In this document: one piece after another, positions 1 through 64,000 of the stretch
How positions within the stretch are numbered: the first letter of the stretch is position 1
Layout of the letters: every line of letters starts with the position of its first letter
Virus record (IMG/VR): IMGVR_UViG_3300020160_000328
Span: 33,778-97,777 of that record
Length of the DNA stretch: 64,000 nucleotides
Source: a virus
Reading direction: 5' to 3' (one strand)
Program-made: the position numbers and the translations under genes
The notes under the pieces: model-generated
The model's database searches: none
The model's input: the letters and a program-made list of their open reading frames with translations, nothing else
What the model was told of the DNA's origin: nothing

Positions 1-113
1 TGATTAACTGCCAAAGTCCATGAGTATAAATGAAATTTAGGATTTGCCCAATTAGTTGCTTGTACTAAAGCATTACCACTTGTATTCCAAAAACTAAATA
101 CTGCTTTCATATA

Positions 114-764
114 TTAAGGTGTAAATGTTATACTACCACCTGTACATAAAGTATTATTAGGTGTACTATAAGTTCCTGCTGTAACAACAATTTTACTTAT
201 AGCATTAACACTTACTGGGAAAGGATAGTTACCACTAATTACTGTTGTACCAAAATTTATATAAGGGTTTTGTGCTAATACAGTATTAGCTTGATCAAGA
301 AAAGTAATACTTCCTTGTCCTGCTGTAATACCTGTTTGTGTAAACTCGAAATAAACTTGACCTTCAAATACAGTAAATTTTACTTGTCCAAAAGTACCAC
401 CACAGAAAAATTGGTTACTACTTTGTGTATTAAATAATCTAGCATTTGCCCATGCTTCTACTAATCCACCATCTATTCCTGCTCCACCAGAACCAGAACC
501 ATTTGGATTACTTGAACCACCAGGAGTTACAATAACTTCTTCACAGCAAGTACAATAACCATCTTCAAATGGACCTATTTGTGTTAATTTAGTTTTAACA
601 CCTTTGAAAAGAACAAACTGTTCTTTTACATTTTTATTTTGTAGTACTGTTACTAAGTTAGCATTAGTACATTTACCATTAAGTTTGAACTTAATTTGTG
701 TTGTAATCAAATCTTCATTACAACATATTAATTTTTGTAAGTCTTTTATTTTTATAACATTCAT
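114..764 (-). CDS. Putative tail/virion accessory protein
   Basis: Gly/Thr-rich, beta-rich C-terminal part after a Cys cluster and GS linker; lies in the late structural module. Confidence 0.4.
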   Translation of the reverse strand: MNVIKIKDLQKLICCNEDLITTQIKFKLNGKCTNANLVTVLQNKNVKEQFVLFKGVKTKLTQIGPFEDGYCTCCEEVIVTPGGSSNPNGSGSGGAGIDGGLVEAWANARLFNTQSSNQFFCGGTFGQVKFTVFEGQVYFEFTQTGITAGQGSITFLDQANTVLAQNPYINFGTTVISGNYPFPVSVNAISKIVVTAGTYSTPNNTLCTGGSITFTP

Positions 765-809
765 TATTTTATATTTATTTTTAATTGTTAATTTTAACCC
801 ATGCCCAAA

Positions 810-908
810 CCTACAATCAAGAGGTCAGGGCTAATAACAGAGTTACAATGCAGTTACCTAAAATCAAAAGGAGTCTGCTAGTTATGATCTTTCCTAAAAT
901 CAAAAGGA
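810..908 (-). repeat. Three-copy intergenic repeat CCT(T/C)TTGATT(T/G)TAGG
   Basis: cctaaaatcaaaagga exact at 857-872 and 893-908; degenerate cctacaatcaagagg at 810-824. Confidence 0.8.
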
Positions 909-920
909 TTGACCTAAATT

Positions 921-1979
921 TTATTTACTTCCTATTTTTGTAATATGTCCAAATATATAAGGTTTATATCCTAAAGAATAATCACTTAAATCTGTTTGAA
1001 AATTACCTATTTTAGGAGTAATGTATATTGGTTGTGATAAATCACTAAAAATTCTTTTTTCATATACACCTGTTTCTGAATTATAAGATTCAGGTACACC
1101 TGCACTTAATCTAAAAAACAGTACAGAATTTCTTTTATAAACTCTATTTGTTTTTGAATTAAATTTAATATCACCTATTTTTTTAACTCTTATAAATCCT
1201 TCAGAATTATCTAATATCATAGGATAACTTAATAATTCTTCACTTATATTAGCTCTTCTTTTAATTTGGAAGAAATCTCTAACATCAATTTCAACAGTTA
1301 TGTTTGGATTGTTTAATCTATTTAATCCACTGCCATTCATGTTATCTCCAAAGGATAAAGCTGTTTCATCTAACAACCATTCAGTTTGTTTAATACCAGG
1401 AAAATAATCACTTCCTATTGCTGTACCACCTGAATAAATAGTATCTACAATATTATTCTTATCATATCCACTATTAGCAGGATGAACAATTGCATTATGG
1501 AAATTATCTTTATTTCCTTTACCTGATATAACTAAATTTGAATTAGCTTGTTGTACACCTATCTTTTTATATGACTTGTTAGACACCATACAAAGTTCAA
1601 TTCTTTTGTCAGGCAAAGATAACCAATTATTAGTATTACTTGCAAATAAATTAAAATAAATATCAAATTGTTCTTTATAATATAATGTTGGAAAAATATA
1701 ACCTAATAAACTTGTAATGTTATTTGTTCTTGTACTTATACTATCTATCTCTTCCCTATTATTTTTTGGATCTATAGGGTCTCTTGGATTTGGTAAAAAA
1801 ATCTTTCTTTTTGCTATTTGAGGTGTAGGTAAATATGATATTACTCCATCAATTAAGTCAGGTATTAAATCAATAATATCCTCCATGTTTTGACCTACAT
1901 CAATTGGAGAGATACTATTTGTTGCTGTTTTAGTTGTAACAGCATTATGTACATTACTTTTTACTTGTGCTTTTGTCAT
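921..1979 (-). CDS. Putative tail-associated structural protein
   Basis: 352-aa ORF in the structural operon; no recognisable catalytic motif. Confidence 0.35.
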   Translation of the reverse strand: MTKAQVKSNVHNAVTTKTATNSISPIDVGQNMEDIIDLIPDLIDGVISYLPTPQIAKRKIFLPNPRDPIDPKNNREEIDSISTRTNNITSLLGYIFPTLYYKEQFDIYFNLFASNTNNWLSLPDKRIELCMVSNKSYKKIGVQQANSNLVISGKGNKDNFHNAIVHPANSGYDKNNIVDTIYSGGTAIGSDYFPGIKQTEWLLDETALSFGDNMNGSGLNRLNNPNITVEIDVRDFFQIKRRANISEELLSYPMILDNSEGFIRVKKIGDIKFNSKTNRVYKRNSVLFFRLSAGVPESYNSETGVYEKRIFSDLSQPIYITPKIGNFQTDLSDYSLGYKPYIFGHITKIGSK

Positions 1980-2695
1980 TACATAAATGTATTATTAAAT
2001 TCAAATGTATAGATTCCTTGAGGTTCTGTGTAAATTGCACTCTTAATACAAGTTTCATTTATACCTAATTTTTTTATACATTGAATTATTTTATTATAAT
2101 TATATCTTTCTGTAACTACAGATAAATTACCATTAAGTTTTAAATCAGTGTAATAGAATACTAAGTAATAGTAAGCTACTAGTTGTTTCATTAATAGTGT
2201 ATTATCACTACTACCCATTACAGTTTCATGTAAAAGTATACATTGATTTGAATCTAATATATTACATTTAATACAATCATTAGTAGCTGTTAAATATTGA
2301 TTATAAACAGCACCATTAATTATATTATATGATAGTAATTTCATTATAGCAGAAAGATAATCTTTTTCTTTTTTATCACAATCATCACATTCAGAACAAG
2401 CACAACCACACAATATGTATTCTACATCCTCAACAAAAGACTTTAAAAAAGCTGTATATATAGATACATTTATTGTATCAAATAAAGCAGCTTTATCAGT
2501 AATAACAATTTTATATAAATCATCTTTATTAGGTAGAGTTATATTTAATGTACCATTAGTAAATTGCTCAGGAATAAGAACTTCCCATTGATTTGAACCA
2601 CAGTAAGTTTGAGTATATACAGTTACATATATAGCATTAGTGCCAGTTTTTGTAATAGTAAATGTATTATTATTTCTTGTTATTGTATATCCCAT
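1979..2695 (-). CDS. Putative tail/ring structural protein, Cys-rich
   Basis: CGCACSECDDC motif; position after the ring and auxiliary capsid genes, as in crAss-like phages. Confidence 0.4.
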   Translation of the reverse strand: MGYTITRNNNTFTITKTGTNAIYVTVYTQTYCGSNQWEVLIPEQFTNGTLNITLPNKDDLYKIVITDKAALFDTINVSIYTAFLKSFVEDVEYILCGCACSECDDCDKKEKDYLSAIMKLLSYNIINGAVYNQYLTATNDCIKCNILDSNQCILLHETVMGSSDNTLLMKQLVAYYYLVFYYTDLKLNGNLSVVTERYNYNKIIQCIKKLGINETCIKSAIYTEPQGIYTFEFNNTFM

Positions 2696-2710
2696 TTTAT
2701 TTTAAATATT

Positions 2711-2738
2711 AAAAAAGGGGTTATTAAACCCCTTTTTG
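2711..2738. terminator. Intrinsic terminator
   Basis: aaaaaaggggtt-atta-aacccctttttg hairpin with A/T tails. Confidence 0.7.
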
Positions 2739-3956
2739 TTATGCTATACCATCTGTAGCAGCTACCTTATTTTCAGTAGGTTCTACAACAGTTGGATTTG
2801 TATTAGCTGTTGCTGCATCATCTGCCAAAGCATCAAAACCTATAGGAGTGATTAATGTATCTAAGACAGTAGCTAAACCATTTCTAGTTACTGTATCAGT
2901 AGCAGGAACTGCTATAATACTTGCTAAGTTTCTTGTGTACTGTAACCATGCACCTTGTGATTCTTGATCATATGTTAATGCAAATTGATCATATTTCTGA
3001 TTGATATCAGTATTAAATACTCTATCATCAGCTACACCATTAAGTGTAGATAATCTATAAGGACTTTCACTGAATCCTTTAGCTTCATATTCTAACTGTT
3101 TAATATCATAACCTGAACCTTCTTCAAAAGCTACTGTTTGTGTAGTAACTAATGTTCCATTACATTTGAATCCTTCAATAGGAGAAGCTATAATAACTGT
3201 CTCTCTTGGGAAGAAGTATTTCAAGTTTAATGAACCTGCAAAGTTAGCTTGTGCTTGATTAACAGTTTCAATCTCTAAATCTGTATAAACAAAGTTAGCT
3301 GGATCTGTTTGAGTTGCATTAAATGCCATAATAGCAAGTAATTGTGCATCTGTTACAACAGCACCTGCTGCAATAGCAGCTCCACCTGTTTGAGCAGAAG
3401 TTAAAGCTGTTCTAGCTAAAGCTCTTGCTTTTACTAATTTAGTTGGATCATTATTAATATTAATTAATAGTAATCTAGTAATTTCATTTGCATCACCTGA
3501 AGGACAAGTAGGTGCACATCCATCACAACATCCAGTTACAATACTATAAGTTTTTGTGAACTGATTATAACCTTGACTTCTGTATATTTCTTGATTTCTT
3601 AATTCAAGTTTAATACCATACTCTGTTTCACAGTTTGCTGTGTAATCTTTAAGAACTACTTTCATAGGTCTTGAAGCTGTATGAGGTCTAAAGCTATAAA
3701 ATTTTATGTTGTTTTTCTGTACTATACTTCCTGAAGATTTAGCAACTTCATCAGTAATTCCATCCCCATTTAAGTCTAAACCTACTGCCAAATAGAAGTT
3801 TCTAACTCCAGTACCTGTTGTAATAGATAGGTTTGTATTAGCATCAAAAACACCAATTTGACCTGGGCTTAAAGCTGTAATCTTACTACCTGCTGGTAAT
3901 ACAGCTTGGTTGTTTTTAGTTACTAAAACTTTAAATACGTCATTATTTCTTGCCAT
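2739..3956 (-). CDS. Virion structural protein (auxiliary capsid/stabilisation-type, crAss-like)
   Basis: Ala/Thr-rich 405 aa, followed by a terminator; capsid-module synteny. Confidence 0.55.
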   Translation of the reverse strand: MARNNDVFKVLVTKNNQAVLPAGSKITALSPGQIGVFDANTNLSITTGTGVRNFYLAVGLDLNGDGITDEVAKSSGSIVQKNNIKFYSFRPHTASRPMKVVLKDYTANCETEYGIKLELRNQEIYRSQGYNQFTKTYSIVTGCCDGCAPTCPSGDANEITRLLLININNDPTKLVKARALARTALTSAQTGGAAIAAGAVVTDAQLLAIMAFNATQTDPANFVYTDLEIETVNQAQANFAGSLNLKYFFPRETVIIASPIEGFKCNGTLVTTQTVAFEEGSGYDIKQLEYEAKGFSESPYRLSTLNGVADDRVFNTDINQKYDQFALTYDQESQGAWLQYTRNLASIIAVPATDTVTRNGLATVLDTLITPIGFDALADDAATANTNPTVVEPTENKVAATDGIA

Positions 3957-3967
3957 AATTTTTAATT

Positions 3968-4687
3968 TTAATTAATTTGGTTTAAATTTATTTTTGCTTG
4001 TTTTAGTTGGTAATCTCCTGTTTGAAGATCCCCACTTGTTATAAGAACAGCTATATCAACAATTTCTCTATGTGTATGTTCAGGAAGTTCACAATCTTGA
4101 AACCCAGTTAATACAATACCATCAGGTAAGGTATATGATTGAGTAGGAAGAAAATCTTGAGCATTGTGCATATAAGCATGTTTCCTTATATAATTTAATT
4201 TTAATTGTGTTGGAACAAATGTTCCATCTGTAAATATTTTAATTCCTCTTTCAAAGAATCTTATGTTTACTTCTTTCCATTCAAAAGAAGATTTATCAAA
4301 TACACTTAACTCATGTTTATCATCATGTTGTCTTAAAATACAAGTTGCTTCTCTTGGAGAACATCCTGTTTTAGTTATAGTTACATTTGAAGATACATAG
4401 AACATATAATTAGTAGGTAATGGTACATAGTATGTAGTAGGTGTTAAAGCTATTGGTACTATTGAGTAATCATTAATTACTAAGGTTCTTATATCATCTA
4501 TACTTCTTTGTGAAGTTTCAAATCCTAAATGATTACTAACTCTTGGCTCTGCTACTGACTTGATAAAAATATCAATAGCTTCATTCATTTTCCAATCAAT
4601 CTCAGGTACTCTTAAGTTCCTGTATTGTTGAGAATCTAGCTTATTTAGTTTTTGTTTAAAGTCATAGTGAAAACCTCTTGAGTTCAT
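3968..4687 (-). CDS. Head-tail connector/ring protein (crAss-like)
   Basis: N-terminal KLDSQQY..EID and C-terminal CELPEHTHREIVDIAV motifs resemble crAss-like ring proteins. Confidence 0.6.
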   Translation of the reverse strand: MNSRGFHYDFKQKLNKLDSQQYRNLRVPEIDWKMNEAIDIFIKSVAEPRVSNHLGFETSQRSIDDIRTLVINDYSIVPIALTPTTYYVPLPTNYMFYVSSNVTITKTGCSPREATCILRQHDDKHELSVFDKSSFEWKEVNIRFFERGIKIFTDGTFVPTQLKLNYIRKHAYMHNAQDFLPTQSYTLPDGIVLTGFQDCELPEHTHREIVDIAVLITSGDLQTGDYQLKQAKINLNQIN

Positions 4688-4693
4688 ATTCTA

Positions 4694-5488
4694 TTAGTTT
4701 ATTTTTTCTAAAATCTGAGCTTTCATAGCTTGATTCTTAGGATCTATAAAGTAGTCAACTGCTGACTCAACATCAAATCCTATTTGATCATCCATGTAGT
4801 ACACTGCTGTACCCTCTTTTCTTAGAACATTTTTATATATACCTTCTAATACTAGAGCATGAATTGAAGTTCTAGTTTTATCTCTTTGAATCAAGTTAAG
4901 TACTTTTTCTGCACCAGCTTGTTCAACAGCATCATCTAGTTTTAAATCTACATAATCATCAGATTGATTTCTCACTGATATACCAAGTATGATTTGTACA
5001 ATTTCAGCTTTTCTAGTTTTAGTCAATTTAGAACTTTCTAAAATTACTTTTCTTTTTACTGAAGCTTTAGAAGCTTTTAGTTCTATTTCTTCTTGCTCAT
5101 CATAAATTACATACAAAGCATTTGGAAATTTACCTTCTTCATATTCTTTCATTGAATTAGCTACTAAATCTGAAGCTTTCATCAACTTGACTTTTATCTC
5201 ATCTTGTGCTATAGAAGTATTAAATATGTTTGTTTTGTATTCTAATTTTACTTGAGCTGCTGGAGAGTTCCAAAATTCATGAGGTTTACCTACCATATAA
5301 TCAGGTGATAAATTATAACCTGTTGCTTTTTGTAATCTTTCTCTATCTTCTTCAGATAGACCTGTAGCAAATTGTCCTGTTCTAAGACTAATTAATGCTT
5401 CAATTGTTGTAGGTCTGGTAAAGACATCTTTACCTTTAACTCCATGCCATCTTTCTCTCTCAATGGGTTTTACTTCTACTATTGCCAT
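4694..5488 (-). CDS. Conserved crAss-like capsid-module protein
   Basis: Directly downstream of MCP; 264 aa. Confidence 0.5.
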   Translation of the reverse strand: MAIVEVKPIERERWHGVKGKDVFTRPTTIEALISLRTGQFATGLSEEDRERLQKATGYNLSPDYMVGKPHEFWNSPAAQVKLEYKTNIFNTSIAQDEIKVKLMKASDLVANSMKEYEEGKFPNALYVIYDEQEEIELKASKASVKRKVILESSKLTKTRKAEIVQIILGISVRNQSDDYVDLKLDDAVEQAGAEKVLNLIQRDKTRTSIHALVLEGIYKNVLRKEGTAVYYMDDQIGFDVESAVDYFIDPKNQAMKAQILEKIN

Positions 5489-5522
5489 TTTTCTTTTTTG
5501 TTTAAATTAATATTATTTGCAG

Positions 5523-5546
5523 AGGGAAAGTTTTTATACTTTCCCT
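5523..5546 (-). terminator. Hairpin downstream of MCP (terminator/attenuator)
   Basis: agggaaagt...actttccct inverted repeat. Confidence 0.5.
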
Positions 5547-5554
5547 ATTTAGAC

Positions 5555-5564
5555 TGCAAATATA
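5555..5564 (-). promoter_or_regulatory. Bacteroidota sigma-A -7 element TATATTTGCA
   Basis: Matches TAnnTTTG; intergenic, upstream of 4694-5488. Confidence 0.6.
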
Positions 5565-5583
5565 AGAAATATTTTTCTATTTA

Positions 5584-7053
5584 TTAGACACCAACATTTC
5601 TTTTTAAGATTAACTCTCCACATTTTGTAATATCTTCAATATGTACACCACATTGTTTAGATACGTGCATTGAGTAATATTCTCCTGAGTGACTCATTTG
5701 TCCACCTTTAGAAGGACCATAAGGACCAACTAAACCATTAACATAACCAAATTTGTAACCATCTTTTTTAGATACTAACTGTACATTTGAATTACCACCA
5801 TCACCTGAGAAATCTAAGAAAGTAAATCTCATAGATTCTACTGGGTATCCTGTAATAGGATCAATCTCAAAGTTGATACTTCTATCATCATATAAAGGAT
5901 TGTGAACTAATTCTAACTCAGCACCATTGTGCATTTTGTATTGTACGAATTGGTAACCTACAGAATAAGCATTTGTATGGTATTCTGATTTAGCTTGTTG
6001 TACTGGGTTAAAGTTTTGATTAGCAATAATCCAACCTCTTTTTTCCATTACATCTTGCATAGCTCTATTGAACAAGATCATTCCATACTCTCCAGTAAAT
6101 ACTTTAATTTTTCTACCTGAACCTGGTTTAACTCTTGAGTAGAAGATATCTAATAAGAACTCTTCAATCAATTTAGCTGTTAATTCAGAGTAGTAATGTA
6201 AGTGAGAATCTTCAAGTTTTTCTTGAATACCTGAGAATGAATCTACACTTCTACCACTTGAACCTTCAATACTTCTAGCTTTTCTATTGTACCAATAAGC
6301 TCTTTCAAGCTCTCTGTACCATTGTTGCCAGTATTCTACCTCAGCAAATTTAACCCAAGAATCATGATATCCACCTTTTGAATCAGGTACTTTAACAGCT
6401 AAAACTTCTTCTGAAGCATAATCTGTTACTTGATATTTTTTTCTGAATTTACCCATAGAATCTCTTAGAGTCATAGGCATGCTGTATTGTGTAGAACCAT
6501 CTTCATTTGCACCCTCTTCATAAGTAGAGTACATTTTAGCCCATTGTTGACCTGCTGCTAAGTACACTGGTGGTACAAAAGCTTGGAAATCATCTGATAC
6601 CAATCTTACTGTATATACCCATCCATTACCATGTCTTTCCGGATCTTCCATAATTCTACATTGATATCTTTGTCCTGCTGTACCTGGTGTAATAACATCC
6701 CCAGCTACGAACCAATTTTCATCAAGTTTAATCTTGAATGTAGTTTTACCTTGACCTGGTGTAGTATTAGATGTAGGTTCTACATTCTCAATAGCTACAA
6801 GTGGTCTTGTATTAGCACCTTTTAGTTGCCATTCCCATTCATTTGTTGTAAGAACTTTTTCTGCTCCAGTTCCCCAAGCTATACTAGATAGTGGGTTATC
6901 AGAATAATAATTCTGTGCTGAGAACAATTGATTCATTTTACCTTCAAATACATGAGGTTTAGCAATCAAAGCAGCTCCCAAGTGATTTAACTCAGTCATG
7001 TTAGCATGCCAAGGCATTTGTTTTGTTTTAAATTTACTTCCTAATGTTGCCAT
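5584..7053 (-). CDS. Major capsid protein (crAss-like, HK97 fold)
   Basis: 489 aa; portal-scaffold-MCP synteny; crAss MCP-like motifs (EWEWQLKG, LYDD..IDPITGYPVES.RFTFLD). Confidence 0.85.
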   Translation of the reverse strand: MATLGSKFKTKQMPWHANMTELNHLGAALIAKPHVFEGKMNQLFSAQNYYSDNPLSSIAWGTGAEKVLTTNEWEWQLKGANTRPLVAIENVEPTSNTTPGQGKTTFKIKLDENWFVAGDVITPGTAGQRYQCRIMEDPERHGNGWVYTVRLVSDDFQAFVPPVYLAAGQQWAKMYSTYEEGANEDGSTQYSMPMTLRDSMGKFRKKYQVTDYASEEVLAVKVPDSKGGYHDSWVKFAEVEYWQQWYRELERAYWYNRKARSIEGSSGRSVDSFSGIQEKLEDSHLHYYSELTAKLIEEFLLDIFYSRVKPGSGRKIKVFTGEYGMILFNRAMQDVMEKRGWIIANQNFNPVQQAKSEYHTNAYSVGYQFVQYKMHNGAELELVHNPLYDDRSINFEIDPITGYPVESMRFTFLDFSGDGGNSNVQLVSKKDGYKFGYVNGLVGPYGPSKGGQMSHSGEYYSMHVSKQCGVHIEDITKCGELILKRNVGV

Positions 7054-7069
7054 AATTTTTTATTAATAA

Positions 7070-8194
7070 TTAATTAAATAAATCAGATAAGCTTCTTCCT
7101 TGTAACGAACTTCCAGAGTTACTTGGTCTCAAATTCTTTCTCTGTTCTAAATTTGTTTTTACTTCTTTTGTTTTTTTAGTTATTACTTCTTTAGCAAATC
7201 CACTCATATCAAAATCACTTTCTACAAGTTTAGCTAAAAGAATCATTTTATTAGTATCTTGAAATGTCTCAGCTAATTTCTTTTGGAAACCTGTTACTGA
7301 TTTAGTATTAGATACTTTGTGTTCTTTCTTAGTTAAGAAATTAAATACTTTAATTTTATCTTGTGCAGATATTTTTAAACCATTAATTTCTTCTGTTTCA
7401 TCTAAAGCTTCTTTTAATGTGTCTTTAAATTCATCTTCAGTTTCTTTTTGTTTTTGTCTATTAATTTCAGCTTGTTTTAAAAGATCTTCTTTTTGTTTCT
7501 CAACTTGTTCTTTTACTTTAGCATCATATTTCAAAGCCATCTTTTCTTTTTTACCTGACTCAGTTAGATAAGCTAATCTATCTTCAACTTCATCCCTATC
7601 CCAACCCTCTTGTAATAGTTGGTATCTAATTACTTCATCTTGGTAATCTTCATCAGCAATGTTACCTATAGGTAATTCAGTTACTTTACTAAAAGCTTTA
7701 AAAAACTCTTCTGTTGAACCACCATCTCTTTTAAATTTAATAAATGCTTGAGCATCTTTATCTAATTCTTCAGTAGCCCATGATTTAAGTCTTTGAGAAA
7801 CTTCTGTTTCATATTCTTCTTCTTGAAGTTCAATGAATCTATCTTCATCTATTTCTTCTCCTTCTTCTAATTGTACATGTTTAAAGATACCTGTATCCTT
7901 TAAATCTTTGTACATATCTCCATAAAAAGAACCTTCATTTTGAGGTGTTTTAGTTTTGTCTTCTAAATCTTCCTCTTCTTCATCACCAAAACTAAACTTA
8001 TCTTCAGTTTCTTTTTCTTTATCCTTTTCAGGAGTTTTAGATTTATCCTCTTCAGGTTCCTTATCTTTCTCAGGATCTTTAGCTGGTTCTTTCTTCTCTA
8101 CTTCTTCAGGTTTTGTAACTCCAAAGAAATCTTCAGTACTATTTTCCCAATCAAAGTTTAATAAATCATTCTGTGTTTCTAATTCTGTTGCCAT
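7070..8194 (-). CDS. Acidic scaffold-like protein
   Basis: Very acidic, coiled-coil; between portal and MCP; ATG at 8194 follows the promoter element. Confidence 0.65.
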   Translation of the reverse strand: MATELETQNDLLNFDWENSTEDFFGVTKPEEVEKKEPAKDPEKDKEPEEDKSKTPEKDKEKETEDKFSFGDEEEEDLEDKTKTPQNEGSFYGDMYKDLKDTGIFKHVQLEEGEEIDEDRFIELQEEEYETEVSQRLKSWATEELDKDAQAFIKFKRDGGSTEEFFKAFSKVTELPIGNIADEDYQDEVIRYQLLQEGWDRDEVEDRLAYLTESGKKEKMALKYDAKVKEQVEKQKEDLLKQAEINRQKQKETEDEFKDTLKEALDETEEINGLKISAQDKIKVFNFLTKKEHKVSNTKSVTGFQKKLAETFQDTNKMILLAKLVESDFDMSGFAKEVITKKTKEVKTNLEQRKNLRPSNSGSSLQGRSLSDLFN

Positions 8195-8201
8195 AATATT
8201 C

Positions 8202-8211
8202 TGCAAATTTA
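8202..8211 (-). promoter_or_regulatory. Bacteroidota -7 element TAAATTTGCA
   Basis: TAnnTTTG match just upstream of the scaffold/MCP genes. Confidence 0.6.
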
Positions 8212-8275
8212 AGATTAATTATTTAATATATTTAAGTTTTAAACTTAACTTTTTTCATTTTGTAGCTAATAGCTA

Positions 8276-10720
8276 TTATTTACTTGTTCTACTTTTTAAC
8301 TGATTATTTTTTGCTTTAGCTATAGTGTTCTTTTCTTTATCTAACTTAAGCTTTTCTTTATCCATTACTTTTTGATGTTGAAACTTATCTGAATCTAATT
8401 GTATCTTAGCACTTTTTAAGTTAGCATCTACTCCAAACTTAGCTACTTCCATAACATCAGGAGTTCCATCTTTATCAAGATCTTTATCTTCATTAAATCC
8501 AAGAGATAAGATAGTTTGTTTTTGTATCTCTCTATCAGTTTTAAGTTCTTCTTCTCTTTCCATCATAACCATTTCATGATCCCACTCTTCTCTTCTGAAC
8601 TGTCTAGCTTTTTCTTCAGACTCAGCTTGTGCTTTCATTTTTTGTTGCTCAATAGATTGTTCTCTTTCAATTCTTTCTTTCTCTGCTTTCTTAAGTACTT
8701 CTTCTGCTTCTTGTGTAGACTCTGAGTTTAATATAACAAGTAAGTCTGACATTTCTAACATTTGATTTTGCATAGCTGCATGAGATAATTGTTGTATAGT
8801 TTGTAAAGTCTCTCCTGCTTTAGTAGAGTTAGATACAAATAAACCATATGTAGAGTTTTCTAATAAATCATAATCAGGTTGTAACATCTTAATAGACATA
8901 TCATCTAATACATAAGATATACTTGCTGGTTGATATTCAGAATAAGCTACTTTAGCACATTCAATTAATGCTTGTAATACATTTCTTTTTATATTATTAT
9001 GTATATCAAAGTAAGGTTCTAATATATTAGCAGATTGTACTAAAGCTTGTTGTGTATTTCTTACAGCTTCATCACCACTAATTTGACCTTCAATTTGTTT
9101 ATTAATACCTACAGATTCTCCACATCTTCTCTCAAAGTATTCAGCTAACATTTGATACTTTTGTATATCAGATACTAAAGATAAATCTATTTCTTTAGCA
9201 GCTTCTCCCATGTTAGAGTTTCCTTTATTACCTTCTTCAGATGGATCCAATAGACCTATCTTATTTACTTTAAAGTAATACATCCATTTCTCAATGTCAA
9301 GTCCTGCTGACTTAGGTATTAAATTAGAGTTAAGTAACAATGCTTTACCATCATCTGATGCCATAAGTAATTCTACTCTATACCATATAATATTAAACAT
9401 ATATTGGTAGTATTTCATTCTATCTACAAGAGATGTAATTTCAGAGTTTAAGTTATCATATGCAGCACCTATATAAGATAATTTACAAGTGTGTAGATTA
9501 TCTAAATCTTTATGTTGTCCAGGTACTTCTCTTAAGAAAGCATATTTATCTCTATCTATTAAATATCCTTCATATTTAGTAGGAATCCATTCTGTAGTAA
9601 TTTCTGTATCACCTGCTTCAGGATTTAATACATATGCTTCATCTACTATATCTTCATAAGGTAATCCTGTTTCAGGTTCTATACCTTTTAAAAACTTGAA
9701 TGGTTTTAAAGATTTCCATTCAGCATGTAACACTCTAGTTCCTAACATACTATTAGTACCATCATTTCTAAATGTAAATGATTCATTAGGTAATGAACTA
9801 GCATGAGAATAATTTTTATAAATATCATCAATCTCATCTAAAGACAATTCAGATCCAAAGTATTTAACTACTTCAGATGGTGTCATATGTGTTTCATAAC
9901 AAGCCCATTCTCCATCTTCTATATAGTCTAACTCTGGAGATTTATCATAATCAAATCTTAAAGGATTAACTACTTTTACAGTAGGTTCACCATTGTAAGC
10001 TCCAACCCAAAAGATTTCTCTTCCTGATATAAGACCATGTTTCCAAGCTTTGTTAAATTTCATTTTAATATCTTCTTTTTGTATAAGATATTGTAACAAC
10101 TGATGTGATAAAGCTTCTGCTGGATCTTGATGTTCCCTCTCCATATATTTCTTTACTTCATCAGGAGTCATTGTTTGTAGTTCTTGTTGAACTTGTTCTT
10201 GTATTTTTTGTTCTTCATCTGGAGTTAATTTCTTACCATCAGTTGAAGCATATTTCTTTTCTATCTCAAGTTTGATAGGTTGCATTATTGAGTTTTGTAC
10301 AAAATCTTTTAATCTACCAAATTCTTCTTGTTCTTTTCTTGTTGTAGCTTCTTTATTAGTAGCTACTATTTTCCAAGAGAAAGGTCTTTTCATTTCCATA
10401 CCAAGTAAAGCTTTAATCTTTCCTGATATAATATCCTTATTAGTAAAGTCAACAGGTAATTCACCTACTCCTTCACCAAATGGACTACATACTTTTTCAA
10501 AGTCTGCTTTATTAATTATGTTATTAAACAAATCATAATTAATTTTCATTCTTCTGTATTCACTAATTCCTGTGTTAGTTTCATTAAATCCAAACACACC
10601 TCCTTTAGTAAATGATACTTTATCTAAGGTATTTATATTATCCTTAAACCATTGTTTATCATCTTTATTCTTCTGTGCTCTTGTTAATCTTTGTTCAGGA
10701 TTAAATATTGTTTCTGACAT
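8276..10720 (-). CDS. Portal protein
   Basis: 814 aa directly after the terminase; long C-terminal coiled coil; crAss-type synteny. Confidence 0.85.
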   Translation of the reverse strand: MSETIFNPEQRLTRAQKNKDDKQWFKDNINTLDKVSFTKGGVFGFNETNTGISEYRRMKINYDLFNNIINKADFEKVCSPFGEGVGELPVDFTNKDIISGKIKALLGMEMKRPFSWKIVATNKEATTRKEQEEFGRLKDFVQNSIMQPIKLEIEKKYASTDGKKLTPDEEQKIQEQVQQELQTMTPDEVKKYMEREHQDPAEALSHQLLQYLIQKEDIKMKFNKAWKHGLISGREIFWVGAYNGEPTVKVVNPLRFDYDKSPELDYIEDGEWACYETHMTPSEVVKYFGSELSLDEIDDIYKNYSHASSLPNESFTFRNDGTNSMLGTRVLHAEWKSLKPFKFLKGIEPETGLPYEDIVDEAYVLNPEAGDTEITTEWIPTKYEGYLIDRDKYAFLREVPGQHKDLDNLHTCKLSYIGAAYDNLNSEITSLVDRMKYYQYMFNIIWYRVELLMASDDGKALLLNSNLIPKSAGLDIEKWMYYFKVNKIGLLDPSEEGNKGNSNMGEAAKEIDLSLVSDIQKYQMLAEYFERRCGESVGINKQIEGQISGDEAVRNTQQALVQSANILEPYFDIHNNIKRNVLQALIECAKVAYSEYQPASISYVLDDMSIKMLQPDYDLLENSTYGLFVSNSTKAGETLQTIQQLSHAAMQNQMLEMSDLLVILNSESTQEAEEVLKKAEKERIEREQSIEQQKMKAQAESEEKARQFRREEWDHEMVMMEREEELKTDREIQKQTILSLGFNEDKDLDKDGTPDVMEVAKFGVDANLKSAKIQLDSDKFQHQKVMDKEKLKLDKEKNTIAKAKNNQLKSRTSK

Positions 10721-12943
10721 TTATCTTCTTTTATTAAAATTATCTAACATTTTCATCATACTTTCTATAGCTTTATTACCTTTACTTGATACATATTCTT
10801 TTCCTAACTCATCTTCTTGTACTTGGAACATACACATCATAAATGCCATAACCCTATCAAAGTTACCTTTTCTATTATACTGTATCAGCTCTTCTAATAA
10901 ACCAATAGAGTAAATTGTTTCTAAATTTAGAATAGGATTACCATGTTCATCATAATCTCTAACTTCTAACAACCAATCTTTTATATACTTTTCTCCTGCA
11001 TCTTTTAATTGGTCTACCATGTGTATACCATATATCCTTGCTACAGTAGAGTTCTTTACATTTTTAGAAATAACAGCATCAGGTTGTACAGCTAATTGAT
11101 TTAATCTCTTTATTCTTCTAAAGTAATTCTTAACATGTGTTACCTCATTCTCGTGCATTATCTCAGCATTGTATAATTCAGCTAACATAGAACCTATTCT
11201 ATTTACATCATCTGCTTCTTGAGGTCTACCCACATACTCAGCTACTATTTTGTTATTAGTAAATGAACCTTTATGTGTAGTCTTATAAACATAAATTGCA
11301 GCAAGTGAAACACCTGAAGATAAATCTTGTCTATAAGGGTCATACCCAATCTTATACAAACCTTTAGGAGGTAAATCTACTGGATACTCATAAATTAAAG
11401 GACATCCACTTAAGTCAGTTACTTTAGGTTTATAATCTAAAATAGGAGTTAACTTATTATTCAAATCTGGTTTAGCTATTACTTTACCTTCTTGTCTTTC
11501 TAATGTTACAGGTGTACCTTTCTTTAACTGTAGTTTCTCATGCTTTATTTTATTTAATTGATTTCTTAATTCTATTACTGGGAAGTTATTGGAACTTACA
11601 GTTAAGAATGCTTCAGCAGGTCCAAATGGAAACTCCTGTACATGTTTCTGTAATTCCATAGAAGAGGATGCTTTTTCAAGTATCTCTTTTCTTCTTTCCA
11701 TTTCATATTCTGTAGCTCCTTCAATATCTGAGTTACCTTGAGCATCATAGAATCCTTCCATATTCCATGTTACAGGGTGAAAGAATCCACATACTGTATT
11801 CTCTGCACCTTCATCCCATATATTCATAAAAGGCATTAATCTATAAGCTTCAGGACTATAGAACATATCAGCATAATCTACTGTACCAGACTCCATATCT
11901 CCACCTGTTCCAAATATAATAATTTGTCCAGTGATATATGAACCTCCTGTTAAGGCAGGGTAAATAGCATTGTATGCTTCTTTTAAATTAGGAAAAGCTC
12001 CAGCTTCTTCTAGTAATACAATTTTACCATCTTTACCCCTAGCAGCATCAGGATTATCTCTAAATGATAGAGCCATTACTTCAGACTTGTAACCTTTAAT
12101 AATCTTTACTCCATTTACTACTTCTTCATATCCTGACTTCTTGTGATCTTGTTTATCTACAAGCATAGATTTAGACCAACCTGTATGTTGATTTAAGTAA
12201 TTCAGATAATCTGAAGTCATACCCATAGTTCCTTTAGGATATAAGAACTTCTTCTCAAAAGCTCCTATAATAATCTGTGCATCCCTAACAGTGTTATATA
12301 TATTTGCACATATAGCTCCATCTTTATAAGAATACCCTTTCCTTCTAGATTTACCTACAATCATATGATAACCACCACTTACATAATCTAAATGTGGTTT
12401 TACTTTTAATGCTAGTCTATTAAGAACTTTTTGAGATACTTTATCTCTAGCTTCTTTTAATGTATAATAATCTGTAGACTTTTTATAGTCTGAACCAAGT
12501 TCTTTTTTTAAGTTTTTAAGTTGTCTTTGATAACTTCTATATTCTAATTTCTCTTCATCTGTAGAAGGTACTTGAGAACTCTTAGTAAATAAACCATTCT
12601 TAGCTATTTCTAAACTCCAAAAGTAATCATAATCTCCATCCCAAAAGTCAGGGTTTCTAGTTTCTTTTGTAGCTACTACTGAATCCTCATCTTCTTCATC
12701 TTCAACAACTATTTGTATTTGAGTAAAGTTTAAATAAAAGTAATGGTTTCCTGTTATCTTATGTCCTCCAACTTCATATCCTACAATACATCTTTTAAGT
12801 TGTTCTTCCCAATAAGCATACCAATCAGGAGTACCTGTAGGAGAAGAACAATAAGAACCATTCTTTTGGAACCTTATAGCTTCTTCTCTAAATACTGCTG
12901 AGTTTAACCACTTACCATTATTATCTCTAATCTCTAATGACAT
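10721..12943 (-). CDS. terL: Terminase large subunit
   Basis: Walker A-like KSRRKGYSY, Walker B LLEEAG, coupling motif GTGG, RNase H-like nuclease GYDPY ... NFDRV. Confidence 0.92.
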   Translation of the reverse strand: MSLEIRDNNGKWLNSAVFREEAIRFQKNGSYCSSPTGTPDWYAYWEEQLKRCIVGYEVGGHKITGNHYFYLNFTQIQIVVEDEEDEDSVVATKETRNPDFWDGDYDYFWSLEIAKNGLFTKSSQVPSTDEEKLEYRSYQRQLKNLKKELGSDYKKSTDYYTLKEARDKVSQKVLNRLALKVKPHLDYVSGGYHMIVGKSRRKGYSYKDGAICANIYNTVRDAQIIIGAFEKKFLYPKGTMGMTSDYLNYLNQHTGWSKSMLVDKQDHKKSGYEEVVNGVKIIKGYKSEVMALSFRDNPDAARGKDGKIVLLEEAGAFPNLKEAYNAIYPALTGGSYITGQIIIFGTGGDMESGTVDYADMFYSPEAYRLMPFMNIWDEGAENTVCGFFHPVTWNMEGFYDAQGNSDIEGATEYEMERRKEILEKASSSMELQKHVQEFPFGPAEAFLTVSSNNFPVIELRNQLNKIKHEKLQLKKGTPVTLERQEGKVIAKPDLNNKLTPILDYKPKVTDLSGCPLIYEYPVDLPPKGLYKIGYDPYRQDLSSGVSLAAIYVYKTTHKGSFTNNKIVAEYVGRPQEADDVNRIGSMLAELYNAEIMHENEVTHVKNYFRRIKRLNQLAVQPDAVISKNVKNSTVARIYGIHMVDQLKDAGEKYIKDWLLEVRDYDEHGNPILNLETIYSIGLLEELIQYNRKGNFDRVMAFMMCMFQVQEDELGKEYVSSKGNKAIESMMKMLDNFNKRR

Positions 12944-13181
12944 AAAACATACTAGATTCCAAATCTCTTAAATAAAGAAATTCTCTGTTATCAATTGTTA
13001 TAGGTTCTGTAAAGGATTCTCTAAATACTACTTTACAACCTTTTAAATCTGTATGCACTTCTCCTGCATACACTATAATACCTGTATTAGGTTTCTTATC
13101 TTCAACACCTAAAATCAAAGATTTAGTTGCTGGAATATCTCTCTCAATTATTACTGAATGTTTTGGTAATTCTATATTCAT
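12927..13181 (-). CDS. GroES-like co-chaperonin
   Basis: 84 aa; VIIER...KPNTGIIVYAG...GCKVVF...EFLYLRD pattern of the Cpn10 fold. Confidence 0.55.
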   Translation of the reverse strand: MNIELPKHSVIIERDIPATKSLILGVEDKKPNTGIIVYAGEVHTDLKGCKVVFRESFTEPITIDNREFLYLRDLESSMFYVIRD

Positions 13182-13199
13182 TATTTACTTATTAAGAAA

Positions 13200-13209
13200 T
13201 GCAAAGATA
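13200..13209 (-). promoter_or_regulatory. Bacteroidota -7 element TATCTTTGCA
   Basis: TAnnTTTG match upstream of the GroES-like/terL genes. Confidence 0.6.
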
Positions 13210-13213
13210 CACT

Positions 13214-13768
13214 TTACATTTCAAATGGGTTAATTACTTTGTTACTTTTTGTTTTAGTTTGTTCAAACAATTCCTGTTCTACTTTATCTTTCATACTATT
13301 TAAGTTCTGTAAAACTTTATCAGTATCTGTCATAGCAGAGGTAATATCTCTAGGTTTATAAATAGGTAAACCTGTTCTTTCACTTCTTTCTGTAATATCA
13401 AATGTATTAAAGAAGTTTTTCATCTTCTCTGCTGCTTGTAATACTGATGTATAGTAAGAATAAGTAGGTGAAGCTTCTTTATGAAATTCACTCATCTTAA
13501 TTAAACCTTGCTCTAATAATGTATCAGGTTGCCACTCACTATCAAAGTATATTTGTTGCAGTTTCTCAAATCTTATTTCATCAGAATATCCTGCATAAGG
13601 ATTACTCTTTTTCTTTGAAGACATTAACTCTATAAAAGTAAACTCCTTTATAGCTCTAGATTTATCTGATGTTGTATCTCTCTCCCATATCTCCTTGAAG
13701 GGAGATATGAGTAGAGTTTCTACATTTGGTTTTGCTACTGCATTTTCTACTACAAATAAAAATGCCAT
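13214..13768 (-). CDS. Conserved crAss-like protein upstream of terL
   Basis: Position and motifs (IWERD..DKSRA.KE, G.PIYKP.DI). Confidence 0.5.
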   Translation of the reverse strand: MAFLFVVENAVAKPNVETLLISPFKEIWERDTTSDKSRAIKEFTFIELMSSKKKSNPYAGYSDEIRFEKLQQIYFDSEWQPDTLLEQGLIKMSEFHKEASPTYSYYTSVLQAAEKMKNFFNTFDITERSERTGLPIYKPRDITSAMTDTDKVLQNLNSMKDKVEQELFEQTKTKSNKVINPFEM

Positions 13769-13769
13769 A

Positions 13770-14141
13770 TTATAGTTCTGGGTTTGTTAAAGCTTTAACT
13801 ACAAAATAAGTTGATTTCTCTACTTCTGTTTGTGCTAATGAGACTTCTCTAAAGAAGTCTGCTGATATAGCTTTAAATGATTGTTCATCCATTTCATAGA
13901 ACTTATATGCAAAATCATTTTTCTTAGCTTCTAAATAATCTATAAGATTAGCAGCTCCTTCTTTTACTTTATATACTTCTGATTCATCTTCAGAGTTATA
14001 AGTAATTCTCATTCTTCTCTCTCCTAAAGTAGGTTTATATACTTCAGTTTCTACTACTTCATTTTCTTTTTGTTCTTGAAGTTTAGCTAGCATCATTAAG
14101 AATGCTATAGCTTTCATTTTTTCTTCTACTTGTGTGTTCAT
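13770..14141 (-). CDS. Acb2/Tad1-like helical hairpin protein (candidate signal sponge)
   Basis: TLGERRMRITYN ... REVSLAQTEVEKSTYFVVKALT resembles the Acb2/Tad1 R..SLA.T..E.A.MWAVKA pattern. Confidence 0.5.
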   Translation of the reverse strand: MNTQVEEKMKAIAFLMMLAKLQEQKENEVVETEVYKPTLGERRMRITYNSEDESEVYKVKEGAANLIDYLEAKKNDFAYKFYEMDEQSFKAISADFFREVSLAQTEVEKSTYFVVKALTNPEL

Positions 14142-14143
14142 AA

Positions 14144-14626
14144 TTATAAATTTATAAAATTAGTTCCTGTTATAAAATCTTTGTTTTTGTGTTTTGTTTT
14201 TATTTGTTGTAGTGTTAAACCTTTTGTTTTCTCAAAGTGTGGCATATCTTTAAATGTTCTCCAATCTCCACCCCATGAATATCCTGCTTTCTTAAATACC
14301 TGTACTACTTCCATCCAATCAGATTGTTGATCTTTATCCCAATCTTTCTTAGTATCCCATGAAGCTTCTTTACCATTTATAATTAACACAATGTCTATAG
14401 CTAATCCATAATTATGAATACTATCTCCACCTTTAGCATTAGTTACTTTAGGTACTTGTTTAAACAAAGCATCCTGTTCTGCAAAGGTTCTTAAACCTTG
14501 AGCAATTCTTACTTTAGAATTTCCTGTTAGTACAGTACTATTAATATTATCTACTAATTTAGTTACTTCATTTTTTATTAAAGGATGAAGCTTTCCTATT
14601 TTTTCTTGTGATGCTTTATCTACCAT
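14144..14626 (-). CDS. Endolysin, peptidase M15 family (L-Ala-D-Glu type)
   Basis: R..AEQ, S.HNYGLAID and WGGDW..FKDMPHFE zinc-peptidase motifs. Confidence 0.9.
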   Translation of the reverse strand: MVDKASQEKIGKLHPLIKNEVTKLVDNINSTVLTGNSKVRIAQGLRTFAEQDALFKQVPKVTNAKGGDSIHNYGLAIDIVLIINGKEASWDTKKDWDKDQQSDWMEVVQVFKKAGYSWGGDWRTFKDMPHFEKTKGLTLQQIKTKHKNKDFITGTNFINL

Positions 14627-14928
14627 TACTTTGTTACTTTAGCTGTAAAACTTAATATTTCTTGACTGCTATCTTTATATGTTATAGTTATAACTTTTCT
14701 TATATCCTGCCAACCAGGATTATGTATTAAATGTTTAGGTATACTTTGTGCATGATACTCTACAACAAGTTTAGTATCATCATAAGTTTTAACTGTAGTA
14801 CATGAACCACAGTTAGGTGTAATACTAAATACATCTTCTATCTTTAGTTCATTAAGATAATATATTAATGTATGTCTAGTATTTTCTTTTATGGTCCCTA
14901 AATTTATGTAGTAATCTTTCCATTTCAT
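14626..14928 (-). CDS. Ig-like (DUF1573-like) protein
   Basis: ITPNCGSCTT motif, K.ITITY.. Confidence 0.45.
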   Translation of the reverse strand: MKWKDYYINLGTIKENTRHTLIYYLNELKIEDVFSITPNCGSCTTVKTYDDTKLVVEYHAQSIPKHLIHNPGWQDIRKVITITYKDSSQEILSFTAKVTK

Positions 14929-15284
14929 TTTCCTAATACTTTAAAGATTAGTTTATCTTTATTTAGATTCCAAATAATATTGTTCTTTTTATCAAACCAC
15001 ATACCACCTAATTTTAACCATTTCCAATTAGATTTATTCTGCATTACAGGATAGCAAGGCTTATCACATTCCTTATTACTCATTTGTAATGCTGTAGTAT
15101 TACAACCACACAATTTACATTGACCTGTAGTGTAACAATCTAAATCCATAGAGTTTATTCTATATTGTATTTGTTCTCTAATATGTTTAGGTATTAAGAA
15201 ACTAAATTTAGAATAATATAATTGGTATCTTATATTTCCTTGTATATAAGCTTTTATGTTTTTTAAATTAATTTGTGCTTTCAT
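14925..15284 (-). CDS. Hypothetical Cys-rich protein
   Basis: C..TGQCKLCGC...C..PC putative metal-binding motif. Confidence 0.5.
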   Translation of the reverse strand: MKAQINLKNIKAYIQGNIRYQLYYSKFSFLIPKHIREQIQYRINSMDLDCYTTGQCKLCGCNTTALQMSNKECDKPCYPVMQNKSNWKWLKLGGMWFDKKNNIIWNLNKDKLIFKVLGK

Positions 15285-15567
15285 AACTATCTAATACTTT
15301 AAGTCTTTCTAAATATCTTCTTTCTGATATTAAACCATTCTTGTAATTTTCTTCAATTACACTTCTACTATATTTGATTCTACTTTTAGATACCTCAAAT
15401 ACACCAAAATATTGTAATCTAATATCTCTTAGTATACCACTTGTAAATGCTTTTCTAACCATCTTAAAAGGACTAGAGCATATTAATCTAAATTCTTCTA
15501 TATCTATAGAATCATTAAACTCACTTAGTTCATAGTATTCTTCTATTGTAGTTAGAGTTGATTCCAT
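15268..15567 (-). CDS. IHF/HU-like protein
   Basis: IRLQYFGVFEV motif; crAss-like phages carry an IHF-like gene in this module. Confidence 0.5.
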   Translation of the reverse strand: MESTLTTIEEYYELSEFNDSIDIEEFRLICSSPFKMVRKAFTSGILRDIRLQYFGVFEVSKSRIKYSRSVIEENYKNGLISERRYLERLKVLDSYESTN

Positions 15568-15962
15568 TAGTATATCAATTTACTATTATTCTGATTCTTT
15601 CTTATTTCTGTTTGTGCCATATCATAGATATTAATATCTGTAGGTGTAGCAACTTCTTCTTGAACCTTCTCTTCAGCTCTAGCTTTTAGAGCTACTTGTC
15701 TTAAAGCATCTATATTTTCTATTTCAGTCATAAACTTACTTAGGAAAATCTCTAGTTGTGAGAGTGTAATTCTAAAGAGTAAAGACTCCCAATTGATATC
15801 TACCTCTTCTATACCTTTAGATTCATCTGTAAACTTATAGAATAAATCTTTTCTTTCTGTAGCATTAGCTTTTTCATATAAAGCTTTAGGTCCAATTTCT
15901 TTGATATACTCTAGAATAAACATTCTAGTTATCAGGTTGGATGGGTGTTCTAGTTTAAACAT
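15567..15962 (-). CDS. Hypothetical protein
   Basis: ORF coupled to its neighbours. Confidence 0.5.
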   Translation of the reverse strand: MFKLEHPSNLITRMFILEYIKEIGPKALYEKANATERKDLFYKFTDESKGIEEVDINWESLLFRITLSQLEIFLSKFMTEIENIDALRQVALKARAEEKVQEEVATPTDINIYDMAQTEIRKNQNNSKLIY

Positions 15963-16164
15963 TTTCTTCTCTACTTAAATTATCTAATTGTCTTAAAAAG
16001 TCAGCCTGTGTTGTTGGTTGAGTTGTTGGTTGTAATCTTATAAACTTTATAGGTTTATCTTTTGTGTGTCTTGGCTCCTGAAGTAAATCTTCTACCTCTT
16101 TTAGATTAGGAGAGGTTGTGTTGGTAACCCATAGACCATTTGGTATTATAGATACATTATTCAT
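15955..16164 (-). CDS. Hypothetical protein
   Basis: Overlapping coupled ORF; QPTT duplication. Confidence 0.4.
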   Translation of the reverse strand: MNNVSIIPNGLWVTNTTSPNLKEVEDLLQEPRHTKDKPIKFIRLQPTTQPTTQADFLRQLDNLSREENV

Positions 16165-16507
16165 TTATCTCTAGTTTAAATTGATATCCTTGTACTTTCT
16201 CATTAGGTATAAGAATAGGTAAAATCTTTATGTTCTTCTCATCACCATAAATAAATTTCTTATTCTTTAATTGTTCTAAGTAGTTTCCTAAACCACCCGC
16301 AGAGATTCCTAATTTCTCTCTTACTATTTTTCTACCTGAAGTACCAAAAGGTTCTCTAGATATATCTCCTTGTAATGACATGAATGCAGCAAGTACTTCT
16401 GCTTCTTTAGGTGTCATTTGAATTGGAAGAATATGATTTATTAAAAGCAAGTGCTTTTTGTAATACTCTTCTCTGTTTAACTGTAATGCTTTTTTGATTA
16501 TTTCCAT
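16157..16507 (-). CDS. Winged-HTH protein
   Basis: MTPKEAEVL...VREKLGISAGGLGNYLEQLKNKKFI. Confidence 0.55.
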   Translation of the reverse strand: MEIIKKALQLNREEYYKKHLLLINHILPIQMTPKEAEVLAAFMSLQGDISREPFGTSGRKIVREKLGISAGGLGNYLEQLKNKKFIYGDEKNIKILPILIPNEKVQGYQFKLEINE

Positions 16508-16818
16508 TTCATAAATTGTCTTATTGCTTGACTAAACATATTATTGTTTACTTCAAATTGTTTATGGTCCATAACAAACATATAATTACCATCTACAGAT
16601 TCATCATGATATCTTGTGCAATTAATACAATGTATAATTTCCATAACTTCATGACAAATTATCATAAATACTGAGCCTGGGTCTCTATCTAAATGAAGAG
16701 TACCTATAGCTATACTTCTATCTTTAAAAGCAAAGCTTTCACCACCATGTTCTTTATGGTAAGTAACTGTAAATGTCATATGACCTATTTCTACTTTCTT
16801 TGGTAACTTTAATTCCAT
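16498..16818 (-). CDS. Small metallopeptidase-like protein, probably leaderless
   Basis: CHEVMEIIH motif; ATG directly follows TATCTTTGCA (16821-16830). Confidence 0.45.
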   Translation of the reverse strand: MELKLPKKVEIGHMTFTVTYHKEHGGESFAFKDRSIAIGTLHLDRDPGSVFMIICHEVMEIIHCINCTRYHDESVDGNYMFVMDHKQFEVNNNMFSQAIRQFMKWK

Positions 16819-16941
16819 GCTGCAAAGATAATACTTATTTTTAAACTGCAAAGAAAAATATTAAAAATATTTAATAAAAATATTAACTGTTCTTATAAAC
16901 TATATAAATGTAGTCTAATTGCTAAAATAATTTTTAAAACA

Positions 16942-16974
16942 CTTGCATCTTAAAAATAAAAGAACTAACTTTGC
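16942..16974 (+). promoter_or_regulatory. Bacteroidota sigma-A promoter (TTG ... TAACTTTG)
   Basis: cttgcatcttaaaaataaaagaactaactttgcg. Confidence 0.65.
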
Positions 16975-17087
16975 GTACTCAAGTTTGAGAAACAAACTTA
17001 GAAACTAGCTAGAGTTTCTGAGATAGGTGTGTTTATAAGAGAGGAAAGAACTCTTTGTTAGATATTGTTTTAGTTATAAGAATTGCT

Positions 17088-17121
17088 AACCTTTGTAGAA
17101 ATACAAAGGTTTTTTTGTTTT
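17088..17121 (+). terminator. Intrinsic terminator
   Basis: aacctttgta-gaaa-tacaaaggtt followed by a T run. Confidence 0.8.
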
Positions 17122-17200
17122 ATATAACTAGCCACCAAAATTTTTTAAAATAAAATTATTAGAAAGATTGTGTGTATGTGAATGTCCCTACACCAACCAC

Positions 17201-17697
17201 CCCCACTTATTTCAGAACCTAAATACCCCCACCTATGTTTAGTAACCTTAAATAAACTTCCCGTGAAAGATATTCTTACCTATTTATATGTTGTTGTGAT
17301 GTTCTTCCTGAGCTTGTTAGCTTGGTCTTCACAGTCTTGTCTGTTCTACACACTGTTGTGTGTGTGGTGTGCACCCTATGTGGTGTGGTACTGTGTCAAG
17401 CTTTACAAGGATATTGTGTTGTACTTTAATGTATGATATAATAACCCAATACGCACATATGAATACCCTCACTTATGTGGGATACAATTAACCTAATGTC
17501 TAATCCTTAACACTCTACATCATGCGTACATTCTATGTATTACCTAATGGAGTTATAGCTATCTCAAGAGAGACTGCTATTAACTACAAGAACTAACAGT
17601 ATGTCTAACATACAGTGATTTATACACAACACACATTGCTCATATGTGTGTTGTTATATTTTACATATTAACACACACTAAATACCCTCACTTATTT
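17201..17697 (+). repeat. Repeated motif AATACCC(T/C)CAC(T/C)TAT, candidate phage-RNAP early promoter
   Basis: Copies at about 17222, 17462 and 17681, partial copy at 17201; each full copy precedes an ORF. Confidence 0.6.
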
Positions 17698-17748
17698 TTG
17701 CGTGTAGTACGCAATTAAAATCATTTATAATCTTTAATTAATTACATT

Positions 17749-18174
17749 ATGTCAGTAAAAGTAGTAGCACACCCAGAAACAGGAGCAGTAATAACTCCTT
17801 CAGTTAAAAACCCATTGTGGGGAACATTTAGAGTAGATTCTGAAAATGTATCTATGGAGAATGGTATCTTCAACAAATCTAAAAGATCAGCCTTTATTAG
17901 AGGTAAAATTGAGGATTTGAATTTAGCAGGATTAACTGCGGGTAAAACTCTTCCAGGTAAGATTATCAAAAGAGAGAGCTTTGAGCCTTTCTATGAAGGT
18001 CAACCTGCAAAGATTAACCCTTCAAATGGAGAAACTGTATTAACTAATGGTATGGAAACTTACATTGAGTTTGTTTACACACAAGATGCTAATGCAACAG
18101 ACTATTGGGTAGACCAAGCACCTGCTGAAGTAAGTACTGAAGCAACTAATGCACTAGCAGAACAAACTGCATAG
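17749..18174 (+). CDS. Hypothetical early protein
   Basis: 141-aa ORF followed by a terminator. Confidence 0.6.
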   Translation: MSVKVVAHPETGAVITPSVKNPLWGTFRVDSENVSMENGIFNKSKRSAFIRGKIEDLNLAGLTAGKTLPGKIIKRESFEPFYEGQPAKINPSNGETVLTNGMETYIEFVYTQDANATDYWVDQAPAEVSTEATNALAEQTA

Positions 18175-18198
18175 TAATAGTATACAGTGCATAGCAAG

Positions 18199-18236
18199 AT
18201 AAAGAGAGTATTAACTTACTCTCTTTATTTTTTTTC
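18199..18236 (+). terminator. Intrinsic terminator
   Basis: aaagagagta...tactctcttt plus T run. Confidence 0.75.
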
Positions 18237-18709
18237 TTTGAGGTTTATTCAATACTGACAACAAGGCTAACAAATCTTATCCCAATAAGGCACTCATAGT
18301 GCATTCATAGGGATTTTGTTGGGTTTTAATTTAATTTTAAATGGTGTGTTGATAGGGAGGAGTCTTAATCCAACCTTATTTACATCAAATCAAATTTCAT
18401 CATTTCTACAATGATATAATAATATAGCTAAAACATAATCTTATATTCGTACTACAATGAAAAGCAAAAGAAAGTTCTTAAGAAACTATCCAAATATGTT
18501 GATAGTATTCTAATAACCCAATTAGATATCTTATTAGGAAATAGTGGTGATACTACCATTATACTACCTTTAGGTAGAATACTTGAACAATGTTCTAATG
18601 AAGATGAACCAGAAATATCTAAATTAGTAACTAAACTAATTAGATTACACTTTAAAAAGCATAATAACTAACAAATAGCCAAATCATATAATCTTTAATA
18701 ATCTATAAA

Positions 18710-18961
18710 ATGGGACAATTTATAACACCAGCAGAATTAAGACTAATATCTGCTAATTATTCAGGAGAGAAAGTAATATCAATGCTTAAATCAATACGCA
18801 AGGTTGCAATAATGCGTAAGATGAATTTAGCAAGACAAAATTCAGTATCTGAATTGAATAACTATTATTCAATTCATAAGTCATTAGATACAGTACAGTT
18901 TAAAATGCTGTATAGACTATGGTTTAACTTTGTATTAATGGATTACTCTGATGTAGAGTAA
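18710..18961 (+). CDS. Hypothetical protein
   Basis: ORF with A-rich translation start context. Confidence 0.5.
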   Translation: MGQFITPAELRLISANYSGEKVISMLKSIRKVAIMRKMNLARQNSVSELNNYYSIHKSLDTVQFKMLYRLWFNFVLMDYSDVE

Positions 18962-18993
18962 TCCAAATTGTGTAATATCTAATAAACATTCAA

Positions 18994-19359
18994 ATGAACA
19001 CACTTATATTCTTTATAGCATTACTATTCAGTGTTGCTACAGTATTTCAGATAATACAATTAATAGTTAATGAGAAAAATAGTATATTACCTACAGTATA
19101 TGCTTTTATAGCTTGTATACTATGGTCTGTGTTATATTATAACACAACAGTTAATACTACAGTGCCACCAAAACAAGTTAAAGATAACTCAATACATTTC
19201 GTATGGAATGATGATGAAGAGTCAATACCTAAAGATGGTTCATTAATTACATTAGAAATGACTGATGAAAATACAGTTTATATTGGTCCATATGACCCAA
19301 AAGCAAGTAAGAAGAATATAAGTTGCATAATCATTGAGCAACACACCAAACTTAAATAA
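18994..19359 (+). CDS. Membrane protein
   Basis: Two N-terminal hydrophobic segments. Confidence 0.55.
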   Translation: MNTLIFFIALLFSVATVFQIIQLIVNEKNSILPTVYAFIACILWSVLYYNTTVNTTVPPKQVKDNSIHFVWNDDEESIPKDGSLITLEMTDENTVYIGPYDPKASKKNISCIIIEQHTKLK

Positions 19360-19493
19360 CATTCCAAGTTGTTGAGGACAGCATAGTTTATTATATTCAG
19401 TATAATATAGAAGATAAACAACTCTTCTATATAGTACAAATATAAGTTTCTGCTGTAAAACACATAATCAATTAATAACCAAATAATAACACA

Positions 19494-19877
19494 ATGAAAA
19501 AACTTATTTATTTATTGTCTTTAGTAATGATAATTACTATGGCAAGTTGTACTGCTGATACAGAATCAGCTAGAATAGATGATACTACTACAAGTAATCC
19601 TAAAACATTATATGTAGAATGTAATAAAGTAGCAGATACTATTAAATTAGAAATCTTGAATAGCTCTAATCAAGTTATAGAAACACAAATTGGTTTAAAT
19701 ACATTTAATAAACTATTTACCATTGATAAAGGTGTTAAGTTTAATTTAAGATGTAGAGTTATAAATCAACACTTCGGGGGTAAATACATAATGTATAAAG
19801 ATTATGGTAATACAATAGTATTACAAGATTCTTATACTAGTTGGTATAACCTATTTGAAGCTAGTAGAGAATATTAA
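19494..19877 (+). CDS. Lipoprotein
   Basis: MKK-hydrophobic-ASC lipobox. Confidence 0.65.
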   Translation: MKKLIYLLSLVMIITMASCTADTESARIDDTTTSNPKTLYVECNKVADTIKLEILNSSNQVIETQIGLNTFNKLFTIDKGVKFNLRCRVINQHFGGKYIMYKDYGNTIVLQDSYTSWYNLFEASREY

Positions 19878-19893
19878 TATTAAATATAAACAC

Positions 19894-20238
19894 ATGTGTA
19901 AGATTGTAATTAACAAAAGTGCTGAAAATCTATTTGAAGCTATTGGTTTAGAAAGTTCAGAAGAAGCTATTAATGAATTTAACAATAAAGCTGCTGCTAT
20001 TTCTATGAAGATGGCAGACATTATGGTTGGAAAAGCAGAACCTGATAGTTATTCTAGAAATGAAGCTATTGATGATATTCAGAACAAATTCTCTCAAGGA
20101 GAGATATTGTTATTAGCTTTAACTTGTATTGAGCAGAGAACTGACAGTGCTCTACAAAGATTAGAGTTTGAACAAATGATGGCAGGTATGCAACAAGAAA
20201 TAGCAGAGGAAACTCCTGTTGAAGAAAGTGCAGAGTAA
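19894..20238 (+). CDS. Hypothetical acidic protein
   Basis: ORF; ATG at 19894. Confidence 0.5.
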   Translation: MCKIVINKSAENLFEAIGLESSEEAINEFNNKAAAISMKMADIMVGKAEPDSYSRNEAIDDIQNKFSQGEILLLALTCIEQRTDSALQRLEFEQMMAGMQQEIAEETPVEESAE

Positions 20239-20292
20239 TAAATGGGACTTAGGTCCCATTTTAAATTATGTTTAACAATTAATAATTAAATC

Positions 20293-20460
20293 ATGTATAG
20301 ATTTCACATATCATATAAAGACCTTGAGAAGAATGATAAATTCTTAAGAGGTGCTAATGTTATTCTTCAAGAAGATAATATTATAGAAGCATTGCGTACA
20401 TTTCAAAATGAGTATCATAACACAGAGATTCAAGGAGTCTTAAGATCAATTGTAGAGTAA
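20293..20460 (+). CDS. Small hypothetical protein (55 aa)
   Basis: MYRFHISYKDLE...; stop overlaps the ATG of the AAA+ gene. Confidence 0.5.
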   Translation: MYRFHISYKDLEKNDKFLRGANVILQEDNIIEALRTFQNEYHNTEIQGVLRSIVE

Positions 20461-21791
20461 TGCACGAAGAAAATAAATACGAAGTAGCAGAAGTAATTGA
20501 AGATAAGGGAACAATAGTACCTGACTTTGATTTAGATAGATTAGCTAAAGACATTGATGATGTCTTTCAAAAGCAATTAGAAAGAAAAATAAGTGAACTT
20601 AGATTAGATTCTAATAAATTGTTACATGAAGTTGATGATAAATTAACTGAACAATTTACAGGATTTAAACAAAGAGTTGACTCTATATTTCCTGATATTA
20701 AAGAAAGATTAGTAGAGGAAATACAAAGAGGTAGAACTATTATTGTTTTACCTAGTACACAAGAAATTAATGTACAACATATGGATCATCCTGTAACTGA
20801 AGGTGCTATTAAATCACTACAGTTACAAAGAAAACTTATGTTAGTAGGTCCAGCAGGAACAGGTAAGACTACAATGGTAGAGAAAATAGCAAAATCATTA
20901 GATATTGCATTTTATAAATACTCTTGTTCTAGAGATTCATCTGTACATGATTTATTAGGTTATAAACAACCAACTTCAGAAACATATTTAGAAACAACAT
21001 TTCTAAATGCTTATGAAAATGGTGGTATATTCCTTGTAGATGAATATGATGCAATGTCTGGAGATATGGCTCTATTCTTTAATGGTGTAGCAGATAATTC
21101 TAAATTCATATCTATTCCTCATAGAGATACTAAACCACAAGCAGAGAAACACAAAGACTTTTATTTAGTTATGTGTGGTAATACTTGGGGTAAAGGTTCT
21201 ACTGATTATTCAGGTAGAGATTTTCAAGATATGGCTCTAATGGATAGATTTAGATTTTGTAGACATCATGTTGGTTATCATCATTTACTTGAAAAAAAGT
21301 TTATGAAACATAATTATGAGAGTATATCAAGATTAAGATCTGCATTAGAAAATGTAGGTTCTTATTTATCTACAAGAAATGTAGAAGATATTGCTATTTT
21401 AATTGAGTGTGATGTACCATTTACTAATATATTGGATATGGTTCTTCAAGATCTTGCAGAAGATGATAAAAGAAGAATTAAAGATTCATTAAGAAGTGAA
21501 AGAGTTACAAAATCAGCACCAGTTCAAAGAGAGGTACAAGAACCACAAAGACCTAATTTTGATCCTACTTTAAATGTTAGAGATGGTCAAGGTAGAATCT
21601 TTAAGTTAACAGATTTAATGAAAGCTTATCCAGTTAATCAACCACATAGAATGGAACAATTAAAGACAAGAGATAAAGTTCTACATGGTAGATACTTAGG
21701 TATGTTAATGCAACAAAGTATACCTACATCTGGTATGGTAAGTAGTGATTGGGAGGACCATAATGGAGTTATTAGATCAAGTAGCTGGTAA
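20460..21791 (+). CDS. AAA+ ATPase, MoxR/CbbQ/CobS-like
   Basis: GPAGTGKT, FLVDEYD, GNTWG, ALMDRF. Confidence 0.85.
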   Translation: MHEENKYEVAEVIEDKGTIVPDFDLDRLAKDIDDVFQKQLERKISELRLDSNKLLHEVDDKLTEQFTGFKQRVDSIFPDIKERLVEEIQRGRTIIVLPSTQEINVQHMDHPVTEGAIKSLQLQRKLMLVGPAGTGKTTMVEKIAKSLDIAFYKYSCSRDSSVHDLLGYKQPTSETYLETTFLNAYENGGIFLVDEYDAMSGDMALFFNGVADNSKFISIPHRDTKPQAEKHKDFYLVMCGNTWGKGSTDYSGRDFQDMALMDRFRFCRHHVGYHHLLEKKFMKHNYESISRLRSALENVGSYLSTRNVEDIAILIECDVPFTNILDMVLQDLAEDDKRRIKDSLRSERVTKSAPVQREVQEPQRPNFDPTLNVRDGQGRIFKLTDLMKAYPVNQPHRMEQLKTRDKVLHGRYLGMLMQQSIPTSGMVSSDWEDHNGVIRSSSW

Positions 21792-22600
21792 TGAAACCAA
21801 CATTCTTATATAAGACCTTAGAATCAGGTTCTAAACTTATAAGATTTGATAATCTAGGTGATATATATTATTTTGATGAAGAAGAGAATAATCCTAGAGG
21901 ATTAGGACATAGAGCTTCAGAAGAATACTTTAGAGATAGAAATATCTTAACATCTAGAAAACAGTTAATGATACAGAAAGCTCAAAAAGAGCTTTCTGTT
22001 GATAAAGAGTTCTTAGATTTAGTTTATAAAGCTAAATCAGCTAAAAGAGATTTTAAGTTAAATAAATTTGGAGGTAATTTATCTATGCCACATTATGCTG
22101 CACAAAATGATAAAGTATTTAAGAAAGGAACACCTGGTGCAAAGAAATCATCTTTGAATATGGCATTCCAAGTAGGTACATTCAGTGGTGGTAATTATGA
22201 TGAATCTTTTACAAGGATACTAAAGACTATATTAATGTGTCAAGCAATGAATATTAGTGTAAGTATTGATGTATTTGATTCAGATACTAGAGCAATAGGT
22301 GGTAGAAATGGTTATGTTATATGTAATGTAGCTAAATCTAATGAAAAGATAAACTTCAGAAATATATTAGCTTCATCTCATTCAGATTTCTTTAGTACTA
22401 CATTATTTAATGGTTATAGTGCTTCAGGATGTCAAGAACATATTGGTAGATTTCTTCCACAATCTTTAATTGTGAGAGATTTAGGTCCAATGTATGATGT
22501 CATTGGAGGTAATATGCTATTAGATGGTATGGAAGATGAACAAAAACAAAAACAAATGGTAAGTAAAATTCTTAAAATAGGTATCAATGGGTCAAGATAA
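21791..22600 (+). CDS. Putative vWA-like partner of the AAA+ ATPase
   Basis: Translationally coupled to the ATPase; alpha/beta pattern; no clear MIDAS motif. Confidence 0.4.
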   Translation: MKPTFLYKTLESGSKLIRFDNLGDIYYFDEEENNPRGLGHRASEEYFRDRNILTSRKQLMIQKAQKELSVDKEFLDLVYKAKSAKRDFKLNKFGGNLSMPHYAAQNDKVFKKGTPGAKKSSLNMAFQVGTFSGGNYDESFTRILKTILMCQAMNISVSIDVFDSDTRAIGGRNGYVICNVAKSNEKINFRNILASSHSDFFSTTLFNGYSASGCQEHIGRFLPQSLIVRDLGPMYDVIGGNMLLDGMEDEQKQKQMVSKILKIGINGSR

Positions 22601-22985
22601 CATTACAATAGACAAAACTTATTTTAAGTTACCAGGAGATAATAACTCTGATAGTTCAGGAAACTCTGAAAAGTCTGATAGTTCAAATAACTATATGGAT
22701 TTCACATCAACACCTAATAAAAAAACTTCAGAACAATTGAGGGAGTTAGATATGATGTCAATGATGGAGGAATTTCAAGAAATTGAGAATAAAAGAAAAC
22801 AAAAAAAACAAGAACAATCATCACCTGTAGAAGATGAAGAGCTAGATGAAGATCTAGAAGATAATGTACAAAATGGAGATGAGCCATCAGGTGAAGGTTC
22901 TTGGCAAAGTGGGAACAATAGTTTAGAGAATGTTCCATCTGAAAGATTTTCAGTAGATAAGAAATTAAGAAATTTCTTCAACTAA
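22587..22985 (+). CDS. Acidic low-complexity protein
   Basis: D/E/S/N-rich. Confidence 0.5.
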   Translation: MGQDNITIDKTYFKLPGDNNSDSSGNSEKSDSSNNYMDFTSTPNKKTSEQLRELDMMSMMEEFQEIENKRKQKKQEQSSPVEDEELDEDLEDNVQNGDEPSGEGSWQSGNNSLENVPSERFSVDKKLRNFFN

Positions 22986-22992
22986 AATAAAA

Positions 22993-23325
22993 ATGTCCTT
23001 AGATAAAAATAAGAAAGTAATCAGACCCAATAATAGTAAGTCTGATAACAAGCGAAGTAAAGTGCTACAACTTTTACACAAAATATTCATTGCGAAATCA
23101 GGAACTGTATCTTATGTATTTCTTTCTGAAAGAATTAGATTTACAAAAGAGAATCCTAATGGTGAGACTTATGCAAATAAGTCTATTATACATAGTGATA
23201 TCAATCCTTTAATCTTTACAAAAGTAGAGAATGGTAGAACTTACAAGAGAAGTCTTGAAGAAGTAGCTAAAGTGTTAGAAGACACTTGTCATGATTTAGG
23301 TGCGAATTATTTTTTAATTGATTAA
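22993..23325 (+). CDS. Hypothetical protein
   Basis: ORF track. Confidence 0.5.
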   Translation: MSLDKNKKVIRPNNSKSDNKRSKVLQLLHKIFIAKSGTVSYVFLSERIRFTKENPNGETYANKSIIHSDINPLIFTKVENGRTYKRSLEEVAKVLEDTCHDLGANYFLID

Positions 23326-23336
23326 TACATAAAGAT

Positions 23337-23594
23337 ATGTCAATAATTATGTTAAAAATGGTAGCTAAAATGATGCCAGTAGAACAACACATTGAGAGAT
23401 TACAAGAAGAACTATTAATTTATAAAATTACTCCTAATAAAGAGAAAAAGAATAATTTGATGTCTTCTTTAATGATCCTTATGACAGCACTTCAAGATGA
23501 AGATAAATCTTTAGAAGATATTATGAAATCTGCTGTAGATGATGAGAGAAAGATGAGTGCTGTGAAGAATATGTTTGATCAAAACACAAACTAA
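23337..23594 (+). CDS. Hypothetical protein
   Basis: ORF track. Confidence 0.5.
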   Translation: MSIIMLKMVAKMMPVEQHIERLQEELLIYKITPNKEKKNNLMSSLMILMTALQDEDKSLEDIMKSAVDDERKMSAVKNMFDQNTN

Positions 23595-24235
23595 TGTCTT
23601 ATAGAGATATCAAGAGAGAAGTGAAGGAGTCTATTGTAGACTCCTTCTATAACTGTCATATTGATACTCCTGTTATAGTAACCACATTAGCTGGACCAAA
23701 CTTTGACAGAATTGCTAGTCTAGCTTATCAATCATTAAATCCAATAGAGATTAACTCTTATGAAATTGATCCTGTTATATTTAAACAACAGGAATTTCAA
23801 TTAGATTGTACTCTATTACCAGAGATTGCAGATATATGTAAGATATATTTTCAAGATATTAATAAATGCTTTGTATCTAACTTTATGGATATAGACCTTA
23901 TGGGAACAATATTAACCCAAGGTAACACAATAAGACAACTATTAGAACAACAGTCTTATCTAGAAGGAACAAAAGTATTTATTGGTACATTCTCTTTAAG
24001 GTTAACAGGAATACAAACAACTCTATCTTATATTAGAAATATAATTGGATTAATTCTCAAATCCACAGTGCACATTGATATGACTCCTAGTTGTGAATTA
24101 AAAGCAACAGGTTTACGTCAACCATATAAGTACAATTATAAATCTACTGTAAGTAAAAGAGTTGAAAGTTTAAATGTATATCATTATTTTGACCAAGCAG
24201 GACCTATGGTGACATTTCGTATTATATACAAATAA
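23594..24235 (+). CDS. Hypothetical protein, possibly a divergent Rossmann/methyltransferase fold
   Basis: TLAGP, YEID, DIDLMG spacing resembles SAM-MTase motifs; weak. Confidence 0.3.
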   Translation: MSYRDIKREVKESIVDSFYNCHIDTPVIVTTLAGPNFDRIASLAYQSLNPIEINSYEIDPVIFKQQEFQLDCTLLPEIADICKIYFQDINKCFVSNFMDIDLMGTILTQGNTIRQLLEQQSYLEGTKVFIGTFSLRLTGIQTTLSYIRNIIGLILKSTVHIDMTPSCELKATGLRQPYKYNYKSTVSKRVESLNVYHYFDQAGPMVTFRIIYK

Positions 24236-24261
24236 TTGTCAAATAAAATTGAACTAAAAAC

Positions 24262-25953
24262 ATGACTAAATCTAATTCAAAATTAGCTAGTATTATAGGT
24301 GAAAAAAAGCCTAAACAAGAATTAGTAGAAGCTAAAGCTATCCCAAAACCTGATGCTAAGAATCAACAAGGATTACCTGCTTATACACAAGATATGTGGT
24401 TAAAATTACTTACAATGTTAAATACATTGAAGTTACAACCACAATATTACAGAACAGAACAGAAGACATTAAAGGAATTACAAGATCTTATTAAGCTTTG
24501 TGCTACACAAGATTTGTATTTTACTTGTCAATGTATTGTATATTCTAGATGTCTTGGAGAAGGTATGAGAACTATTTCTCATGCAGCAGCAGTATTTGTA
24601 GCTCCTTACATTTCAGGTCAAGAATACTCTAAAAGATTCTATGGACCTTGGGATAAGAAAAAGAAAAGAGGTGGATTAATCTATAGACCTGATGATATGA
24701 GTGAAATCATATCAGGATTTGTAGCTTTAAATGGTGAGTATAAAACTACCACTATTACCACAAAAGAAGGTACTTCTACTACTGTAGATATTTCAGGTAC
24801 TAAGTTAACTAATGCAATGAAGAAAGGTTTTAAAGCTGCTATTGAATCATATGATACATATAGTTTGCTTAAATACAAATCTTCATTAATTGATGTTATT
24901 AATTTAGTACATCCAAAACCTTCAGAATCTCAAGCTACTGTTAAAGTAGAAGGAGAAGATGTTTACACTATTGATGCTATTATGAGAGGTATGAATGTAC
25001 TAGCTGAAACTTGGGAAGTATCTCAAGGTGAAGCAGGTCAGATAGTAGCTAAAGCTGTAAAAGAAGGTAAACTAGATGAAACTGAAGCTAAAGAAGTATT
25101 AACTCAAGCTAAAGCTGATAATTGGGCTGAATTGTTAGATAATAACAAATTACCTATACTAGCTTGTCTAAGAAACTTAAGAAACATTCTTATTAACAAT
25201 CCTACACAGGCTACTGTTGATAAAGTATGTGCATTAGTTTCTAATCCTAAGTTAATACTTGAAGGAAAGATATTTCCTTATCAATTAGATTTATCTAATG
25301 AGATTATGCTTACTGAGTTTAATGATGGTAAAGCAAGACAAATATCACAAGCATTAGCTAAAGGATATGAACTAGCTATACCTAATCTTAAAGCTTTATT
25401 ACCAGGTGATAATGTAATCTATTTAGACCAATCAGGTTCAATGGGTACACCTATTATATTGAGTGGTAAAGATAGAAAGTATGGTAAATCTCAATGTATT
25501 GATAAAGCTGCCCTAATTGCTGCTACAATAGCTAAAGCAACTAATGCTGATATTATTGTATTTGGTTCAACTGCTAAATATGTATCTTATAATCCTAATT
25601 TAGATGTATTCACATTAGCTAAACAATTATCTTCTGCTCATATGGGTGGAACTAATTTGTCTACAGCTTGGAATGCAGCTCAAAACTCTGGTAAGAAATA
25701 TGATAGAGTATTTATCTTATCAGATAATGAAGTAAATCAAGGTAGTACATATAATGCTTATACATCTTATTTAAGAGCTGTAGGTAGTCCTTATGTATAT
25801 TCTGTAGATCTAGCTGCTTATGGTACAAATTGTATTGCAGGTGATAAAGTTAGATATTACTATGGTTATGGATTTAGTATGTTTGATGATATTGCATCAT
25901 CAGAATTTAATGCTAATTATCATATTGAGAAAGTTAAACAAGTAATTATATAA
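24262..25953 (+). CDS. Ro60/TROVE-vWA RNA-binding protein
   Basis: N.QG.PAY start, GMRTISH, RPDDMSE, MKKG, LKY...L.DVINLVHPKP, LRNLRNIL; vWA MIDAS DQSGSM, GGTNLS, ILSDNE. Confidence 0.9.
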   Translation: MTKSNSKLASIIGEKKPKQELVEAKAIPKPDAKNQQGLPAYTQDMWLKLLTMLNTLKLQPQYYRTEQKTLKELQDLIKLCATQDLYFTCQCIVYSRCLGEGMRTISHAAAVFVAPYISGQEYSKRFYGPWDKKKKRGGLIYRPDDMSEIISGFVALNGEYKTTTITTKEGTSTTVDISGTKLTNAMKKGFKAAIESYDTYSLLKYKSSLIDVINLVHPKPSESQATVKVEGEDVYTIDAIMRGMNVLAETWEVSQGEAGQIVAKAVKEGKLDETEAKEVLTQAKADNWAELLDNNKLPILACLRNLRNILINNPTQATVDKVCALVSNPKLILEGKIFPYQLDLSNEIMLTEFNDGKARQISQALAKGYELAIPNLKALLPGDNVIYLDQSGSMGTPIILSGKDRKYGKSQCIDKAALIAATIAKATNADIIVFGSTAKYVSYNPNLDVFTLAKQLSSAHMGGTNLSTAWNAAQNSGKKYDRVFILSDNEVNQGSTYNAYTSYLRAVGSPYVYSVDLAAYGTNCIAGDKVRYYYGYGFSMFDDIASSEFNANYHIEKVKQVII

Positions 25954-25955
25954 AA

Positions 25956-26204
25956 ATGGCAGTATTTACAGCAAAGGATAAGATCCAAGAATTAAAAGAT
26001 AAGAGTGCTAATGCACTATCAATCTTTAGAAAGACAGTCTCTGATTTGAATGGAGTTAATAACTCTATTACATCAGAGATTAAAGACAGAGAGAGTAAAA
26101 TAGTTGCATTGAAAGATGAATGTACTTCACTTAGTGGAATACAATCAGAAAACACTCAATTTATTACTAAAATTAATGAGTTCTTAGGAACTCCAAATTC
26201 TTAA
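25956..26204 (+). CDS. Coiled-coil hypothetical protein
   Basis: Heptad pattern; directly after the TROVE gene. Confidence 0.55.
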   Translation: MAVFTAKDKIQELKDKSANALSIFRKTVSDLNGVNNSITSEIKDRESKIVALKDECTSLSGIQSENTQFITKINEFLGTPNS

Positions 26205-26207
26205 GTT

Positions 26208-26534
26208 ATGTTTATAGATTATAAAGATCAAGAATTAGCTTTTAGATTTAGACACAACACAAATCCTTCTATTGATATCCCAAGAGGTACTGAATGTACT
26301 GTTACAGATAGAGAAGGTAATTTTGTAGCTAAATCATTTGCAAAATTACATCCAAAGGATAACTTTGATAAAGCTAAAGGTAGAGAAATTGCCTTTGGAA
26401 GAGCTTTACAAGAGTTTGTACCAAAAGAGGATAGATTCCAATTTTGGGAAAAGTATTCTAATTGGAGAACAGAATTTCCTAGAATAGTTCTAGGAACAAA
26501 GAAACCAGCTAAAGATAAATTAACAATAGTATGA
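26208..26534 (+). CDS. Conserved phage hypothetical protein
   Basis: HPKDNFDKAKGREIAFGRAL motif common in phage proteins. Confidence 0.55.
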   Translation: MFIDYKDQELAFRFRHNTNPSIDIPRGTECTVTDREGNFVAKSFAKLHPKDNFDKAKGREIAFGRALQEFVPKEDRFQFWEKYSNWRTEFPRIVLGTKKPAKDKLTIV

Positions 26535-26917
26535 AAAAAGTAATTTTCTTAGTGCTTTTAAGCATTATGTTTATCTCTTGTAGTGAAAACTACAGTAATG
26601 GAGAAAGAGTAGGTTATGTAACCAAGTTTTCTGAAAAGGGACTCTTATTCAAATCACATGAAGGTGAATTAAACTTGTCACAAACAGGTATGAACTCAGC
26701 AGGAGTGTTTGAATTTTCCATTGACAATGATAATGTACCAGTAGATGTTGTTAAGAAATTAGATTCAGCTCAGAGGACTGGTGATAGGGTAAAACTTATA
26801 TATCATGAAACTATAGGTTGGAATTGGTTTGGCAACAGAGGAGATACAAATCACTTTGTAACTACTTGTGAAATACTCACAAATAAGTCTGTTGTGAAAG
26901 ATACAATTAAGAATTAA
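26531..26917 (+). CDS. Lipoprotein
   Basis: FISC lipobox; YS.GER.G...KFS.KG..FK..EGEL pattern. Confidence 0.65.
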   Translation: MKKVIFLVLLSIMFISCSENYSNGERVGYVTKFSEKGLLFKSHEGELNLSQTGMNSAGVFEFSIDNDNVPVDVVKKLDSAQRTGDRVKLIYHETIGWNWFGNRGDTNHFVTTCEILTNKSVVKDTIKN

Positions 26918-26929
26918 TAAAAATATTTA

Positions 26930-26980
26930 AAATATTTAACCTATCTCTTGGTAGGTTAAATATTTTTCTTTAAATTTGCA
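26930..26980 (+). promoter_or_regulatory. Promoter of the RNA island with overlapping inverted repeat
   Basis: TAAATTTGCA at 26971-26980; aaatatttaaccta/taggttaaatattt inverted repeat. Confidence 0.55.
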
Positions 26981-26988
26981 CAGTTGAA

Positions 26989-27192
26989 ATGGAAATAACT
27001 ATTGATAAGACCTATTTACTTAAACCTCTTATAGTTGATGTGAAAGTAGCTAGTGATGGTAAGTTAAGAGATATATTAACTTTAGTAGGACATATGTATC
27101 TATATGGTAGAATAAAAGGTAGATATAGTTATCATAAAATCCTTGATGAAGCAATTGAAGAAGAAACAAAAAGAAGAAAAACAAGGGAGTGA
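26989..27192 (+). CDS. Hypothetical protein; stop codon lies inside the tmRNA 5' end
   Basis: ORF track. Confidence 0.45.
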   Translation: MEITIDKTYLLKPLIVDVKVASDGKLRDILTLVGHMYLYGRIKGRYSYHKILDEAIEEETKRRKTRE

Positions 27193-27522
27193 CATGGAAT
27201 TGACTACCTATTATATAGTATATAATTCAGCCTAGAGAGATAACTAGTAAAACTAAGGTGAAATAAGTAAATGGAAAAGATTCAAAACAAATCGAAGCTA
27301 ACATGACTGTAGTACATAACATCTTAAATGGTGGTGTATCAGTTAAATCAACTCAAAGAGTAGAAATGGCATTAGCAGCATAAAACTTATAGGTTAGTAA
27401 GTTCCTTAATACTTACAAAGCATACAAAAATATCTAACTTAAAGATATAAAAGAAAAGTAAGCTGTAAAAAATTATATATCTTGAAGTATGTAACACGGG
27501 AGTTCGAGTCTCCCCACTTCCA
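27185..27522 (+). ncRNA. ssrA: tmRNA
   Basis: GGGAGTG/CACTTCC-A acceptor with G3:U, 5' GACATGGAATTGAC, T-arm GGGAGTTCGAGTCTCCC, tag frame ending MALAA-stop at 27383. Confidence 0.92.
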
Positions 27523-27534
27523 CAATATAATACA

Positions 27535-27649
27535 ATAGGGTAGTTATAGTAAACTTACTTCGTGAAATTGGTATACACATTTGTCTTAAGAACAAACTTT
27601 TGCTGGTTCAAGTCCAGCAGTAATAAATGTTTACTAACTTTCTCCCTAT
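27535..27649 (+). ncRNA. Y-RNA-like scaffold copy 1; cargo is an acceptor-less tRNA-Leu(TAA) mimic
   Basis: ataggg/ccctat, tagtaaac/gtttacta, TTACTTCG; D-, anticodon and T-arms inside. Confidence 0.75.
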
Positions 27650-27653
27650 AAAT

Positions 27654-27726
27654 GGTCTATAGGTCAAATGGTTAAGATATCCCACTGTCTCTGGGTATGG
27701 AAAGGGTTCGACTCCCTTATAGACTG
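27654..27726 (+). tRNA. tRNA-Asp(GTC)
   Basis: Cloverleaf; loop CTGTCTC. Confidence 0.85.
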
Positions 27727-27728
27727 CA

Positions 27729-27850
27729 AATAAGAATAGTAATAATTAACTTACTTCGTGCTTTTTGGAAAGCATTTCACTTTTAATGAAACAATCAGGT
27801 TCAAATCCTGCGGGAGAGATCCCACTAGTTAATTAAATTTCTTTCTTATT
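27729..27850 (+). ncRNA. Y-RNA-like scaffold copy 2; cargo is an acceptor-less tRNA-Lys(TTT) mimic plus a GAGA hairpin
   Basis: aataagaa/ttcttatt, taattaac/gttaatta, TTACTTCG. Confidence 0.75.
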
Positions 27851-27854
27851 ATTT

Positions 27855-27926
27855 GCCAAATTAACACAATGGTAGTGTACTGCATTTGTAACGCAGAGGT
27901 TATAAGTTCGAATCTTATATTTGGCT
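27855..27926 (+). tRNA. tRNA-Thr(TGT)
   Basis: Cloverleaf GCCAAAT/ATTTGGC. Confidence 0.85.
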
Positions 27927-27956
27927 CAATGTGTTCATTGATTTATTGGTTATAAT

Positions 27957-28030
27957 AGCTCTATAGCTCATTAGGATAGAGCAACAGATTTCTAATCTGT
28001 GGGTGGTAGGTTCGAATCCTACTAGGGCTA
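27957..28030 (+). tRNA. tRNA-Arg(TCT)
   Basis: Cloverleaf; loop TTTCTAA. Confidence 0.9.
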
Positions 28031-28034
28031 CTAC

Positions 28035-28251
28035 AAGAGTGGTAAAAAATAGGTTACTTCGCAAAAATTCTATGAGAGTTCTTCTCATAAAACTTGATAC
28101 TAATGGTATCTTACTAAACACTATGAAAATTAGACAGTTAAATGGGGTAAATTTAAACAAACGAAATTTAACAAACTTTTACTAATTTAGTTATAAATTG
28201 GAACCTTTATTGGAAGGATAAACCAATAACCCTATTTTTAATTTCCCTCTT
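28035..28251 (+). ncRNA. Y-RNA-like scaffold copy 3; cargo is a multi-hairpin insert of about 170 nt
   Basis: aagag/ctctt, aaaatagg/cctatttt, TTACTTCG. Confidence 0.7.
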
Positions 28252-28256
28252 TTTAA

Positions 28257-28342
28257 GGACTGATAGCCTAGAGGTCAGGCAGCAGACTGTTAATCTGCCC
28301 AAAGGAGCAATCCCTACATTGGTTCGAATCCAATTCAGTCTT
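28257..28342 (+). tRNA. tRNA-Asn(GTT) with long variable arm
   Basis: GCAGA-CTGTTAA-TCTGC; variable region of about 19 nt. Confidence 0.8.
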
Positions 28343-28345
28343 CAA

Positions 28346-28412
28346 AGGAATAGTAATATAAGAGTTACTTCGTAAGCTATACAAAAAATAAACTCTTATA
28401 ATTTTCTTTCCT
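28346..28412 (+). ncRNA. Y-RNA-like scaffold copy 4 (minimal)
   Basis: aggaa/ttcct, tataagag/ctcttata, TTACTTCG. Confidence 0.75.
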
Positions 28413-28416
28413 AAAT

Positions 28417-28490
28417 GGTCTTTTAGCTCAATTGGTTAGAGCAGTCCCCTCATAAGGGAAAGGTTCCAGGTTCAAGTCCTGGGAGGACCA
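28417..28490 (+). tRNA. tRNA-Met/Ile2(CAT)
   Basis: Cloverleaf; loop CTCATAA. Confidence 0.85.
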
Positions 28491-28566
28491 CAAATAGTAT
28501 ACTAAAAACAGCACTACAACAGTAATTTATATAGAGTGTGATTGTTTACTGATGTACTATTTATTT

Positions 28567-28637
28567 ACCTTGTTTGCATAATGGAAGTGCCATTGTTTTA
28601 CATGCAATAGGAGGTAGTTCGATTCTACCACAAGGTA
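28567..28637 (+). tRNA. tRNA-Val(TAC)
   Basis: ACCTTGT/ACAAGGT; loop TTTACAT. Confidence 0.8.
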
Positions 28638-28642
28638 CAAAC

Positions 28643-28715
28643 GCATCGTAGCTTATGGAAGCAACAGGTCTCCAAAACCTTGTATGGAGTAGGTTCGATT
28701 CCTACACTTTGTGCA
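28643..28715 (+). tRNA. tRNA-Trp(CCA)-like, irregular acceptor stem
   Basis: Loop CTCCAAA and good T-arm; acceptor only partly paired. Confidence 0.6.
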
Positions 28716-28718
28716 AAA

Positions 28719-28791
28719 GGGTCTCTGGTGTAACTGGTGTGCACGCTAGTCTGAAGAACTAGAGGATAAGGTTCGAGTCCTCGGGCTTCCA
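28719..28791 (+). tRNA. tRNA-Phe(GAA), mismatched acceptor
   Basis: CTAGT-CTGAAGA-ACTAG. Confidence 0.7.
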
Positions 28792-28807
28792 CAAATAAAT
28801 TAAAGTT

Positions 28808-28969
28808 ATGGGTTACAAAGATGAAAATATAAAACACAGAGTAGGTGTATTAACACCTAAGAAAGGTTTTAAATGTCCTAAATGTGGGGATGATAAGATC
28901 TATACAAAAGCAAGCCTTGTTGTATGTCCTTCTTGTAAGAAGATAGTTGAAGGTAAAGATTTAAAATAA
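28808..28969 (+). CDS. Small Zn-ribbon protein (53 aa)
   Basis: MGYKDE...CPKCG...CPSCKK. Confidence 0.6.
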   Translation: MGYKDENIKHRVGVLTPKKGFKCPKCGDDKIYTKASLVVCPSCKKIVEGKDLK

Positions 28970-28976
28970 AATATAT

Positions 28977-29051
28977 TGTGGAGTGGACTGGAAGTGGTGC
29001 CAGCTCAGTCTCATAAGCTGAATTATGTGAGTTCGAGTCTCACCTCCGCAA
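28977..29051 (+). tRNA. tRNA-Met(CAT), initiator-like
   Basis: TGTGGAG/CTCCGCA-A; loop CTCATAA. Confidence 0.75.
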
Positions 29052-29052
29052 C

Positions 29053-29198
29053 AAAGAAGAGTAGTAAAAAGAAAGTTACTTCTATGTGGCAGACGTAGTA
29101 TAGGTTCAAATCCTGTCATACTCCCTAAAGTAATACAAATGGAGTATGTAGTGTAATTGGTTAGCACACGAAAATTACTTTCTTTATTTTCTCTCTTT
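29053..29198 (+). ncRNA. Y-RNA-like scaffold copy 5; cargo is a circularly permuted tRNA domain (YrlA architecture)
   Basis: T-arm, then catactcc-loop-ggagtatg closed acceptor stem, then D-arm, inside gaagag/ctcttt and aaagaaag/ctttcttt. Confidence 0.8.
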
Positions 29199-29202
29199 AA
29201 TT

Positions 29203-29273
29203 CTAGAAACGAAGCTAGGTTTCATGCCACACTTGGACTGTGGAGTACGCAAGTTCGAATCTTGCTTTCTAGA
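29203..29273 (+). tRNA. tRNA-Pro(TGG), reduced D-arm
   Basis: CTAGAAA/TTTCTAG; CCACA-CTTGGAC-TGTGG. Confidence 0.75.
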
Positions 29274-29294
29274 CTAATTTAAAACTAAACTATC

Positions 29295-29486
29295 ATGTCA
29301 AAATCAGAAACATCAAGTAAAGGTATAGGTTTTGGAGGATTATTAACAGTACTATTTATTGGTTTGAAACTTACAAATCATATTGCATGGTCTTGGTGGT
29401 GGGTATTATCTCCACTATGGTTACCTGCTGTAATAGTATTAGGAATAGTCTTAATTGCTTTAATTTTTAAAGCTGTATTAACTTAA
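29295..29486 (+). CDS. Small membrane protein
   Basis: LFIGLKLT..IAWSWWWVLSPLW, a common phage membrane family pattern. Confidence 0.75.
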   Translation: MSKSETSSKGIGFGGLLTVLFIGLKLTNHIAWSWWWVLSPLWLPAVIVLGIVLIALIFKAVLT

Positions 29487-29491
29487 TACAT

Positions 29492-29562
29492 TCCCCTGAA
29501 GCTTTAAGGTGAAGCACATCACTTTTAATGATGGGAAGTTGGGTCAGTACCACCCAGGGGAA
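29492..29562 (+). tRNA. tRNA-Lys(TTT) with non-canonical T-loop
   Basis: CATCA-CTTTTAA-TGATG; T-loop GTCAGTA. Confidence 0.75.
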
Positions 29563-29567
29563 CAATT

Positions 29568-29650
29568 GCAAGAGTGGCTTAATAACGAACTGGTATAGTA
29601 AGTAGTTTTAGAAACTACTAGCTTTGTGGGTTCAACTCCCACCTCTTGTA
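29568..29650 (+). tRNA. tRNA-Leu(TAG), atypical
   Basis: GCAAGAG/CTCTTGT; loop TTTAGAA; short variable arm, enlarged D region. Confidence 0.7.
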
Positions 29651-29657
29651 CAACAAT

Positions 29658-29743
29658 GCCTTCATGGTGGAATGGTAGACACGAGGGACTTAAAATCCCT
29701 TCCTCAGAAATGGGGGGTGCAAGTTCGAGTCTTGCTGGAGGTA
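29658..29743 (+). tRNA. tRNA-Leu(TAA)
   Basis: Class II cloverleaf. Confidence 0.9.
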
Positions 29744-29872
29744 CAAGTATTGCAAAGATACTGATTAAAAACCTGTTCCCTGTCCTCATAACAGCTATAA
29801 GGCAGCTAGGAGTTGAATGTACATTCGGGGTTATAAAAAGTACAAGGGTAAGTTAGGGTTCTTACCAAATTT

Positions 29873-29958
29873 GGAGAGGTGTCAGAGATGGATTATTGTA
29901 TCACTCTTGAAAAGTGATGGGTGTAACAGCCCCCTGGGTTCGAATCCCAGTCTCTCCT
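29873..29958 (+). tRNA. tRNA-Ser(TGA)
   Basis: Class II cloverleaf. Confidence 0.9.
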
Positions 29959-30123
29959 CAACATCCTGTACCCTTGAATCTTTGCTTTATATGTGGATAA
30001 AGCTCCCTGTATAAACATAAAAAGAGTAAACTCGTGAGCAAGTAATATTGTGGCAAACAGGATTAACTTGTGGCAAGCAGGTACTGGACCTGAAATAAAA
30101 GGGTAATAGAATAAGGTCCAAAT

Positions 30124-30206
30124 AGAGAGGTGGCAGAGTGGTTTATTGCACAGTCCTGCTAAGACTGCGGGTGTAAAAGCTCCAAGAGTTCGAATCTCTT
30201 ATTCTG
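30124..30206 (+). tRNA. tRNA-Ser(GCT), 3' acceptor strand damaged
   Basis: CAGTC-CTGCTAA-GACTG and long variable arm; 3' attctg pairs poorly with agagagg. Confidence 0.65.
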
Positions 30207-30215
30207 CACATTTTT

Positions 30216-30287
30216 GCTGCGTTAGTGAAGGGGTTAACACGTATCACTTTCTATGATAAGGCATGAGTTCGAATCTCATACGCAGTA
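30216..30287 (+). tRNA. tRNA-Glu(TTC)
   Basis: Cloverleaf. Confidence 0.85.
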
Positions 30288-30289
30288 CA

Positions 30290-30367
30290 ATAACAGTAGT
30301 AAATGAAAGGTTACTTCGTAAATTTATGGTATTTAACAACACAAACTTTTCAAATCTTCTCTGTTAT
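30290..30367 (+). ncRNA. Y-RNA-like scaffold copy 6 (short cargo)
   Basis: ataacag/ctgttat, tgaaagg/cttttca, TTACTTCG. Confidence 0.75.
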
Positions 30368-30370
30368 CTT

Positions 30371-30443
30371 GGGCTTGGAGCATGACTGGATATGCACTAC
30401 ACTTGCACTGTAGATTATGTGGGTTCGAATCCCATCAGGTCCA
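30371..30443 (+). tRNA. tRNA-Ala(TGC)
   Basis: Cloverleaf with G3:U70. Confidence 0.9.
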
Positions 30444-30463
30444 CAAATTAAAACAATAATATT

Positions 30464-31228
30464 ATGACTAAAAAATTATGCGTACAACTTGGATTAAGAG
30501 AAAAAGTTGAGACAAATTTCAAGAATATGCTTGATGATATGTTCAAGAAATTTAAGAACAATCAAGGAATATTCTTTGGAGAAAGAAAAACTTATCAAGC
30601 CTTAGATGGTTTTGCTGATGAACCTACTAAAAGAGGTTTCACTAATGTACAGTCTACTGTAGGAGAGCAATTAGCTTGGATGGAAGAACACACTAAAGAC
30701 TTTATGGATGTAATCTTTAGTATTGAGAAAACAAATGCTTCAGGAGTAGTTGTAGCTGAACTAGTAGTAGATGGAGAATCTTGGGGAACTTATAGCTCAT
30801 TAGAGTTACTTAGATTAAAAACTACATTAGATAATTCTAAATATAAAGAATTATACAAAGAAATTCCTATTAGACCACAAACAGAGTTATGGGCATTATC
30901 TGATGATGAAGCTTTTACAGGTAAATTAGTGTATGAAACTCCTATTGATGAAGGTTATTCTAAAACTACAGTTAAGGAATCTTATATCTTACCTGATTTA
31001 CAACAAGGAAGACCTCCACAAGTTGCGGAGAAATCTAATCAAGTAAATATTGGTAAATATACCACTCAAAGATTTACTGGTGCTATTTCACTACAAGAAA
31101 GAGCAGTAATGCAAAGAAAATATGACACTTTATATAAAGCTGTTATAGAAGCATTAGAAAATGCAAACAATGTTGATTCATTAGAATCAGATTTAGGTAC
31201 AAAAATTATGAAATATCTTCATAATTAA
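30464..31228 (+). CDS. Uncharacterised helical protein inside the RNA island
   Basis: 254-aa ORF, the only large protein gene among the tRNAs. Confidence 0.75.
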   Translation: MTKKLCVQLGLREKVETNFKNMLDDMFKKFKNNQGIFFGERKTYQALDGFADEPTKRGFTNVQSTVGEQLAWMEEHTKDFMDVIFSIEKTNASGVVVAELVVDGESWGTYSSLELLRLKTTLDNSKYKELYKEIPIRPQTELWALSDDEAFTGKLVYETPIDEGYSKTTVKESYILPDLQQGRPPQVAEKSNQVNIGKYTTQRFTGAISLQERAVMQRKYDTLYKAVIEALENANNVDSLESDLGTKIMKYLHN

Positions 31229-31235
31229 AAAATAA

Positions 31236-31447
31236 AGACTCTAGCTTTAGCATTAGATTTAGCACTTTGATAGCATTCGTTAGAATAAGTGTTGTGAGTC
31301 AAGCTTTAGTGTGAGCAATGTAGAAAGCCAATAGACTATATATTTCCATGTCAGGGGTTCAAATCCCCTACAGTCCTCTAATTAAAAGATAGCACAGGGA
31401 CTGTTAGTTCAGTGGTAGAACAGGAATTTTAAGCTTAAAATCTATTG
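31236..31447 (+). ncRNA. ncRNA: AG-repeat tract plus circularly permuted tRNA-like domain
   Basis: T-arm agggg-ttcaaat-cccct, acagtcc...ggactgt, D-arm gttc-agtggta-gaac, closed by ttcc/ggaa and caataga/tctattg. Confidence 0.75.
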
Positions 31448-31505
31448 AATGTGAGTAAACACAAAAACCTCCACAACGAAGGATATTGACCTGTGGAGGT
31501 TATAT

Positions 31506-31580
31506 ATGGGAGTATGCCAAACTGGAAGAGCAGTTTTAAGCTATCAAAAATGTGTAGTAGTTCGAATCTACTCTCCCATA
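31506..31580 (+). pseudogene. tRNA-like gene (Gln-like body) with degenerate anticodon arm
   Basis: atgggag/ctcccat and T-arm intact; anticodon region ttttaagctatcaaaa is non-canonical. Confidence 0.55.
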
Positions 31581-31689
31581 CGGATGTTTCCTTGTAGCTT
31601 ATAGAAAAGAAACAAGGTGGTGGAGTCAAACTGTAAATCAGTCAGACCTAAAGTAGTTTCCCTCTCTCTACTTTAAAAAAAGGGGTCAA

Positions 31690-31760
31690 TCTCTAATAGT
31701 GTAATGGTAACACACAACACTTTGACTGTTGTATTCTTAGTTCGAGTCTAGGTTAGAGAA
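31690..31760 (+). tRNA. tRNA-Gln(TTG)
   Basis: Cloverleaf. Confidence 0.88.
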
Positions 31761-31942
31761 CAAAAAACTTAATATTGTATCCTGTTTTAGATACGTACAG
31801 TATTATTACATTGATTTACGTATTGCCTGGTGTTGTACAACACATTATTGAAGGGCTATGTGTAGTAAGTGAACTCTATTAAGTTTTTATAGGTATTTAA
31901 TATAATGAAGAATTGAAAGTTATATTACTACCTTTTTTACAT

Positions 31943-32016
31943 GGTGATTGTAGCTGAATTGGTAAAGCTCCTGATTGTGGTTCAGAGGATTGTGGGTTCG
32001 AGTCCCACCTTTCACA
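31943..32016 (+). tRNA. tRNA-His(GTG)
   Basis: G-1 present; loop TTGTGGT; two acceptor mismatches. Confidence 0.75.
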
Positions 32017-32353
32017 CTATTTATAAATCACTTGCTTGAAGATAAACAATAAGTAAGGGGAAATGATACCCATTAACTAAAATGATTATACTTATAAACT
32101 GTACTAGCAGTTGTGTTTATTGTAAAGGTATATTATTACAGGATATGTTAAAAACAGAGTAATTACTGTTATAGAGTTAAATTCTTTATTGAGGAGATAC
32201 CTTTAGACATTATAATATATTCCACTAGAATTTGGACAAGTGATTTTTTATTTTGGTTGTTTCAAAGATATTTATTATCTTTACATCAGGTTTTAGTATC
32301 TTACTATCTAATAATACTAGGAGTATGAAGAAGTAAATCTGAAGCCTATATTT

Positions 32354-32426
32354 GTTTCTATGGGAAAATGGTTAATCCACAGGTCTGCAAAACCTTGAGG
32401 TACTAGTTCGAATCTAGTTAGAAACT
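32354..32426 (+). tRNA. tRNA-Cys(GCA)
   Basis: GTTTCTA/TAGAAAC-T; loop CTGCAAA. Confidence 0.85.
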
Positions 32427-32469
32427 CTAAACTATTTTCTAGACATTGATAGTTTTATATTTAAGTTTT

Positions 32470-32499
32470 AAGTCTGTACAGAAATGTACAGACTTTTTT
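32470..32499 (+). terminator. Intrinsic terminator closing the tRNA cluster
   Basis: aagtctgtaca-gaaa-tgtacagactt plus T run. Confidence 0.85.
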
Positions 32500-32521
32500 G
32501 TTTAATCTAATTTTAATTTAT

Positions 32522-32632
32522 ATGAATCCAGAAGAAGATATTAAAGAATTTGAATGCCAAGAATGTGGTGCACCTATGGAGAAAGATAAGACTTATTGCT
32601 CTGATGATTGTTTCAAAGCAAGTCAACTATAA
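32522..32632 (+). CDS. Tiny Zn-finger protein (36 aa)
   Basis: CQECG...YCSDDC. Confidence 0.55.
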   Translation: MNPEEDIKEFECQECGAPMEKDKTYCSDDCFKASQL

Positions 32633-33176
32633 ATAAATATTAGCTAATTTGATATATGAACAACAGCATGGGATGTAGCTTATTTCTATCAAATAGTTTA
32701 AATTATAAAATAACTTTTGACAAACACTGGGTGTTATTTATTAGGAAGATATTGGTATATTATAACAACACAGATTGTGAGGAATTATTGATAATTAGCT
32801 AGATTTATATTAATTTAAAAACTTAAAAAATGGGAAAACCTAAATCAATAAATAGAAAGATCAAAAGAGGGCATATTCAAGTACCTAAACTAAAGTTTGA
32901 AGAATATATAGATGGATATTATACTGACCCTATTTTAGGAGGTATAAACCCTATATGGAAGAAAAGAATTGTTTTTAATTAGTATATCACTTCCCACAAG
33001 TCATATTGCATAGTTTCTATTAGAAACTGATTGTATTTACAATCACACAACATATCGTAGTTTCTAATAGTATTCTTTGGAAACCCTTGTATTAAATTGT
33101 GAAGCCCTCTAGGCTTTCTTTTTTCTTACAAGGGTTTCCTTTTATTATTGTGTTACCTTAAATAAGACTTAAGTCT

Positions 33177-35057
33177 ATGCAGTACACAGTTTTTGATATA
33201 GAGACAGATGGATTATTGGATTCAGTCACCAAAATACACTGTTTGTCCTATAGAACTTTTATCAATGGGGAAGAGATAGAAAAAGGTTCAATAACAGATT
33301 ATAATGAAATTATAGATTTCATTACAAACCAAGAGATTTTAGTTGGTCATAATATTGTAAGATATGATATACCTGTATTAGAGAAGATACTAGATATTCA
33401 TATTAAAGCTAGACTTATAGATACTTTAGCTTTATCATGGTATTTATACCCAACAAGAATCAAACATGGTTTAGAAAATTGGGGTGAAGAATTAGGTGTT
33501 AAAAAGCCTATCATTTTAGATTGGAATAACTTACATATAAATGATTACATACACAGATGTAATAGTGATGTTGAGATAAATTATCTCCTATTTCACAAAC
33601 AAATGTCTTATTTAATTATATTATATGAAGGTAATCCAGATAAAGTAAACAACCTTATAAACTATTTAGTATACAAATTAGATTGTGCAAGAGAACAGGA
33701 AGAAGTTGGATGTAAGATAGATAGGGAATTAGTAGTTACAAGTTTAGAACAACTTAATATTTTAAAAAAAGAAAAAGTAGATGCTCTTAGTGAAGCAATG
33801 CCTAAGAATATAAAATTTAAGGAAACTACTAAACCTAAAAAACTTAATAAAAAAGATGGTTCTCTATCCAGTGCAGGTATTAAATGGTATGAATTACTAG
33901 ATAGCCACAATCTAGATCCTGAGTATAGTGAGACTGTATTTAGTGTCATATCAGAAGAGCCAGGAAATCCTGCAAGTTCTATACAATTAAAAGATTGGTT
34001 AAACTCTTTAGGGTGGGTGCCAAGAACATTTGAGTATAGAAAGAATACATTAGGTGAGGTCAATGCAGTTCCACAAATATATGTGGATGATGCTGTATGT
34101 AATTCTATAAAGGATTTATATCCTATAGAACCTTCATTAGAGAATTTAGATATGTTATCCTTGATTAATCATAGGATAGGTATATTTGAATCTTTCTTAA
34201 GTTCTATGAACTCAGAAGATTATGTAAGAGCTGAAATAGCTGGATTTACTAATACTCTAAGATTCAAACATAAGAAGCCTATAGTTAATTTACCTAAAGT
34301 ATTTAAGTTCTATGGAGAGCAAATTAGAGGTTCTATTATATCTCCTACTTATGCACATTTATTATGTGGTTCAGATATGTCTTCATTAGAAGATAGTACT
34401 AAACAACATTATATGTATTTCTTTGACCCTGAATATGTAATACAAATGAGAATACCAGGATTTGATCCTCATTTAGATATTGCAGTATTATCAGGTATGT
34501 TAACTCCTGAACAAGTAGAACAACATAAAAAGAAAGAAGTAGATTACTCTCAAATTAGAAATAAAGCTAAAACTGTAAACTTTGCTGGAGTTTATGGAGC
34601 AGGACCACCTAAAATAGCACAATCTACAGGTATGCCTTTGGAACAGGCTCAAAAACTACACAAAACTTATTGGGAAAGAAATAAAGCTGTTAAGCAAGTA
34701 GCTAGTACAGTTAAAACTAAAACCACTAAAGTAGATGGTGTAGAACAAATGTGGTTACTTAATCCTGTATCAGGATTTTGGTATTCACTAAGGTATGAGA
34801 AAGATAAGTTTAGTACTTTGAATCAAGGTACAGGAGTGTACTGCTTTGACTTATGGGTTAAAGAAGTTAGGTCAAGAGGTATTAAGTTGATGTTACAGTA
34901 TCATGATGAGATTGCATTTCCATTACTAAAAGTAAGGAAAGATGAAATTGAAAAGATACTCTTAGAGTCTATAGAAGCTGTTAATAATATAGTTAAACTA
35001 AATGTCCCACTTGGAGTAAGTGTGGATTTTGGTGATAATTATGCTAAAATACACTAA
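33177..35057 (+). CDS. polA: DNA polymerase family A with 3'-5' exonuclease
   Basis: DIETDG, GHNIVRYD, motif A DMSSLE, motif B RNKAKTVNFAGVYG, motif C YHDEI. Confidence 0.92.
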   Translation: MQYTVFDIETDGLLDSVTKIHCLSYRTFINGEEIEKGSITDYNEIIDFITNQEILVGHNIVRYDIPVLEKILDIHIKARLIDTLALSWYLYPTRIKHGLENWGEELGVKKPIILDWNNLHINDYIHRCNSDVEINYLLFHKQMSYLIILYEGNPDKVNNLINYLVYKLDCAREQEEVGCKIDRELVVTSLEQLNILKKEKVDALSEAMPKNIKFKETTKPKKLNKKDGSLSSAGIKWYELLDSHNLDPEYSETVFSVISEEPGNPASSIQLKDWLNSLGWVPRTFEYRKNTLGEVNAVPQIYVDDAVCNSIKDLYPIEPSLENLDMLSLINHRIGIFESFLSSMNSEDYVRAEIAGFTNTLRFKHKKPIVNLPKVFKFYGEQIRGSIISPTYAHLLCGSDMSSLEDSTKQHYMYFFDPEYVIQMRIPGFDPHLDIAVLSGMLTPEQVEQHKKKEVDYSQIRNKAKTVNFAGVYGAGPPKIAQSTGMPLEQAQKLHKTYWERNKAVKQVASTVKTKTTKVDGVEQMWLLNPVSGFWYSLRYEKDKFSTLNQGTGVYCFDLWVKEVRSRGIKLMLQYHDEIAFPLLKVRKDEIEKILLESIEAVNNIVKLNVPLGVSVDFGDNYAKIH

Positions 35058-35058
35058 T

Positions 35059-36165
35059 ATGGAAGATAAGTCAATTATACAACAACAGATAGTAAACTCT
35101 TTACCTAATCCTTGTCATGGATTATTAAACTTAGCTCCTAGAGTTGGTAAAACTAAAATTGGTATAGATATTATCAAGAAAGAAAAACCTAAAAAGATAT
35201 TATGGGTAACACCTAATACTAAATTAAGAGATATAGACATTCCTGCTGAATTTAAGCAATGGAAAGCTGTTAGTTATTTAAGAAAAACAGATATTATATG
35301 TTATGCTTCTTTAGCAGAACATAAAGGTAAGTATGACTTGGTTATACTTGATGAGTATCAAGATTTAACACCTGCAAATAGTGAACCTTTATTTAATAGA
35401 AATATTAGATATAACACTATTATAGGTTTATCAGGTACTCATCCTAATCATAAAGAAAAGCATGATTTATATAATAGATTGAACTTAAGTATACTAACTA
35501 GTATGACTATTGATGAAGCAGTAGATAGTGGTCTTATAGCTCCTTATAGTATTAAAATAATAGAGTTAAGGTTAGATAATAAAGATAAGTATATTAAAGG
35601 AGGTAGTGTAGCTAAACCTTTTCTTCAAACAGAAGAAAGTAGATACATATACCTTAGTAGACTTATCAATATTAAACAATTCTCAGGACAATTAGTTCCA
35701 AAGTTTTTTTATCTAAATAGAATGAGGTTTATATATAATCTCAAATCAAAACAAGAATTTGCTAAGAAGTTTGTGGCTGGACTTCAAGGAAGAACTCTTG
35801 TTTTCACAGGTAGTATCTCTCAAGCAGAAGAATTATCTGAACATACTTATCATTCTAAAACAGATGATAAGAAATTAAATCTATTCCTAAAAGGTGATAT
35901 AGATACATTAGCTTGTGTAAATGCAGGTGGTGTTGGTTTTACCTATAGAGATGTAGATAATTTTGTTATAGTTCAAGTTAACTCTGATGGTAAAGGAGAT
36001 GCTACACAAAAAATAGCTAGAAGTCTTGTTCTACAAGACAACTATAAAGCTAATATCTTTATACTATGTGTAATTAATACTGTTGATGAAGATTGGAAAA
36101 ATAAAGTGTTGAAGAATTTTAACACTGAAAATGTAGAACACATAAGTTATAAAAATTATGAGTAG
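35059..36165 (+). CDS. Superfamily 2 helicase
   Basis: APRVGKT, ILDEYQ, GLSGT, QKIAR. Confidence 0.8.
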   Translation: MEDKSIIQQQIVNSLPNPCHGLLNLAPRVGKTKIGIDIIKKEKPKKILWVTPNTKLRDIDIPAEFKQWKAVSYLRKTDIICYASLAEHKGKYDLVILDEYQDLTPANSEPLFNRNIRYNTIIGLSGTHPNHKEKHDLYNRLNLSILTSMTIDEAVDSGLIAPYSIKIIELRLDNKDKYIKGGSVAKPFLQTEESRYIYLSRLINIKQFSGQLVPKFFYLNRMRFIYNLKSKQEFAKKFVAGLQGRTLVFTGSISQAEELSEHTYHSKTDDKKLNLFLKGDIDTLACVNAGGVGFTYRDVDNFVIVQVNSDGKGDATQKIARSLVLQDNYKANIFILCVINTVDEDWKNKVLKNFNTENVEHISYKNYE

Positions 36166-36697
36166 AAAGAAGATAACATTGGATTTTAACCCAGAGATTA
36201 AAGAGATATTTAATTCAAATTCTATTTCACTACATGATGGATTAAGTTATTTACTATGTTTATATTATGGTACAGACCCAAGTTTTATTCCTAAAGAGCT
36301 AGAAAGGAAAGTCCTAGCAACCAATATAGTCACAAAAGACTATAGTAATGATCAAGTAAAATGGAATAAGAGTCTGTTTGAAGAAACAGAAATTGGGTTT
36401 GAATGGATTGGAGAATGGATGGACTTATTTAAAGATAAGAATCCTGAAAGAAGAGGTATCAAAGCTGATGTATTAAAAAGAATGAAAAAGTTCTTTGTTA
36501 ATAATCCTTCTATTAGAAGAGAACAAGTCTTTGATGCTACTCAAATGTACCTAAGAACAGTAGATAACCCTATTTATTGTAAAAAGTCTCACAAATTCAT
36601 TTATGAACTAGATGGTAGTTCTATGTTATTAGATTATGTAGAAAGAATCCCTACAAATAGGATTAGTGTTCAACAAAAATATGATGATGTAATATAA
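36158..36697 (+). CDS. Hypothetical replication-module protein
   Basis: Lies between two helicase genes. Confidence 0.5.
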   Translation: MSRKKITLDFNPEIKEIFNSNSISLHDGLSYLLCLYYGTDPSFIPKELERKVLATNIVTKDYSNDQVKWNKSLFEETEIGFEWIGEWMDLFKDKNPERRGIKADVLKRMKKFFVNNPSIRREQVFDATQMYLRTVDNPIYCKKSHKFIYELDGSSMLLDYVERIPTNRISVQQKYDDVI

Positions 36698-37857
36698 TGA
36701 ATTTCATAGATATTTATAGTGAAATAGCACAGAATAAAGAAAATCATAATCAAGGTTACTTTAATTGTATTCCCTTTATGGGTATGGAGAGATTAGAAAG
36801 GTTAATACCTGGTATAGAACAAGATACTTACTACTTATTAACAGCTTCATCAGGAGTTGGTAAATCAAAGTTAGCAAGATATTTATTTATACATAATCCT
36901 TATCAATACATTAAAACTCATCCTGAAAGTGATATTCAGTTAACCATAAAATATTTCAGTTTAGAAGAATCTAAGAAGAAAATTATATTAGCTGAAATTT
37001 CTAAATATCTGTTTACAAAATATGGTTTAGTGTATTCTGTAAAACAATTACAATCTAGAGGTAGGTATAATACCATAGATGTAGAAACTTTAGAAAAGAT
37101 TAAAGAAGCAGAAGTTTATGTAGATGAATTTTTAAAGACTGTAGACATTGTAGACAGTATAAGAAATCCTACAGGTATTTATAAGTATGTTAGAGATTTT
37201 GCTTTAACAATAGGAACTTACTATGATAAGAATGGTATACCCTTAACTCCAGAAGAAGTTGAAAGAGTTAAAGCTGCTAAAGAAGGTGATCAGACTTATA
37301 AAAAGATTTCATATTATAAAAAGCATAATCCAAAACATTATGTTATAATACTAACTGACCATATTTCTTTACTGCAACCCGAAGCAGGTCTTACTCAATG
37401 GCAAACTATGGCTAAATACAGCTCAGATTATTGTTTACATATGAGAGATAAGTTTGGATTTATTCCTGTAAATGTACAACAACAAGCTTCTGCAAAGGAA
37501 CAAGTTGAGTATAATTATAAAGGTAAATCTATAGATGAAAAGTTAGAGCCTAGTTTAGATGGATTAGGTGATAATAAAACTACTCAAAGAGATGCTAATG
37601 TAGTATTAGGTCTTTTTGCTCCTGATAGATACAGTATAACAGAACACAATGGTTATGATGTAGGTTTCTTTAAGGATAAGTATAGATCTTTAAACTTATT
37701 AAAAGATAGAGATGGAGTTTCTAACAAAAAATTACCATTGTTTTTCAATGGTGCAGTAGATTTTTTCAAGGAATTACCTAGAGCAGAAGATGGTGTAGGT
37801 CTTGGAAAAGTTTATGAATATATAAATCAACTAAATCAACTAAATCAATTAAGTTAA
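36697..37857 (+). CDS. DnaB-like replicative helicase
   Basis: ASSGVGKS, FSLEE, LTDHISLL, QQQ, RDANVVLGL, KDRDG. Confidence 0.85.
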   Translation: MNFIDIYSEIAQNKENHNQGYFNCIPFMGMERLERLIPGIEQDTYYLLTASSGVGKSKLARYLFIHNPYQYIKTHPESDIQLTIKYFSLEESKKKIILAEISKYLFTKYGLVYSVKQLQSRGRYNTIDVETLEKIKEAEVYVDEFLKTVDIVDSIRNPTGIYKYVRDFALTIGTYYDKNGIPLTPEEVERVKAAKEGDQTYKKISYYKKHNPKHYVIILTDHISLLQPEAGLTQWQTMAKYSSDYCLHMRDKFGFIPVNVQQQASAKEQVEYNYKGKSIDEKLEPSLDGLGDNKTTQRDANVVLGLFAPDRYSITEHNGYDVGFFKDKYRSLNLLKDRDGVSNKKLPLFFNGAVDFFKELPRAEDGVGLGKVYEYINQLNQLNQLS

Positions 37858-37858
37858 A

Positions 37859-38572
37859 ATGGCAAATGCAATTGCAATTGTGGGAGATACAGGAACTGGT
37901 AAATCAAGTTCTATAATGCCAGATGAATCAATAGGAGTATTAGGATTAGATCCTAAAGAAACCTTTATTATCAATATAAAGGATAAACCACTTCCTATGA
38001 GAGGATATCAGAGACATTATATACCTATACCAACTGGAGCACCTCCTACAACAGGAAATTATTTCGCATCAACAGATGCACAAGCTATTATTAAAGTAAT
38101 GTATTACATTGGTACAAGTAGACCTGATATCAGGAATATTGTATTAGATGATGCACAATATATTATGTCTGAAGAGTTCATGGCTAATGCCTTGAAAGCT
38201 GGATATGATAAATTTAATAAAATGGCTAAGAACATGTATGATGTTATTAATACAGGTTTATCTCTACCAAGAGAAAAGAACTTTATATTATTAACACATT
38301 CAGAAGAAAGTGAAGGTAAAACAGATATTAAAACATTGGGTAAAATGTTAAGTGACAAAGTTAACTTAGCAGGTTTATTTACAGTTGTATTATATACAAA
38401 TGTAAAGACTAATTCTCAAGGTTCTACATATAGTTTTATTACTAATCAACATATTGATGAGAGAGGTACATATATTATGGCTAAATCTCCTAGAGGTATG
38501 TTTCCAGAGAAACTTATTCCTAATGATATGGGATATGTTTTAAAACAAATAGAAGAATATAATCAAGGATAA
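37859..38572 (+). CDS. AAA_24/Sak4-like ATPase
   Basis: GDTGTGKS, VLDDAQY, AKSP.GMF...IPND. Confidence 0.8.
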   Translation: MANAIAIVGDTGTGKSSSIMPDESIGVLGLDPKETFIINIKDKPLPMRGYQRHYIPIPTGAPPTTGNYFASTDAQAIIKVMYYIGTSRPDIRNIVLDDAQYIMSEEFMANALKAGYDKFNKMAKNMYDVINTGLSLPREKNFILLTHSEESEGKTDIKTLGKMLSDKVNLAGLFTVVLYTNVKTNSQGSTYSFITNQHIDERGTYIMAKSPRGMFPEKLIPNDMGYVLKQIEEYNQG

Positions 38573-38573
38573 A

Positions 38574-38897
38574 ATGGCAGATGTAAAAATTGTACCTAGT
38601 GTACTAAAACAACAAGTAGAAGAAGGTTGGAAATTAAAACCTCTAGCTGAACATTATGGTCTTCCTGTAGCACAAATGAAGAAAGCTCTACAAGCTTTAG
38701 ATTTGACTATTAGAAAATTCCACTTACCAAAGTTTGAATTTGTAAATGAAGATCAAGAAGAAGTACAAGTTATTGAAGATATTAATGATACAGTAGTATT
38801 AGAAGTTGAAGAAGTAGTTGTACAAGAACCAGTAGTTGAAACACCAGAACAACCAACTGTAGAATCAGTAACTGCGGGAGCAGAAACTGCATGGTAA
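38574..38897 (+). CDS. Hypothetical protein (HTH-like N-terminus, acidic tail)
   Basis: Ends AGAETAW. Confidence 0.5.
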   Translation: MADVKIVPSVLKQQVEEGWKLKPLAEHYGLPVAQMKKALQALDLTIRKFHLPKFEFVNEDQEEVQVIEDINDTVVLEVEEVVVQEPVVETPEQPTVESVTAGAETAW

Positions 38898-38918
38898 TAA
38901 TTAATTAAAATTTTATAT

Positions 38919-39650
38919 ATGTACGGATACACAGATTCAAATGATGTAGCACCTGGAAAATCAGGTGGAAGATTTGGTTTAAACACAGGAGCTTTTGTAA
39001 CTAAATTTGAGTATAACTCAAATGCTGGAGCAGCTGGAGCAGCAGGTGATGCTATTGACTTAACAGTACAAGTAGGAGAGAAAGAATTTAGACATAGATT
39101 CTTCCCAGTTACTAAAGTCTTTGCAAAAAATAATGGAGGAGAAATTACAGACACTAATTCTGTAGAGTATAAAGAGGAACAAAAGAAAGTACTTGATGTA
39201 TTTAGTGCAGTATTATCTGATGTTGTTAAATGTTTTGTTGATGAGGAAACTCTTAAAGCAGCTTTAGCAACTCCAATTCCTACTTTTAAAGCTTATGCTG
39301 AAATATTACAAAGATTAGTACAAAGTACACCTAATTGGCAAAAAGTACCAGTTGATGTGTTTTTACAATATCAATATAAACCATCAGGTGAGAATGATAG
39401 AAGTTATTTAGAATTACCTAAATATGCTAAAACATACCACGGATTGTTTATTACTAAGTCTTTAGGACAAGGTTTTATTGAAGATAAAACTCCTACTCAC
39501 TTAAGATATGCAACAGCAGAAGGATTAGAACACCCTTTCAAAAGAGGTGAGTGGTTTATGGGTTCTGATTTTGCTAAACAAACTTTTGTAGGTAATGCAA
39601 CACCAACAGGTGCTCCAGCAATGTCTACAGCAGGTGAAACAGCTTGGTAA
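38919..39650 (+). CDS. Putative ssDNA-binding protein
   Basis: Position between the Sak4-like and primase genes; flexible tail ending in Trp. Confidence 0.5.
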   Translation: MYGYTDSNDVAPGKSGGRFGLNTGAFVTKFEYNSNAGAAGAAGDAIDLTVQVGEKEFRHRFFPVTKVFAKNNGGEITDTNSVEYKEEQKKVLDVFSAVLSDVVKCFVDEETLKAALATPIPTFKAYAEILQRLVQSTPNWQKVPVDVFLQYQYKPSGENDRSYLELPKYAKTYHGLFITKSLGQGFIEDKTPTHLRYATAEGLEHPFKRGEWFMGSDFAKQTFVGNATPTGAPAMSTAGETAW

Positions 39651-39661
39651 GAAAGTAGAAT

Positions 39662-40720
39662 ATGTATGGTTATAATGAATATGTACCTTTAAGTACAGAA
39701 GAAATTTTAAAAAGAGTTTCTCAAGAAGACATATTTAAAATAGTCATAGAAAAAAAGATCATCTTAGATAAGGGTGCTTTGTATAAAGCCCCTTATAGGG
39801 ATGATAACAATGGAGATTGTTATTTTGAGTATTTTGAGAATAAGTTACTCTTTATAGATTTTGGAGATCCTGATAACTTAAAAGCTAGTAGTGATTGTTT
39901 TTATTTTATAAAGAAATGTTTCAAATTAAATAATCTATATGAAGTATGCTTACACATTAATAATCATTTTAAACTTGGACTAGGTGATAGTTCAGGTGCT
40001 GCAAAGCAAATTAATGTAGAAAATAGCATACCAGTAGAAGAGAGTTTTTATAAGAACATTAAAAGGAATAGAACTATCACCTATACTCCAAGAGTATTTG
40101 ACAGCAAAGATAAGAAATTTTGGAGTAAATATGGTATTACCAAACAAAATCTTATTGATGATAAAGTTATTCCTATAACTTTATATAGAGCTTTTTCTAA
40201 GAAAGGAGAACCTTTTATAATAAAACCTTTTGATGAATTATATGCTTATACAGATTTTTCAGATAATAGAGTAAAAATATATAGACCATACTCACCAGAT
40301 AAGCAAGGTAAGTGGTTTACAAATTGTAACCAAGATGATATAGGTTGTATAGATTTTTTACCATTATCAGGAGATTTGTTAGTTATAACTAAAAGTTATA
40401 AAGATTGTAGAGTATTAAGAAACCAAGGACTTAACTGTATATGGTTTCAAAATGAAGGTATGATACCTAATAGCTCTATAATAAAAATGCTGTGTAAAAG
40501 ATTTACAAGAATAGTAGTATGGTTTGATAATGACCAAGTAGGTTTAGCTAAAGGTAGAATGGTAAAGGATTATATAAATTCAATATATCCAAACAAAGCT
40601 ACTACTCTTACATTACCACCAATATTACTATTAGAAGATATTAAAGATCCATCTGATTACACAGCAGCTTTTGGGACTGAGGAGCTAAACAAATTTTTAA
40701 AACAAAATAAATTATTATGA
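39662..40720 (+). CDS. DNA primase (crAss-type TOPRIM)
   Basis: APYR.D, ITKSYKD, FDND..G, KDPSD. Confidence 0.82.
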   Translation: MYGYNEYVPLSTEEILKRVSQEDIFKIVIEKKIILDKGALYKAPYRDDNNGDCYFEYFENKLLFIDFGDPDNLKASSDCFYFIKKCFKLNNLYEVCLHINNHFKLGLGDSSGAAKQINVENSIPVEESFYKNIKRNRTITYTPRVFDSKDKKFWSKYGITKQNLIDDKVIPITLYRAFSKKGEPFIIKPFDELYAYTDFSDNRVKIYRPYSPDKQGKWFTNCNQDDIGCIDFLPLSGDLLVITKSYKDCRVLRNQGLNCIWFQNEGMIPNSSIIKMLCKRFTRIVVWFDNDQVGLAKGRMVKDYINSIYPNKATTLTLPPILLLEDIKDPSDYTAAFGTEELNKFLKQNKLL

Positions 40721-41409
40721 ATCCAAAAGAAAAAATACATTCTTCGTGGCTACCATTAATAGATAGTATTATAGAAGCAGATAATATGTTAAAAGAATTA
40801 AATACCTCAGTATTACCTAATGTAAGGTATTACCCTGAAGTACAAGATATTTTTAATGTATTTCAGATGCCTGTAGAGGATATAAAAGTAGTAATACTAG
40901 GTCAAGATCCTTATCCAAATGAAGGTCAAGCTATAGGTTATGCTTTTGCAGTATCAGAAGAAACAACTATACCAGCATCCTTAAGAATAATACAAAGAGA
41001 AGTAGGTCATAATATTGACAAAACACTTCAATCTTGGAGAGAGCAAGGTGTATTTCTTTTAAATACAGCTCTAACAGTAGAAGCTAAAAATGCAGGTAGT
41101 CATTTACAGTATTGGGAGAACTTTACCCAAAAAGTTTTAGAATTTATTTCTAAAACAAACCCTTGTATATGGTTATTGTGGGGTAAAAAAGCACAAGTAT
41201 ACAAGTCTTTCTTGGAGAGTCCTACTGTACAGGTAACTAGTATTAAAACAGTACCTACATTAGGAACAAAAATGAACCACATATTAGTAGCAGCACATCC
41301 TGCTGCTGAAACATATAGTGGAGGAACAGCAGGGTTTCTTGGCTGCAATCACTTTAATATAGTGAATGAAATATTAAGAAACACAAACAAAAGTACAATT
41401 AATTGGTAA
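40717..41409 (+). CDS. ung: Uracil-DNA glycosylase family 1
   Basis: VVILGQDPY, GVFLLNTALTV, LWG, HP. Confidence 0.93.
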   Translation: MNPKEKIHSSWLPLIDSIIEADNMLKELNTSVLPNVRYYPEVQDIFNVFQMPVEDIKVVILGQDPYPNEGQAIGYAFAVSEETTIPASLRIIQREVGHNIDKTLQSWREQGVFLLNTALTVEAKNAGSHLQYWENFTQKVLEFISKTNPCIWLLWGKKAQVYKSFLESPTVQVTSIKTVPTLGTKMNHILVAAHPAAETYSGGTAGFLGCNHFNIVNEILRNTNKSTINW

Positions 41410-41428
41410 ATTTAAAAAAATAAATATC

Positions 41429-41728
41429 ATGGCAACAGTAGTAGCAAAACCAACTTATTTAGAATTAATTTCTAAAGATGAAAAATCAGTAAAAGTAGAA
41501 GCTTTAAAATTAAAAGCACAAGAAGCTGGATTAGAAGTAACTAGAGAAATCTTTAACATCAAAACAAGAATCTCTAACAAAAACAATGAATTAGTATCTG
41601 CTCAAAGAGCTATGCCTTATTCAGTAGCTAAAGAATATGCAATCACTAAAGAAGTTGCTGAATTACAAGCACAATTAGAGTTTGTTCAAGCTATCAAAGA
41701 AGAAAGATTCAGTGATGCTGCAATCTAA
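41429..41728 (+). CDS. Coiled-coil hypothetical protein
   Basis: Helical heptad pattern. Confidence 0.55.
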   Translation: MATVVAKPTYLELISKDEKSVKVEALKLKAQEAGLEVTREIFNIKTRISNKNNELVSAQRAMPYSVAKEYAITKEVAELQAQLEFVQAIKEERFSDAAI

Positions 41729-41757
41729 GAAGTAATTAATTATTAAGTATATATACA

Positions 41758-42177
41758 ATGAGAAAGATTAAAATTTATTCTACAGTAGGAGTTTCAGGTA
41801 CAATTGAAACTGATGTTAGAACATTAGCAGAGTTAAAACCTTTGTTAAGACAAAGAGAGATTAACTATGATGGTATGAGATTACTTGTAGGAGATACAAG
41901 AAATGAATTATCTATAGATGAAGCTCAACTTCCTGAAACTGATTTCAAACTTTATTTAATGCCAGAGAAAACAAAATCTGGTGGTAATAAAGAAGATATT
42001 TTAAATGAAATATCAGAAACATTTTCAGATTTAGCTGATGCTTTTTCAAGATTAGCTGATGCAGAGAGTGATGAACCTTCAACACAAGCTTATTCTTCTC
42101 CAAGTGCAACAAAAGCAGTGACTTTTGAAGACATGGAAGCAATGGAGGATATTAAAAGATTGAATGGTGGGTTCTAA
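41758..42177 (+). CDS. Putative ubiquitin-like (beta-grasp) precursor
   Basis: 76-aa N-terminal domain ending KTKSGG, then an acidic extension; upstream of E2/JAB/E1-like genes. Confidence 0.6.
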   Translation: MRKIKIYSTVGVSGTIETDVRTLAELKPLLRQREINYDGMRLLVGDTRNELSIDEAQLPETDFKLYLMPEKTKSGGNKEDILNEISETFSDLADAFSRLADAESDEPSTQAYSSPSATKAVTFEDMEAMEDIKRLNGGF

Positions 42178-42202
42178 TGAAAATAAGAACTATTAAAATT
42201 AA

Positions 42203-42228
42203 GAGAGCTTATTAAGCTCTCTTTTTTC
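42203..42228 (+). terminator. Intrinsic terminator after the Ubl-like gene
   Basis: aagagagctt-att-aagctctctt plus T run. Confidence 0.75.
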
Positions 42229-42242
42229 TTATATTACTTACA

Positions 42243-43355
42243 ATGAATAGAATAGAAAAGGTAGAAAACAGTTTAAAATCCAAAGGAACAATAAGAAACT
42301 TTGGTTTCATATTAAAACAATATGAAAAAGGTAGGTTGTATATAGGAGGTAATAAAGTTAATTCTAAAAGAAAATTTGAACAATTTAGGCTACTAGTTAG
42401 ATTACTAAATGAAGTATATGAAGGTAAATGGGATATAGACTTTAAGATCACTCAGTTAGATGAATCTAAATTAGGTCTTAATGTATTAGGTCCAATCATA
42501 CATTTTCCTGAAGTAACTATAACTAATAGAGATAATAAGTCACATAATATTAAAGACTTATTTGTTAGAATATCAATGGCTACTCATAATAGTAATCTTT
42601 ATATAGCAGAAATACAAGGAGGTAGAACTACTTATACTTATGCAGAAGTATCTTCAGATTATTCACATAGTCATTTGCCTGGAACTCATATAAGTAGTGG
42701 GAGACCATTACCATATTTTAATAGATTTTGTACAGGTTCAGGTCATATAAATGATTTTATAGCTGAGATAAATGCAGGAGAAGTTACAGAAACTAACTTA
42801 ACAAGATTGCTTGTTCAAATAATAGGATTAGTTAGTTATGAATCTATAGAAGGAACTCCACATAGAAATATGAGAAACATTTTTATAAGAACACAAAGTG
42901 GAAGACATTATAGTCATTCTATACAAAGAAACTTAGAGTTATATAGAAGATTAATAGGTTATTATAAAGTTTATGATGGACCTATACCTTTAGAATTTAT
43001 ACTAGAGAATGGTAAATATAAATTAAAAGATGATACTTCATTTGAATCTTTCTTACAAACTATAGAATTTACAGAATCTGAAAAAGGTTATTATCTAGCT
43101 TTAATAGATGAAACAGGACAAGCATATGCTTATGGACAACCTCCAGGTTATGCAGATTTAAGATTACCAGTAGGACAAACTTTCATATTTAGAAATGAAG
43201 TTAAAACATTAGTTGTAACTAATCCTCCTACACAGATAACAAACATTGAATATAAAATACATCCTAAAGTAAAAGAGGATATTAAAAAAGAAATTGAATA
43301 TGATATCAACAAAAAGTCAGTTAGAAAGAGTACAATTGACAGATACTCAAATTAA
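42243..43355 (+). CDS. Putative prokaryotic E2-like protein
   Basis: HSHLPG-x13-FCTG resembles the E2 flap-His plus catalytic Cys arrangement. Confidence 0.5.
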   Translation: MNRIEKVENSLKSKGTIRNFGFILKQYEKGRLYIGGNKVNSKRKFEQFRLLVRLLNEVYEGKWDIDFKITQLDESKLGLNVLGPIIHFPEVTITNRDNKSHNIKDLFVRISMATHNSNLYIAEIQGGRTTYTYAEVSSDYSHSHLPGTHISSGRPLPYFNRFCTGSGHINDFIAEINAGEVTETNLTRLLVQIIGLVSYESIEGTPHRNMRNIFIRTQSGRHYSHSIQRNLELYRRLIGYYKVYDGPIPLEFILENGKYKLKDDTSFESFLQTIEFTESEKGYYLALIDETGQAYAYGQPPGYADLRLPVGQTFIFRNEVKTLVVTNPPTQITNIEYKIHPKVKEDIKKEIEYDINKKSVRKSTIDRYSN

Positions 43356-44550
43356 GGTAATAATGCCTGAAAGAATCCTACATCAAATACAATATTTATG
43401 TAGAGATATAGCTAAAGTAGAATGGTCAGGTATATTATTCTATAGTATAGAAGGTTCTATTAAAGATCCAGCAAATATGGTAATTACATTAGAAGATATT
43501 TTACCTATGCACAAAGGAACATCAACTTTTACTGAATATAGTTTTGATGAAAGAGTTGTAGAGCATATGATGGATAATGAACATTTAGAAGATTGTAAAA
43601 TAGGACATATCCATTCACATAATACAATGGGAGTATTCTTCTCAGGTACAGATTGGTCTGAATTAGAAGATAATGCACCTAATCATAATATCTATCTTTC
43701 ATTGATTGTAAATAACTTTATGGATTTTTGTGCTAAAGTATGTTTTATAGCAGAAACAGAAGAAACTAAAGAGTTTAATTTCCAAGCTAAAGATGAAAAT
43801 GGAGGTAAGTATGTTTATAAAACAGAAAACTTTGAAGTTAAAACTAAAAAATTAGTAACTTATGATTGTGCTATTAGTTCTCCTAAAAATGATATTAGTG
43901 TAGATGATAACTTTAAAGAAAAAGTAGCTGCTATTATAGCAAAAGCTGAAATTAAAGTTGCACCTGCTACTACTTACTACACAGGAGCTAAAGATAAAGG
44001 TATGGATGCTTGGGATTCTAGAAGTTTCAATGATATACCTGCTACTAAAGGTGGTTGGAGTAGAAATCAACAACAAGCTCATAACAATAAAAAACCTTCT
44101 TGGGATTGGAGAGATCAATTAAGAGATTTGACTAAACCTACAGAAAAGAAATTACCTATACAAGGTATGATGATATCTGAAGCAGCTTATGATGAAGTAC
44201 TTGAAGACTTTTGTTTGTTTGTATTAAATACAGGTAATAGTACAGAAGACTTTGCTGATATAGAAGATGTAGTTGAGTTTTATGCAAAAAGAAATGTAAC
44301 TCCTAATGCTTTAGCTAAAAATGTTTTAGAGAAATATGTGGATGTTTACAAAAAATATTTTGATAAATTACCTTCAGTAGAAAATCCTAAAACAATTGTA
44401 TCTATAGCTGAATCTGTTATAGAGTTATTACAACATGAAGCAGATACAAGTACTATGATAGGTTTAGAGAACATGCTAAAACCTACAATTGATGGTTTAA
44501 CAAGAATGTGTGTAGAAATAGAGAATTATGAATTATTTACAAGTATTTAA
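43300..44550 (+). CDS. JAB/MPN+ metallo-isopeptidase
   Basis: EWSG ... HIHSHNTMGVFFSGTD (E-HxH-x7-S-x2-D). Confidence 0.85.
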   Translation: MISTKSQLERVQLTDTQIKVIMPERILHQIQYLCRDIAKVEWSGILFYSIEGSIKDPANMVITLEDILPMHKGTSTFTEYSFDERVVEHMMDNEHLEDCKIGHIHSHNTMGVFFSGTDWSELEDNAPNHNIYLSLIVNNFMDFCAKVCFIAETEETKEFNFQAKDENGGKYVYKTENFEVKTKKLVTYDCAISSPKNDISVDDNFKEKVAAIIAKAEIKVAPATTYYTGAKDKGMDAWDSRSFNDIPATKGGWSRNQQQAHNNKKPSWDWRDQLRDLTKPTEKKLPIQGMMISEAAYDEVLEDFCLFVLNTGNSTEDFADIEDVVEFYAKRNVTPNALAKNVLEKYVDVYKKYFDKLPSVENPKTIVSIAESVIELLQHEADTSTMIGLENMLKPTIDGLTRMCVEIENYELFTSI

Positions 44551-44552
44551 TT

Positions 44553-45290
44553 ATGACAGAAACACAATCAAGTAGATTTAAAGATGCACCTTGGTTTCCT
44601 AAAGAAGACACTTATGTAGTTATAGGTGGTGCTGGTGGAATAGGTTCTTGGTTAACTGTTCTTTTATCAAGAGCAGGTTATTTACCTATCATATATGACT
44701 TTGATACAATTGAAGAGCATAATATGGGAGGACAACTATTTCCTAAAAGGCTTATAGGTAAAACTAAAGTAGAAGCTTTAAAAGAAATTACTAAAGACTT
44801 CACTGATACTGAAATTACAGCTAATAATGAGAGATATGATGTAAATACTATGTCACATCATTATGTATTCTCTGCATTTGACAATATGCAAGCTAGAAAA
44901 GATATGTTTGAAGCTTGGTGTAATTATGTAAGACAATGGCTAATAGATGTAGAAAAAGTAAAATCAGATAGTGGAGAGACTTTTGATGAAGCTTATATAT
45001 CTAATGAACCTGTCTTTATTGATGGTAGACTTACTATGGAACAATTACAAATATTCTGTGTAACTCCTGATAAGATAGCTCAATATAAAGAACATATCTT
45101 TGATGATAAGGAAGTACCAGATGCACCTTGTACATTAAAACAAACCTCTCATAGTGCATCTATGATAGCATCACATATGACAGCATTTTTTACTAATCAT
45201 ATGGCTAATAATGCAGTAGGGGAAAAAGATAGAGCATTACCATTTATGTGGGAATACTTTATACCAATTAACTACATAAACGAACAATAA
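44553..45290 (+). CDS. ThiF/E1-like adenylyltransferase
   Basis: IGGAGGIGS, DFDTIEEHN, KVEA, FDN, DGR; candidate catalytic Cys in APCT. Confidence 0.9.
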   Translation: MTETQSSRFKDAPWFPKEDTYVVIGGAGGIGSWLTVLLSRAGYLPIIYDFDTIEEHNMGGQLFPKRLIGKTKVEALKEITKDFTDTEITANNERYDVNTMSHHYVFSAFDNMQARKDMFEAWCNYVRQWLIDVEKVKSDSGETFDEAYISNEPVFIDGRLTMEQLQIFCVTPDKIAQYKEHIFDDKEVPDAPCTLKQTSHSASMIASHMTAFFTNHMANNAVGEKDRALPFMWEYFIPINYINEQ

Positions 45291-45291
45291 A

Positions 45292-45975
45292 ATGGTTTTA
45301 AATAATATAATATCTTTTAACTTACCACAAATGAGAAACAGCAATGGTAGTTATGTGAATGGTTTTAGACCAGAAGATTTTAGAACTGATTTAATTGGAA
45401 CTTCAGATTGTAATTTATTTATACCTTTTTTTGGTTTATTAAATCACAATCTTATAACTTTTAACAATAAACCTGATTTAAAAATACTAGAGTATTCTAA
45501 GCCAGTGTATAGAACAGCTAGTTATCATAGAAGTTATGATAGATTAATTAATTATTTTGCAACAGGTAGTACACCTTGCTCTTTTATATTTAAGATAGCA
45601 GGTGTAGAACATAAAGTACATACTCATAGAGGTGTACTTTATGATAATGATGGTGACATCTTAATGTGTTTAGCTATTGAAAAAGAATATGCTTTAAATA
45701 CACCAATAGATGTATTAACTAATAGTTTAGATAATACTAAAATAGTATTGTTTATATCTACAAAGTTTGATTTACCTATTTACAAAAACATTAAGAAGAA
45801 AATGGACACTACATATGTGTCTAATTGTAGAAGAGCAGGAATTGATGTTATGACTACAGTTAGAATAAATGATTGGTTATTTAAAAACAATTTTAAATTA
45901 CCTAAATTCAGAAATGTGTTAGAGTCTATTAAACATTTAAAAGAAGAAGTTCCTAAAAATCTACTAATAGATTAA
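45292..45975 (+). CDS. Hypothetical protein
   Basis: ORF track. Confidence 0.5.
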   Translation: MVLNNIISFNLPQMRNSNGSYVNGFRPEDFRTDLIGTSDCNLFIPFFGLLNHNLITFNNKPDLKILEYSKPVYRTASYHRSYDRLINYFATGSTPCSFIFKIAGVEHKVHTHRGVLYDNDGDILMCLAIEKEYALNTPIDVLTNSLDNTKIVLFISTKFDLPIYKNIKKKMDTTYVSNCRRAGIDVMTTVRINDWLFKNNFKLPKFRNVLESIKHLKEEVPKNLLID

Positions 45976-45977
45976 AT

Positions 45978-46388
45978 ATGGAAGAAGTAAAAAAGAAAAG
46001 TTATGGTAAAACTAACAAAAGAAAAGGTTCAGATGCAGAAAGACACTTTGCCAAAATATTCAGAGAGTTAGGTTTTACTCATTGTAAGACCTCAAGAATG
46101 GGTTCTAAGCTACATGATGATGCTGGAATAGATTTGATATTTGTACCTTTAAATGTACAGATTAAAGCAGGAAAACAAGTAGGATTAAATGCTAGTAGGG
46201 AATTAGAATACATTCAAAACAGAATGATAGAGCTTTTTCCTCCAACATCTATAGAACATAGTTTACCTAAAATTTTAATCCACAAGAAAGAAGTAGGTCA
46301 GGGTAAAAAAAGAGGAGAATTTGATGATATAGTAGCTATGTCATTTAAAGACTTCGTATTATTAATTCAAAAGATAGAAAAATGGTAA
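45978..46388 (+). CDS. Holliday junction resolvase-like PD-(D/E)XK nuclease
   Basis: KGSDAER ... GIDL ... VQIK. Confidence 0.75.
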   Translation: MEEVKKKSYGKTNKRKGSDAERHFAKIFRELGFTHCKTSRMGSKLHDDAGIDLIFVPLNVQIKAGKQVGLNASRELEYIQNRMIELFPPTSIEHSLPKILIHKKEVGQGKKRGEFDDIVAMSFKDFVLLIQKIEKW

Positions 46389-47452
46389 GTGTACAAGAAT
46401 ATTATCAACATCCAAGTGTATCACAATCTGAATTAAAACTAATAGGACTAAATCCTAAACTATATCAACAAATCAAAGAACCAGATTTATACTTTGAAGA
46501 AAAGAAACATTTTGTAATTGGTTCAGCAGTAGATTGTTTATTAACTAGAGGAGCAAGAGCTTTTAATGAAGAGTATCATGTTTCTGATTTAGAAAATAAA
46601 CCAAGTGATACTGTAAAGTCAATTATAAATCAAGTCTTTGATATTGTAAAAGAAAGTTTATTTTCTTCAAATGATTCTATTGGAACAATACAAGATTATC
46701 CTGGTGTAATTCTAGATTGTTGCAATACTCATGATTATTATAATAATCTAAAAGATAACACTAGAATAGCTAAAGTATGTGAATCTTGGGAATATTGGGA
46801 AGACTTAAAGAAAGCTTTAGGTAAGACAGTATTATCTGTAGAAGAAAGTGCAGTTATCTATAACACTGTAATGTCATTACAAACTAATGAAGTTACTGGT
46901 TCTTATTTAAAAGAAACTTTAGGTGAAAGTAGATGGTATCAACTACCTTTATATTTTGAGTATAATGGTATAAACTGTAAAGCTTTATTAGATTTAGTTA
47001 TAGTTAATGAAAGAAATAAAACTATGCAGCCTGTTGATATCAAAACTATAGGAGATAGTTGTTTAAACTTTCCTAAATCTCTAAGACAAAGAAGATATGA
47101 TATACAAGCAGCTTTCTATACAGCAGGTTTACAAGTAGTATATCCTGAATATGAGATATTACCATTTAAGTTTATAGTAGAATCTACTACAGAGCCAGGT
47201 AATCCATTAGTATTTACTTGTAATAATAGATTACTACATATAGGTAAATATGGAAGACCTGAATTAATATTAGAAGGTAATAATACTTTAGAAGGATTTC
47301 ATGATTATAGTGTAGTGTCAGAGATTAAAGGATTTGAACAATTATTAGAACTATTTTCTTATTACAAAGAAAATGGTTTTGATACTGATAGATTAATTAA
47401 GGAGAATAAGTCTGAGTTAACTATTGACTGGTCAGGAATAATAACAGAGTAA
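46382..47452 (+). CDS. PD-(D/E)XK exonuclease (RecE/ExoVIII-like)
   Basis: SQSELK, GSAVD, KALLD, DIKT, YDIQAAFY. Confidence 0.8.
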   Translation: MVSVQEYYQHPSVSQSELKLIGLNPKLYQQIKEPDLYFEEKKHFVIGSAVDCLLTRGARAFNEEYHVSDLENKPSDTVKSIINQVFDIVKESLFSSNDSIGTIQDYPGVILDCCNTHDYYNNLKDNTRIAKVCESWEYWEDLKKALGKTVLSVEESAVIYNTVMSLQTNEVTGSYLKETLGESRWYQLPLYFEYNGINCKALLDLVIVNERNKTMQPVDIKTIGDSCLNFPKSLRQRRYDIQAAFYTAGLQVVYPEYEILPFKFIVESTTEPGNPLVFTCNNRLLHIGKYGRPELILEGNNTLEGFHDYSVVSEIKGFEQLLELFSYYKENGFDTDRLIKENKSELTIDWSGIITE

Positions 47453-47454
47453 CT

Positions 47455-48084
47455 ATGCAGATACAAAGTGGGAAGTTGTATGAAAATAGAACCTGGATTT
47501 ATCTTTATCCTTCTTTAAAATATTATGGTGATAATCTTATGAATCATTTATCTAGTTTTATTAAACTAGCAGTTGGTATTGGAGATTCTAATTTAAAAGT
47601 AGAAGGTAATTGTATATTTATATTAGTAGATACTTCTATTAAGTTATCTTCAGATTTAGATAGATTAAATTATCAAAGAAACTTTTCTAAGTTTTTAGAT
47701 TGGGTTAGATATCAATATTATTATGTAACAGATTATGTATATGATAATCTAGATAAGAGTGAGAAACATATGATTGTACTTAAAGTACCTTTACAATTAG
47801 ATTCAAGTTATGTACACTTTGTAAAAGGTGAATATAGTGAGATGTACAATAAAGAACAATTAAATAAATTGTTCAATGTAATGAATAATGTATCTAATAA
47901 TCCAAGTATAGCAAAAAGAAATGAAAGAGTTTCTTATGCTAGAAAGGTACTTACAAAGGATAAAAAATATTTACCTCTTTTTGTTGATAAAGTAAACAAA
48001 GATTTTGGTACTGATATAACTTTGTCAGACTATAAAGATGTAGAATTGGATTATCCAATAAATTTAGAAGAAGAAATATTTTAA
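47455..48084 (+). CDS. Hypothetical protein
   Basis: ORF track. Confidence 0.5.
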   Translation: MQIQSGKLYENRTWIYLYPSLKYYGDNLMNHLSSFIKLAVGIGDSNLKVEGNCIFILVDTSIKLSSDLDRLNYQRNFSKFLDWVRYQYYYVTDYVYDNLDKSEKHMIVLKVPLQLDSSYVHFVKGEYSEMYNKEQLNKLFNVMNNVSNNPSIAKRNERVSYARKVLTKDKKYLPLFVDKVNKDFGTDITLSDYKDVELDYPINLEEEIF

Positions 48085-48085
48085 T

Positions 48086-48898
48086 ATGGAAGAAAATAAA
48101 CACAAAGGAGAAAGATACAACCAGGGGAAATTAAGATTTGATTTAGTGCATCCATATGCACATGAACAAATGGTAAGAGTACTTACAAAAGGAGCTGAAA
48201 AATATGCTTCAAGGAATTGGGAGAGAGGTATGGCATGGTCTAATGTCATAGCTTCATTAAAAAGACACTTACAGGCTATAGAGTCTGGAGAAGATTTTGA
48301 TACAGAAACAGGAGAATTGCATGCAGCACATTTAGCTTGTAATTCTCATTTCTTAACTGCTTATTATAAGATATATCCTCAAGGGGATGATAGACCTCAT
48401 AACTACCTACATTCACCTAAGATAGGTTTGGATATAGATGGAGTTATAGGAGATTTTAATAAGCATTTATGTGATACTGTAGGTATAGATGTACACACTA
48501 TATCACATTGGAATGACCCTATTATAGGAAAACATTATCCTACTGTAAAGGATGATAAAAACTTTTGGTTAACAATGCCAACACTAGTTAATCCTTCAGA
48601 ACTACCATTTGAAGTGCATGCTTATATTACTTCTAGAAGTATAGATGATGCAGTTACTAAAGAATGGTTAGATAAAAATGGATTTCCTGTAGCAGATTTA
48701 TACTGTGTAGGTCATAATGAATCTAAAGTAGAAGTAGCATTAAAATCAGGTATAGATATATTTGTAGATGATAAGTTTGAGAATTTCAAAGAACTAAACA
48801 ATGCGGGTATATGTTGTTTCCTTATGGATGCACCACACAATCAACATTATAATGTAGGTTATAAAAGAATAAAACATTTAAAAGATTTAATAAATTAA
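48086..48898 (+). CDS. dATP/dGTP diphosphohydrolase (DUF5664-like) fused to a HAD 5'-nucleotidase-like domain
   Basis: GKLRFDL..GAEKY..RNWERG..D.ETG..H.AH; LDIDGV ... FVDD. Confidence 0.8.
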   Translation: MEENKHKGERYNQGKLRFDLVHPYAHEQMVRVLTKGAEKYASRNWERGMAWSNVIASLKRHLQAIESGEDFDTETGELHAAHLACNSHFLTAYYKIYPQGDDRPHNYLHSPKIGLDIDGVIGDFNKHLCDTVGIDVHTISHWNDPIIGKHYPTVKDDKNFWLTMPTLVNPSELPFEVHAYITSRSIDDAVTKEWLDKNGFPVADLYCVGHNESKVEVALKSGIDIFVDDKFENFKELNNAGICCFLMDAPHNQHYNVGYKRIKHLKDLIN

Positions 48899-48901
48899 GT
48901 T

Positions 48902-49201
48902 ATGTACGATATTACAAGTAAAAAAGAAGTAGTTCAAATTGTGGAAGACACAAAAAAAGTATCTTTATCTGAATATGTAGGTATAAAAGTAAAAGAACTA
49001 AGAGAAAGCAAAGGATTAAGAGTAGCTGATATTGAAAAAGCTATGTTAACAAATCCTAATATTAAAAATAGTGTATCACATACAACAATAACTAATATAG
49101 AGAAAGGAATTTCTTCTGCTGTTAGATTAGATGTGATAGAATCTATAGGTGTAGTATTAGGTGTTAGTATAGACTATTTTATTCCTAAAGTAATACAATA
49201 A
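48902..49201 (+). CDS. XRE-family HTH regulator
   Basis: VKELRESKGL...TITNIEKG...LGVSIDYF. Confidence 0.8.
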   Translation: MYDITSKKEVVQIVEDTKKVSLSEYVGIKVKELRESKGLRVADIEKAMLTNPNIKNSVSHTTITNIEKGISSAVRLDVIESIGVVLGVSIDYFIPKVIQ

Positions 49202-49206
49202 TTTTT

Positions 49207-51804
49207 ATGGGAAGTGAGTTATTAGATTACTTTAATGGAGATGAATTAGCTGCAAATGTGTGGCTAAGTAAATATGCACAAGAAGGAGAAAAAACTCCTG
49301 ATGATATGCACAGAAGGTTAGCAAAGGAATTTGCAAGAATTGAAGATAAGTATAAATTAGGTCCTTGTGCTGCTCACAGTATAGAGGATAAAATACTATC
49401 TAAATATGGTATTCAAAGAAAAGGTTTAACAGAAAAAAGTATATATGAATTATTTAAAGATTTTAAGTACATTGTACCTCAAGGCTCCATTATGGCTCAA
49501 TTGGGTTCCAGTAGTATCGGATCTCTCTCTAATTGTTTTGTGTTAGGTCAACCTGTTGATTCTTATGGAGGAATATTCCAGAAAGAACAACAAATGATTC
49601 AACTAATGAAAAGAAGAGGTGGTGTAGGTATAGATATATCTACATTAAGACCTGAAGGTACTGCAACTACTAATGCTGCTAAATCTAGTACAGGAGCTGT
49701 GTCATTTATGCACAGATTCTCTAATGGTACTAGAGAAGTAGCACAAAATGGTAGAAGAGGTGCATTAATGTTAAGTATTGATATAAATCATCCTGATGTA
49801 ATGCAATTCATTAAGATTAAAAGAGATTTAACACAGGTAACTGGAGCTAATATTTCAATTAAGCTTAATAATGAATTTATGGAAGCTGTAGAGAATGATG
49901 AAGATTATCTTTTAAAATTTCCTTGTAACTATAGTACTAGTGATTTACAATCTATTAATAAATTAGATAGTGTTCTTATACAAGGAGAATATAACAAACT
50001 TGAAAAACTAAAAGTTATAGAAGGTTGGGTATATGTAAAAAGAATCAAAGCTAGAGAATATTGGGATGAGATTATTAAGTCTGCACATAATGTAGCTGAA
50101 CCAGGACTTATGTTTTGGGATAATATGACAGGATATAGTCCTGATGGTGTATATCCTCAATTTAAACAAGTAACTACAAATCCTTGTGCTGAGATTGGTA
50201 TGCAACCTTATGATGCTTGTAGGTTAATAGCAGTTAATTTATATAGTTTTGTACATAAACCTTTTACAAAGGATGCAACATTTGATTTTGGTAAGTTCTA
50301 TGCTTATAACTATGAAGCAATGAGATTATCTGATGATTTAATTGATTTAGAATTAGAACATATAGATAGAATACTTACTAAAATAGAGAATGACCCTGAA
50401 GAAGATGATGTCAAAATGGCAGAATATGACTTATGGCATAAAATTAGAAGTACAGCTAAAGCAAGTAGAAGAACAGGTTTAGGATTAACTGCATTAGGAG
50501 ATACTCTTGCTGCACTAGGGTTAAAATATGACTCAGAAGAAGGTTTATATTTTATAGAAGCTTTGATGAAAACAAAGATGGAATCTGAATTAGATTGTAC
50601 TATTGATTTAGCAATCTTAAGAGGACCATTTGAGGGATGGGATAATACATTAGAATATCCTACATCAAACAATGGAAATGCAGGGTATAATGGAAATGAT
50701 TTCTATAGTTTTATAAGAAATAGTTTTCCTGAACAGTATAATAGAATGTATCAATATGGTAGAAGAAATGTATCTTGGAGTACAGTTGCTCCAACAGGAA
50801 CAGTAAGTTTACTTACACAAACTACATCAGGATTAGAACCTTTATTCATGCCATTTTATATGAGAAGAAAAAAGGTAAATCCTAATGATAAAGATGTTAG
50901 AGTAGATTTTACAGACCAAAATGGAGATACTTGGCAAGAGTTTCCTGTTATACATCCTAAATTTCAAGAGTGGATTAAACTATGGTGGAATGATGTAGCT
51001 TGTGGTGCAAAAACATTACAAGACTTAACTAAAGATGATTTAGAAAAAGCTTTTAAATTTTCACCTTGGTATGGAAGTACAGCTAATGATATTAACTGGG
51101 TTAAAAGAGTAGAAATACAAGGTGTTATACAAAAATATATTACTCATAGTATTTCCTCTACTATTAACTTACCTGAGAATGTTACAGAAGCAGAAGTATC
51201 TCAAATATACTTAGAGTCTTGGAAAAAAGGTCTTAAAGGTATTACAGTTTATAGAGATGGTTCTAGAAGTGGTGTATTAGTATCTGAATCTAACAAGGAT
51301 AGAAACTCATTTGATTATGTAGATTCTGTTAAAAGACCTAAAGAATTAGAAGCAGAAGTACATTTAACTAAAGTAGGAGGTCAACCTGTAAATGTATTTA
51401 TTGGTTTATTAAACAATAAACCATATGAAATATTTATAGATACTACAAGTATGGCTAATCAGAAAGGTACTATTGTAAAGAAATCTAAAGGTAATTATAC
51501 TTTTAAATCAGATAATACCACAGCTCATATTATAAGTGATATGAATGATGAACAAGCAGCTATTACAAGATTAACTTCAACTGCACTAAGACATGGGGCA
51601 GATATTAAGTTTATTGTAGAGCAGTTAAATAAATGTGATGGTGATTTATTCTCATTCACTAAAGCTTTAGCTAGAGTTCTTAAGAAGTATATTCCAGATG
51701 GAGAGAAATCTACTGTAAAATGTAATGATTGTGGTTCTGATAATGTAATATTTGAAGAAGGTTGCAGTTCCTGCAAAGATTGTGGAAGCTCTAAGTGTGG
51801 GTGA
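49207..51804 (+). CDS. nrdJ: Class II (B12-dependent) ribonucleotide reductase
   Basis: SLSNCF, TNPCAE, VAPTGT, YRDGSR, C-terminal Zn ribbon and SKC. Confidence 0.9.
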   Translation: MGSELLDYFNGDELAANVWLSKYAQEGEKTPDDMHRRLAKEFARIEDKYKLGPCAAHSIEDKILSKYGIQRKGLTEKSIYELFKDFKYIVPQGSIMAQLGSSSIGSLSNCFVLGQPVDSYGGIFQKEQQMIQLMKRRGGVGIDISTLRPEGTATTNAAKSSTGAVSFMHRFSNGTREVAQNGRRGALMLSIDINHPDVMQFIKIKRDLTQVTGANISIKLNNEFMEAVENDEDYLLKFPCNYSTSDLQSINKLDSVLIQGEYNKLEKLKVIEGWVYVKRIKAREYWDEIIKSAHNVAEPGLMFWDNMTGYSPDGVYPQFKQVTTNPCAEIGMQPYDACRLIAVNLYSFVHKPFTKDATFDFGKFYAYNYEAMRLSDDLIDLELEHIDRILTKIENDPEEDDVKMAEYDLWHKIRSTAKASRRTGLGLTALGDTLAALGLKYDSEEGLYFIEALMKTKMESELDCTIDLAILRGPFEGWDNTLEYPTSNNGNAGYNGNDFYSFIRNSFPEQYNRMYQYGRRNVSWSTVAPTGTVSLLTQTTSGLEPLFMPFYMRRKKVNPNDKDVRVDFTDQNGDTWQEFPVIHPKFQEWIKLWWNDVACGAKTLQDLTKDDLEKAFKFSPWYGSTANDINWVKRVEIQGVIQKYITHSISSTINLPENVTEAEVSQIYLESWKKGLKGITVYRDGSRSGVLVSESNKDRNSFDYVDSVKRPKELEAEVHLTKVGGQPVNVFIGLLNNKPYEIFIDTTSMANQKGTIVKKSKGNYTFKSDNTTAHIISDMNDEQAAITRLTSTALRHGADIKFIVEQLNKCDGDLFSFTKALARVLKKYIPDGEKSTVKCNDCGSDNVIFEEGCSSCKDCGSSKCG

Positions 51805-51810
51805 TAATTA

Positions 51811-51842
51811 TTTTGTTTATTAAAATAAAAATGTTATATTTG
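51811..51842 (+). promoter_or_regulatory. Bacteroidota promoter TTTG ... TATATTTG
   Basis: Both -33 and -7 elements upstream of the endonuclease gene. Confidence 0.7.
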
Positions 51843-51866
51843 TATGTTTAATTTAAACACGCAATT

Positions 51867-52391
51867 ATGACAAAGATATTAAAATATGTACCTATAATAG
51901 GACAAACTTACAGAGATTGGACAGTAATATCTGACCAAATTTATAAAAAAGATTCTAACAGGGCAACTTATTGGAAAGTAAGATGTAAATGTGGAACTGA
52001 AGGTTTAAGAAATGCAGCACATTTAGTCAATGAGAAAGTAACATCTTGTAAAAGTTGTGCTGCTCTTAAACTTCCTTTTGAACAATCCTATTTAAGAAAA
52101 ATAGAAGAAAGAGCTATTAAAAAAGGTTTTGAATTTAACTTAACCTTGGAGTACTTAATGTCTATATTTAATGAAAAATGTGCTTTAAGTGGTTTAGAAA
52201 TTCAATTTGGTAAACATTGGAAAATAATGTCAGACCAAACAGCTTCTCTTGATAGGATAGATAATACAAAAGGTTATATTATAGGTAATGTACAATGGGT
52301 ACATAAACAAGTAAATTTTATGAAAGGAACAATGGAACAAAAAGAATTTATTAAATTTTGTAGACTAATAAGTTCAAGTAAATGTGGATAA
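51867..52391 (+). mobile_element. Free-standing HNH-like homing endonuclease gene
   Basis: CKCG/SCKSC N-terminus, CALSG, SLDRIDNTKGYIIGNVQWVH..VN.MK. Confidence 0.8.
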
Positions 52392-52800
52392 AATGAAGGA
52401 TTGGATATTTGAACAAAGTGTTAGGGAAGAAATAGAAAAGAAACAATTAAAATTATTTACAATGGATGTAAAGGAATATCAAGAAGTTATTAAGAAAACA
52501 GCAGTGTTTCCTAAAGAAATAGGATTAACATATTGTACAATGGGTTTATGTGGTGAAGCTGGTGAAGTAGCTGAAAAGATGAAAAAGCTTTTCAGAGACA
52601 AAGGTGGTGTAGTTACAGAAGAATTTAAGTATGATATCAAAAAAGAACTAGGTGATGTTGTGTGGTATGTTACTGCATTAGCAAATGAGTTAGGTTTAAC
52701 TTTAGAAGAAATTCTAGAAGCTAACTATGAAAAGCTAATGAAGAGAAGAGCTACAAATACATTACATGGTAATGGAGATAATAGAGAAGAGGGTATTTAG
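52384..52800 (+). CDS. MazG-like nucleotide pyrophosphohydrolase
   Basis: GLCGEAGEVAEK..K, KELGDV.WY, N..KL..R. Confidence 0.88.
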   Translation: MDKMKDWIFEQSVREEIEKKQLKLFTMDVKEYQEVIKKTAVFPKEIGLTYCTMGLCGEAGEVAEKMKKLFRDKGGVVTEEFKYDIKKELGDVVWYVTALANELGLTLEEILEANYEKLMKRRATNTLHGNGDNREEGI

Positions 52801-52833
52801 CCCTCTTCTTTTCTAACTAAAATAATAATTAAT

Positions 52834-53526
52834 ATGCCACATAAAAAACTAGATTTAGAACTACTTCCTTATAGAGAATCTTTTTCTAAAGGTAAAGACC
52901 CAGGAGGTTGGGGAAGAGGTTATGGTAAAGGAGTATATAAAAGAATAGGAGATTATTTTCCTTATACAATAGTAAGTAGAGTATTAAAAGAATTTATAGG
53001 TAAACCTGTAGATGATGCTTTTTCTAAATATTGTAAAATTGTACCTGTATATCAACAACAATTCTTTTGGGATGAAATAAAACCTAAAAGACCTAGATGG
53101 AGAAATATTGTATACTATTTCATAGATGAAAATGGGCTTATTCAAAAGAATAATAAAGAAGTAGCTAAGACTATTTACAAAATACCTTCTTTTGATATAG
53201 AGTATGGTTATATTAATTATGAAACAGGTGACACTAAAACTAGAAGAGAACATAATTCTTATATACATTCTAGATACTCTTGGGGTATTATCAAAGGTAA
53301 GCTTTATGAATTTGAACATAAAAACTATTTATACTATAAATGTTTCTATGAACAACAATTTAAAAAGAGAAAACTAATAAAACAAAAAGCAAAAGAACAA
53401 AGAGAAAAACAATACTCATTTTTAACTAAATCAGAACTAGAAATTATTAATAATAGAAAAGATGATATTATTAATAGAGATAGACATGGTTTTGATGATA
53501 TGAGTTTTAAAAATAGAGCAACATGA
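52834..53526 (+). CDS. Basic hypothetical protein
   Basis: ORF track. Confidence 0.5.
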   Translation: MPHKKLDLELLPYRESFSKGKDPGGWGRGYGKGVYKRIGDYFPYTIVSRVLKEFIGKPVDDAFSKYCKIVPVYQQQFFWDEIKPKRPRWRNIVYYFIDENGLIQKNNKEVAKTIYKIPSFDIEYGYINYETGDTKTRREHNSYIHSRYSWGIIKGKLYEFEHKNYLYYKCFYEQQFKKRKLIKQKAKEQREKQYSFLTKSELEIINNRKDDIINRDRHGFDDMSFKNRAT

Positions 53527-53765
53527 CAAGAGAAGCATATATACAATATAGAATCTCTAATCAACTCATTCCTATAGTATATGAACTATACTATAAGGAG
53601 TGTTTACGAAGAGATAAACAACCAATTTCAATAGAAGTATTTGATCATGTATTTCCATTGTATCCATTAGCTAATAAAGTAGTAGATGAATCTATAAGAT
53701 ATTATGATAAGGTATTTGATATTAGGTATTTAGAATTTAAAGAAAAAATAATCAGAATATTATGA
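53523..53765 (+). CDS. Hypothetical protein
   Basis: Coupled ORF. Confidence 0.5.
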   Translation: MTREAYIQYRISNQLIPIVYELYYKECLRRDKQPISIEVFDHVFPLYPLANKVVDESIRYYDKVFDIRYLEFKEKIIRIL

Positions 53766-54388
53766 GTAACAACTATAAAAAAATATTTATAGGTATAGTA
53801 GTATTTATACTATGTGTAGGTTTATTACAGAAATGTAATAACAATAAATACAACCAATTAAAAGGTAAGTATGAGATACTTGAGGACCAGTACAAAAAAC
53901 AAAAAGATGGTGTAAAAGTATTTGAAGATTTTAGAATTAAAGAGAAAGACTCTTTAAATTTAGAAATTAAGAAGAGAGAAAAATCAAATAAAGATTTGTC
54001 ATATGATAATCAACAACTAGAATCTAGAATCAATGTAATTAAAAATAGACCACAAAAGATTTATAAAGATGTAACTCCTGAAATTAATGATAAATTAAAT
54101 GAAGGTGATAACTGTATTGAGATTATACCTTTAAAAGATAAACAAATTGAGAATCAAACTGTACAAATTTCTAATTTAGAAAAAGATAAGTCTGATATTA
54201 AGACACAATTAACTACAGCAGAGCAAGATATTCTTAAAAGAAAAGAATTAGAAAAGTCTGCTGAAGATAATATCAACAATTTAAAAAGTCAAGTTAATAA
54301 ATTAAAAACCAAAAGTACTTTAAATAAAATCTTAGTTCCAGTAGCATTTGGAGTTGGAGGATTTTTAGGGTATCAAATAGCTAAGTAA
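53762..54388 (+). CDS. Membrane-anchored coiled-coil protein (spanin-like architecture)
   Basis: N- and C-terminal hydrophobic segments flank a coiled coil. Confidence 0.5.
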   Translation: MSNNYKKIFIGIVVFILCVGLLQKCNNNKYNQLKGKYEILEDQYKKQKDGVKVFEDFRIKEKDSLNLEIKKREKSNKDLSYDNQQLESRINVIKNRPQKIYKDVTPEINDKLNEGDNCIEIIPLKDKQIENQTVQISNLEKDKSDIKTQLTTAEQDILKRKELEKSAEDNINNLKSQVNKLKTKSTLNKILVPVAFGVGGFLGYQIAK

Positions 54389-55593
54389 TGGAAGCAGTAA
54401 CAATAGTAACAATTAAGAATAAAATTCCTTTATATAAAGGAGAAGAAGCAGCAAATGCAATTGAGTTAATAGAACTTGAAGAAGTTGGATATGAGTTAGT
54501 AGCAGGAAAGTCTTTATATCAAATTGGGGATAAAGCTGTACTTATTCAACCTGATTATAATCTATCTGATATAGTTCTATTTGAATCATTTATTAGACCT
54601 ATTAATCCAAATACAGGATTACCTGATGAATCTATGTCAAAACTTGGTAAAACAGAAGGTTTACCAAGAAGAATTAGAGCTAAAAAGTTTAATCTTTCTA
54701 AAGTACCAAATGGAGATCCAGTTTATAGTAATGGTATTCTTTTACCTTATAATGAAGTTGTATCTTATATAGGTAGTGTTATATTAGAGAATGTAGATTT
54801 AACTTCAAAACTAGGTATTACTAAATATGAAGAGCCTGAATATACTTCTAAAGGAGGTATAAAAGTAGGTGGTACTTTGAAGTTTCCTAATGGTATTTAT
54901 AAAACTGATGAAGAGAATGTTAATAACCTTTGGAATCATTTAGAAAATAAAATAGGTTATCCTATAACTCTTGTTGGAACAGAAAAAGTAGATGGTTCAA
55001 GTATTACAATAGGAATTACTCCTGAAATACCAGAAGGATTCATTTGTTCAAGAAACATGAGAAAGAAGTTAACTATATCTAAATGGGTAGGTAATTATAG
55101 AAATCCTACTGTTTGGGAATGGATTAAATCTTTATTTGGTATTATACCTGATTTAAAGGAACTAGAAGAAGTTGTTAATGATGATGATTTTGTAAGATAT
55201 GGTTTACCATACTTAAGAGTAATGCAAGAGATGGGAATAACTAACCTTATTCTAAGAGGAGAACTTAATGGTGGTAAACTTAAAGGTTCAGGTAATAAGA
55301 ATAATCCAGCATCTAAACTATCAGCTAATATCAAATTCTTTGGTATGGATAGAATAAATGAAGTTGGACAATCTGAAAAACTTCCTTATGTGTTGTTAAA
55401 TAGAACTAATCAAAAAGTATGTTTTGATATGGTAAAAGAAGTGTTTAATAAAACATTCAATTCTAAAGAAGAAATATTACAAGAATGTAATCAATACTTT
55501 AAAGAAAATATGATTGAAGGTATTGTAATTAGAACTCTTGATAGTAAGTTTAGTGCAAAAGTAATGAATCTAGAATATGATTCTAAAAAATAA
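54388..55593 (+). CDS. RNA ligase, Rnl2/DRB0094-like
   Basis: N-terminal OB-like domain; motif I EKVDGSS, RGEL, EGIV, AKV. Confidence 0.85.
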   Translation: MEAVTIVTIKNKIPLYKGEEAANAIELIELEEVGYELVAGKSLYQIGDKAVLIQPDYNLSDIVLFESFIRPINPNTGLPDESMSKLGKTEGLPRRIRAKKFNLSKVPNGDPVYSNGILLPYNEVVSYIGSVILENVDLTSKLGITKYEEPEYTSKGGIKVGGTLKFPNGIYKTDEENVNNLWNHLENKIGYPITLVGTEKVDGSSITIGITPEIPEGFICSRNMRKKLTISKWVGNYRNPTVWEWIKSLFGIIPDLKELEEVVNDDDFVRYGLPYLRVMQEMGITNLILRGELNGGKLKGSGNKNNPASKLSANIKFFGMDRINEVGQSEKLPYVLLNRTNQKVCFDMVKEVFNKTFNSKEEILQECNQYFKENMIEGIVIRTLDSKFSAKVMNLEYDSKK

Positions 55594-55596
55594 ATT

Positions 55597-56418
55597 ATGA
55601 TATTAGATTTAAGAAAAGGTTTTGGAGATTTTCCTGAATACAAATTATTCAAATTTCCTGATAACTCAATTAAATTTGAGTTGAAAAGTAATGATATTGT
55701 TACTAGAGTTATTACAACACTTAGAACCAATGATGATATAATTACTTTAGCTTTTGTAAAAGATGTTATAGATCATTCACAGAAAGGTAATCCAATGTTG
55801 ATTATAACTTATATGATGTATCAACAAGATGATAGAAGATTTAAAGCAGAAGAAAGTTTTGGTCTTAAAATAATATCTAATTTTATTAATTCTATGAATT
55901 GGGAAATGGTAATGATTTATCATCCACATTCTGATAAAGTAGAGTTTATTAATAAATGTATTATAAGAAGCAATAGAGAGTTTTTAGAACATTCTATTGC
56001 TGATATTAAAGCTAGTCAAGGTGATGATACACCATTAACATGGGTTATACCAGATTCAGGTGCTTTTAAAACTCAATTTAAACAGATTGAGAAGCTAAAC
56101 TATCCTAACTTTATAACTTGTATGAAGTCAAGAGATCATGAAACAGGAGAGATTAAAACTATTGTAAACACAGAAGATTTACAAGGTAATGATTGTTTCA
56201 TAGTTGATGATATATGTTTAGGTGGTAGAACATTTAAAAATATAGCAGAAGAACTTAAAGCTAAAAACTGTGGTAAATTATATCTAATAGTTTCACATGG
56301 TATATTTAACTATGGAGTTGAAGATTTGTTACAAGTATTTGATACGATCTATACAACAGATAGTATTTGTACTATAGAACATGAAAGACTTAAAGTAAGA
56401 AAACTTGAAAGAATATAA
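55597..56418 (+). CDS. Ribose-phosphate pyrophosphokinase-like protein (Adps-like)
   Basis: FKFPD, QDDRR, HPHS, PDSGA, K.RD..TG, IVDDICLGGRTF, VSHGIF. Confidence 0.88.
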   Translation: MILDLRKGFGDFPEYKLFKFPDNSIKFELKSNDIVTRVITTLRTNDDIITLAFVKDVIDHSQKGNPMLIITYMMYQQDDRRFKAEESFGLKIISNFINSMNWEMVMIYHPHSDKVEFINKCIIRSNREFLEHSIADIKASQGDDTPLTWVIPDSGAFKTQFKQIEKLNYPNFITCMKSRDHETGEIKTIVNTEDLQGNDCFIVDDICLGGRTFKNIAEELKAKNCGKLYLIVSHGIFNYGVEDLLQVFDTIYTTDSICTIEHERLKVRKLERI

Positions 56419-56593
56419 TAAATTAATCAAAGAAATTCAAAAGAACAGTAAATTTAAAATAGTAAAGACTAGTGCTACTAAAGCTACTATAAAAGTAGTT
56501 CACATAGAGAGTGGTAGTCTTTACTCTGTTCACCCTGGAAATAATGCAGTATTTCCATTGCGTAAATGGATTTCAAAACAAGAACAATTATGA
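56405..56593 (+). CDS. Small basic protein, possibly HicA-like fold
   Basis: 62 aa, helix-strands-helix pattern; weak. Confidence 0.35.
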   Translation: MKEYNKLIKEIQKNSKFKIVKTSATKATIKVVHIESGSLYSVHPGNNAVFPLRKWISKQEQL

Positions 56594-57390
56594 GAATATT
56601 AGTATGTGGTGATATCCACGGAGGATTTAAGTCCTTAATACAAGCTCTAGAAAGAGCAAATTTTGATAACTCTAAAGATAAGTTAATATTCCTTGGAGAT
56701 TATGTAGATGGTTGGAGTGAAACAGCAGAACTTATAGAGTTTCTAATAGGTTTACAAGAAGAAGCTAATGGAAGACATATCTTTATCAGAGGTAATCATG
56801 ATAAATGGTGTGAAGATTGGATAATAAAAGGATATTGTCCTGAAGGTTGGAAAGTTCAAGGTGGTCAAGCTACTATAGATTCTTATATAAGAACAGGTTA
56901 TTTAGTTTCAGATAAGCATAGAGACTTCTTTAAAAATCTAGTTAACTTTTATGTAGATGAAGAAAACAGAGGATTTGTGCATGGAGGATTTATATCTAAG
57001 AATGGATTAGGTTATGAGCACTATGAATCAGATTACTACTGGGATAGAGATTTATGGAACTTAGCTGTTATACAACATAATAATTTCCACCAAGCTTCTA
57101 AAGAAGTGTTATCTAAAGCTAGAAGATTTGAAAAACATAAAGAAGTTTATATAGGTCATACTACAACAGGAATCTGGTTATGTAAACCTCATTTACCTGA
57201 GTATGGAATGACACAACAAGAATCTAAAAATGGTAGAATTGTAGTTCCTATGCACAGATGTAATGTTTGGAATATGGATACAGGTGGAGGTTATGAAGGT
57301 AAAGTAACAATAATGGATATAGATACAAAAGAATTTTTCCAAAGTGATTTTGTAAATACTTTATATCCTAATGATAGAGGAAGAAACTAA
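56590..57390 (+). CDS. Calcineurin-like metallophosphoesterase
   Basis: GDIHG, GDYVD, GNHD, HGG, GHT. Confidence 0.9.
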   Translation: MRILVCGDIHGGFKSLIQALERANFDNSKDKLIFLGDYVDGWSETAELIEFLIGLQEEANGRHIFIRGNHDKWCEDWIIKGYCPEGWKVQGGQATIDSYIRTGYLVSDKHRDFFKNLVNFYVDEENRGFVHGGFISKNGLGYEHYESDYYWDRDLWNLAVIQHNNFHQASKEVLSKARRFEKHKEVYIGHTTTGIWLCKPHLPEYGMTQQESKNGRIVVPMHRCNVWNMDTGGGYEGKVTIMDIDTKEFFQSDFVNTLYPNDRGRN

Positions 57391-57522
57391 TGGAAAAGAT
57401 TTTAAGTAAGTTTATTGATCATTTACAAAAGTATGATAAGTTAGGTTTAAACTTATATTATCAAAAAGGTTATAGTAGATCTTATACACAAAAAGAAGTA
57501 ATAGAACATTTTATTAAAAAGA

Positions 57523-57861
57523 ATGAGATTAGTTAAAAGATTTTACAAAGAAGAAGATAATAGATGGTATATAGATTTACCTGAATGGACAGATCAAGGA
57601 TTACCTAAAGAAGCATTAGAAATGGTTTTAGGTGCAGATAATTTCCTTGATATATTATCTAATAATAGTACTGAAGTTACTGTTACTTTCTCTACAGAAC
57701 CTTTTGAAGGTTACTTATATGAGTTAGACAAAAAAGAAGAAGATGAGAATGGAGCTACTTATATAGTATTAAGTCCTCTTATCTATCCTTTAGAAATGTG
57801 GTTATGTCCTGTAACTACATTTATATTTGAAGAATATCCAAATAAATTTTATTTAAGATGA
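57523..57861 (+). CDS. Conserved hypothetical protein
   Basis: WYIDLPEW..LEMV.GAD..WLCPVT pattern. Confidence 0.6.
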   Translation: MRLVKRFYKEEDNRWYIDLPEWTDQGLPKEALEMVLGADNFLDILSNNSTEVTVTFSTEPFEGYLYELDKKEEDENGATYIVLSPLIYPLEMWLCPVTTFIFEEYPNKFYLR

Positions 57862-58913
57862 GACAAACAATATACAAAAAAGACAGTAAAGGTAAGTTAA
57901 GATATTTAACTATATCTACATCTCTAGATGAGATTACACAAGAATCAGGTATAGTAGAAGGTAATCCTGTAATTAATGTTAGTGTATGTGTAGGTAAAAA
58001 TATAGGTAAAACTAATGCTACCACAGCAGAAGAACAAGCTGTTATAGAAGCTCAAGCTAAAATTAAAAAGAAACTTGAAGAAGGTTATTACTTAACAAGT
58101 GCAGAAGCAATGGTTGAAACATTAATACAACCTATGTTAGCTAAAGATTTTAAAGAAGAATCTAAGAAAGTTATTTATCCTTGCTATGTACAACCTAAGT
58201 TAGATGGGATGAGATGTTTAAAAGAACAATCTGCATTAACATCAAGAGGAAATAAAGCTATTGAAACAATGGCACATATATCTTCTGAAGTAACTCATAT
58301 AGCTGACATTTTAGATGGAGAGTTATATGCTCATGGATTAAGTTTCCAAGAGAATATGAAACTTATTAAGAAGTATAGAAAAGGACAATCTGAACAAGTT
58401 AAATATCATGTATATGATATGATATTACCTCACCCTTTTATAGAAAGATATACTCTTTTAAGTGCAATAGTAAATAATTGTGATCATATAGAGCTAGTAC
58501 CTACATATAAAATTAATAACTTACAAGAACTTTTAAAATATCATGCTCAATTTATTGAACAAGGATATGAAGGTACTATGATAAGATGGGGTAGTGATGG
58601 TTATGAATCTAGTAAAAGAAGTTCACATTTATTAAAGTATAAAGATTTCTTAGATCAAACTTATACAATAGTAGATGTTATACCATCTGAAAGTAGACCT
58701 ACTCAAGGAGTTATACATTGTAAAGGTGTAGATAATTCTGGACATGGAATTACATTTGGATGTGGTATGAGATTTTCACATCAAGAAAGAGAAGAGTTAT
58801 TAACTAACAAATCTAAATATATTGGTAAGACAGCAGAGATTAGATTCTTTGAATTTACTGATGATGGTCTTCCTAGATTTCCAGTATGTGTAGGTATAAG
58901 ACTTGATAAGTAA
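57858..58913 (+). CDS. ATP-dependent DNA ligase
   Basis: PMLA, QPKLDGMR, LDGELY, GYEGTMIR, LLKYK, LPRFPV. Confidence 0.92.
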   Translation: MRQTIYKKDSKGKLRYLTISTSLDEITQESGIVEGNPVINVSVCVGKNIGKTNATTAEEQAVIEAQAKIKKKLEEGYYLTSAEAMVETLIQPMLAKDFKEESKKVIYPCYVQPKLDGMRCLKEQSALTSRGNKAIETMAHISSEVTHIADILDGELYAHGLSFQENMKLIKKYRKGQSEQVKYHVYDMILPHPFIERYTLLSAIVNNCDHIELVPTYKINNLQELLKYHAQFIEQGYEGTMIRWGSDGYESSKRSSHLLKYKDFLDQTYTIVDVIPSESRPTQGVIHCKGVDNSGHGITFGCGMRFSHQEREELLTNKSKYIGKTAEIRFFEFTDDGLPRFPVCVGIRLDK

Positions 58914-59194
58914 TGATAGCAGATGTATTTGGAAGAGAAATAGAAGTAGGTGATGTAGTAGTAAGAGCTAAGTTTTCTACTTTTAATAAACATAAAGTAG
59001 TAGGATTTACTAAAAGCTCTATTAAGTTATCTTGTAAGATGGTTAGTAGAACTAGGAGAGGATATTATACTAATGAAGTAATATCAACATATCATTACAG
59101 AGCAGACTCTAAAGTAGAAGATAACTTAGAAGAACATAACAACTACTTTTATTTTGATAAGAATTGGTCTAGATTAGGATTAATAAAAATATAA
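58913..59194 (+). CDS. Hypothetical protein
   Basis: D.FGREIEVGD.V phage motif. Confidence 0.55.
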   Translation: MIADVFGREIEVGDVVVRAKFSTFNKHKVVGFTKSSIKLSCKMVSRTRRGYYTNEVISTYHYRADSKVEDNLEEHNNYFYFDKNWSRLGLIKI

Positions 59195-59197
59195 ATT

Positions 59198-59494
59198 ATG
59201 AAACACTTATGTGGAAAAGCAACAAAGAAGCCAGTTGAAATAGATTGGTTTCTTTATCAAGGTTATTCAGTAACCAATTTAAAAGAATTAATGGCATGGG
59301 TACAAAGCTTTAAAGTAGATTTTCATACTGCATTTGAGTTTGGTCCAGGAGGTCATGGAGATTTAAGAGTTAAAACTCTTGAAGGAACTTCTTATACTGT
59401 ACCTGATAATTACATTATAATTAGAGGTGTACAAGGAGAGTTCTATCCTTGTGATCCAGAGATATTCAAACAAACTTATACAATTGTGCAATGA
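59198..59494 (+). CDS. PGDYG-like phage protein
   Basis: KKPVEI ... KTLEG ... IIRGVQGEFYPCDPEIF..TY. Confidence 0.7.
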   Translation: MKHLCGKATKKPVEIDWFLYQGYSVTNLKELMAWVQSFKVDFHTAFEFGPGGHGDLRVKTLEGTSYTVPDNYIIIRGVQGEFYPCDPEIFKQTYTIVQ

Positions 59495-60087
59495 GAATAA
59501 AGGATAAACAATTTAACAAAGATAAATTATTCTTTACATCAGATACACATTTCTTTCATGCTAACATAATTAAATACTGTAACAGACCATTTGCAAATAC
59601 TCATGAAATGAATGAGCTATTAGTTAAGAATTGGAATGCAGTTGTACCTAAAGATGGTGTGGTATTTCATTTAGGTGATGTATCATTAACAGCAATACCA
59701 AAAGTACTTAATGATTTATTACATAGATTAAATGGAACTAAATATCTTATCATAGGAAATCATGAGAAAGATGCTTTAGGGAAAGATTATATTAAGCAAC
59801 ATTGGGAAGGAATTTATGATGTAGCTGAAATCTTTGTAGAAGATGAAGAGATAACTTACAAAGAACAACATATAGTAATGTGTCATTATCCTATGATTTG
59901 CTGGAATGCTTCTCATAGAGGTTCATGGCAACTATTTGGACATGTTCATGGAGGATTAAGTAACAAAGGAGAAATTAAACATCCTGTTACAGCAATGGAT
60001 GTAGGAGTAGACTGTCATAATTATACACCTATATCTTATCAACAAGTTAAAGAACAAATAACAAAACAAGCTTTAAATAAAAAATAA
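59491..60087 (+). CDS. Metallophosphoesterase
   Basis: SDTHFFH, HLGD, GNHE, CHYP, GHVH. Confidence 0.9.
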   Translation: MRIKDKQFNKDKLFFTSDTHFFHANIIKYCNRPFANTHEMNELLVKNWNAVVPKDGVVFHLGDVSLTAIPKVLNDLLHRLNGTKYLIIGNHEKDALGKDYIKQHWEGIYDVAEIFVEDEEITYKEQHIVMCHYPMICWNASHRGSWQLFGHVHGGLSNKGEIKHPVTAMDVGVDCHNYTPISYQQVKEQITKQALNKK

Positions 60088-60521
60088 TGGCAAAGTTAAC
60101 AACAAGAGAATTAGAAGTAGTTACTAACTCTATTTATAAAAAAGTAGAAGATAGAAAAGAACAATTTAAAACTACTGAAGACTATAATGATATAGTAGAA
60201 CAAGTTAAAGTTCAATTAAAGTATTCTGAAATTCTACCTTTAGTACAAGAGTACAAAGCTATCAATGAAGAGATTAATGAATTAAACTCTAGAAAGAATG
60301 ATATAGGTTCTGAAATTAGAACTATTAGAGGTGGTATGGCAACTACTCCATATGATGAACAAGGTTTAAATAATATTGCTAACAATGCAATAACAAAAGA
60401 AATAGATAAATTATATCCAACTAAAAAGGATATAGAGTCTGATATTATTTTGTTATCTGTATCAGGAAGTAATGATATTATCAATTCAATTATAACTAAG
60501 TATAACTTAAATGATGAATAA
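60087..60521 (+). CDS. Hypothetical coiled-coil protein
   Basis: ORF track. Confidence 0.5.
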   Translation: MAKLTTRELEVVTNSIYKKVEDRKEQFKTTEDYNDIVEQVKVQLKYSEILPLVQEYKAINEEINELNSRKNDIGSEIRTIRGGMATTPYDEQGLNNIANNAITKEIDKLYPTKKDIESDIILLSVSGSNDIINSIITKYNLNDE

Positions 60522-60790
60522 TGACAACAAATGAATTTAATGAAAAATACAAGGAGTATTTAGAAGAAGGACATTATGGTCTTGATATTAGTACTCCTAG
60601 TATCATAAAGTATCTTGATGAAATGTTTCAAGGACTTATAAAAATACCTGGGTTTAAATACACTCAAATTAAAGAGAAGTTTAATACTAGTAGATTTTAT
60701 ACAAACTTACATGAATTAATAGGTAAACCAGGTTCAATTATTAACAATGAAGTTGAAAGAACTTTAAACATACTTTTAAAATATGAATAG
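60521..60790 (+). CDS. Hypothetical protein
   Basis: QIKEKF..RFY motif common in phages. Confidence 0.55.
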   Translation: MTTNEFNEKYKEYLEEGHYGLDISTPSIIKYLDEMFQGLIKIPGFKYTQIKEKFNTSRFYTNLHELIGKPGSIINNEVERTLNILLKYE

Positions 60791-62516
60791 TATATTACTC
60801 TGTGATGGATACAAGTTATCCCACCATCAACAATATCCTGAAGGGACTAGTTTAGTATTTTCTAATTTTACTCCTAGAAGTGATTCACATGCACCTGAAG
60901 GTGCTAAAGGAGGTGTTGTAGTATTTGGAACACAAATGATGTTACAAATGATTCATGAGCACTTTGCTGAGAACTTCTTTAAAACAGAAGAAAGATTTCT
61001 ATATTCAGATGAACCTAGAAGATTGCTAGCACTTAAAAAGAAAGTTTTAACTGATATTAAAACTGAATTAGATTTTTATTTAGGAGGTGATTATGATGTA
61101 ACTCATTTTGAGAAACTTTGGGATTTAGGTTATCTACCTATTGAAGTTAGAGCTTTAGGAGAAGGTACAATATGTCCTATTAGAGTTCCTATGTTAACTA
61201 TACATAATACTGATGAAGATTTCTATTGGTTACCAAACTTCTTAGAAACTATTATTAGTAATCTATTGTGGAAACCTATAACTTCAGCTACATTAGCTAG
61301 AGCTTATAAGTCTACACTATCTAATTGGGCATTCTTAACAGATATTGATAATTTAGAATTTGTAAACTGGCAAGGTCATGATTTCTCTATGAGAGGTTTA
61401 GATTCAGTAGATGCTACTATATCATCAGGTATGGGACATTTAACTTCATTTAGTGGTACAGATTCATTACCTGCTGTATATGGTACTAGAAAGTATTATG
61501 ATGCAGAAGGATTTGTAGCAGGTTCAGTTCCAGCTACAGAACATAGTGTAATGTGTGCAGGTTCTAAAGAAGATGAATTAGAAACATATAGAAGATTACT
61601 TAAAATCTATCCTACTGGTATTGTATCAGTAGTATCTGATACTTGGGATTTATGGAATGTAATTACTAACATCTTACCTCAACTTAAAGAAGAAATTCTT
61701 GCAAGAGATGGTAAATTAGTAATTAGACCTGATTCAGGAGACCCTGTTGATATTCTTTGTGGTACTATAGGTAATATCTTAGAAGTCGAAAGTTTAACAA
61801 CTGACCATTTATGTGATTCTGATTTTGAAGAGTTTGACTATTTTAAATGTAATGGAAAATTATATCAAGTTGATAAAAACTCTGTAGAAGAAAGATATGC
61901 TGATTATGGCAGAGAACAAACAACCTTATGGGAAGTTGGATATGATTATTTCCTATCTGAAATTGAATTAAATAATTCTTCTGAACAAAAAGGTGTTATT
62001 GAATTACTTTGGGATTTATTTGGAGGAACTGTAAATGAGCAAGGTTATAAAGTATTGGATTCTCACATTGGAGCAATTTATGGAGATTCTATAACATTAG
62101 AAAGAGCTAACAAAATATGTCAAAGACTTTCTTTAAAAGGATTTGCTAGTACTAATGTAGTACTTGGTATTGGTTCATTTACATATCAGTATAACACTAG
62201 AGATACATATGGTATGGCTATGAAAGCTACTTATGTAGAAATAGAAGAAAACTTCTATGCTTCACCTGAATCATTAGAACCAGGTATTAGAACTAAAGGT
62301 AGAGAAATCTTTAAAGACCCAGTAACTGATAATGGTATGAAAAAATCTGCTAAAGGTTTACTTAAAGTTATTGAAGAAAAAGGTAAATTTATACTTAAAG
62401 ATGGTATCACTTGGGATGAATTAGAAGCTGAAGATAATCTATTAAAGATTAGATATAAAGATGGTGAGTTCTTCAACACCACTACATTTGAAGAAATTAG
62501 AGAAAGATTGAAATGA
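60783..62516 (+). CDS. Nicotinamide phosphoribosyltransferase-like protein (NadV/Namat-like)
   Basis: DGYKLSH..QYP, HDFSMRG, PATEHSVM, VSDTWD, IRPDSGDP, IYGDSIT, KKSAKG. Confidence 0.92.
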   Translation: MNSILLCDGYKLSHHQQYPEGTSLVFSNFTPRSDSHAPEGAKGGVVVFGTQMMLQMIHEHFAENFFKTEERFLYSDEPRRLLALKKKVLTDIKTELDFYLGGDYDVTHFEKLWDLGYLPIEVRALGEGTICPIRVPMLTIHNTDEDFYWLPNFLETIISNLLWKPITSATLARAYKSTLSNWAFLTDIDNLEFVNWQGHDFSMRGLDSVDATISSGMGHLTSFSGTDSLPAVYGTRKYYDAEGFVAGSVPATEHSVMCAGSKEDELETYRRLLKIYPTGIVSVVSDTWDLWNVITNILPQLKEEILARDGKLVIRPDSGDPVDILCGTIGNILEVESLTTDHLCDSDFEEFDYFKCNGKLYQVDKNSVEERYADYGREQTTLWEVGYDYFLSEIELNNSSEQKGVIELLWDLFGGTVNEQGYKVLDSHIGAIYGDSITLERANKICQRLSLKGFASTNVVLGIGSFTYQYNTRDTYGMAMKATYVEIEENFYASPESLEPGIRTKGREIFKDPVTDNGMKKSAKGLLKVIEEKGKFILKDGITWDELEAEDNLLKIRYKDGEFFNTTTFEEIRERLK

Positions 62517-62974
62517 AGTATACAATATTAATGCAATTAGGTGATCCATCAAAAGATGGTCATAATAAACATGAAGATTTCTATTTTAAATCTAATAAGA
62601 GTAGACAACAAATAGGAGAAGCTTATAAAAAATGTTGTGAAAAAACAGGTTTAGTATTTACTTCTAATACAGATGTTATTGTAGATGGACAAAAATTAAA
62701 TTGGCAACATCCTGAGTATAAAGATAGAAGTATTTGTATAGACTATGAAGATTCAAAAGTATCTGACTTAGCTGTAAATATATTAAAATCTTTTGATATA
62801 GATGTAGATAAATATGTAGACACTAGTTATCAAAACGATATAGAAGCTGATAATTTAATTTGTTTGTTCTTAGATTTTATAAAAATTGAATTACCTGATT
62901 TTGAGTATGAGTTTACAAGTATAGATTCTGAAATACTAAATATAACAATTGGATATGGCTGCTATGGTAACTAA
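62513..62974 (+). CDS. Hypothetical protein
   Basis: GDPS.DGH motif. Confidence 0.55.
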   Translation: MKYTILMQLGDPSKDGHNKHEDFYFKSNKSRQQIGEAYKKCCEKTGLVFTSNTDVIVDGQKLNWQHPEYKDRSICIDYEDSKVSDLAVNILKSFDIDVDKYVDTSYQNDIEADNLICLFLDFIKIELPDFEYEFTSIDSEILNITIGYGCYGN

Positions 62975-63176
62975 ACAAATTACAGGTAAAGTAGTAAGTT
63001 ACTGTGAAATACCGCAAGAACTTACAGAAGGACATTGGATCTCAGAGTTTCAAAATGGTTGTTTTGTACAAGTACATTTAGAAGAAGGTGAAGATGATAA
63101 ATTAAGTAATTGGTTAAAGGAGACATATCCTGAACTAATTGATGAAGAAGCATTCTATATTGAGATAGACTATTAA
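62961..63176 (+). CDS. Hypothetical protein
   Basis: Last plus-strand ORF; start uncertain. Confidence 0.45.
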   Translation, partial: AMVTKQITGKVVSYCEIPQELTEGHWISEFQNGCFVQVHLEEGEDDKLSNWLKETYPELIDEEAFYIEIDY

Positions 63177-63179
63177 TAC

Positions 63180-63210
63180 AAAAAGGAAGCTTACGGGCTT
63201 CCTTTTCTCT
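63180..63210. terminator. Bidirectional terminator at the convergent junction
   Basis: aaaaggaagc-ttacgg-gcttcctttt. Confidence 0.8.
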
Positions 63211-63215
63211 TTATT

Positions 63216-64000
63216 TTACCTTCCTCTAAATTCCTCTGCCATTATCTTACTAATCTCAGAACCAGATAAACCTTCTTCTTTTAGTTTATCTTTAAAGTCT
63301 TGTCTACTTTCTCTAGTAGCTTTACCTTTCTTTTTAGGATCTTTTAATCTAACATCATTCTCTAGATCTTCTGCTGCTTCTGCATAAGATAATCCTTTGT
63401 ATTTTTTACCCATTTTTTCTTCAAGTTTTTTTCTTAAGATTAAATCTAATACTTTTTTATTGTTACCATACTTATCTATTAACTCATCTTTTAATTCTTC
63501 TTTCATTTCAGCTCTAAGTTTTTTATATTTCTTTTCTGCTGAATATTCACCATTTGTTGCATTATCTTTTAATACATCTGTAGTCCATTTTAATGGTTTA
63601 ACAAATCCATTACCAGGTAATTCAGAGTAATCTTTACTATCTTCCCAAGGAGCTTCTCCTCCAAAAGCTTTAGTTACCATTCTAGGTACAGGTGTTAGTT
63701 TAAAGAAATTGTCTGCAAATTTTTCAGGTTTAGGGTCATAAACTATCTGTTCTAAAAACTTTTCTAAATCTCCTAAGAAACTTATAGAAGCTATTTTAGA
63801 GTTATCTGATATTAAAGCTTTAGGATCACTATATGTGGCTAAAGAAGTAATACCTCTATTTAATTGGTTTTGTATAAAGTTATGTCTTTTTCTTCTTTCA
63901 GAATCTTTATCATCATCATCATTGTAAGTAAGACTTGCAATAGCAAATTTAATTGCTAGTAAGCTTAACATAATAGCTAACTCTCTTGTCATAGCTTGCA
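63216..64000 (-). CDS. 3' end of a large virion (cargo/injection-type) protein, truncated by the window edge
   Basis: Frame open to the window end; hydrophobic helix followed by DDDD, as in C-termini of giant crAss-like cargo proteins. Confidence 0.45.
   Translation of the reverse strand, partial: QAMTRELAIMLSLLAIKFAIASLTYNDDDDKDSERRKRHNFIQNQLNRGITSLATYSDPKALISDNSKIASISFLGDLEKFLEQIVYDPKPEKFADNFFKLTPVPRMVTKAFGGEAPWEDSKDYSELPGNGFVKPLKWTTDVLKDNATNGEYSAEKKYKKLRAEMKEELKDELIDKYGNNKKVLDLILRKKLEEKMGKKYKGLSYAEAAEDLENDVRLKDPKKKGKATRESRQDFKDKLKEEGLSGSEISKIMAEEFRGR

What the first reader, a model, noticed from the sequence alone, without database searches (positions are those of the whole stretch)
27535..30367. 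Modular Ro60/Y-RNA-like system: six covarying scaffolds with swappable cargo domains
Seen: six intergenic elements share P1 / 5'-TRGTWA / P2 / TTACTTC(G) - cargo - P2' / (A)WTTTCY-like / P1'. The stems differ in sequence in every copy but keep pairing. P2: tagtaaac/gtttacta, taattaac/gttaatta, aaaatagg/cctatttt, tataagag/ctcttata, aaagaaag/ctttcttt, tgaaagg/cttttca. P1: ataggg/ccctat, aataagaa/ttcttatt, aagag/ctctt, aggaa/ttcct, gaagag/ctcttt, ataacag/ctgttat. Only the loop motifs are sequence-conserved, which fits a protein-binding RNA module. Cargo ranges from about 20 nt to tRNA mimics to about 170 nt. Each copy starts a few nt after a tRNA or tmRNA 3' end, so tRNA processing could release it. 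Known: bacterial Ro60 (Rsr) binds the terminal helix of Y RNAs, and YrlA RNAs add a tRNA-like effector module. A Ro60 gene lies 1.6 kb upstream. Inference: one phage Ro60 is loaded with a set of RNA adaptors that tether or decoy different host factors. The motif is not the canonical metazoan Ro-binding sequence, and related elements may already be known near Bacteroidota TROVE genes.
Basis: partly seen in the sequence, partly recalled or inferred. Interest (0 to 1): 0.93.

Follow-up and report, generated by a model that had tools for sequence, protein, structure and literature searches.

The report
Ro60-linked Y-RNA family in phage
Six small structured RNAs scattered through this phage's tRNA gene cluster belong to a widespread, apparently undescribed branch of the Y RNAs, the partner RNAs of the Ro60 protein; they share one covarying stem "handle" but carry very different inserts, including tRNA look-alikes.

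Summary
Six + strand elements (27535-30367) share P1 / UAGUAA / P2 / UUACUUC(G) / variable insert / P2' / AWUUUCU / P1'.

A covariance model built from relatives finds over 50 copies in viral contigs. In these, 96% of stem cells are paired, all 13 pairs show compensatory changes, and G·U outnumbers A·C 23 to 1. This points to an RNA read from the + strand.

The family tracks Ro60. A Ro60 homologue was found in 15 of 115 pattern-hit viral loci, and all 15 carry the scaffold. In 79 Ro60 loci from bacterial assemblies (mostly Bacteroidota), all 83 model hits lie on the Ro60 strand.

The layout matches Rfam YrlA (P1, loop, P2, YUAY, insert). YrlA aligns over its full length, but below threshold, to relatives whose insert is a permuted tRNA-like domain. 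The YrlA/Yrl CGAA motif is absent at its usual place, and none of the six window copies hits YrlA.

The "internal loop" is better read as a bulged helix: one of its pairs covaries (A-U 50, G-C 10).

Verdict: a divergent, modular Y-RNA subfamily, that is, a new variant of a known kind. Ro60 binding and any tether or decoy role are untested. The scan had already flagged this same stretch from an overlapping window.

The parts
24262..25953 (+). Ro60 (TROVE + vWA) gene, 563 aa
   Evidence: Pfam TROVE 32.1 bits and vWA_Ro60 28.5 bits, both over cut-off. PDB phmmer hits to phiLo Ro60 9KOP/9L5Y (E 8e-7) and Xenopus Ro60 1YVP (E 1e-3). Homologues at 27-73% identity lie next to the same RNA scaffold in other records.
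26929..26966 (+). terminator-like hairpin upstream of the RNA array
   Evidence: Consensus scan. The only other + strand site up to 32600 is at 32470-32495.
27185..27525 (+). tmRNA-like gene preceding E1
   Evidence: Rfam tmRNA, full-length match, 29.2 bits (gathering 47), E 4e-10. Not called by ARAGORN. RNA-library contig covers 27303-27523.
27535..27649 (+). E1: scaffold (J5 is TAGTTA) with a normal-order tRNA-Leu(UAA)-like insert that lacks a full acceptor stem
   Evidence: R1 29.4 bits. Insert scores 45.1 bits to Rfam tRNA and ARAGORN calls it tRNA-Leu 27553-27626.
27729..27850 (+). E2: scaffold with a tRNA-like insert (anticodon loop CUUUUAA, T arm) plus a GAGA-tetraloop hairpin
   Evidence: R1 36.7 bits. 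Rfam tRNA 32 bits over model positions 10-63 at 27760-27810.
28035..28251 (+). E3: scaffold (TGGTAA ... TTTCC variant) with a 169-nt multi-hairpin insert
   Evidence: Missed by R1 because of the long insert. A 193-nt contig of an RNA library covers 28053-28246 with 1 mismatch.
28346..28412 (+). E4: minimal form. P1 28346-50/28408-12, UAGUAA 28351-56, P2 28357-64/28393-28400, UUACUUCG 28365-72, A-rich 20-nt insert, AUUUUCU 28401-07
   Evidence: R1 64.1 bits, E 1e-11. RNA-library contig covers 28344-28419.
29056..29198 (+). E5: scaffold with a permuted tRNA-like insert (T arm, closed 8-bp acceptor-like stem, D arm), the YrlA order
   Evidence: R1 37.4 bits. No RF02553 hit. Relatives of the same class get 31-39 bits.
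30290..30367 (+). E6: scaffold with a 28-nt insert
   Evidence: R1 48.2 bits.
27654..32427 (+). tRNA array (about 22 tRNA genes) in which E2-E6 are interleaved
   Evidence: ARAGORN finds 18 and Rfam 22 tRNA matches, two of which are inserts of E1/E2.
31328..31451 (+). seventh Y-like RNA without the UAGUAA/UUACUUCG scaffold (permuted T-AS-D domain closed by CAAUAG/CUAUUG)
   Evidence: Rfam YrlA, full-length match, 35.2 bits (gathering 69), E 2.5e-6. Orthologue L020 7864-7978 scores 39.3 bits.
32470..32495 (+). strong terminator-like hairpin after the last tRNA
   Evidence: 11-bp stem followed by a T run.

Best explanation
The six elements are non-coding RNAs of a divergent Y-RNA (YrlA-like) subfamily whose partner is the phage's own Ro60.

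Shown: each folds so that its 5' and 3' ends form one long irregular stem. The stem is P1, a bulged pyrimidine, a short conserved helix (AGUAA over UUUCU with a central U.U), a 2-3 nt A-rich bulge, then P2. The invariant UUACUUC(G) follows, and P2 closes a loop that accepts almost any insert.

Inferred: the conserved stem module is the Ro60 handle and the insert is the effector part. The inserts are minimal (E4, E6), long multi-hairpin (E3), YrlA-type permuted tRNA mimic (E5), and normal-order tRNA mimics that keep an anticodon loop but lack a full acceptor stem (E1, E2).

Inferred: in this phage the RNAs are transcribed with the tmRNA-like gene and the tRNAs as one unit. They would be released by the same cuts that mature the neighbouring tRNAs (RNase P downstream, 3' tRNA processing upstream). 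This leaves P1 with overhangs of a few nucleotides.

Inferred by analogy with Deinococcus/Salmonella Rsr-Y RNA-PNPase and Thermus phage phiLo Ro60-Yrl: the ribonucleoproteins gate Ro60 or tether it, or its RNAs, to host RNA-handling enzymes during infection.
For: RNA structure: R1 hits form alignment A4 (54 rows, 50 distinct). 96.4% of cells are paired, 13 of 13 pairs change on both sides, and the covariation score is 0.88 against 0.09-0.16 for slid partners; 0 of 500 shuffles reach it.

Strand: G.U/U.G 23 against A.C/C.A 1.

Bulged helix: J5 position 2 and the last J3 base covary (A-U 50, G-C 10, other 2).

Ro60 linkage in viruses: tblastn finds a Ro60 homologue in 15 of 115 pattern-hit loci. 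All 15 are scaffold-positive, and none of the roughly 92 scaffold-negative loci has one. In L037, L041, L048 and L074 the copies lie about 45-120 nt from the Ro60 gene. All three complete records (G000, G001, G002) have both.

Ro60 linkage in cells: among 79 Ro60 loci from bacterial assemblies, 83 of 83 R1 hits are on the Ro60 strand and 41 loci hit at E<1e-3. A structure-free motif count gives 79 on the Ro60 strand against 3 on the other.

Kinship with YrlA: the Rfam YrlA consensus is P1 / 5-nt loop / P2 / CUAc (YUAY) / tRNA-like domain / P2' / 8-nt loop / P1'. It aligns over its full length to scaffold copies with permuted inserts at 31-39 bits, E 1e-3 to 4e-5, with our UUAC on YUAY. A YrlA-like RNA also lies in the same array.

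Expression hint: contigs of a metatranscriptome library cover the tmRNA-like gene, the interior of E3, and E4.

Transcription unit: the only + strand terminator-like sites flank the array.

Precedent: phage Ro60 binds neighbouring Yrl RNAs and host PNPase (PMC12135203). Y RNAs lie within 4 kb of Ro60 on the same strand (PMC4201824).
Against: No binding data exist. The six window copies get no RF02553 hit at E<=10. The GNCGAAN0-1G / CGAA motif, held to be the Rsr/Ro60 contact, is absent at the 5' stem; the only conserved CG lies after P2. The RNA evidence is contigs only, at low depth, from a related strain, and an RNA library can contain DNA. The three closest Ro60 homologues in MAGs (L129-L131) have no copy within 4 kb. 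In one record the copies are 27 kb from Ro60. A4 was fitted to the model, so its pair counts lean towards the structure.
Confidence: 0.75

Rival explanations
1. The conserved stem module is the handle for a protein other than Ro60, such as a host RNase, PNPase, a tRNA enzyme or another phage protein. Alternatively the RNAs are substrates or clients of Ro60 quality control rather than stable partners. In either case Ro60 is only a neighbour that is co-inherited.
For: The canonical CGAA contact motif is missing. A scaffold-less YrlA-like RNA that could be the true Ro60 partner lies in the same array. In G007 the copies are 27 kb from Ro60.
Against: Ro60 is the only gene that stays adjacent and co-oriented across Ro60 lineages of 27-73% identity and across viral and cellular records. 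In L037 the Ro60 gene is flanked on both sides by copies at roughly 60-80 nt, with no other gene shared.
Confidence: 0.12
2. They are cis-acting processing or regulatory signals: punctuation hairpins for RNase III or another endonuclease in the tRNA precursor, or autoregulatory leaders of Ro60 mRNA. On this reading they are not free-standing RNAs.
For: About 20 bp of irregular duplex sits between tRNAs. In many cellular loci the copy ends within about 100 nt of the Ro60 start, on the same strand.
Against: The window copies lie 1.6-4.4 kb downstream of Ro60, behind four ORFs and a terminator-like hairpin. Inserts include complete tRNA-like domains conserved as classes across records. Many copies have no tRNA neighbour. 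There are several copies per genome with different inserts. The layout and YUAY are shared with YrlA, a trans-acting RNA.
Confidence: 0.08
3. They are DNA-level sites, such as attC-like folded recombination sites or MITE-like repeats, that shuffle tRNA cassettes.
For: The stem sequences vary around conserved unpaired bases and a central part of variable length. Related strains differ by cassette-sized replacements in the array.
Against: G.U 23 against A.C 1 in the stems. The elements have a fixed orientation relative to Ro60, 83 to 0 and 79 to 3. The inserts carry strand-specific tRNA arms. RNA-library contigs cover E3 and E4. Single copies sit next to chromosomal Ro60 genes without tRNA arrays.
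Confidence: 0.02

Closest known systems
YrlA (Rfam RF02553), the tRNA-like Y RNA bound by bacterial Ro60/Rsr (Chen et al. 2014, PMC4201824)
   Same: Both are encoded next to Ro60 on the same strand. The 5' and 3' ends pair as P1, then an asymmetric loop or bulge, then P2, then YUAY (here UUAC), then an insert. Some inserts (E5 and relatives) are V-T-acceptor-D permuted tRNA mimics. The model aligns over its full length to such relatives.
   Different: The scores are far below gathering (31-39 vs 69 bits), and none of the six window copies hits at all. The GNCGAAN0-1G motif at the P1/loop border is replaced by a variable P1 plus Y-R-G-Y-R-A. UUACUUC(G) and UUUCY are invariant here. Most copies have no tRNA-like domain, or have one in normal order with an anticodon loop. 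There are up to six or more copies per genome.
Yrl1/Yrl2 of Thermus phage phiLo with its Ro60 (PMC12135203; PDB 9KOP, 9L5Y)
   Same: Both are cases of a phage-encoded Ro60 with several small stem-bulge-stem RNAs encoded beside it. phiLo Ro60 is the best PDB sequence match of this protein. It is a precedent for binding host PNPase.
   Different: The phiLo RNAs were picked by a CGAA motif in the bulge and lie upstream of the gene. Here the conserved motifs differ, the RNAs are embedded in a tRNA array, and their inserts are diverse.
Metazoan Y RNAs (RF00019) and Deinococcus Yrn1
   Same: The terminal stem has a bulged conserved helix as the Ro60 site, and a variable effector loop. Several paralogues share one protein.
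   Different: There is no similarity to the GGUCCGA helix and no Rfam hit. The inserts here are tRNA-derived or unrelated.

Membership tests
YrlA (RF02553) | Covariance-model score at or above the gathering score (69 bits) | tested here: not met
   E1-E6 give no hit at E<=10. Related scaffold copies with permuted inserts score 31-39 bits.
YrlA (RF02553) | GNCGAAN0-1G (CGAA) motif near the 5' end, the proposed Rsr contact | tested here: not met
   The 5' side reads variable P1 + UAGUAA. CG occurs only in UUACUUCG after P2.
YrlA (RF02553) | Terminal stem P1 / internal loop / P2 followed by YUAY | tested here: met
   In the cmscan alignment the YrlA consensus P1, loop, P2 and CUAc fall on our P1, UAGUaa, P2 and UUAC. 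P1 and P2 covary.
YrlA (RF02553) | tRNA-like domain in the order V, T arm, closed acceptor-like stem, D arm | tested here: inconclusive
   Present in E5 by inspection and folding. Absent in E3, E4 and E6. E1 and E2 have tRNA arms in normal order.
Y RNA in the broad sense (Ro60 partner RNA) | Encoded within a few kb of Ro60 on the same strand, across lineages | tested here: met
   The window copies start 1.6 kb downstream. All 15 Ro60-bearing viral loci are scaffold-positive. 83 of 83 hits in 79 cellular Ro60 loci are on the Ro60 strand.
Y RNA in the broad sense (Ro60 partner RNA) | Physical binding to Ro60 | not testable with these tools
   Needs EMSA, RIP or a structure. The complex predictor takes proteins only.
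Y RNA in the broad sense (Ro60 partner RNA) | Discrete stable transcript | tested here: inconclusive
   Contigs of one metatranscriptome library cover the interior of E3 and E4. Contigs cannot show ends, strand or level.
tRNA (RF00005), for the inserts of E1 and E2 | Seven-bp acceptor stem with free ends for aminoacylation | tested here: not met
   E1 has 5 of 7 acceptor pairs (TTACT/AGTAA) buried inside P2. The E2 match covers model positions 10-63 only.

The most novel reading that the evidence does not exclude
The scaffold is a general Ro60 docking handle that phages and Bacteroidota use to display interchangeable RNA baits. The normal-order tRNA mimics would be baits of this kind. They keep a genuine anticodon loop (Leu-UAA in E1, Lys-UUU in E2; Gln, Leu and Met types in relatives) but cannot be charged. 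Protected by Ro60, they could act as decoys or sensors for host anticodon nucleases or tRNA-modifying enzymes. That would make this a programmable RNA counter-defence array embedded in a tRNA cluster.
Probability: 0.15. Interest if true: 0.88.

Novelty: new variant of a known kind. Interest (0 to 1): 0.62.

Why it matters
Ro60 and its Y RNAs are conserved from bacteria to humans. Outside a few models, both the RNA partners and the rules of recognition are poorly known.

This family supplies a second, sharply defined candidate recognition module: a bulged helix plus UUACUUC. More than 100 natural variants were detected here, and one 60-70 nt minimal form is well suited to binding and structural work.

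The family shows natural insert swapping at a single site. It would give a candidate RNA partner to Ro60 genes of Saprospiraceae and other Bacteroidota, and of several phages that carry tRNA arrays.

It also warns annotators that some "tRNA genes" in phage arrays (E1 is called tRNA-Leu by ARAGORN) are inserts of another RNA.

Tried and rejected
1. Rfam on the window at gathering and at E<=10: no Y_RNA or YrlA hit on E1-E6. The own-genome YrlA scan gave only weak hits over tRNAs and missed the 31328 copy.

2. Alternative pairing of AGUAA with the perfectly complementary UUACU: rejected. In all 54 aligned copies the A of UUACU stays A, including those where the facing U of AGUAA is C. The A-to-G variants co-vary with the 3' UUUCY instead.

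3. A general P3 hairpin UUC(G)/(Y)GAA enclosing the insert: not supported. It forms in 15 of 62 MFE folds, against 27% with shuffled inserts. It may still hold for the class with tRNA-like inserts, but the sample is small.

4. Reading the element on the - strand, where TTACTTCG becomes CGAAGTAA and resembles the CGAA motif: rejected, because of the T arms, the G.U bias and the orientation relative to Ro60.

5. Phage GenBank collection by blastn: only tRNA-sized matches and no relative.

6. Single-protein scan of genome contigs: nothing. The alignment-based scan worked.

7. Records G003, G006, G008, G009 and G010 have the scaffold but no Ro60. They are fragments only 7-26% complete, so they are uninformative.

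8. RNA run X20: stretches of the array without contig cover cannot be read as silence. Small-share runs were not used to name a habitat.

9. Two Wolin-lab reviews could not be read because they are not held. The supplements of Chen 2014 are not held either. I therefore could not check whether Bacteroidota copies were in their tables.


Full report
**What is in the sequence**

The window is the right-hand 64 kb of a 97,777-bp virus record with direct terminal repeats. It has 29.7% G+C.

Between 27.2 and 32.4 kb lie a tmRNA-like gene, about 22 tRNA genes and a few small ORFs, all on the + strand.

Six elements lie among them:
- E1 27535-27649
- E2 27729-27850
- E3 28035-28251
- E4 28346-28412
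- E5 29056-29198
- E6 30290-30367

Each reads P1 (5-8 bp) / TRGTWA / P2 (7-8 bp) / TTACTTC(G) / insert / P2' / AWTTTCY / P1'. The sequence motif occurs exactly six times in the window and only there. With one mismatch allowed there are 11 matches against 1.6 expected. The stems differ in every copy yet always pair.

**Is it a family, and is it RNA?**

An exact-pattern scan of IMG/VR returned 115 loci. Most were single chance matches. A structural filter then recovered the complete scaffold, with other stem sequences, in about two dozen contigs, often in several copies.

A covariance model (R1) was built from ten short-insert relatives. It finds five of the six window copies (E3 has too long an insert) and many further copies in the same contigs. 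It finds none elsewhere in the phage's own genome.

On the 54-hit alignment:
- 96.4% of cells are paired.
- All 13 pairs show changes on both sides.
- The covariation score is 0.88, against 0.09-0.16 when partners are slid.
- No shuffle out of 500 reaches the observed values.

The alignment is model-fitted, which favours pairing. However, the slid-partner control and the independent regex-based detection agree with it.

G.U/U.G pairs outnumber A.C/C.A by 23 to 1. The structure is therefore selected in RNA transcribed in the same direction as the tRNAs, and not in DNA.

**Anatomy**

Three segments are conserved:
- Y-R-G-Y-R-A, mostly UAGUAA.
- UUACUUC(G), which is UUCCUUCG in a few G+C-rich bacteria.
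- (A)A(Y)UUUCY.

The second base of the first segment and the last base of the third covary: A-U 50, G-C 10, other 2. E3 is one of the G-C cases.

The "internal loop" is therefore better described as follows:
- a bulged pyrimidine;
- a 5-step helix (R-Y, G-C, Y.U, R-U, A-U);
- a 2-3 nt A-rich bulge on the 3' strand.

Together with P1 and P2 this forms one irregular stem of about 20 bp.

The tempting alternative is AGUAA pairing with the perfectly complementary UUACU. The variants do not support it. A general third helix UUC/GAA around the insert is not supported against shuffles either.

Inserts fall into classes that recur across records:
- Minimal, 14-40 nt and often A-rich at the 3' end (E4, E6).
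- Normal-order tRNA-like, with D, anticodon and T arms and often an extra GNRA hairpin, but without a full acceptor stem. These are E1 (Leu-UAA type, 45 bits to Rfam tRNA, called tRNA-Leu by ARAGORN) and E2 (Lys-UUU type).
- Permuted V / T / closed acceptor-like stem / D (E5).
- Long, unrelated inserts (E3).

**Link to Ro60**

The ORF at 24262-25953 is a divergent Ro60.

In viral contigs:
- tblastn with this protein against all 115 pattern loci finds a homologue in 15. Every one of these carries the scaffold. None of the roughly 92 scaffold-negative loci has one.
- In L037 three copies lie on each side of the Ro60 gene, within roughly 60-80 nt of it.
- In L041, L048 and L074 copies lie about 45-120 nt from it.
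- In more distant Ro60 lineages (27-39% identity) a single minimal copy stands 0.3-2.2 kb from the gene, in several cases with no tRNA nearby.
- Whole-record searches add two more records with Ro60. They leave only fragments that are 7-26% complete without one.

In cellular assemblies:
- An alignment of these Ro60 proteins retrieved 79 loci from bacterial assemblies. Most are Bacteroidota (Saprospiraceae, Lewinellaceae and others). They include contigs of 0.3-1.6 Mb and one cultured Neolewinella with the scaffold.
- R1 gives 83 hits there, all on the Ro60 strand, in 41 loci at E<1e-3. Most lie just upstream of the gene.
- A structure-free motif count gives 79 on that strand against 3 on the other.
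- The three closest homologues in MAGs (gut bacteria, 45-48% identity) have none within 4 kb.

**Relation to known Y RNAs**

Rfam's YrlA consensus is P1 / 5-nt loop / P2 / CUAc / tRNA-like V-T-AS-D domain / P2' / 8-nt loop / P1'. This is the same plan as the scaffold.

cmscan aligns YrlA over its full length to scaffold copies with permuted inserts in relatives, at 31-39 bits (E 1e-3 to 4e-5). It places our UUAC on the conserved YUAY.

All of these scores are far below the gathering score of 69, and the six window copies are not hit at all.

The motif GNCGAAN0-1G is proposed as the Rsr contact in YrlA (PMC4201824). It was also used, as CGAA, to find and mutate Yrl1/Yrl2 of Thermus phage phiLo (PMC12135203). 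It is absent from its expected place here.

The window also holds a seventh, scaffold-less YrlA-like RNA at 31328-31451 (35.2 bits, E 2.5e-6).

Phage Ro60 genes with neighbouring Y-like RNAs are known. Examples are mycobacteriophages, CcrColossus, Bacillus phage G and phiLo. Jumbo-phage surveys also note TROVE proteins.

I found no description of this scaffold in Rfam 15 or in the papers I could search. The supplements of Chen 2014 and two reviews were not available.

**Expression and processing**

E2-E6 begin 2-5 nt after a tRNA and end 4-7 nt before the next. E1 begins 9 nt after the tmRNA-like gene.

On the + strand the only terminator-like hairpins between 26.8 and 32.6 kb are at 26929-26966 and 32470-32495. 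This fits one long precursor cut by the tRNA-processing enzymes. That step is inferred.

Near-identical DNA occurs in freshwater, sediment and wastewater metagenomes. In one metatranscriptome library, from the same sample as a DNA run that holds a related strain, contigs cover three parts:
- the tmRNA-like gene (27303-27523);
- the interior of E3 (28053-28246, a 193-nt contig with one mismatch);
- E4 (28344-28419).

This is only a hint of stable RNAs. Contigs show neither ends nor strand, and such libraries can contain DNA.

**Conclusion**

- Most likely (0.75): these are Ro60-partner RNAs of a divergent, modular Y-RNA subfamily shared by Bacteroidota-type Ro60 genes and their phages. In this phage clade they have expanded and been inserted into the tRNA array.
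- Rivals: another protein partner or a client role (0.12), cis-acting processing or leader elements (0.08), and DNA-level sites (0.02).
- Novelty: a new variant of a known kind.

Noticed in passing
window 31328-31451 (+): A seventh Y-like RNA without the UAGUAA/UUACUUCG scaffold. It is a permuted T / acceptor-like / D domain closed by CAAUAG/CUAUUG. Rfam YrlA scores 35.2 bits, E 2.5e-6, below gathering. It directly follows a DUF7873 gene (30464-31228), and this arrangement is conserved in L020 (7864-7978, 39.3 bits).
   Followed up: partly
window 27185-27525 (+): A tmRNA-like gene that Rfam matches over its full length but below threshold (29.2 vs 47 bits). ARAGORN does not call it. Relatives have clearer tmRNAs in the same position (L078 60.6 bits, L020 34.5 bits).
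   Followed up: partly
window 27523-27724, 28446-28557, 28973-29046, 30122-30295: A related strain in two DNA runs (42-kb and 16-kb contigs) replaces or deletes cassette-sized pieces of the array. E1 plus tRNA-Asp is swapped for 563 other bases, a tRNA-Met for 439, and tRNA-Ser plus tRNA-Glu for 359. The array therefore evolves by cassette exchange.
   Followed up: no
window 27553-27626: ARAGORN and Rfam call the insert of E1 a tRNA-Leu(UAA) gene (45 bits). Similar inserts in relatives score 45-51 bits. Such calls in phage tRNA arrays may be Y-RNA inserts, not chargeable tRNAs. A regular tRNA-Leu(UAA) is at 29658-29744.
   Followed up: partly
L041 7793-7975: A sub-threshold match to archaeal RNase P RNA (35.6 bits, E 1.3e-6) inside the tRNA/Y-RNA array of a complete 172-kb phage record.
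   Followed up: no
L019 7577-7637: A sub-threshold match to the freshwater-1 RNA motif (50.7 vs 72 bits) inside a related phage tRNA array.
   Followed up: no
L143, L158, L172, L176, L188 (genome contigs): Several 'MAG' contigs labelled Saprospiraceae or Sericytochromatia carry 10-25 tRNA genes packed upstream of Ro60, together with scaffold copies. They look like phage contigs binned into bacterial genomes.
   Followed up: no
window 20460-22600: A MoxR-like AAA+ ATPase gene (AAA_5, 40.8 bits), followed by a 269-aa ORF with no Pfam hit, lies about 1.7 kb upstream of Ro60.
   Followed up: no

What the first reader, a model, noticed from the sequence alone, without database searches (positions are those of the whole stretch)
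27555..27630. Acceptor-less tRNA-Leu(UAA) mimic as cargo of copy 1
Seen: a Leu-type D-arm (gtg-aaattggtata-cac), anticodon arm tttgt-CTTAAGA-acaaa and T-arm gctgg-ttcaagt-ccagc in normal order, with the scaffold helix in place of the acceptor stem. This is the opposite topology to YrlA, which keeps the acceptor stem and loses the anticodon. It cannot be aminoacylated but displays an intact anticodon loop, and a normal tRNA-Leu(TAA) is also encoded. Inference: a decoy for anticodon nucleases or tRNA-modifying enzymes.
Basis: partly seen in the sequence, partly recalled or inferred. Interest (0 to 1): 0.75.

Follow-up and report, generated by a model that had tools for sequence, protein, structure and literature searches.

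The report
tRNA-shaped cargo on phage Y-RNA scaffold
A 98-kb phage encodes, next to its Ro60 gene, a small RNA in which a leucine-tRNA-derived body with an intact anticodon arm is welded by its acceptor end into a conserved Y-RNA-like stem; this extends known Ro60 tRNA mimics to a near-complete tRNA, but the anticodon itself is not conserved in relatives.

Summary
Window 27534-27650 (+) is one RNA element. It has an outer stem P1, an internal loop (TAGTTA / ACTTTCT), an 8-bp stem P2 and the invariant motif TTACTTCG. Inside sit a D arm, an anticodon arm (CUUAAGA, anticodon UAA), a 5-nt variable loop and a T arm, in native order.

It is not strictly acceptor-less. Five acceptor-type pairs (TTACT/AGTAA) remain, fused to P2. 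ARAGORN and Rfam both call it a tRNA (45 bits).

The scaffold occurs 87 times on the Ro60 strand and never on the other strand in 61 Ro60-anchored phage loci. It follows Ro60 even in a phage locus with no tRNA calls, and its helices covary. About a fifth of the copies carry native-order tRNA bodies.

In orthologous sets the tRNA body is strongly conserved. The anticodon triplet changes at about the synonymous-site rate and includes A34 and nonsense anticodons. The positional orthologue of this copy has CAU.

My reading: a Ro60-associated Y-class RNA with a tRNA-Leu-derived, non-chargeable, shape-based tRNA mimic. A Leu-specific decoy role is not supported. It is a new variant of a known kind (YrlA, Yrn1). 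This scan's first readers had already noted the same scaffolds on this genome.

The parts
24262..25953 (+). Phage Ro60 orthologue (TROVE + Ro60 vWA domains), the presumed protein partner
   Evidence: Pfam TROVE E = 9e-8 and vWA_Ro60 E = 2e-6. It is the only neighbourhood protein conserved across 60 related loci.
27535..27540 (+). P1 5' strand (ATAGGG), pairs with 27644-27649
   Evidence: covariation in alignment A2 (helix 1)
27541..27546 (+). Conserved 5' internal-loop motif TAGTTA (family consensus TAGTAA)
27547..27554 (+). P2 5' strand (TAGTAAAC), pairs 8/8 with 27629-27636
   Evidence: 7 of 8 P2 pairs show changes on both sides across orthologues (helix 2)
27555..27562 (+). Invariant scaffold motif TTACTTCG. 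In this copy its first 5 nt form the acceptor remnant and its last G opens the D stem.
   Evidence: 6 matches in the window against 0.14 expected. 87 exact scaffold motifs on the Ro60 strand and 0 on the opposite strand in 61 loci.
27562..27578 (+). D arm: 3-bp stem GTG/CAC with 11-nt loop AAATTGGTATA (A14, G18 G19, A21 present), Leu-type
   Evidence: 15/17 identical to the D arm of the L129 tRNA-Leu(UAA)
27580..27596 (+). Anticodon arm TTTGT-CTTAAGA-ACAAA; anticodon UAA at 27587-27589, U33, G37
27597..27601 (+). Short (5-nt) variable loop CTTTT; the long Leu variable arm is absent
27602..27618 (+). T arm GCTGG-TTCAAGT-CCAGC (G53, T54 T55 C56, A58, C61)
27619..27623 (+). Acceptor remnant 3' strand AGTAA, pairs with TTACT at 27555-27559
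27624..27628 (+). 5-nt bulge TAAAT joining the acceptor remnant to P2. Group A relatives have a GNRA mini-hairpin here.
27629..27636 (+). P2 3' strand GTTTACTA
27637..27643 (+). Conserved 3' internal-loop motif ACTTTCT (family consensus AAYTTTCT)
27644..27649 (+). P1 3' strand CCCTAT; tRNA-Asp starts 5 nt later (27654)
29658..29744 (+). Canonical type-II tRNA-Leu(UAA) of the same array (comparison partner, not part of the element)

Best explanation
Window 27534-27650 encodes a Y-RNA-class noncoding RNA of the phage's Ro60 system, not a decoding tRNA.

Proposed steps (the structure is shown by the analyses here; everything else is marked):
1. It is co-transcribed with the tmRNA/tRNA array, which lies between two terminator-like hairpins. 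Its ends are probably set by processing of the flanking tmRNA and tRNA-Asp (inferred).
2. Its 5' and 3' ends pair into the conserved module P1 / internal loop (UAGUWA opposite AAYUUUCU) / P2 / UUACUUCG. I infer that this module is the Ro60-binding site.
3. The cargo is a tRNA-Leu(UAA)-derived body that has lost the long variable arm and the top of the acceptor stem. It keeps every nucleotide needed for the L-shape.
4. Its 5-bp acceptor remnant runs straight into P2, so there is no free CCA end. It should therefore not be aminoacylated or enter translation (inferred).
5. The module most likely works through shape. It would be a tRNA-like handle that lets Ro60, and whatever nuclease Ro60 recruits, engage tRNA-binding factors. 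Alternatively it could compete with real tRNAs for such factors.

The identity of the anticodon triplet is not the selected feature in this class.
For: Structure:
- Three arms plus the scaffold fold within 1 kcal/mol of the MFE.
- It is called a tRNA by two programs.
- On 8 relatives with native-order cargo, 95.8% of cells pair against 45-50% when the 3' partners are slid. 19 pairs change on both sides; 0 of 500 shuffles reach this.

Link to Ro60:
- The gene lies 1.6 kb upstream on the same strand.
- 87 exact scaffold motifs lie on the Ro60 strand and 0 on the other strand in 1.04 Mb of 61 Ro60 loci, against 0.38 in shuffles. Ro60 identity in these loci goes down to 28%.
- Among polA-related contigs, all 4 with Ro60 have scaffolds, including L205, which has no tRNA calls. 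The 3 contigs with at least 7 kb upstream and no Ro60 have none.
- No other neighbouring protein is conserved.
- Other copies of the same scaffold carry YrlA-type cargo (T arm, closed acceptor, D arm).

Not a decoder:
- Acceptor positions 1-2 belong to P2, which pairs 8/8. This leaves 5 of 7 acceptor pairs, whereas most array tRNAs pair 7/7.
- There is no long variable arm.
- Relatives carry A34 and nonsense anticodons.
- Infernal aligns Group A relatives only to tRNA model positions 3-68.

Shape, not anticodon:
- In 8 independent orthologue pairs the triplet differs at 13 of 24 sites and the rest of the body at 64 of 543 (p = 1.5e-6).
- Ro60 four-fold sites differ by 17-66% in the same pairs.

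Precedent: YrlA and Yrn1 are Ro60-bound tRNA mimics, and Yrn2 is co-transcribed with tRNA-Asp and Yrn1 (PMC4201824).
Against: - No binding, expression or end-mapping data exist for this RNA. Ro60 binding is inferred from co-occurrence only.
- The scaffold shows no recognisable canonical Ro-binding sequence, and Rfam YrlA does not hit this copy.
- For this copy specifically there is only one positional orthologue (L131). It has a different body, so purifying selection on W1 itself is not shown.
- W1 differs from that orthologue at 20 of 61 body positions.
- In some relatives (Group B) the embedded tRNA has a full 6-7-bp acceptor, an A discriminator and even an encoded CCA. Some class members may therefore be released as real tRNAs.
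- In a genome with 29% G+C, a second UUA decoder would be useful.
Confidence: 0.6

Rival explanations
1. It is a working second tRNA-Leu(UAA). P1/P2 would be only a leader-trailer helix of the precursor. RNase P and 3' trimming would release a 74-nt tRNA that receives CCA from the host enzyme, is leucylated, and helps decode the abundant UUA codons of this AT-rich phage.
For: - ARAGORN and Rfam call it a full-length tRNA.
- A73 is present, as are all tertiary-interaction nucleotides.
- Related phages have free-standing short-variable-arm tRNAs with UAA or UAG anticodons (L130:16078, L121:15150 and 15327).
- Group B relatives have complete acceptor stems.
- M. smegmatis YrlA is cleaved by RNase P and receives CCA in vivo (PMC4201824).
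- Genome G+C is 29%.
Against: - Positions 1-2 and 71-72 are mismatched, and 1-2 are perfectly paired in P2 instead.
- Most other tRNAs of the array pair 7/7.
- It is redundant with the canonical tRNA-Leu(UAA) at 29658.
- It has G37 after A36, whereas the phage's own tRNA-Leu has A37.
- Orthologous embedded bodies carry A34, UUA and UCA anticodons and change anticodon freely. Working decoders would not be expected to do this.
Confidence: 0.13
2. One reading: a Ro60-protected decoy or inhibitor aimed specifically at a host enzyme that recognises the tRNA-Leu(UAA) anticodon loop, either an anticodon nuclease or a modification enzyme.
For: - The anticodon loop is intact and exposed, with 7 nt, U33 and the UAA triplet.
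- The phage also supplies a genuine tRNA-Leu(UAA).
- Copy 2 likewise mirrors the phage's tRNA-Lys(UUU).
- Competitive inhibition of an anticodon nuclease has been proposed for YrlA (PMC7790460).
- Anticodons that differ between lineages could reflect host-specific nucleases.
Against: - The triplet is not conserved: the positional orthologue has CAU.
- Across orthologue sets the triplet changes at the same rate as synonymous sites, so there is no excess that would signal diversifying selection.
- G37 makes the loop an imperfect copy of tRNA-Leu(UAA).
- The UAA triplet is simply inherited from the tRNA-Leu ancestor of the body.
- I know of no Leu(UAA)-specific anti-phage nuclease (own knowledge).
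Confidence: 0.12
3. The cargo is a decaying tRNA-Leu pseudogene that happens to lie in the variable slot of a repeated intergenic RNA element. Only the scaffold matters, whether as a Ro60 site or a processing stem.
For: - The cargo slot is free to vary: 20-nt and 27-nt cargos in copies 4 and 6, and about 160 nt of hairpins in copy 3.
- At the orthologous site of copy 2, the cargo is a Lys-like body in the window, a Leu(UAG)-like body in L130 and non-tRNA sequence in L121.
- W1 has lost the variable arm and the acceptor top, and its D stem is only 3 bp.
Against: - W1 keeps U8, A14, G18 G19, U33, G53, T54 T55 C56, A58 and C61, and all spacings.
- Its 5-bp acceptor pairing sits in a register 3 nt away from that of Group A. 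This is the register that preserves the canonical distance from the acceptor helix to the D arm (the shift as compensation is my inference).
- In larger orthologue sets the embedded tRNA bodies diverge 5-12% while synonymous sites diverge about 50%, which indicates purifying selection on the fold.
Confidence: 0.12

Closest known systems
YrlA (Rfam RF02553), the bacterial and phage Ro60-associated Y RNA with a tRNA-like domain
   Same: - Encoded beside Ro60.
- The 5' and 3' ends pair into a long stem interrupted by asymmetric internal loops.
- The effector module mimics tRNA, with T and D arms carrying the tertiary-contact nucleotides.
- Several Y RNAs occur per genome.
- The same phage scaffold also carries YrlA-type cargo (copy at 29055-29197), and a separate YrlA-like RNA lies at 31328-31451 (35 bits).
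   Different: - YrlA is permuted (T arm, closed acceptor hairpin, D arm), with the Ro stem in place of the anticodon stem and no anticodon loop.
- W1 is in native order (D, anticodon, variable, T), with the stem at the acceptor position and a canonical 7-nt anticodon loop.
- The Rfam YrlA model does not hit W1.
- The scaffold loop motifs (UAGUAA, AAYUUUCU, UUACUUCG) are not those of the YrlA consensus.
Deinococcus radiodurans Yrn1
   Same: Ro60-bound. As described in PMC4201824, the stem formed by the RNA ends occupies the acceptor position, and an anticodon-like stem-loop lies between D-like and T arms. That is the same orientation as W1.
   Different: - Yrn1 has a 6-nt loop, no variable region and an incomplete D arm; no dihydrouridine was detected (PMC4201824).
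- W1 has a complete cloverleaf body that standard tRNA finders accept.
- W1 belongs to a multi-copy phage family with many different anticodons.
- No sequence homology was tested.
Canonical tRNA-Leu(UAA) (Rfam RF00005)
   Same: - Cloverleaf scoring 45 bits.
- Leu-type 3-bp D stem and long D loop.
- UAA anticodon and A at position 73.
- D and T arms each 15/17 identical to a genuine phage tRNA-Leu(UAA) in L129.
   Different: - No long variable arm.
- Only 5 acceptor pairs.
- Ends buried in an 8-bp scaffold helix.
- G37 instead of A37.
Thermus phage phiLo Ro60 with Yrl1/Yrl2 (PMC12135203)
   Same: A phage-encoded Ro60 with phage-encoded Y-like RNAs next to the gene. These were shown to bind Ro60 and to form a complex with host PNPase.
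   Different: As described, the phiLo Yrls are stem-bulge-stem RNAs with a CGAA motif. No tRNA-like body with an anticodon arm is reported, and there is no tRNA-array context.

Membership tests
Y RNA (Ro60-associated ncRNA) | Encoded adjacent to a Ro60/TROVE gene and co-oriented with it | tested here: met
   Ro60 lies at 24262-25953 (+) and W1 lies 1.6 kb downstream on the same strand. Scaffold motifs number 87 on the Ro60 strand and 0 on the opposite strand in 61 loci. The scaffold tracks Ro60 among polA relatives.
Y RNA (Ro60-associated ncRNA) | Long stem formed by pairing of the 5' and 3' ends, interrupted by a conserved bulge or internal loop that holds the Ro60 site | tested here: inconclusive
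   The stem architecture is met and covaries. The canonical Ro-binding sequence of animal or Deinococcus Y RNAs was not recognised. The loop motifs here differ, and no Rfam Y-family model hits W1.
Y RNA (Ro60-associated ncRNA) | Physical binding to Ro60 | not testable with these tools
   Needs EMSA or RIP.
YrlA (RF02553) | Permuted tRNA-like domain: T arm, closed acceptor stem-loop, D arm; no anticodon arm | tested here: not met
   The order in W1 is D, anticodon, variable, T. There is no YrlA hit at E up to 5. The consensus structure is shown.
tRNA (RF00005) / functional tRNA-Leu | Cloverleaf above the Rfam gathering score | tested here: met
   45.1 bits against 29; ARAGORN calls tRNA-Leu(taa).
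tRNA (RF00005) / functional tRNA-Leu | Seven-pair acceptor stem whose ends can be freed for CCA addition and aminoacylation | tested here: not met
   5 of 7 pairs. Positions 1-2 pair in P2 instead. Most other array tRNAs pair 7/7.
tRNA (RF00005) / functional tRNA-Leu | Long (type II) variable arm of bacterial tRNA-Leu | tested here: not met
   The variable loop is 5 nt. Caveat: related phages have free-standing short-arm UAA and UAG tRNAs.
tRNA (RF00005) / functional tRNA-Leu | Anticodon conserved among orthologues | tested here: not met
   The L131 positional orthologue has CAU. The triplet diverges at about the neutral rate in orthologue sets.
Yrn1-type Y RNA (D. radiodurans) | Ro stem at the acceptor position with an anticodon-like arm between D-like and T arms | tested here: inconclusive
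   The topology matches the published description (PMC4201824).

The most novel reading that the evidence does not exclude
Phage Ro60 RNPs form a widespread modular system, found from roughly 100-kb AT-rich phages to 200-kb phages and a crAss-like gut phage. In it, one conserved scaffold displays near-complete tRNA bodies whose anticodon triplets are free to change. These would act as uncleavable or sacrificial shape-decoys, or as Ro60/exonuclease-recruiting baits, against host tRNA-targeting immune nucleases. W1 would be a member recently built from a tRNA-Leu(UAA) gene.
Probability: 0.22. Interest if true: 0.85.

Novelty: new variant of a known kind. Interest (0 to 1): 0.62.

Why it matters
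Known bacterial Y RNAs mimic only part of a tRNA, and what that mimicry is for is still open. Here a phage lineage mounts almost whole tRNAs, anticodon arm included, on one conserved Ro60-linked stem. It does this in several copies per genome, with swappable cargo.

This gives a natural series for asking what the tRNA module recruits:
- a minimal scaffold,
- a YrlA-type cargo,
- a native-order cargo,
- bodies that differ only in the anticodon.

The pattern of a conserved body with a free triplet argues that shape, not codon identity, is read.

There is also a practical consequence. These elements are called as ordinary tRNA genes by ARAGORN and Rfam. In GenBank they are annotated as tRNAs, for example tRNA-Tyr and tRNA-Lys upstream of Ro60 in phage csAssE-Sib. 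That inflates phage tRNA counts and creates spurious suppressor or A34 'tRNAs'.

Tried and rejected
- Whole-collection scan for TAGTAA-N-TTACTTCG. It returned mostly single, chance-level hits. Follow-up with a loose 'full scaffold' test and Ro60 searches of those records was uninformative: fragmentary contigs, weak criterion.
- Metagenome scan for closer relatives. Nothing closer than about 73% Ro60 identity was found, so conservation of W1's own loop at short distance could not be tested.
- Diversifying selection on the anticodon. The triplet is 8.8-fold more variable than the body, but it matches four-fold-site divergence of Ro60 in the same pairs. I therefore read it as unconstrained, not as positively selected.
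- Membership in YrlA. The Rfam model does not hit W1 or the scaffold copy with YrlA-type cargo. It hits only the separate element at 31328-31451.
- A conserved protein partner other than Ro60. None was found; the AAA_5/MoxR-like ATPase upstream is shared only with the closest relatives.
- MITE or DNA repeat. Rejected because stems differ in sequence between copies while keeping their pairing, and all copies lie on one strand.
- Generic RNase III stem. Not excluded, but it does not explain the invariant loop motifs or the tracking with Ro60.
- W1 as a degraded Group A body. Rejected in favour of descent from a tRNA-Leu gene.
- My first acceptor-pair count for free-standing tRNAs was wrong because ARAGORN end coordinates vary. 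It was redone.

Full report
**Context.** The window is part of a 97,777-bp virus record with 29% G+C. A TROVE + Ro60-vWA protein is encoded at 24262-25953 (+). Two terminator-like hairpins on the + strand, at 26929-26966 and 32470-32495, bracket an RNA-gene array. The array holds a tmRNA-like gene (27185-27525; Rfam 29 bits, below the gathering score), about 22 tRNA calls, a YrlA-like RNA (31328-31451; 35 bits, below the gathering score) and a repeated element. No tRNA in the array encodes CCA.

**The observation.**
- ARAGORN reports tRNA-Leu(taa) at 27553-27626.
- Rfam tRNA gives 45.1 bits over the full model.
- ARAGORN's drawing shows a 3-bp D stem with an 11-nt loop, a 5-bp anticodon stem with loop CUUAAGA, a 5-nt variable loop and a 5-bp T stem with loop UUCAAGU. 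The acceptor has a mismatched top (A.A, C.U).
- The two mismatched 5' bases are the last two bases of an 8-bp helix, P2 (TAGTAAAC 27547-54 with GTTTACTA 27629-36).
- Outside P2 lie an internal loop (TAGTTA / ACTTTCT) and a 6-bp helix, P1 (27535-40 / 27644-49).
- The full model (P1, P2, 5-bp acceptor remnant and three arms) evaluates to -24.1 kcal/mol, against an unconstrained MFE of -25.1.
- RNAfold on its own recovers P1, P2, the anticodon arm and the T arm (z = -2.5).

So 'acceptor-less' should read 'acceptor fused to the scaffold'. Five pairs remain and there is no free end.

**The scaffold is a family.** TTACTTCG occurs 5 times on the + strand of the array, and 6 times in the window against 0.14 expected. 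Together with a TTACTTCT copy this gives six elements: 27534-27650, 27730-27849, about 28034-28255, 28344-28413, 29055-29197 and 30290-30367. All share P1 / TRGTWA / P2 / TTACTTC(G/T) / cargo / P2' / AWYTTTCT-like / P1'. Their stem sequences differ but keep pairing. No further convincing copy lies elsewhere in the genome. The cargo is:
- a tRNA-like body in copies 1 and 2;
- about 160 nt of hairpins in copy 3;
- 20 and 27 nt in copies 4 and 6;
- a T arm, closed acceptor and D arm (YrlA-type) in copy 5.

**Link to Ro60.** Ro60-anchored searches of IMG/VR gave 60 loci, with Ro60 identity from 73% down to 28%.
- In 1.04 Mb, the exact motif TAGTAA-N7-11-TTACTTC[GT] occurs 87 times on the Ro60 strand and never on the other strand. 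Shuffles give a mean of 0.38. With slightly relaxed loop motifs there are 121 copies.
- No neighbouring protein other than Ro60 is shared across these loci.
- As a cross-check I anchored on DNA polymerase instead. All four loci that contain Ro60 have scaffolds. One of them, L205, has no tRNA calls, yet two scaffolds lie within 0.6 kb downstream of the matched part of its Ro60 gene.
- The three polymerase loci with at least 7 kb of upstream sequence and no Ro60 have neither tRNAs nor scaffolds.

I therefore take the scaffold to be the Ro60-binding module. That is an inference from co-occurrence and from the architectural analogy with YrlA. No binding data exist, and the loop motifs are not the canonical Ro-site sequence.

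**Native-order tRNA cargo is a recurrent class.** ARAGORN calls a tRNA starting at the motif in 25 of the 121 copies. They fall into two groups.
- Group A:
  - It is usually the first element after Ro60.
  - It uses motif bases CTTCT as the 5' strand of a 5-bp acceptor remnant (with AGAAG).
  - A GNRA mini-hairpin follows, then P2'.
  - Infernal aligns these copies to tRNA model positions 3-68 only.
- Group B has its own 6-7-bp acceptor that begins at the motif's last G. It has an A discriminator followed by NCA, and in some cases CCA.

An 8-sequence alignment of native-order elements, scored against the proposed structure, gives 95.8% paired cells against 45-50% for slid partners. 19 pairs change on both sides, and 0 of 500 shuffles reach the observed values.

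The class reaches a published crAss-like phage, csAssE-Sib. The two genes annotated there as tRNA-Tyr and tRNA-Lys, directly upstream of its 'Ro sixty-related protein', both sit behind a GGTGA-N-GTTACTTCG scaffold.

**What is conserved.**
- In eight independent orthologue pairs, the anticodon triplet differs at 13 of 24 sites and the rest of the body at 64 of 543 (odds ratio 8.8, p = 1.5e-6).
- Four-fold degenerate sites of the adjacent Ro60 gene differ by 17-66% in the same pairs. The triplet therefore changes at about the neutral rate, while the body is strongly constrained.
- Group A orthologues often keep the anticodon stem ATTTT/AAAAT, U33 and a purine at position 37. Their triplets are UAA, UCA, UUA, AUC, GCA, GAU, UUC, UUU, UUG and UAG.
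- L138 and L139 are near-identical bodies carrying GCU and GUG.
- A34 anticodons and ochre- or opal-reading triplets occur. This does not fit a decoding role.

**This copy.**
- W1's positional orthologue, L131:13640, has P2 TAGCAAAC against W1's TAGTAAAC. It carries a Group-A-like body with anticodon CAU.
- W1's own body is closest to a genuine type-II tRNA-Leu(UAA) in L129, with the D arm and the T arm each 15/17 identical. The UAA triplet is inherited from a tRNA-Leu ancestor that lost its long variable arm.
- W1's acceptor pairing (TTACT/AGTAA) sits in a register 3 nt away from that of Group A. This register keeps the normal spacing to a 3-bp D stem opened by the motif's G. It suggests the L-shape geometry has been maintained.
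- W1 has G37 after A36, unlike the phage's own tRNA-Leu.
- No closer relative was found in the metagenome collection.

**Mechanism.** Shown here: the structure, the family, the Ro60 association and the constraint pattern. Inferred:
- co-transcription and end formation through flanking tmRNA and tRNA-Asp processing (Yrn2 is made with tRNA-Asp and Yrn1 as one precursor; PMC4201824);
- Ro60 binding at the scaffold;
- no aminoacylation;
- a shape-based role as a tRNA mimic that tethers Ro60, and perhaps host PNPase as in phage phiLo (PMC12135203), to tRNA-binding factors, or that competes for such factors.

Competitive inhibition of an anticodon nuclease was suggested for YrlA (PMC7790460). It remains possible here in a form that does not depend on the anticodon. 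The Leu-specific version is not supported.

**Known versus new.** Ro60-bound tRNA mimics are known (YrlA). The orientation with the stem at the acceptor position and an anticodon-like arm is described for Yrn1, though with a 6-nt loop and an incomplete D arm (PMC4201824). I found no paper in the held library that describes complete native-order tRNA bodies on a Ro60 scaffold, their modular multi-copy arrangement in phage tRNA arrays, or their free anticodons. I class this as a new variant of a known kind.

Earlier first-reader notes of this scan on the same genome had already described the six scaffolds and the unpermuted cargo. I re-derived these independently.

Noticed in passing
window 27730-27849: Copy 2 of the scaffold carries a second native-order body. 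It has a 6-bp hairpin in the D position, an anticodon arm TTTCA-CTTTTAA-TGAAA (UUU, Lys-like), a T arm, and a closed GGGA-GAGA-TCCC hairpin where the acceptor 3' strand would be. Rfam tRNA gives a partial hit to model positions 10-63 (32 bits). At the orthologous site L130 has a Leu(UAG)-like body, L183 a Lys(CUU)-like body and L121 a non-tRNA 33-nt cargo.
   Followed up: partly
L121:15150-15224, L121:15327-15401, L130:16078-16152: Free-standing tRNAs of 75 nt with UAG or UAA (Leu) anticodons, good acceptor stems and A73, but only a short variable loop. The L130 gene sits where the window has its normal type-II tRNA-Leu(UAA). Type-I 'tRNA-Leu' in these phages is unusual for bacterial systems.
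   Followed up: no
L196 (OR575929.1, phage csAssE-Sib) 7600-7870: The annotated tRNA-Tyr and tRNA-Lys directly upstream of the Ro sixty-related gene of this crAss-like gut phage are both embedded in the same GTTACTTCG scaffold. They are probably Y-type RNAs rather than ordinary tRNAs.
   Followed up: partly
L132:11820, L150:9182, L165:11900 (UUA); L140:1630, L147:11935 (UCA); L135:5512 (AUC); L136:7703 (AGG): Scaffold-embedded tRNA bodies carry nonsense-reading or A34 anticodons. Annotation pipelines would report these as suppressor, SeC or odd tRNAs.
   Followed up: partly
L121:14437-14577 and L131:15919 onward: A third cargo topology: anticodon arm (UUU), variable loop, T arm, closed acceptor hairpin, D arm. 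This is a whole tRNA circularly permuted at the D/anticodon junction and mounted on the scaffold.
   Followed up: no
window 27185-27525: A phage tmRNA-like gene lies immediately upstream of copy 1 (Rfam tmRNA 29 bits, below the gathering score of 47). The L131 homologue scores 60.6 bits.
   Followed up: no
window 30464-31451; L130:17687-18660: A DUF7873 protein gene (Pfam E = 2e-37) is followed by a YrlA-like RNA (31328-31451, Rfam 35 bits) that uses a different closing stem from the six scaffolds. The gene-plus-RNA pair is conserved in L130.
   Followed up: partly
window 20460-22600: An AAA_5 (MoxR/dynein-like) ATPase and a 269-aa protein lie upstream of Ro60, which has a vWA domain. They are shared only with the closest relatives (L121, L131), so they are not a constant partner.
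   Followed up: partly
L124:18409-18482, L130:18726-18802: tRNAs with a CUA (amber-reading) anticodon occur in related arrays. This may indicate stop-codon reassignment or suppression in these phages.
   Followed up: no
L205:4277-6100: A polA-related phage contig has a divergent Ro60 (25% identity to the L170 type), no tRNA calls and two scaffold copies within 0.6 kb downstream of the matched part of its Ro60 gene. This is the cleanest natural case of Ro60 plus scaffold alone.
   Followed up: partly

What the first reader, a model, noticed from the sequence alone, without database searches (positions are those of the whole stretch)
30464..31500. Second candidate RNP: 254-aa protein gene followed by an AG-repeat tract and a permuted tRNA
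Seen: right after the stop codon is a tract of about 90 nt with quasi-periodic nnnAG(C/T/A) units (tctagc tttagc attaga tttagc ... ataagt ... gtgagt caagc tttagt gtgagc ... aaagc). A second T-arm / closed acceptor / D-arm permuted tRNA (31344-31426) follows, closed by caataga/tctattg, then a strong hairpin acctccaca/tgtggaggt. It lacks the TTACTTC scaffold, so it probably has a different partner. Inference: the adjacent helical protein oligomerises on the AG repeats (by analogy with TRAP binding to NAG repeats) and presents a tRNA mimic. I recognise no described function for this pair.
Basis: partly seen in the sequence, partly recalled or inferred. Interest (0 to 1): 0.8.

Follow-up and report, generated by a model that had tools for sequence, protein, structure and literature searches.

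The report
Phage tRNA-mimic RNA paired with DUF7873
A phage gene of unknown function (DUF7873) is followed by a roughly 350-base folded RNA that carries six-letter repeats and a back-to-front tRNA look-alike. The same gene-plus-RNA pair recurs in dozens of phages and Bacteroidota, so it is probably an undescribed RNA-protein particle that resembles the Ro60/Y-RNA system but is separate from it.

Summary
ORF 30464-31228 is a DUF7873 protein (Pfam, 1.9e-37). Eight bases after its stop codon a structured RNA begins, roughly 31237-31580. It has four parts:
- a 5' domain, in which a covarying helix encloses UAG(C) motifs spaced 6 nt apart;
- a permuted tRNA-like domain (T arm, 7-bp closed acceptor stem, D arm) clamped by a second covarying helix;
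- a hairpin with a conserved loop;
- a near-canonical tRNA-like domain with a 9-nt anticodon loop.

A covariance model built from six sequences finds the permuted domain just downstream of DUF7873 genes in 44 of 47 other loci. It also finds it after all 8 phage-type copies in an independent sample of 101 Cytophagales genomes.

Rfam calls the core YrlA-like, but at 35 bits against a 69-bit threshold. The Ro60-binding motif is missing. Three of four complete phage genomes that carry the module have no Ro60 gene.

That DUF7873 binds the RNA, and that it does so through the repeats, is inferred and not shown. No RNA-seq run was available, and the protein has no recognisable fold. The scan has reported this pair before on other DNA, in at least 159 genomes.

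The parts
30464..31228 (+). DUF7873 protein gene (254 aa), the conserved partner of the RNA
   Evidence: Pfam PF25283, 1.9e-37, 129.7 bits. There are 191 homologues at E<=1e-3, all DUF7873. The AF2 model has pLDDT 86.6. It is the only copy in the phage.
31237..31300 (+). 5' domain: helix P1 (31237-31241 with 31296-31300) enclosing a loop of about 54 nt rich in hexamer repeats
   Evidence: Helix sequences differ between loci but stay complementary. In a permutation test, a locus's own partner gives a mean of 5.7 bp against 4.6 bp for other loci's partners; 0 of 2000 permutations reach the observed value.
31242..31265 (+). Hexamer tract 1: four in-phase UAG(C/A)NN units
   Evidence: The number of units varies in steps of six between loci (alignment).
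31281..31292 (+). Hexamer tract 2, just before the 3' strand of P1; part of the most conserved sequence block of the 5' domain
31301..31318 (+). Hexamer tract 3: three units immediately after P1
31329..31447 (+). Helix P2 (31329-31335 with 31441-31447) clamping the tRNA-like domain
   Evidence: Found in 39 loci with 34 different helix sequences. All 8 pairs of this helix show changes on both sides (helix 1).
31344..31426 (+). Permuted tRNA-like core: short anticodon-stem-like helix (31344-31347 with 31423-31426), T arm 31353-31369, closed 7-bp acceptor stem (31370-31376 with 31398-31404), D arm 31407-31421
   Evidence: Rfam YrlA 35.2 bits, E 4.7e-6 locally. MFE fold. Model R1 scores 139 bits here. 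Covariation. A 7/7 acceptor stem is present in 40 of 50 loci against 20 of 312 control windows.
31377..31380 (+). Conserved U-C-N-A directly after the acceptor 3' strand (a pseudo-CCA end)
   Evidence: U in 35/35, C in 35/35 and A at the fourth position in 30/35 non-redundant loci.
31430..31440 (+). Hexamer tract 4, between the D arm and the 3' strand of P2
   Evidence: An AGC-type tract sits at this position in most loci.
31448..31465 (+). Conserved single-stranded linker between P2 and P3
   Evidence: Aligned across 27 loci.
31466..31501 (+). Hairpin P3 (10 bp) with a conserved 16-nt loop
   Evidence: In 27 loci the stems are 8-12 bp and all differ in sequence, while the loop core is conserved. 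About ten loci have a U-run after it; here a tRNA-like domain follows after 4 nt. There are two compensatory changes against the nearest relative.
31506..31580 (+). Second, unpermuted tRNA-like domain: 7-bp acceptor stem, Leu-type D arm, 4-5 bp anticodon-like stem with a 9-nt loop, T arm, discriminator A. Probably the 3' end of the module
   Evidence: Rfam tRNA 29.1 bits, at the threshold of 29. ARAGORN does not call it. Acceptor, anticodon-like and T stems all change compensatorily against the relative. A like domain follows P3 in at least 16 of 27 loci, mostly after a 4-nt spacer.

Best explanation
The locus is one instance of a conserved two-part module: the DUF7873 gene plus a non-coding RNA of about 350 nt, encoded 8 nt after its stop codon (about 31237-31580).

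The RNA is a scaffold. Single-stranded tracts of UUAGCU-like hexamers alternate with rigid elements:
- helix P1;
- a YrlA-like permuted tRNA domain clamped by helix P2;
- hairpin P3, with a conserved loop;
- a 3' tRNA-Leu-like domain.

The most likely working model is a ribonucleoprotein. Several DUF7873 copies would bind the 6-nt-spaced UAG(C) motifs, and the tRNA-shaped domains (elbow, 7-bp acceptor stem, U-C-N-A tail) would be exposed to factors that recognise tRNA. In a phage tRNA cluster that suggests a role in tRNA or RNA surveillance, processing or protection during infection.

The module works without Ro60, although this phage also carries Ro60.

Shown: the gene-RNA linkage, the RNA secondary structure and the repeat periodicity. 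Inferred: transcription, protein-RNA binding, the binding site, the stoichiometry and the biological role.
For: Linkage:
- nhmmer finds the tract, the core and the hairpin at the same offsets after DUF7873 homologues down to 33% identity.
- Model R1, built from 6 sequences, hits directly downstream in 44 of 47 other loci.
- In 101 Cytophagales genomes, all 8 phage-type DUF7873 genes have a full-length R1 hit starting about 100-190 nt after the matched region. Seven of these are the seven best hits of the whole search.
- No other protein family is shared by the neighbourhoods.

Structure:
- 94.9% of cells pair, against 61% in shuffles and about 40% in slid controls. Double changes occur in 23 of 24 pairs.
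- P1, P2 and P3 covary.

Repeats:
- 6-nt periodicity in the window (4 of 2000 shuffles reach it) and across 40 loci (128 against 36 expected).
- The number of units varies in steps of six.

Independence from Ro60:
- Three of four complete phage genomes with the module have no TROVE hit.
- Two of the 8 Cytophagales genomes with the phage-type module have none.
- In genome G006 each TROVE gene has its own RNA, matched only over the tRNA-like core of R1, about 0.9-1.8 kb downstream. The DUF7873 gene has a full-length match.

Independent RNA units:
- In three Cytophagales genomes similar RNAs stand alone as tandem units ending in hairpin-plus-T-run terminator-like sequences. That fits a trans-acting RNA, not a 3' UTR.
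Against: - There is no transcript, end-mapping or binding datum of any kind.
- The protein is acidic overall (pI 5.3).
- Adjacency is not universal in the family. Only 3 of 12 'canonical' bacterial DUF7873 genes in the Cytophagales sample have an R1 hit next to them, and none of the other nine has one within 1.2 kb downstream, even with filters off.
- Genomes with DUF7873 carry TROVE more often than those without (12 of 18 against 14 of 83). A functional tie to Ro60 therefore cannot be excluded.
- The alignment used for the pair counts was fitted to the model.
Confidence: 0.6

Rival explanations
1. It is an ordinary YrlA-type Y RNA that serves the phage's own Ro60/Rsr (gene at 24262-25953). 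On this view the neighbouring DUF7873 gene is incidental.
For: Rfam's only hit on the element is YrlA, over the full model length at E 4.7e-6. A TROVE plus Ro60-vWA protein is encoded 5.4 kb upstream on the same strand. In Cytophagales, DUF7873 and TROVE co-occur more often than expected.
Against: - The score is 35.2 bits against a gathering score of 69.
- The inner helix of the model is unmatched.
- No GNCGAAN0-1G motif lies near the 5' end (criterion from PMC4201824).
- T and D stems vary freely, whereas they are nearly invariant in YrlA (10.1101/312249).
- The module is present in three complete phage genomes without TROVE.
- Rsr-adjacent RNAs in G006, G070, G099 and others match only the tRNA-like core of R1.
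I tested that only in part.
Confidence: 0.1
2. It is a cis-acting 3' UTR or processing cassette. The tRNA-like shapes would merely recruit RNase P or RNase Z to cut the DUF7873 mRNA out of the polycistronic tRNA transcript, or would stabilise it. No RNP function is involved.
For: The RNA starts 8 nt after the stop codon and has no detectable promoter of its own. The gene lies between tRNA genes. A 7-bp acceptor stem is the feature that makes M. smegmatis YrlA an RNase P substrate (PMC4201824).
Against: About 270 nt of conserved architecture beyond the tRNA shapes is more than punctuation needs. This includes the hexamer tracts, P1 and the invariant P3 loop. The module also occurs in bacterial chromosomes away from tRNA clusters. 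Related RNAs also stand as separate units ending in terminator-like hairpins, unlinked to the gene.
Confidence: 0.12
3. It is a chance juxtaposition of decayed tandem tRNA genes, the known false positive of YrlA searches, or a permuted two-piece tmRNA.
For: The element lies in a dense tRNA array. Chen et al. warn that dimeric tRNAs can score as YrlA. Gene order in two-piece tmRNAs is also T arm, acceptor, then 5' acceptor.
Against: - The acceptor strands pair with each other 7/7 and covary in 40 loci, which tandem tRNAs would not do.
- No D or anticodon arm lies upstream of the T arm, and no anticodon or T arm lies downstream of the D arm.
- ARAGORN reports no tmRNA.
- Rfam's permuted-tmRNA model gives only an 11-bit fragment, and that lies elsewhere.
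- No conserved reading frame runs through the tracts (sequence reading).
- A separate tmRNA-like element already lies at 27185-27525.
Confidence: 0.03

Closest known systems
YrlA Y RNA with Ro60/Rsr (Rfam RF02553; Chen et al. 2014, PMC4201824; Wang et al. 2018, bioRxiv 10.1101/312249)
   Same: - A non-coding RNA whose core is a circularly permuted tRNA mimic: T arm, loop-closed acceptor stem and D arm, with elbow nucleotides kept and the core clamped by a stem made of flanking sequence.
- It is encoded next to the gene of its presumed protein partner.
- It is found in bacteria and phages, often beside tRNA genes.
- A 7-bp acceptor stem, as in the M. smegmatis form that RNase P cleaves.
   Different: - The partner gene is DUF7873, not a TROVE protein.
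- There is no GNCGAAN0-1G Ro-binding motif.
- It scores below the Rfam threshold.
- T and D stems are variable.
- It has an extra 5' domain of hexamer repeats, a conserved-loop hairpin and a second tRNA-like domain.
- It has a conserved U-C-N-A after the acceptor stem.
- It is about 350 nt long, against about 115 nt.
TRAP (trp RNA-binding attenuation protein) and HutP with their (G/U)AG-repeat RNA sites (from established knowledge; no paper read here)
   Same: RNA tracts of UAG/GAG triplets at fixed short spacing. In those systems each triplet is read by one subunit of a ring-shaped oligomer.
   Different: - There is no sequence relationship: DUF7873 is the only Pfam hit.
- The protein is 254 aa, much longer than TRAP or HutP subunits.
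- The spacing here is 6 nt, and the motif extends to UAGC.
- The tracts are split into four blocks around folded domains, and nothing suggests attenuation of a downstream gene.
tmRNA and viral tRNA-like structures
   Same: tRNA mimicry embedded in a larger RNA. This phage also has a tmRNA-like element at 27185-27525.
   Different: The first tRNA-like domain has a closed acceptor stem, so it cannot be charged as it stands. There is no tag reading frame and no SmpB link. ARAGORN and Rfam do not call it a tmRNA.

Membership tests
YrlA (Rfam RF02553) | Score at or above Rfam's gathering threshold (69 bits) | tested here: not met
   35.2 bits in the window and 42.3 bits in the closest relative.
YrlA (Rfam RF02553) | tRNA-like module in the order T arm, closed acceptor-like stem-loop, D arm, with the tRNA elbow nucleotides | tested here: met
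   Model alignment, MFE fold, covariation over 50 sequences, and T loop TTCRANY with a GG-containing D loop in most loci.
YrlA (Rfam RF02553) | GNCGAAN0-1G motif near the 5' end (the presumed Ro60 contact; PMC4201824) | tested here: not met
   The 5' strand aligned to that part of the model does not carry the motif. The only similar string lies in the P3 loop, 3' of the tRNA-like domain, and its C is not conserved across loci.
YrlA (Rfam RF02553) | Encoded within about 4 kb of a Ro60/TROVE gene on the same strand | tested here: not met
   Here it lies 5.4 kb downstream of the TROVE gene on the same strand. Of 56 related loci, only the closest relative has the gene within 10 kb. Three of four complete phage genomes with the module have no TROVE hit.
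YrlA (Rfam RF02553) | Nearly invariant T-stem and D-stem sequences (10.1101/312249) | tested here: not met
   Four of 5 T-stem pairs and all 4 D-stem pairs show changes on both sides.
YrlA (Rfam RF02553) | Bound by Rsr/Ro60 in cells | not testable with these tools
   Needs immunoprecipitation.
DUF7873 (Pfam PF25283) | Full-length profile match above the curated cut-off | tested here: met
   129.7 bits against 27, covering residues 3-253 and profile positions 2-242 of 244.
Canonical tRNA (for 31506-31580) | Cloverleaf with a 7-nt anticodon loop | tested here: not met
   Rfam tRNA scores 29.1 against a threshold of 29, with an 11-nt unaligned insert in the anticodon arm. ARAGORN makes no call. 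Read from the sequence, the stem is 4-5 bp and the loop 9 nt, and it covaries with the relative.
Permuted (two-piece) tmRNA | Detection by ARAGORN or Rfam tmRNA_permuted, and a tag reading frame | tested here: not met
   ARAGORN reports no tmRNA. Rfam gives only an 11-bit fragment at 31150-31204. No conserved frame is present.
TRAP / HutP type RNA-binding oligomers | Protein homology to TrpBP or HutP | tested here: not met
   Pfam returns only DUF7873 at E<=1. A profile search of PDB sequences finds nothing at E<=10.
Cas7 / RAMP backbone proteins (bind RNA with a 6-nt period) | Shared fold | tested here: inconclusive
   Several Cascade backbone chains appear among weak Foldseek rows (E about 0.02, TM about 0.1). 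None reaches Z 2 on the second look, and none appears in the two wide searches.

The most novel reading that the evidence does not exclude
DUF7873 and its RNA form a Ro60-independent particle of a new kind. Protein copies line up on a track of 6-nt repeats and display two tRNA mimics.
- The first mimic is a closed-acceptor domain whose 7-bp stem and U-C-N-A tail make it a likely RNase P / CCA-enzyme substrate.
- The second is a tRNA-Leu-like domain with discriminator A and no usable anticodon, which LeuRS might still charge.

Phages would use the particle to sense, decoy or repair damage done to the tRNA pool by host defences.
Probability: 0.2. Interest if true: 0.9.

Novelty: new variant of a known kind. 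Interest (0 to 1): 0.75.

Why it matters
Ro60 with Y RNA is so far the only described protein partnership for YrlA-type tRNA mimics. A second, widespread pairing of such a mimic with an unrelated protein of unknown fold would show that tRNA-shaped scaffolds are a general building block of bacterial and phage RNPs.

It would give a first functional handle on a Pfam family of unknown function that is common in phages. It would also offer a new example of periodic RNA-repeat recognition.

This phage carries both systems side by side, which makes it a natural test bed for what each one does within a tRNA gene cluster.

Tried and rejected
- **Close DNA relatives.** blastn of the region against the phage collection found no match.
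- **Protein family libraries.** PHROGs, PADLOC and NCBIfam gave no family for the protein.
- **Fold searches.** Nothing convincing came from Foldseek on PDB and BFVD, VIA-align wide on the whole model, VIA-align wide on a separately predicted core domain (residues 36-208, pLDDT 86.7), or a second look at Foldseek's top 1000. The best Z was 6.7, on helical segments only.
- **Cas7 lead.** It came from weak Foldseek rows and was dropped, because those chains score Z<2 on the second look.
- **ESM Atlas.** It returned only DUF7873 clusters.
- **RNAalifold on the 5' domain.** It predicted no pairs on a MAFFT alignment, because MAFFT slides the repeats by whole hexamers. P1 was tested by a permutation test instead.
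- **Intramolecular partner for the P3 loop.** A 9-13 nt complement sits in the second tRNA-like domain of L012, L017 and L022, with a compensatory change. None exists in the window or its nearest relative.
- **Reading frames through the repeats.** They are not conserved between loci.
- **Literature.** No paper mentions DUF7873.
Full report
**Context.** The window is the right-hand two thirds of a complete 97.8-kb phage genome with direct terminal repeats. Positions 27185-32427 form an RNA gene cluster on the + strand. It holds a tmRNA-like element, about 25 tRNA genes and several odd tRNA-like elements, and ends at a strong terminator at 32470-32495. The only ORF over 90 aa in the cluster is 30464-31228. 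It starts 19 nt after tRNA-Ala.

- The ORF encodes a 254-aa protein that matches Pfam DUF7873 end to end (129.7 bits). PHROGs, PADLOC and NCBIfam return nothing.
- The tract after the stop codon carries AG dinucleotides in phase. Six pairs are exactly 6 nt apart, against 1.7 +/- 1.2 in dinucleotide shuffles; 4 of 2000 shuffles reach six.
An unconstrained MFE fold of 31325-31455 reproduces the junction.

**The elements are conserved together with the gene.**
- The nearest relative is a 100-kb IMG/VR phage with 78% protein identity. It has the same layout. Its non-coding stretch is about 85% identical and shows compensatory changes: three in the acceptor stem, one in the T stem, two in the hairpin, and more in the following tRNA-like domain.
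- I then collected 56 loci that encode DUF7873 homologues down to 33% identity: 29 viral contigs and 27 Bacteroidota contigs.
- nhmmer with the window's three pieces found each piece at the same offset after the homologue's stop codon in many of them. Reading the 300 nt downstream shows one shared architecture.
- By crude finders, 40 of 50 loci with enough downstream sequence have a T arm followed by a 7/7 closed acceptor stem and a D arm. Only 20 of 312 control windows from the same loci do.
- A covariance model (R1) built from the six closest sequences, 130 positions and 24 pairs, hits directly downstream of the gene in 44 of 47 other loci at E<0.01. One further locus (L008) has it about 1 kb downstream.
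- On the resulting alignment of 50 matches, which is fitted to the model, 94.9% of cells pair. Column shuffles give 61% and slid controls 38-45%. Changes on both sides occur in 23 of 24 pairs.
- No protein family other than DUF7873 itself recurs in the neighbourhoods.

**Anatomy of the RNA (window coordinates).**
- P1 (31237-31241 with 31296-31300) closes a loop of about 54 nt. The loop opens with four in-phase UAG(C/A)NN units (31242-31265) and ends with two more (31281-31292).
- Three further units follow P1 (31301-31318). P1 differs in sequence between loci but stays complementary. A locus's own partner gives longer helices than other loci's partners: 5.7 bp against 4.6 bp, with 0 of 2000 permutations reaching that.
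- The consensus hexamer is UUAGCU. The number of units varies in steps of six between loci. Pooled over 40 loci, AG-AG spacing peaks at 6 (128 against 36 expected) and at 12 (72 against 32).
- P2 (31329-31335 with 31441-31447) has 34 different sequences in 39 loci. It clamps a four-way junction made of a short anticodon-stem-like helix, the T arm, a 7-bp acceptor stem closed by a loop of 17 to 85 nt, and the D arm. A fourth short hexamer tract lies at 31430-31440.
- Directly after the acceptor 3' strand the sequence U-C-N-A is almost invariant: U 35/35, C 35/35, A 30/35.
- A conserved linker leads to hairpin P3 (31466-31501). Its stem is different in each of 27 loci while the loop core is conserved.
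- In about ten loci a U-run follows P3, so there it looks like the terminator of the RNA. In at least 16 of 27 loci, this one included, an unpermuted tRNA-like domain follows instead, mostly after 4 nt. It has a Leu-type D arm, a complete acceptor stem, discriminator A and an aberrant anticodon region.
- Here that domain is 31506-31580. It scores 29.1 bits with Rfam's tRNA model, is not called by ARAGORN, and has a 9-nt loop on a 4-5 bp stem that covaries with the relative.

**Relation to Y RNAs and Ro60.**
- Rfam's only hit on the element is YrlA, over the full model but at half the gathering score. The model's inner helix is unmatched.
- YrlA RNAs are defined by four features: a permuted tRNA-like module, a GNCGAAN0-1G motif near the 5' end that is thought to contact Ro60, near-invariant T and D stems, and a location within about 4 kb of the Ro60 gene (PMC4201824; 10.1101/312249). 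Only the first is met here.
- The phage does encode a TROVE plus Ro60-vWA protein at 24262-25953, 5.4 kb upstream. Among the related loci only the nearest relative has that gene within 10 kb. Three of four complete phage genomes with the module have no TROVE hit anywhere.

**An independent test.** I searched 101 Cytophagales genomes with the Pfam family, with R1 and with TROVE.
- Eighteen genomes have DUF7873, in two score classes.
- All 8 phage-type copies have a full-length R1 hit starting about 100-190 nt after the matched region. Seven of these are the seven best R1 hits of the whole search. Two of the eight genomes have no TROVE gene.
- R1 hits that cover only the tRNA-like core (model positions 30 to about 105) lie 0.8-3 kb from TROVE genes, nearly all downstream on the same strand. 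Examples are G006 (two pairs), G070 (two), G099, G108, G047, G030, G086 and G054. These are ordinary Rsr-YrlA pairs.
- So the same genomes hold two RNA classes with a shared core, each next to its own protein gene.

**Limits of the linkage.**
- Only 3 of 12 'canonical' bacterial DUF7873 genes in that sample have an R1 hit next to them. The other nine have none within 1.2 kb downstream, even with filters off.
- In three of those genomes, similar RNAs form tandem units elsewhere. Each unit has a hexamer-like tract, a permuted tRNA-like domain, a hairpin, an odd tRNA and a terminator-like hairpin. The nearby ORFs are unrelated to DUF7873. This speaks for a trans-acting RNA with its own transcription unit. 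It also shows that adjacency is a rule only for the phage-type subfamily to which this gene belongs.
- DUF7873 genomes carry TROVE more often than the rest (12 of 18 against 14 of 83). This may reflect relatedness or genome size, but it leaves room for a functional tie.

**The protein.**
- AlphaFold2 with a 21-sequence alignment gives a confident model (pLDDT 86.6, pTM 0.73). It has long helices, a small sheet and a long beta-hairpin at residues 162-205.
- Nothing convincing came from Foldseek on PDB and BFVD, two VIA-align wide searches (the whole model and a separately predicted core domain), or a PDB sequence-profile search.
- Weak Foldseek rows included Cascade backbone (Cas7) chains. That was tempting because those proteins read RNA in 6-nt steps, but the match vanished on the second look.
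- The protein is acidic overall (pI 5.3).

**Mechanism.**
- Best supported: a self-contained protein-plus-RNA module.
- The split of the RNA into single-stranded periodic tracts and rigid, freely covarying helices fits a scaffold whose repeats are read by several copies of one protein. TRAP and HutP read (G/U)AG repeats in that way, although DUF7873 is unrelated to both.
- The tRNA-like domains keep exactly the features that tRNA-handling enzymes recognise: the elbow, a 7-bp acceptor stem and a CCA-like tail. A 7-bp stem is what makes M. smegmatis YrlA an RNase P substrate. Cleavage in the acceptor loop into two base-paired pieces is therefore plausible.
- All of this is inference. No RNA-seq run holds the sequence.

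**Earlier work of this scan.** After reaching the linkage on my own, I found that the scan had already reported DUF7873 with tRNA-mimic RNAs on other DNA, in at least 159 genomes.
- Most of those are two-headed forms of 360-400 nt.
- One later check priced the observation at 90/100 and the bold RNP reading at 22/100. It noted that the pairing is not a rule in far relatives. My Cytophagales result agrees with both points.
- In this genome, another note describes six Ro60-linked scaffold RNAs at 27535-30367. R1 gives a partial hit on one of them, at 29100-29177.

**What this instance adds.**
- Both systems coexist in one phage.
- The form has one permuted head followed by an unpermuted tRNA-Leu-like domain.
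- The U-C-N-A tail after the acceptor stem is invariant.

Noticed in passing
window 24262-25953 (+), with 20460-21791 (+): The phage encodes a 563-aa Ro60/Rsr-like protein (TROVE plus Ro60 vWA domains). An AAA+ (MoxR/dynein-type) ATPase gene lies 2.5 kb upstream on the same strand.
   Followed up: partly
window 27185-27525 (+): A tmRNA-like element heads the tRNA cluster. Rfam tmRNA matches the full model at E 6e-8 but scores only 29 bits against a threshold of 47. ARAGORN does not call it.
   Followed up: no
window 29100-29177 (+): A second permuted tRNA-like core matches model R1 over positions 30-108 only (29.9 bits).
   Followed up: partly
window 27555, 27751, 28054, 28365, 29076, 30311 (+): The heptamer TTACTTC occurs six times on the + strand in or between RNA genes of the cluster. 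Over the whole window it occurs 34 times against 19 expected, and 0 of 100 shuffles reach that.
   Followed up: no
window 31468-31501, minus strand: Read on the minus strand, hairpin P3 is followed by a T-run and scores as a terminator. Yet every gene around it is on the + strand. On the + strand an A-run precedes it and no U-run follows.
   Followed up: no
window 29203-29273, 29492-29562, 29568-29650, 27760-27810: Rfam's tRNA model finds four more tRNA-like elements (32-40 bits) that ARAGORN does not report.
   Followed up: no
L069:1850-2950, L070:1900-3500 (minus strand), L071:1850-3300: Three Cytophagales genomes that carry a 'canonical' DUF7873 gene elsewhere hold tandem arrays of 2-3 units of about 520 nt. 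Each unit has a hexamer-like tract, a permuted tRNA-like domain, a hairpin, a tRNA with an odd anticodon loop and a terminator-like hairpin. The flanking ORFs are unrelated to DUF7873.
   Followed up: partly
G045:C57:29787-30536 (not fetched): Seven overlapping weak R1 hits lie about 103 nt apart on one strand, in a genome without DUF7873. This may be a tandem array of tRNA-like units of another kind.
   Followed up: no
101 Cytophagales genomes: Genomes with DUF7873 carry a TROVE gene more often than those without (12 of 18 against 14 of 83). This is not corrected for relatedness or genome size.
   Followed up: partly
L012:3847-3960, L017:11029-11160, L022:11027-11180: In these three loci the conserved P3 loop has a 9-13 nt perfect complement inside the insert of the following tRNA-like domain, with a compensatory A/T change in L017. 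This suggests a loop-loop contact that the window's version lacks.
   Followed up: partly
L034:2380-2690 and L035:10900-11190: In two Cytophagales MAG contigs the acceptor loop of the permuted tRNA-like domain is filled with short tandem repeats of 7-12 nt. In L035 the downstream hairpin is still present.
   Followed up: no
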